From Oligoflexales bacterium (GTDB taxonomy: Bacteria; Bdellovibrionota_B; Oligoflexia; Oligoflexales; Bog-1112): a stretch of DNA of 10,239 nucleotides. Position 1 is the stretch's first letter. Every line of letters starts with the position of its first letter. Shown here piece by piece: positions 1 to 10,239 of the stretch. Below the pieces are notes generated by a model that ran no database searches, had not been told where the DNA came from, and was given only the letters and a program-made list of their open reading frames with translations. Both the position numbers and the translations under genes were made by a program. The stretch spans positions 1-10,239 of the forward strand of contig JBGCDR010000122.1 of assembly GCA_045105515.1 (NCBI GenBank), written 5' to 3'.

Positions 1-35
1 TCATACCTTTGCTCATAAGTGAGATTGGCAGACAT
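1..35 (-). CDS. N-terminal fragment of a probable IS30-family transposase (partial at window edge)
   Basis: AAAGGGG RBS (41-47), 5 nt spacer, ATG at 35, translating MSANLTYEQRY. This matches the LTxE(Q/E)RY start of the IS30 N-terminal HTH. Only 11 codons are visible. Confidence 0.65.
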   Translation of the reverse strand, partial: MSANLTYEQRY

Positions 36-137
36 AAATACCCCTTTCTTGCAAGCAGATTAGCCTCATAGACTAAACTAAATCCGCCTTCCGAAGCGAT
101 GGAATTTTTTCTTCTGCACTTAATCTAGCAATCCGCC
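1..137 (-). mobile_element. Left end of a probable IS30-family insertion sequence (continues beyond window start)
   Basis: The minus strand from 137 reads GGCGGATTGCTAGATTAAGTGCAGAAG (plus strand TGCACTTAATCTAGCAATCCGCC, 115-137), resembling IS30-family terminal inverted repeats. About 100 nt further in are an RBS and an ORF start with an IS30 transposase-like N-terminus. The partner IR is not in the window. Confidence 0.7.
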
Positions 138-466
138 AAAGGAAATAACATCTTGGGACTCCACATTTTTAAGAAGAAAAAGAACCAAAGGGATGAATAT
201 AAATTTTTTAAAAACTTTTCTATAGATTTATATGAAGAAAAGATTGTTAGAGCTCCTTTACAAGCTAGGATTAGGGTCAATAAACCATATTTATTTTTTA
301 TTTCAGATTGTTTATCGACTTGATCTACCCATATTGGGTTTGTCGGCTAGTTTAAAAAAATTGATTCATTATTTAATTCCAGATACTTAACATTACCATT
401 AAAGTGCATAAATGCTGCTCCCGAAATATCCCTCGAGAAATATGACTTTAGAGGAAGAATATAAAT

Positions 467-2752
467 ATGAGCATGTGTCCCAGCAGAATTTCTCTTTCGA
501 TATATTTAACTATCGTTCCATTTTTAAGCATATTGATAAGCTGTGATAGCGACGAGGGTAAGCTAGGTCAATCATCTGACCTAATCAGAGAGGCTGATAG
601 CAGAGCAGCAGTATTGAGTAATGAAGAAAGTTATGCCGATAAAAATAGCGATACTACAGAAGATGAAATTATTACCATTGAGATTGATACCGAGATTAGC
701 AAAATCATTGAAAAGCTACCTATTGAAGAAGAGATAGAAAATAAGAATCCAGATATAGATTTTGGCTCTGAAGAACTTGTAGATGATTTCACCAAGTTTT
801 TTCGTATCATAAATACCCACTGCACCTACTGCCATGGAGGGATCAATTCTCTTCATCCTGAAATCTTCGATTTTAGTAGCTTAGATAACTTGCAAAAATG
901 GATAAGTGCTGAACAAATCACACCATCTAAAGCATTGAGTTCTCCAGTTTTTAACCGCTTGGTATTTGCTCCTGAGGAGCTTGAAACTCTAAGAAATATG
1001 CCATATAGTACAAACGGCTTGATTTCTATGAAAAAGGAACAGGCTGACTTCATCTATAAGTTCATCAATTCCTTAAGCCCTCCTCCAGAAGATGAAATTT
1101 TTGAACCGGTAAATAATTTTGCAGCTGCAAATCAAATCAAATCATTAATTAACGGTCAAGCATTATCAGAAGAAGATGTGTCTGATATTATGCAAGATCA
1201 AGATCAAACCCTCAGCAACAATACAATCAAAAAAATGATGACAAGGTGGCTTGAGCAGGAAAGTGGGCGAAAATGGCTTGGGGATTTTTTGCTTGTAACC
1301 CTCGATCAAAATGGAGTCTATGACACAAATAGAAGGGATCGCTACTTAGGTGCACATATTTCACCGTATAACAACAAAAGTGGTAGTTTCGGCAGGGATT
1401 TTGAGCAAGCAGTATTTGAATCTTCGCGCAAAACCTACTTAAAAATTATAGATGAAAACTTACCTTTTAATCGAATTATTGACACCTGTGAAATTTACGT
1501 TAGCACCACCTTACTTGTTGCTATGCTATATGCAGGGGATCCAACAAAGAACCCAAATTCCGCAAGCAAGGAATTTAGAGATTTCATCACTGGAAATACA
1601 AATCCAGCCGATAATTTCGATTGGAAGCTGATTACCGCTGAACAAGGCAGCCAAACGATTGCTTGGAATGATATCGAATCTATCCGAGCTATCAATGATG
1701 GAGAAAGTATAAAATTCACAACTTCTCGATGTGGATTTTTTAATACCCTTGGCTACCATTTCAAAAATCGTACTAACAGTGACAACCGCTTTCGAATTAC
1801 AGTCAGTCAAGCTTTTATTTCAGGCCTCAACAGGCAATTTGTAGCCTCTGATATGACTCCTACTTTCACTGAAGCAGGCGTAGACAAAGATCATGCATCG
1901 CAGGCTGCATGTTACTCTTGTCACAAAAACCTAGATCCCATGACCTATATTTTTGCCTCGGAAATGCGACCTAATTACCGACCTAGCAATGTTAGTGATT
2001 TTGTTGATAAGAAAGGCTTTGCTTTTAGAGGCGTACAAAAAACGGCAAATTCTATTTCCGAATTTGCTGACGTTCTAGCAAGTCACCCTGAATTTGCCAA
2101 AGGATGGACTGAACGGTGCTATGAATATGCAGGTCACTCACTTAGCGAAGATTCTCCAGGGTTTAAGCAGTCCCTAGAAACTTTTAAGGCAAGCAATTTA
2201 AACTTCAAGGAACTACTTTTCCACTGCCTTGGATCGCTTAAAGTCATAGGTCAAGGAAAAAGTGAGAAGAAATGGGAGCCAAAAACCCTTAGAAAAAGCC
2301 AATTTTGTCAAGCTTTAACTATCCGTGTTAATAGCTTAAGGGATTCTCTTAATTTGGGTCCTAATCTTCCTAATCTGTGTCAGGATAGAGATATTGAGAC
2401 TATCGCAAACAGTTTACCTGAGACCATAATTTCTAGAGGAATCAAAGGCTATAGCGTACCCAAACATGACACTGAAATAACCTATCGATTTAGAGAACGA
2501 GTTTGTGAAGAAGCAGCCTACGAACATTTTGACTCTATTCCAAAAGAACTATCGGTGAGCGACATCGTCGTAAAAATGCCAGAAACGATAATGAGTATCC
2601 CTGCTCAGCACCCTTTATCACAAAAAATTGAGGCAATTTTGCTCAACACTTTAGAAGAAAGTAGTGAGGTAAATAACAGTGAAATCGAAGGATTACAGGA
2701 ATCTTTTATCGCAGCATGTTTAGCTGGATTAAATGGGACAGGAATATGGTAG
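467..2752 (+). CDS. Cytochrome c lipoprotein with two CxxCH motifs (planctomycete cytochrome c-like domain plus DUF1549/DUF1553/DUF1588-like region)
   Basis: 761 aa ORF with GAGGA RBS upstream. Hydrophobic leader and lipobox-like ILIS-C26 followed by an acidic linker. CTYCH (821-835) with a downstream RL...MP axial Met-type motif; H-x5-CYSCH-KNLDP (1910-1924). Lies directly upstream of a DUF1501-like gene, the usual arrangement. Confidence 0.8.
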   Translation: MSMCPSRISLSIYLTIVPFLSILISCDSDEGKLGQSSDLIREADSRAAVLSNEESYADKNSDTTEDEIITIEIDTEISKIIEKLPIEEEIENKNPDIDFGSEELVDDFTKFFRIINTHCTYCHGGINSLHPEIFDFSSLDNLQKWISAEQITPSKALSSPVFNRLVFAPEELETLRNMPYSTNGLISMKKEQADFIYKFINSLSPPPEDEIFEPVNNFAAANQIKSLINGQALSEEDVSDIMQDQDQTLSNNTIKKMMTRWLEQESGRKWLGDFLLVTLDQNGVYDTNRRDRYLGAHISPYNNKSGSFGRDFEQAVFESSRKTYLKIIDENLPFNRIIDTCEIYVSTTLLVAMLYAGDPTKNPNSASKEFRDFITGNTNPADNFDWKLITAEQGSQTIAWNDIESIRAINDGESIKFTTSRCGFFNTLGYHFKNRTNSDNRFRITVSQAFISGLNRQFVASDMTPTFTEAGVDKDHASQAACYSCHKNLDPMTYIFASEMRPNYRPSNVSDFVDKKGFAFRGVQKTANSISEFADVLASHPEFAKGWTERCYEYAGHSLSEDSPGFKQSLETFKASNLNFKELLFHCLGSLKVIGQGKSEKKWEPKTLRKSQFCQALTIRVNSLRDSLNLGPNLPNLCQDRDIETIANSLPETIISRGIKGYSVPKHDTEITYRFRERVCEEAAYEHFDSIPKELSVSDIVVKMPETIMSIPAQHPLSQKIEAILLNTLEESSEVNNSEIEGLQESFIAACLAGLNGTGIW

Positions 2753-4023
2753 CAACAAAAAATAATCGCAGAGATTTTTTATCTAAGGTCCTATTTGGAT
2801 ACGGAGGACTTGGACTAAAGTCATTATTAATTGGTCTTCCACCAGGGTTTATAATGAGCAGAGTTATAGGACAAGAAGCACGAACCAGATTGATCTACTG
2901 CTTTCAAAAGCAAGGTGATCCAATTGGCTGTAACTTTGGTCCAGCTTACGATATTCCAGAATGCGTCCATCCTGCTGCTTTTGAAACTCCTGTTTTAACA
3001 AGTTTTGGAGATAACAGCATACAATGTGCGGCACCTTGGGCCAGCCTTCCTCAGGACTTCCGCGCTAAATCCCATATGATTTTTCATCACACTGGAGCTG
3101 CTGCCCATCCAGAATCCAATGTTGTTCTAGCTGGATTTTCAAGCCTTAAAGGTCAAGGGGGAGTTGGAAGCGAAATGTTGCCAAGCATCCATAAAGACTT
3201 GTTTGGAGACGGGCTCTCGATCATTCACCTTACCAACAAATTTTCTCTTACAGAGGGAGGATCAAGTCCTATTCCTCAGATCGCTCCCAACAGTCTAAAA
3301 AGCGCATTCTCTCTTAGCGACACCCAACTCTTGAATATTCGCGACAAAGCTTTAAATGAGCTCTGGAAAGAATGTAAAGCCTCTGGAAACACAGCACAAT
3401 GGGAATACTGCGATAAAATGATCATGACATCATCTCAATCCAGAGAACTTGCAAAGAATCTTTCAGGTTTACTAGAGAACGTAGAAACTCTGGATACCTT
3501 CACTGCAGCAGTGATTGTCATGGCTGCAGGCGCAAGCTCTGTAGCCACCATCCATATTCCATTTGGCGGTGACAATCATGACGACCAAGGACTCACCAAA
3601 GAAGCTAATCAACTTAGCTCAGGATGCCAACAACTTGAAAGTCTATGGAATCTCATGAAACAATACAACATACACACTACAACGACATTTGCGATGCAAG
3701 GAGTTTTTGGCAGAACTTTTGGTCTAAAAAATGGTGCTAAGAACGGTCGGGATCACCATGGAGGAGCAAGCACTACCCTTATTCAAGGGCCAAATGTAAA
3801 GGGAGGCTTATCCGGTGGATTAATTCCTATTAGTGGTAAAAAAGCTGCAGAAACTACTGGTATTAATTCCAAGACTGGGCAAGCAACTAATTCTGGAGAC
3901 ATTCCAAAAAATGAAACTTTAGCAGCAGCCTGCAGAACAGTGCTAAAAGTGTGTGGAGCCTCAGAATCCGAATTAGAAGAGCGAGTGAGGGGAGGAAAAC
4001 TGATCGAATCAGCTATCTTGTAA
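2746..4023 (+). CDS. Tat-exported DUF1501-like protein (putative metalloenzyme)
   Basis: The start is more likely ATG 2746 than 2716: it overlaps the upstream stop (ATGGTAG) and puts the twin-arginine motif NRRDFL near the N-terminus. Conserved-looking motifs HHTGAAAHPE, GGDNHDD, FGRT, GRDHH and GPNVKGG are typical of DUF1501/DUF1552-type proteins. Confidence 0.8.
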   Translation: MVATKNNRRDFLSKVLFGYGGLGLKSLLIGLPPGFIMSRVIGQEARTRLIYCFQKQGDPIGCNFGPAYDIPECVHPAAFETPVLTSFGDNSIQCAAPWASLPQDFRAKSHMIFHHTGAAAHPESNVVLAGFSSLKGQGGVGSEMLPSIHKDLFGDGLSIIHLTNKFSLTEGGSSPIPQIAPNSLKSAFSLSDTQLLNIRDKALNELWKECKASGNTAQWEYCDKMIMTSSQSRELAKNLSGLLENVETLDTFTAAVIVMAAGASSVATIHIPFGGDNHDDQGLTKEANQLSSGCQQLESLWNLMKQYNIHTTTTFAMQGVFGRTFGLKNGAKNGRDHHGGASTTLIQGPNVKGGLSGGLIPISGKKAAETTGINSKTGQATNSGDIPKNETLAAACRTVLKVCGASESELEERVRGGKLIESAIL

Positions 4024-4110
4024 AAAGCAAGTTAGTTGATAGAAAAAAAACAGCAGTGAAAAATTATACCTATGTATTGTAGTACCTATTTTGATGAAAA
4101 AAATCGTCGG

Positions 4111-4731
4111 TTATGGAAATAGATATTTGGTAAAATACTCGGAGAAACCAGTATCCCAGTTAAACTCCTCAGTACTATCTTCAAGGCTCCAAACTCTTGT
4201 AATTTCTTGGCATATACCATCACTATCTATTTTGGTTTCACCAACACTTATTTGTAAATCATTTGATCCACATTCAAAAGAATATAGAGTCACCTTAAAT
4301 TGTTTGCTATTTTGCCCAAAAAAATTAGTTGATTTAAAAATATCAGGATATTTAATAGAGACAGTAATATGGGAGTTGTATTGAGTTTGTTGATATTCCA
4401 CACTAAAATTGTTACTTAGGTCTTCATCAATAAGTTCTTGAAAACTTGCAAAAGCTCCTCTTTCAAGGTGATCTATATAAGCTACTGTTTTACTATCATC
4501 CTTTGTAAAACCATGTAACTCAGCAAAATCAATGATTCGAAGCATTTCATTGGCTATTTTTCCCACATTGCTAGAGCGATTAACAAAATTATTGAGTCTT
4601 CTCTTAACTTCTTTAAGAGCGACCAATGCTTGTCCATAAGACGGATTATTATCGTTAGCAAAGCTAGCACGACAAACTTGAAGGGACGGAAACACAAGAA
4701 TAAAGCTCAAGGCTAGTAAAGCTGATTTCAT
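4111..4731 (-). CDS. Hypothetical secreted protein
   Basis: 206 aa ORF with strong AGGAG RBS (4739-4743) 7 nt before ATG and a Sec-type signal peptide MKSALLALSFILVFPSLQVCRA. No recognisable family. Confidence 0.8.
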   Translation of the reverse strand: MKSALLALSFILVFPSLQVCRASFANDNNPSYGQALVALKEVKRRLNNFVNRSSNVGKIANEMLRIIDFAELHGFTKDDSKTVAYIDHLERGAFASFQELIDEDLSNNFSVEYQQTQYNSHITVSIKYPDIFKSTNFFGQNSKQFKVTLYSFECGSNDLQISVGETKIDSDGICQEITRVWSLEDSTEEFNWDTGFSEYFTKYLFP

Positions 4732-4952
4732 AACGTTACTCCTACAAGAATTAATCTATACCTGTGTTTGGTAACATGACAAGTTCATTCCGTAAATAAC
4801 TAGCTTGCAAAAAATAAATCAGCAGGTTTTTTGTAGACCGTGAAAAACTTTCGAATTCTTGACGAACGATAACTCTTAGTGTTAATTGATGAATCCGTGA
4901 ATTGGACTGTGGGCTAAAACCTATGTTTCTCTCGATAAATAGGACAAAAATT

Positions 4953-6524
4953 ATGAAAATAAACCTTGCAATTTTAATTTTCTTCTTTACATCTCATTCA
5001 ATTGCTAGAGATTTATCTCTCCCCTCAACTGTACTGATAGATCCAAATAAAGAGCTAACAGCCCAGTATTTAGCTCGATCTATCGCTGCAAACGGGGTGA
5101 GTCCTATTCGATTTAACCAGCAAGTAGATCCTGACATGCTCCACACAAGCCACGAACTTGACCCAGGTAAAACCCAAAATCAGAAACAAAGCGGTCGTTG
5201 CTGGATTTTTGCGGGAGAAAAAATTCTTGGAGAGGTAATTCGAGACGCATGGGATAAAGAGCTTACCTTTTCTCACAATTACATTGCATTTTGGGATAAG
5301 ATGGAAAGGGCTAATTATATTCTCGAAAAACTCTTCGAATATCGTCAGCTAAAACCTAATGATCCAAAAATTCAAAGCCTTATCAATCATATGGGAGATG
5401 GTGGCGAATGGGAACTTTTCAAAAATATCGTCAAAAAATATGGTGTTGTGCCAGTAAGTGTAATGCCCGAAACTAGCTTCAGTGGAAACTCGAGAGCCTA
5501 CACCCAAACCTTATCACAAGTAATCGCCCGCAGTGCAGGATTAATCTTACAACTTAATACTCAATATGGAAAAGAAACAATCGAGCAAGAATTTATAAAA
5601 ATTAAATCAAAATCCCTTCGGATCATCCGCACAATACTGGTAAATTATTTGGGTACACCTCCTCAGTTTTACTCAAAACACCAGGGTAAATTTTATTGGC
5701 AACAACCAAAAGACAAGAAATCAAAAACCTCTGATGAGAAAACTCGAACAGAGGGTGAGGAAAATATAAAAAAAGAGACAAAAGAAAATAAAAATGAAGT
5801 TAAAAATGAAGGCAAAGTAGAGAATATAGTTGAAAAATTAGAGCTTATAAGTCCAATTGACTTACTTGATCGTGCTGGCATCAAGCTCGATGACTATGTT
5901 CATATTTCGCACCTACCTTACCATAAAGATGACAAAGGCAAACTAATTGAAGGCTACGAACTTATTGTAAAAGATGGTGGAAATGTAATCGATATGGAAC
6001 CGCTTAAAACTCTTTTAGTAAATATGTCAGAAATTAAGACCTCAATCCGTAAATCTATTAAGGACGGTTCCGGTGTGCAAATAGGATGTGAGATGAAGCA
6101 CCTTGATATTGATAAATCTCTCCTTTCTATAAGTAACGATGAAATGAGCACGATTTTTGAAATAGATACTCTTGACCATTTAGATAAGGCAGATCGCATG
6201 CTTGCTGGTGAAGACAAAGTAGCCCATGGCATGTACCTTATTGGATGTGATGATGCTGACAAAACCCTAGTGAACCGCGAAAATTCTGAGGCAAAGGATA
6301 TAGAGTTTTATGGGCCACTTTGGAAAGTTCTAAACTCTTGGGGCAATGGAAGAGCAGAGAAAATATTCATGACCGATCAATGGTTTGAGGAGTATGCTCA
6401 CAGCTTTATCTTAAAGAAGAAATACCTATCGCAATCAATCTTGGATTCTTTAAGTTCGGGATTAAGTATTGAGACTGACTACAATGATCCATTTTCAAAA
6501 ATTACAGCAAAAAGGACTAACTAA
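4953..6524 (+). CDS. pepC: C1B-family cysteine peptidase (aminopeptidase C/bleomycin hydrolase-like) with signal peptide
   Basis: Catalytic motifs NQKQSGRCWIFA (Cys codon 5199-5201), AHGMYLIG (His 6225-6227) and WKVLNSWG (Asn 6333-6335). Family motifs FWDKMERAN, DGGEW and KYGVVP..VMPET. Start placed at ATG 4953 (AGGA upstream; MKINLAILIFFFTSHSIA leader) rather than TTG 4902. Confidence 0.9.
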   Translation: MKINLAILIFFFTSHSIARDLSLPSTVLIDPNKELTAQYLARSIAANGVSPIRFNQQVDPDMLHTSHELDPGKTQNQKQSGRCWIFAGEKILGEVIRDAWDKELTFSHNYIAFWDKMERANYILEKLFEYRQLKPNDPKIQSLINHMGDGGEWELFKNIVKKYGVVPVSVMPETSFSGNSRAYTQTLSQVIARSAGLILQLNTQYGKETIEQEFIKIKSKSLRIIRTILVNYLGTPPQFYSKHQGKFYWQQPKDKKSKTSDEKTRTEGEENIKKETKENKNEVKNEGKVENIVEKLELISPIDLLDRAGIKLDDYVHISHLPYHKDDKGKLIEGYELIVKDGGNVIDMEPLKTLLVNMSEIKTSIRKSIKDGSGVQIGCEMKHLDIDKSLLSISNDEMSTIFEIDTLDHLDKADRMLAGEDKVAHGMYLIGCDDADKTLVNRENSEAKDIEFYGPLWKVLNSWGNGRAEKIFMTDQWFEEYAHSFILKKKYLSQSILDSLSSGLSIETDYNDPFSKITAKRTN

Positions 6525-6565
6525 AATTGCCAATCTTGTGGCGAACTTATTTTAGAAAAGCATAT

Positions 6566-6649
6566 GAGATCCCTCGACTTCGCTCGGAATGACCGAGACT
6601 TTCGCTCGGAATGACCTCAGTGTCATCTCGACTGCAATGGAGAGATCTC
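6566..6649. repeat. Cluster of REP-like palindromic repeats (GTCAT/ATGAC-ended units) between convergent genes
   Basis: Unit 6566-6593 (GAGATCCCTCGACTTCGCTCGGAATGAC); exact 16-bp direct repeat TTCGCTCGGAATGACC at 6579-6594 and 6601-6616; inverted unit 6622-6649 whose reverse complement matches the first unit at 20/28 positions. Confidence 0.8.
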
Positions 6650-6683
6650 CTTATAAGCACCTAAAACGCTGGGATGAACAAGT

Positions 6684-7724
6684 TCAACAAAATTTGGGCC
6701 TATGAGAAGCAATAAAAACTGCTTTATCACCTTGCCGGATATGGAAGCTTGATTCAGGGAGAAAGTAATTGTTTTGACCACGCCTTACTCCTGCTAAGAC
6801 CGCTCCAGGTCCCTCAAAACCTTCTCTAACCTCACCATAGCTTTGGTATTTTCTAGGTACCTCTATAACGTAAAACTGCTTTCCTGTTGCATTGCTAGTT
6901 AATTCACTGACGATATCAAGTGTCCCAGGATCCTGCATTTCCTGAGCGATCATTTGGCTAGCCATGGCACTCACACAAACCACGCTATCACAACCAGCAC
7001 GCGTAAATAAATCTACATGCTCTGGATTGAGACATTCAACAATTGCTCTAAGTTGCTTAGCTACACTTTTAAGAGTGATCATCACTGCAAGGTTTTTTAA
7101 ATCTGAATGAAGTGGGTCTTGTAAATCTGCTAGAATAATTGCACTCTTGGCAGAACAAAAATTAGCCCTTTCTAAAACCGTCAACTCTCCTGGGTTGCCC
7201 TTAACAAACAAAACTTTCTGCTTAGCTAAACCTGGAGGAATTTCATCAAGATTTTGATCTATAATCACTATTTCAGAGCTTGAAGTAGTTCGGTCTTTGC
7301 GAATCTCGTTTACCAATCTAGCAACACTCGCTTCAGAACTGAAGCGAACGATAAGAACATGATTTTTTAACTTCATCAGCATCCGTCCCTTACGCCTGCT
7401 CATCCTTGATTCAAAAACAAAAGAAGCAAGCAATGATAGAAAATATCCAATTAATGCAACTCCTACAATCAAGGTTGGATAACCTATCAAAAATCGGCCC
7501 TCAATCGTAACAGGTGCTAAGTCCCCATACCCTACTGTTGTCATCGTCACTAAAGACCACCAGGCAGCATCATACCAAGTGAGGCCTGGCTGGTGACTTT
7601 TTTCGAACAGGTAAAAACCCACTGATGAGTAGAGAAATATTAACAAAAAGAATAAAGATGCCATACCCAGATTGCTTTTGAATCCAGACATCAATTTACG
7701 TAAAAATGATATAAAAATAACCAT
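6684..7724 (-). CDS. Two-TM potassium channel with C-terminal RCK (TrkA-N-like) domain, MthK-like
   Basis: TM helix, pore helix DAAWWSLVTM, selectivity filter TTVGYGD (7521-7541), second TM helix, then RCK-type motifs NHVLIV, FVKGNP, LERAN, AIILAD and AGCDSVV. Confidence 0.92.
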   Translation of the reverse strand: MVIFISFLRKLMSGFKSNLGMASLFFLLIFLYSSVGFYLFEKSHQPGLTWYDAAWWSLVTMTTVGYGDLAPVTIEGRFLIGYPTLIVGVALIGYFLSLLASFVFESRMSRRKGRMLMKLKNHVLIVRFSSEASVARLVNEIRKDRTTSSSEIVIIDQNLDEIPPGLAKQKVLFVKGNPGELTVLERANFCSAKSAIILADLQDPLHSDLKNLAVMITLKSVAKQLRAIVECLNPEHVDLFTRAGCDSVVCVSAMASQMIAQEMQDPGTLDIVSELTSNATGKQFYVIEVPRKYQSYGEVREGFEGPGAVLAGVRRGQNNYFLPESSFHIRQGDKAVFIASHRPKFC

Positions 7725-7835
7725 GGTTCTAAACAGATGAAGCCCACTGAGCCTTGCAAGAATCAGCTAAAGATGGGCATGTTAACGATATATTTTACAC
7801 ACTAAGTCTATCCCATTATTAGAATTCAGCACATA

Positions 7836-8636
7836 CTAAAAATCATCCAATGATTCCATAATCATACTTTGAGAATTTTCATAGCGGCTACAGAAGATCT
7901 GTTTAGAAAGGTAAACATGATTATCCACGAAGGCTAAATGCTTTAAGCACCTGCCTTTGTAACTTAGATTTCGAGACACTTCCTCAAAGGAACATTCAAG
8001 CTCTTCAGAGCTAATTATTTCTATACAGCCACTTTGATATACAAACTTCACATAATGCTTAGACTGATCAGCAACCCTGGGCCTAACTATATATACTCCT
8101 TCTATATATTCGGCAGGTATCTCATGGATAAGTACAACCTCATAATCATCGCGCAAGCCCATAAGCTTTTCAATATCAAAAGCCTCACGCGTTTTAGGAG
8201 GGATTCTTATTTTAAACACCACTCCATTTTCTTTATCGGTATATAAAAACTTAGATTCTCCATTAGCATCCAATTTTCTTTCACTTTTAGATGCTGAATT
8301 TGGAAAATCATAAGATGTGGAGATAGTTTCTGGTGTTGACCTGACGCTAGGACAAACACCCGCATGCATCTTGGGGTCAAAGCGAGTTATGTCCAATAAA
8401 TTTTGCTTCACCAATCTTCTATTTTTTACAAACCAAAAAACTGCGGGAGAAAACAAGCCATTTGTTAAGATATCGAAAATAAATCTCTTCTTTTCTCTCA
8501 CATTGTCACAACTAGTCCTCAATCCTCGGTAAAGAACCACATCAGATACCACAGCATTTGCATACTTTTCAGCTAATACTCGCCGGTACTCATTTGCATG
8601 AGCCTTCATTCTGGTTATTTCATACCCTACAAGCAT
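7836..8636 (-). CDS. Putative R-S-E class ADP-ribosyltransferase (enterotoxin A/pertussis S1/scabin-like fold)
   Basis: 266 aa ORF with ordered motifs VLYRG (R37), ILTNGL, H91, ISTS (S106-T-S108), GVVFKI and DYEVV (E166)...IPAEYIEG. The start codon is uncertain because there is no clear RBS. Confidence 0.65.
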   Translation of the reverse strand: MLVGYEITRMKAHANEYRRVLAEKYANAVVSDVVLYRGLRTSCDNVREKKRFIFDILTNGLFSPAVFWFVKNRRLVKQNLLDITRFDPKMHAGVCPSVRSTPETISTSYDFPNSASKSERKLDANGESKFLYTDKENGVVFKIRIPPKTREAFDIEKLMGLRDDYEVVLIHEIPAEYIEGVYIVRPRVADQSKHYVKFVYQSGCIEIISSEELECSFEEVSRNLSYKGRCLKHLAFVDNHVYLSKQIFCSRYENSQSMIMESLDDF

Positions 8637-8844
8637 AAAAACGAGGATGTTGCAGTAATCAGCTTACTCGTCTAAGTTGCCGAGCAAGTAGCTAATATTT
8701 TGTTATCAATTTTTTGGTTTAAAACTATTGTAACATTTGAGAGCTATTTAAAGCCATTATCTGGCTCGGCAAGCCCCATTTAAAAATAAATTACAAAAAA
8801 TAATATGAACATACCCAAGCAAGAGAAGGCATGATGGGGGCAGC

Positions 8845-9378
8845 TTATTTAAGCCGCAAGGTCATGATAGCATCGTTGATGCTATGTCCATTAACCCGGA
8901 AAAGATCCTGCACAATACCGACTTTGCCGAACCCCATTTTTTCATAGAGTTTAATTGCTGGCAAATTGTGTTCGAAAACATAAAGCTCAACCCACTCAAT
9001 AATTGCCTGTGTTTTAAGCCAAGCGAAAGCCTCGCTTATCAACTTCTCGCCAAAGCCCCTACCGCGAACTGCAGGCTCAATTCCCATTCCAAGGCGACAA
9101 CGATGCCTACTGCTACGATAGGGGGAGCCCTTTAAGTAAAGATGACCACTAATTCCATCTTCAGCGTCCTTAAGAACCCAAAACCTCGCCCATGAGACCT
9201 CGCCAACTTCTCGCATCATCCCTGACTCAATATCAGCCTTTAGCTGGGAAACCAAAGGCAGGTCTTTAAGCTCTAAAATACTATATTCAATGCCTTGATG
9301 CCCTGAAAGCCGTGAATTGCGGTCTATATGCATTGCCAGTATTCTGCTATCTACGACAACTAAAGGTCTGACTTCCAT
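8845..9378 (-). CDS. GNAT family N-acetyltransferase
   Basis: AGGAG RBS (9386-9390). Acetyl-CoA binding motif LGMGIEPAVRGRGFGEKLI and motif B ELYVFEHNLPAIKLYEKMGF, of the RimJ/RimL/YhhY-like type. Confidence 0.92.
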   Translation of the reverse strand: MEVRPLVVVDSRILAMHIDRNSRLSGHQGIEYSILELKDLPLVSQLKADIESGMMREVGEVSWARFWVLKDAEDGISGHLYLKGSPYRSSRHRCRLGMGIEPAVRGRGFGEKLISEAFAWLKTQAIIEWVELYVFEHNLPAIKLYEKMGFGKVGIVQDLFRVNGHSINDAIMTLRLK

Positions 9379-9420
9379 CTAACGGCTCCTTTCTATCTAG
9401 CACTTATCAGCAAGCGATCA

Positions 9421-10239
9421 CTAGGCAGAAATAATTGCTCCTATAAAAACACAAGAGGATAATCCACTTAAGAAACTGAGTGCCTGCCACCTTAAAAATA
9501 TATTTCCTCTTTGATGATAATAACTATTTGCTGATTCAATTGCCTGATCACGATAGCTTACTTCTTTAATGATATTCTGCTGCAACAAGCCTGGAAATAA
9601 ATTGCACTCGATTAATAAAGGCCCTTGCTCAGTAATTGCTACATCCCATGCTATTAAAAAAAACTCATGAGCAATAGACAAATGGGCTTCTTTACATAAC
9701 TGAGTTGCTTCTTGATAAAAAGGAACTTTAAACCCAGACAAATCAATCTTTTCATCAAAAACCAAACCCTCATCGGCAGAGCCTATATAATAGGCGCCTT
9801 TGAGTATAAGACCCCTTTGAGATAGGATTAAGTTGTATCCTCCAGTCGATGTATTAGAATTTATACTTCCCTCTTGACCAGTTTTGAGCTCTCCTGCCCA
9901 AAATAAATCTATGCTGCCACATTTTTTCTTAATCGTAACCAATCTTACTGAGGCAAGGCATGGAGATATTTTATCTAATTCACGATGATTGTTAATGATA
10001 GGTTGGACAAGATAATCATCCGATAGCTTAGAAAAATTATCTAACCAAGCTTGACTCACCGTAACTATGTAATGACCATCACCATTGCCACCCCATTTCA
10101 GGGCTGATTCAAATAAGATTTTTTCCAATTTTTCATTAAATAGGTCAGAAAAATTCTAAGCCGCAATACCAAAAGTGACTAGATAAAAAAAATATAGGAA
10201 GAAAAAACTTAAAAAAAATGGCTCACTTTTATTAAAAAA
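9421..10239 (-). pseudogene. Sugar-transfer-associated ATP-grasp family gene, probably disrupted or 5'-truncated (intact ORF part 9421-10128)
   Basis: ATP-grasp motifs YLVQPIINNH, SVRLVT, SNTSTGG and IAWDVAITEQGPLLIECNLFPG. The ORF starts at a TTG without an RBS, in what looks like mid-domain. The same frame has a TAG at 10156-10158 and is open again to the window end. The family call is firmer than the pseudogene call. Confidence 0.55.

Follow-up and report, generated by a model that had tools for sequence, protein, structure and literature searches.

A putative R-S-E ADP-ribosyltransferase with a D-x-E catalytic loop in an Oligoflexales bacterium, related to lipoprotein ADP-ribosyltransferases of the same bacterial family

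Results

The window analyzed here, a 10,239-nucleotide stretch of DNA (contig JBGCDR010000122.1, assembly GCA_045105515.1), carries on its reverse strand an open reading frame (ORF) that runs from an ATG at 8636 to a TAG at 7836-7838 and is flanked by genes for a K+ channel, a GNAT protein and an ATP-grasp protein (Table 1). A gene for a DUF1501 protein is a further neighbor. Orthologues of the neighbors are missing from the same-genus genome, which places the ORF in a variable region. Its AT-rich upstream spacer is likely the ORF's own putative promoter region; promoter-like sites in this spacer were not above shuffle expectation, and no small ORF of at least 30 aa was found in the flanking spacers.

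The preliminary description of this DNA had read the ORF as an orphan toxin-type ADP-ribosyltransferase (ART) with an atypical D-x-E loop. The sequence elements on which that reading was built, namely, LYRG (with R37), HAG, ISTS (residues 105-108), GVVFKI and DDYEVVLIHEIPAEYIEG, which contains E166 (codon 8139-8141, gag), all lie exactly where it had placed them. R37 is the putative NAD+-binding Arg, by analogy with R-S-E ARTs, and E166 is the predicted catalytic Glu. The database entry P0002 (257 aa) starts at M10; a start at M1 or further upstream is more probable, because four of four sequences retain the stretch GYEI[AT]R[IM]K ahead of M10.

Table 1. Positions of the ORF and its features (window coordinates; residues numbered from M1).
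Feature	Coordinates	Strand	Supporting observation
Whole ORF, protein P0001, 266 aa plus stop	7836..8636	-	Three close homologues, 60-83% identity
N-terminal helix, residues 1-26	8559..8636	-	Helix 2-25/26 in both AF2 models; alignment with relatives
ART catalytic core, residues 30-189	8070..8549	-	hhalign and BLASTP with lipoprotein relatives (see text)
R37 codon (cga), Arg of L-Y-R-G	8526..8528	-	Invariant in 9/9; aligned to NarE-like R8
H91 codon, H-A-G motif, 15 residues ahead of STS	8364..8366	-	Invariant in 9/9
S106-T107-S108, S-T-S motif	8313..8321	-	Invariant in 9/9; aligned with VSTSYD of P0130 by BLASTP and hhalign
Family-specific insertion of ~13 aa after STSYD, F111-D123	8268..8306	-	Gap in 5/5 lipoprotein relatives; pLDDT <50 in both models
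G138-VVFKI-143 strand	8208..8225	-	Identical in P0130 and P0131; strand 138-143/144 in both AF2 models
D164-Y165-E166 predicted catalytic loop (D-x-E)	8139..8147	-	E166 invariant in 9/9
Insertion of ~50 aa, residues ~190-239	7920..8069	-	Absent from homologue P0005 and from lipoprotein relatives; pLDDT 68-92
Conserved C-terminal tail, residues 240-266 (VYLSK..F-C..., acidic end ESLDDF)	7839..7919	-	Alignments with homologues and relatives
AT-rich upstream spacer to GNAT gene, 208 bp	8637..8844	-	No ORF of at least 30 aa

A composite pattern (R, S-T-S and [DEQ]-x-E at ART-like spacing), picked post hoc, was scanned over all stop-to-stop frames of the genome that span 100 aa or more and matched only the frame of the ORF (1/7,024). 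A looser pattern matched two of these frames, the second being a 546-aa frame (C449) that had no Pfam match and was taken as a chance hit. The combination of motifs in the ORF exceeds chance expectation.

Two of the three close homologues recovered by direct search lie on contigs of 144 kb (P0003) and 27 kb (P0005), and the four motifs (those of R37, H91, STS and E166) are unchanged in all three. The exhaustive search returned no further clusters among 1.84 billion representatives and, with no limit on length, no fused or longer form of the ORF; other carriers of the gene numbered 0 among 95 genomes of the order, the same-genus genome included. The ORF had no match in Pfam or NCBIfam, gave no hit at the gathering cut-off of PF21641 (NarE; 27 bits) and, together with its three homologues, was unmatched even at E ≤ 10 by the Scabin-like (PF22596), Enterotoxin_a (PF01375) and Pertussis_S1 (PF02917) models; six-frame genome scans with the Scabin-like and Pertussis_S1 models missed it as well. 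PADLOC (PADLOC-DB 2.0) gave no match at E ≤ 10, PDB sequences gave nothing by phmmer or by profile, and PHROGs gave a single row (phrog_18717, function unknown; E 0.034). No relatives were found by tblastn against plasmids and phages or by pattern scans of genome, metagenome and viral contig collections. "Orphan" is thus apt as far as direct searches go, and gives way where relatives were found within the same bacterial family (see below).

Small shares of the window, and these only, are contained in two marine-metagenome runs: one contig of 151 nt lies over 8512-8660 with six differences, and another, of 248 nt, lies over 8656-8899. No RNA datasets containing the window were listed.

The link to known ARTs runs through five relatives of the same bacterial family that have a signal peptide or lipobox (P0130 and P0131 of genome G017, the L018 ORF of G013 and the L019 and L013 ORFs of G015). 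P0130 and P0131 exceed the Pfam Scabin-like cut-off (32.1 and 32.3 bits versus 27), and P0131 is also above the Enterotoxin_a cut-off (27 bits versus 21). By BLASTP, the ORF matched P0130 at E 1e-5 (residues 56-186) and P0131 at E 6e-4 (residues 35-187); the L013 ORF, likewise a Scabin-like relative, gave no significant match (E 0.85). Alignment of the four-member family with a P0130/P0131 profile (hhalign) gave E 7.4e-7 at a probability of 91.8%, with residues 30-189 aligned over 133 columns. The real score in a local re-run, 48.9, was reached by 0 of 159 shuffles, the maxima being 21.7 (100 column shuffles) and 28.2 (59 block shuffles). At E ≤ 0.01, a six-frame HMMER search of the source genome with the two-sequence P0130/P0131 profile missed the ORF. 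In the alignment of nine sequences (the ORF, its three homologues and the five relatives), R37, G38, H91, S106, T107, S108 and E166 are invariant; R37, S106 and E166, the triad named at the outset, are among them. These sequence comparisons establish homology to ARTs and conservation of the catalytic residues, and the ART assignment of the preliminary description is borne out by profile-profile and pairwise links to Scabin-like/Enterotoxin_a members, with R37, H91, STS and E166 in invariant columns.

The catalytic core is homologous to that of the lipoprotein relatives at 24-29% identity, with Y/F-R-G, G-L-x-S/T-P-A-V-F, the His, [IV]-S-T-S, GVVFKI, the catalytic Glu, I-x-G-x-Y and a C-terminal F-x-C in common, and the genes of the relatives, like the ORF, stand alone among housekeeping genes. 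The relatives differ from the ORF in their export signal, in an N-terminal linker of ~150-230 aa and in an E-x-E catalytic loop where the ORF has D-x-E; they pass Pfam cut-offs that the ORF fails. The relatives lack the acidic tail of the ORF and its three inserts (~7, ~13 and ~50 aa). One further G017 lipoprotein (C70) is a degenerate paralogue, with YQG instead of YRG and no catalytic Glu, and activity loss therefore does occur in the group. A catalytically inactive ART-like domain, retained for binding or scaffolding, has that precedent in its favor; for the ORF it is nonetheless highly improbable, as R37, H91, STS and E166 are kept in all four family members, down to 60% identity.

Structure prediction (AF2) from the four family sequences alone gave a mean pLDDT of 53, and prediction with 100 NarE-like ARTs added gave a mean of 67; because those 100 ARTs were in the input, the ART-like top rows of the second model are circular and were used as a consistency check only. 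Residues 65-120, which include H91 and STS, have a pLDDT of <50 in the AF2 models, and Foldseek found no match at E ≤ 0.001 for either model. For the low-confidence family-only model, ART-fold chains made up 9 of the 10 top VIA rows among 48,161 chains (pertussis S1, MTX, TreX, pierisin, EcPltA, scabin and Tpt1); the maximum VIA Z was 4.7 for this model and 6.4 for the NarE-biased one, where the tool's caution line is 8. The nearest language-model clusters were Lart1, NarE, pertussis S1 and scabin ARTs (scores 0.95), and 9 of the best 10 named matches fell in one clan. A MAFFT alignment with NarE-like sequences had offered S-T-T at 116-118 as the STS motif; this was overruled, since closer relatives fix the motif at 106-108.

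The poor models, the lack of a significant Foldseek match and the lack of a direct match in curated libraries would also be expected of an unrelated orphan protein whose motifs are look-alikes arisen by chance. This reading is extremely improbable in the face of an hhalign score that no shuffle reached, the BLASTP match to P0130, the coincidence of invariant columns with ART catalytic residues and the enrichment of ARTs by two unrelated methods (language-model clusters and VIA rows).

Among named systems, scabin, pierisin and the A subunits of cholera, heat-labile and pertussis toxins have, like the ORF, the R-S-E signature and an extra His before STS. The bridging relatives score to families of this group, whose members also appear in the top structural rows obtained with either AF2 model. 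The ORF differs from this group in having no direct HMM match, signal peptide, A2 linker or B-subunit genes, and in carrying D-x-E rather than E-x-E or Q-x-E.

The ORF also resembles NarE of Neisseria meningitidis, which is a stand-alone ART and which PMC4440719 describes as having no leader peptide or B subunit. Both the ORF and the NarE-like family have L-Y-R-G as well as D-x-E-V-[VI]-L with a conserved Pro behind it, and R37 and E166 align with R8 and E120, both invariant in 100 NarE-like proteins. The similarity is weak and collinear, and it is marginal by score (hhalign E 0.011-0.044, real score attained by 2 of 60 shuffles; hmmsearch E 0.0086 in one comparison). The ORF is ~110 aa longer than NarE (PF21641; PDB 2kxi), in which the catalytic loop is E-K-E rather than D-x-E.

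For the whole protein, the nearest language-model cluster is Lart1 (PF26393; score 0.95, 174 of 256 features in common). Lart1 (Lpg0181) of Legionella pneumophila is an R-S-E ART that has its Arg at position 37 and a non-ART C-terminal region behind the core and that was found by profile methods only (PMC7949102), all of which it has in common with the ORF; it differs from the ORF in its ExE, its coiled-coil C-terminus and its being a Dot/Icm substrate.

In the ORF, D164 replaces the E or Q that is canonical two positions ahead of the catalytic Glu. Position 164 is D in 4/4 family members and E in 5/5 lipoprotein relatives, and of 100 NarE-like ARTs from the environment, 99 have D-x-E. On these alignments, D-x-E is derived relative to the E-x-E lipoprotein relatives and, being the norm in the environmental NarE-like ARTs, is recurrent rather than unique. 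"Atypical" accordingly describes the departure from the nearest relatives and does not extend to the NarE-like branch. The preliminary description had further taken D-x-E as a hint of an unusual substrate, for which a recurrent variant is no proof; a limited search of the literature found no established effect of D-x-E on acceptor choice.

The change from E in the closest relatives to D throughout the family would suit an enzyme that is mainly an NAD+ glycohydrolase, in which the ART fold depletes NAD+ with little transfer and D164 shortens the acceptor-positioning residue. In ExoS-type E-x-E toxins, replacing the first Glu by Asp reportedly cuts transfer more than NADase activity, which would favor this alternative. 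We consider it unlikely, because the prevalence of D-x-E in NarE-like ARTs speaks for a stable, selected configuration and not a crippled one, and because NarE itself (E-K-E) carries out both NAD+ hydrolysis and ADP-ribose transfer (PMC4440719).

Outside the core, the extra C-terminal region of ~80 aa that had been proposed is actually the ~50-aa insertion, with a tail beyond it that is partly common to the lipoprotein relatives: the F-x-C of the tail aligns with their EFQC/AFHC. The insertion is modeled as a small beta/alpha module with weak intein-like structural matches only (Z up to 4.1). At the other end, the relatives have a signal peptide, a lipobox and a linker where the ORF has residues 1-26; these residues are charged, have no hydrophobic signal-like stretch (by eye) and are limited to the small ORF family.

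The preliminary description had noted that the ORF lacks a clear signal peptide, a B subunit, an Rhs carrier and a neighboring gene for immunity or an ADP-ribosylhydrolase; the neighbors, the spacers and the exhaustive search agree with this, the signal peptide being judged by eye. No B-subunit, immunity or hydrolase gene adjoins it, and no defense-type domain, sensor or antitoxin was found in its neighbors. The ORF thereby lacks both the Sec signal and the adjacent B-subunit gene of AB-type enterotoxins (cholera, heat-labile, pertussis, ArtAB and PltAB), and both the carrier fusion and the downstream immunity gene of Rhs/T6SS polymorphic ART effectors (TreX/TriX and Tre1/Tri1). Searches of the 91%-complete genome detected neither TssC nor DotH/IcmK; the second negative says little because the DotH/IcmK search matched in no control genome either. 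No Macro domain was found in the genome. An ADP_ribosyl_GH gene is present on contig C98 (E 3.5e-58), unlinked to the ORF; the family occurs in 7 of 14 control genomes.

That hydrolase gene, the lack of a visible signal peptide and the lack of an adjacent immunity gene would fit an endogenous regulatory ART with DraT-like logic, which would modify a cytoplasmic protein of its own cell and be reversed by the unlinked ADP-ribosylhydrolase. We hold this to be clearly unlikely: the hydrolase family is common and here unlinked, the relatives are exported lipoproteins, and absence of the gene from the same-genus genome and 94 others of the order is unlike a core regulator.

An anti-phage abortive-infection effector, ADP-ribosylating phage or host components upon infection, is very unlikely. 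Its patchy, strain-level distribution, its variable region and a predicted cytoplasmic ART without an immunity gene would all be in keeping with such a role. Against it stand the lack of a PADLOC match, of adjacent defense, sensor or antitoxin genes and of relatives in phage and plasmid collections; moreover, a cytoplasmic toxin that was active and unregulated would call for some control element, of which there was no sign.

Discussion

With a probability of roughly 80%, we read the ORF as a genuine and probably active R-S-E (cholera/pertussis/scabin-type) mono-ART that founds a very small, fast-diverged family, either descended from the signal-peptide/lipobox ARTs of the same bacterial family or sharing an ancestor with them. 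We infer the fold, activity, target and export of the product by analogy with the clade. By that analogy, R37 and S106-T107-S108, aided by H91, would hold NAD+ in the cleft of a split beta-sheet; E166 would stabilize the oxocarbenium-like transition state as nicotinamide departs, and ADP-ribose would then be handed to an acceptor. D164 would occupy the site where E or Q normally has a part in placing the acceptor. The choice of acceptor, or the balance between transferase and NADase activity, may for that reason differ from that of the E-x-E relatives. Relative to these, the ORF family appears to have lost the export signal and linker and to have gained the N-terminal helix, two short inserts and the ~50-aa module.

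As to the role of such a mono-ART, our best guess, at somewhat less than even odds, is an effector that leaves the cell by a non-Sec route and acts, in prey or a eukaryotic host, on a target absent from its producer. A more far-reaching proposal, which we regard as decidedly speculative and unlikely, is that the family has shifted in function, as its lost export signal, its D in place of E and its 50-aa module would together indicate. The enzyme would then act on a new class of acceptor (nucleic acid, a non-Arg residue or a small molecule) or be delivered by a new route, and a predatory or host-associated member of the Oligoflexales would turn it on prey or a eukaryotic host without an immunity partner.

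The ORF adds to the R-S-E ART toxins a sequence-orphan family that curated models miss and whose link to the clade was made solely via lineage-specific intermediates. The case illustrates how ART effectors of little-studied predatory or host-associated lineages escape annotation. D-x-E, the rule in a large environmental NarE-like branch, arose anew in the ORF family; if the functional shift were real, D-x-E would join E-x-E and Q-x-E as a third specificity class, common to the ORF family and the NarE-like branch.

The preliminary description had reported an ADP-ribosyltransferase (ART) frame here, and its sequence observation was reproduced: the open reading frame of P0001 and all motifs listed for it were present, with the Arg and Glu codons in register (table). 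The open frame is 275 aa long, leaving just 9 open codons 5′ of M1, and the M1-M10 stretch is kept in every homologue, so the predicted start is M1 or a neighbouring codon and not M10, where the database entry P0002 begins. A composite ART pattern chosen post hoc ([LVI][YF]R[GA], then S[TS][TS], then [DEQ]xE[VI][VIT][LI], with gaps of 40 to 90 residues) matched the P0001 frame alone among the genome's 7,024 frames of 100 aa or longer. A looser form matched 2 of the 7,024, the other frame, probably a chance match, being a 546-aa ORF (L010 313-1953, minus strand; G000:C449:24812-26452) with no Pfam match at E ≤ 0.01.

Features of the P0001 gene, its motifs and its neighbours in the window
Feature	Position	Strand	Basis
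ART ORF (P0001), 266 aa	7836-8636	-	ORF translation
L35-Y36-R37-G38	R37 codon 8526-8528	-	codon check
H91-A92-G93	P0001 residues 91-93	-	codon check
I105-S106-T107-S108	P0001 residues 105-108	-	codon check
G138-VVFKI-143	P0001 residues 138-143	-	codon check
D163-D164-Y165-E166-VVLIHEIPAEYIEG	E166 codon 8139-8141	-	codon check
206-aa ORF, signal-peptide-like N-terminus, without Pfam family	4111-4731	-	Pfam scan
C1-like peptidase (PF03051, E 4.9e-61)	4902-6524	+	Pfam
K+ channel with RCK domains	6684-7724	-	Pfam
GNAT acetyltransferase, upstream of P0001 gene	8845-9378	-	Pfam
Sugar-transfer-type ATP-grasp gene (PF14397), in tandem with GNAT, upstream of P0001 gene	9421-10128	-	Pfam

The word "orphan" held for direct searches, which gave at most three homologues, but ART relatives do occur in the same bacterial family. 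Of 264 candidates in a word-indexed search, four reached E ≤ 0.001, namely P0001 and three homologues (83, 73 and 60% identity; together the window family). When 1.84 billion cluster representatives were searched exhaustively with a profile, P0001's own cluster was the sole match; fused forms of greater length are thereby excluded at that sensitivity. The gene was present in 1 of 95 genomes of the order (the window's own) and missing from a same-genus genome (G012). P0001 had zero matches in Pfam, NCBIfam, PADLOC and PDB sequences and a single weak PHROGs row (E 0.034, function-unknown family); scans of plasmid, phage, viral, metagenome and genome contigs gave zero relatives.

A six-frame scan of 131 phylum genomes with the Pfam Scabin-like profile detected 5 ORFs, spread over 4 genomes, of which two belong to the taxonomic family of the window's genome. 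The same scan with Pertussis_S1 matched none of the 131, which says little, since no control genome was positive either. BLASTP against P0001 covered three of the five ORFs (the short L014 and L015 were left out) and matched P0130 (E 1e-5; 29% identity over 136 aa, residues 56-186) and P0131 (E 6e-4; residues 35-187), both from one genome of the family; the 597-aa L013 ORF was not significant (E 0.85). P0130 and P0131 score 32.1 and 32.3 bits with Scabin-like (curated cut-off, 27), and P0131 also 27 bits with Enterotoxin_a (curated cut-off, 21). Profile-profile comparison of the four-member window family with this pair gave a probability of 91.8% (E 7.4e-7) over 133 columns (P0001 residues 30-189). 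Re-run locally, it scored 48.9 against 15.4 for the reversed query, and no shuffle attained the real score (maxima, 21.7 in 100 column shuffles and 28.2 in 59 ten-column block shuffles). Run against the 131 phylum genomes, a P0130/P0131 profile picked up additional members in 3, all in the taxonomic family of the window's genome, and did not recover P0001 at E ≤ 0.01; the ORF is therefore far diverged.

Columns invariant in all nine aligned sequences (the window family and five relatives) were V29, R37, G38, G60, A65, H91, S106, T107, S108, F130, E166, I178 and G180. These include the cholera-toxin group signature (Arg, His, S-T-S and Glu). The preliminary description had named R37, S106 and E166 as the residues to look for in homologues, and none of the three varies. 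The alignments establish P0001 as a homologue of Pfam-validated scabin/enterotoxin-type ARTs, with the predicted catalytic residues conserved. Given relatives that pass the Scabin-like and Enterotoxin_a cut-offs and the invariant motif columns, we put the probability of the ART reading at roughly 0.8 to 0.9.

Protein-language-model neighbours of whole P0001 and of residues 25-192 were ART clusters (Lart1, NarE, pertussis S1/scabin-like, ArtA and DUF7587) at scores of 0.92 to 0.95, of which 0.95 is attained by about 1 in 100 shuffled proteins; nine of the best ten named matches fell in one clan. A NarE-like set was expanded from one PF21641 member of a same-order genome to 11 and then 100 metagenome proteins, small ARTs of ~150 aa with a P-E-D-x-E-V-I-L catalytic loop, and matched NarE (PDB 2kxi) at E 1e-28. 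The window family matched this set marginally, by hhalign in separate comparisons (E 0.011, 0.044 and 0.018, the last with a second collinear local match at E 0.042) and by hmmsearch in a single comparison (E 0.0086); 2 of 60 column shuffles attained the real score. The alignments pair R37 with R8 and D164-x-E166 with D118-x-E120.

The D-x-E loop had been called atypical. It is so against the lipoprotein ART relatives, which carry E-K-E or E-E-E where the window family has D-Y-E, but not against the NarE-like set, in which 99 of 100 proteins have D, and one has N, two positions ahead of the catalytic Glu, a share that describes this branch and not all of PF21641, because the set was recruited from D-x-E seeds. 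Neisseria NarE itself, in contrast, has E-K-E. D-x-E is thus a recurrent variant, not a unique oddity, and the NarE-like D-x-E proteins are a large uncharacterised branch. A tabulation in a Legionella ART survey (PMC12522546) gives ExE, QxE, xxE and ExD variants. In a limited search, "DxE" was absent from the ART-focused literature found and occurred once outside that group (PMC3482391); titles and abstract openings of papers on ADP-ribosyltransferase and Bdellovibrio named no such enzyme.

An AF2 model from the four window-family sequences (mean pLDDT, 53; pTM, 0.53) was reasonably confident in the C-terminal module alone. Foldseek gave no match at E ≤ 0.001 (top row, pertussis S1, E 0.28). 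VIA against 48,161 chains gave Z ≤ 4.7, and nine of its top ten rows were ART-fold entries (Tpt1 twice, MTX, TreX, pierisin-1, EcPltA, pertussis S1 twice and scabin); the remaining row, an intein, aligned with the C-terminal module. Tpt1 is a member of the ART superfamily. A second model (pLDDT, 67; residues 65-120 below 50) is circular, because its input alignment held 100 NarE-like ARTs; with it, ART-type entries filled the first fifteen VIA rows (top, TreX, Z 6.4). The predicted structures are supportive of an ART fold, not proof.

The lipoprotein relatives have an N-terminal signal peptide or lipobox (e.g., FLSGC or FISGC) and, after it, 150 to 230 aa of low-complexity linker; the window family has a charged 26-residue helix instead, and an extra ~7 aa after Y-R-G and ~13 aa after STSYD. 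A module of ~50 aa (about residues 190-239) also has no counterpart in the relatives and is missing from the homologue P0005, and the tail has an F-x-C that aligns with the relatives' EFQC/AFHC before an acidic end. The "extra ~80 aa C-terminal region" of the preliminary description is therefore not one block; it resolves into this insertion and a tail partly common to the relatives. A third lipoprotein paralogue in the genome encoding P0130 and P0131 (402 aa; L022 1345-2550, minus strand; G017:C70) has YQG for YRG and lacks the catalytic Glu; this ART-like protein is probably inactive.

As first described, no immunity gene or B subunit adjoins the P0001 gene: its neighbours are the K+ channel, GNAT and ATP-grasp genes, and the spacers (208 bp upstream, 111 bp downstream) hold zero ORFs of at least 30 aa. 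Promoter-like and terminator-like sites around the gene did not exceed shuffle expectation. The GNAT and ATP-grasp genes (8845-10128, minus strand) may form a small modification operon, with no demonstrated ART link; the C1-like peptidase has a hydrophobic N-terminus and a domain split by a Lys/Glu-rich insertion of ~60 aa. Since the K+ channel and GNAT have partial matches (32-39% identity) and no orthologues in G012, the segment is variable/accessory or the 10-kb contig is loosely binned (bin, 91% complete; contamination estimate, 4.8%). Word depth in the probable source run was ~1,160 to 2,270 at the window ends (1-131 and 10099-10239) against ~12.8 elsewhere, and short contigs bridge positions ~137 and ~10098, so the contig seems bounded by a high-copy repeat; a repeat search inside the window found no terminal repeat. 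The lipoprotein relatives, too, are solitary genes in housekeeping surroundings, one next to ThiI and Lgt and another next to Ndk, PgpA and a biotin carrier. One ADP-ribosylhydrolase-family gene lies elsewhere in the window's genome (family present in 7 of 14 control genomes). In this 91%-complete genome, Macro domain and TssC were not found, nor was DotH, which is uninformative, as zero control genomes were positive.

By analogy, R37, the STS motif and H91 would hold NAD+, E166 would be the catalytic Glu, and ADP-ribose would be passed to an acceptor whose nature residue 164 may influence; P0001 may, alternatively, be biased to NADase activity. Passages in PMC4440719 describe NarE as having an essential Arg and as leaving the cytoplasm with neither leader peptide nor B subunit, a precedent for a leaderless ART such as P0001. 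Lart1, an R-S-E effector (R37, 86-SxS and 135-ExE) that only profile methods recognise, according to passages in PMC7949102, is a precedent for such detection. The P0001 group is a new small family within a known kind of enzyme. Its role may be endogenous and regulatory, or may lie in defence; with no immunity gene present and relatives that are exported, we favour an effector acting against a target that its producer lacks.
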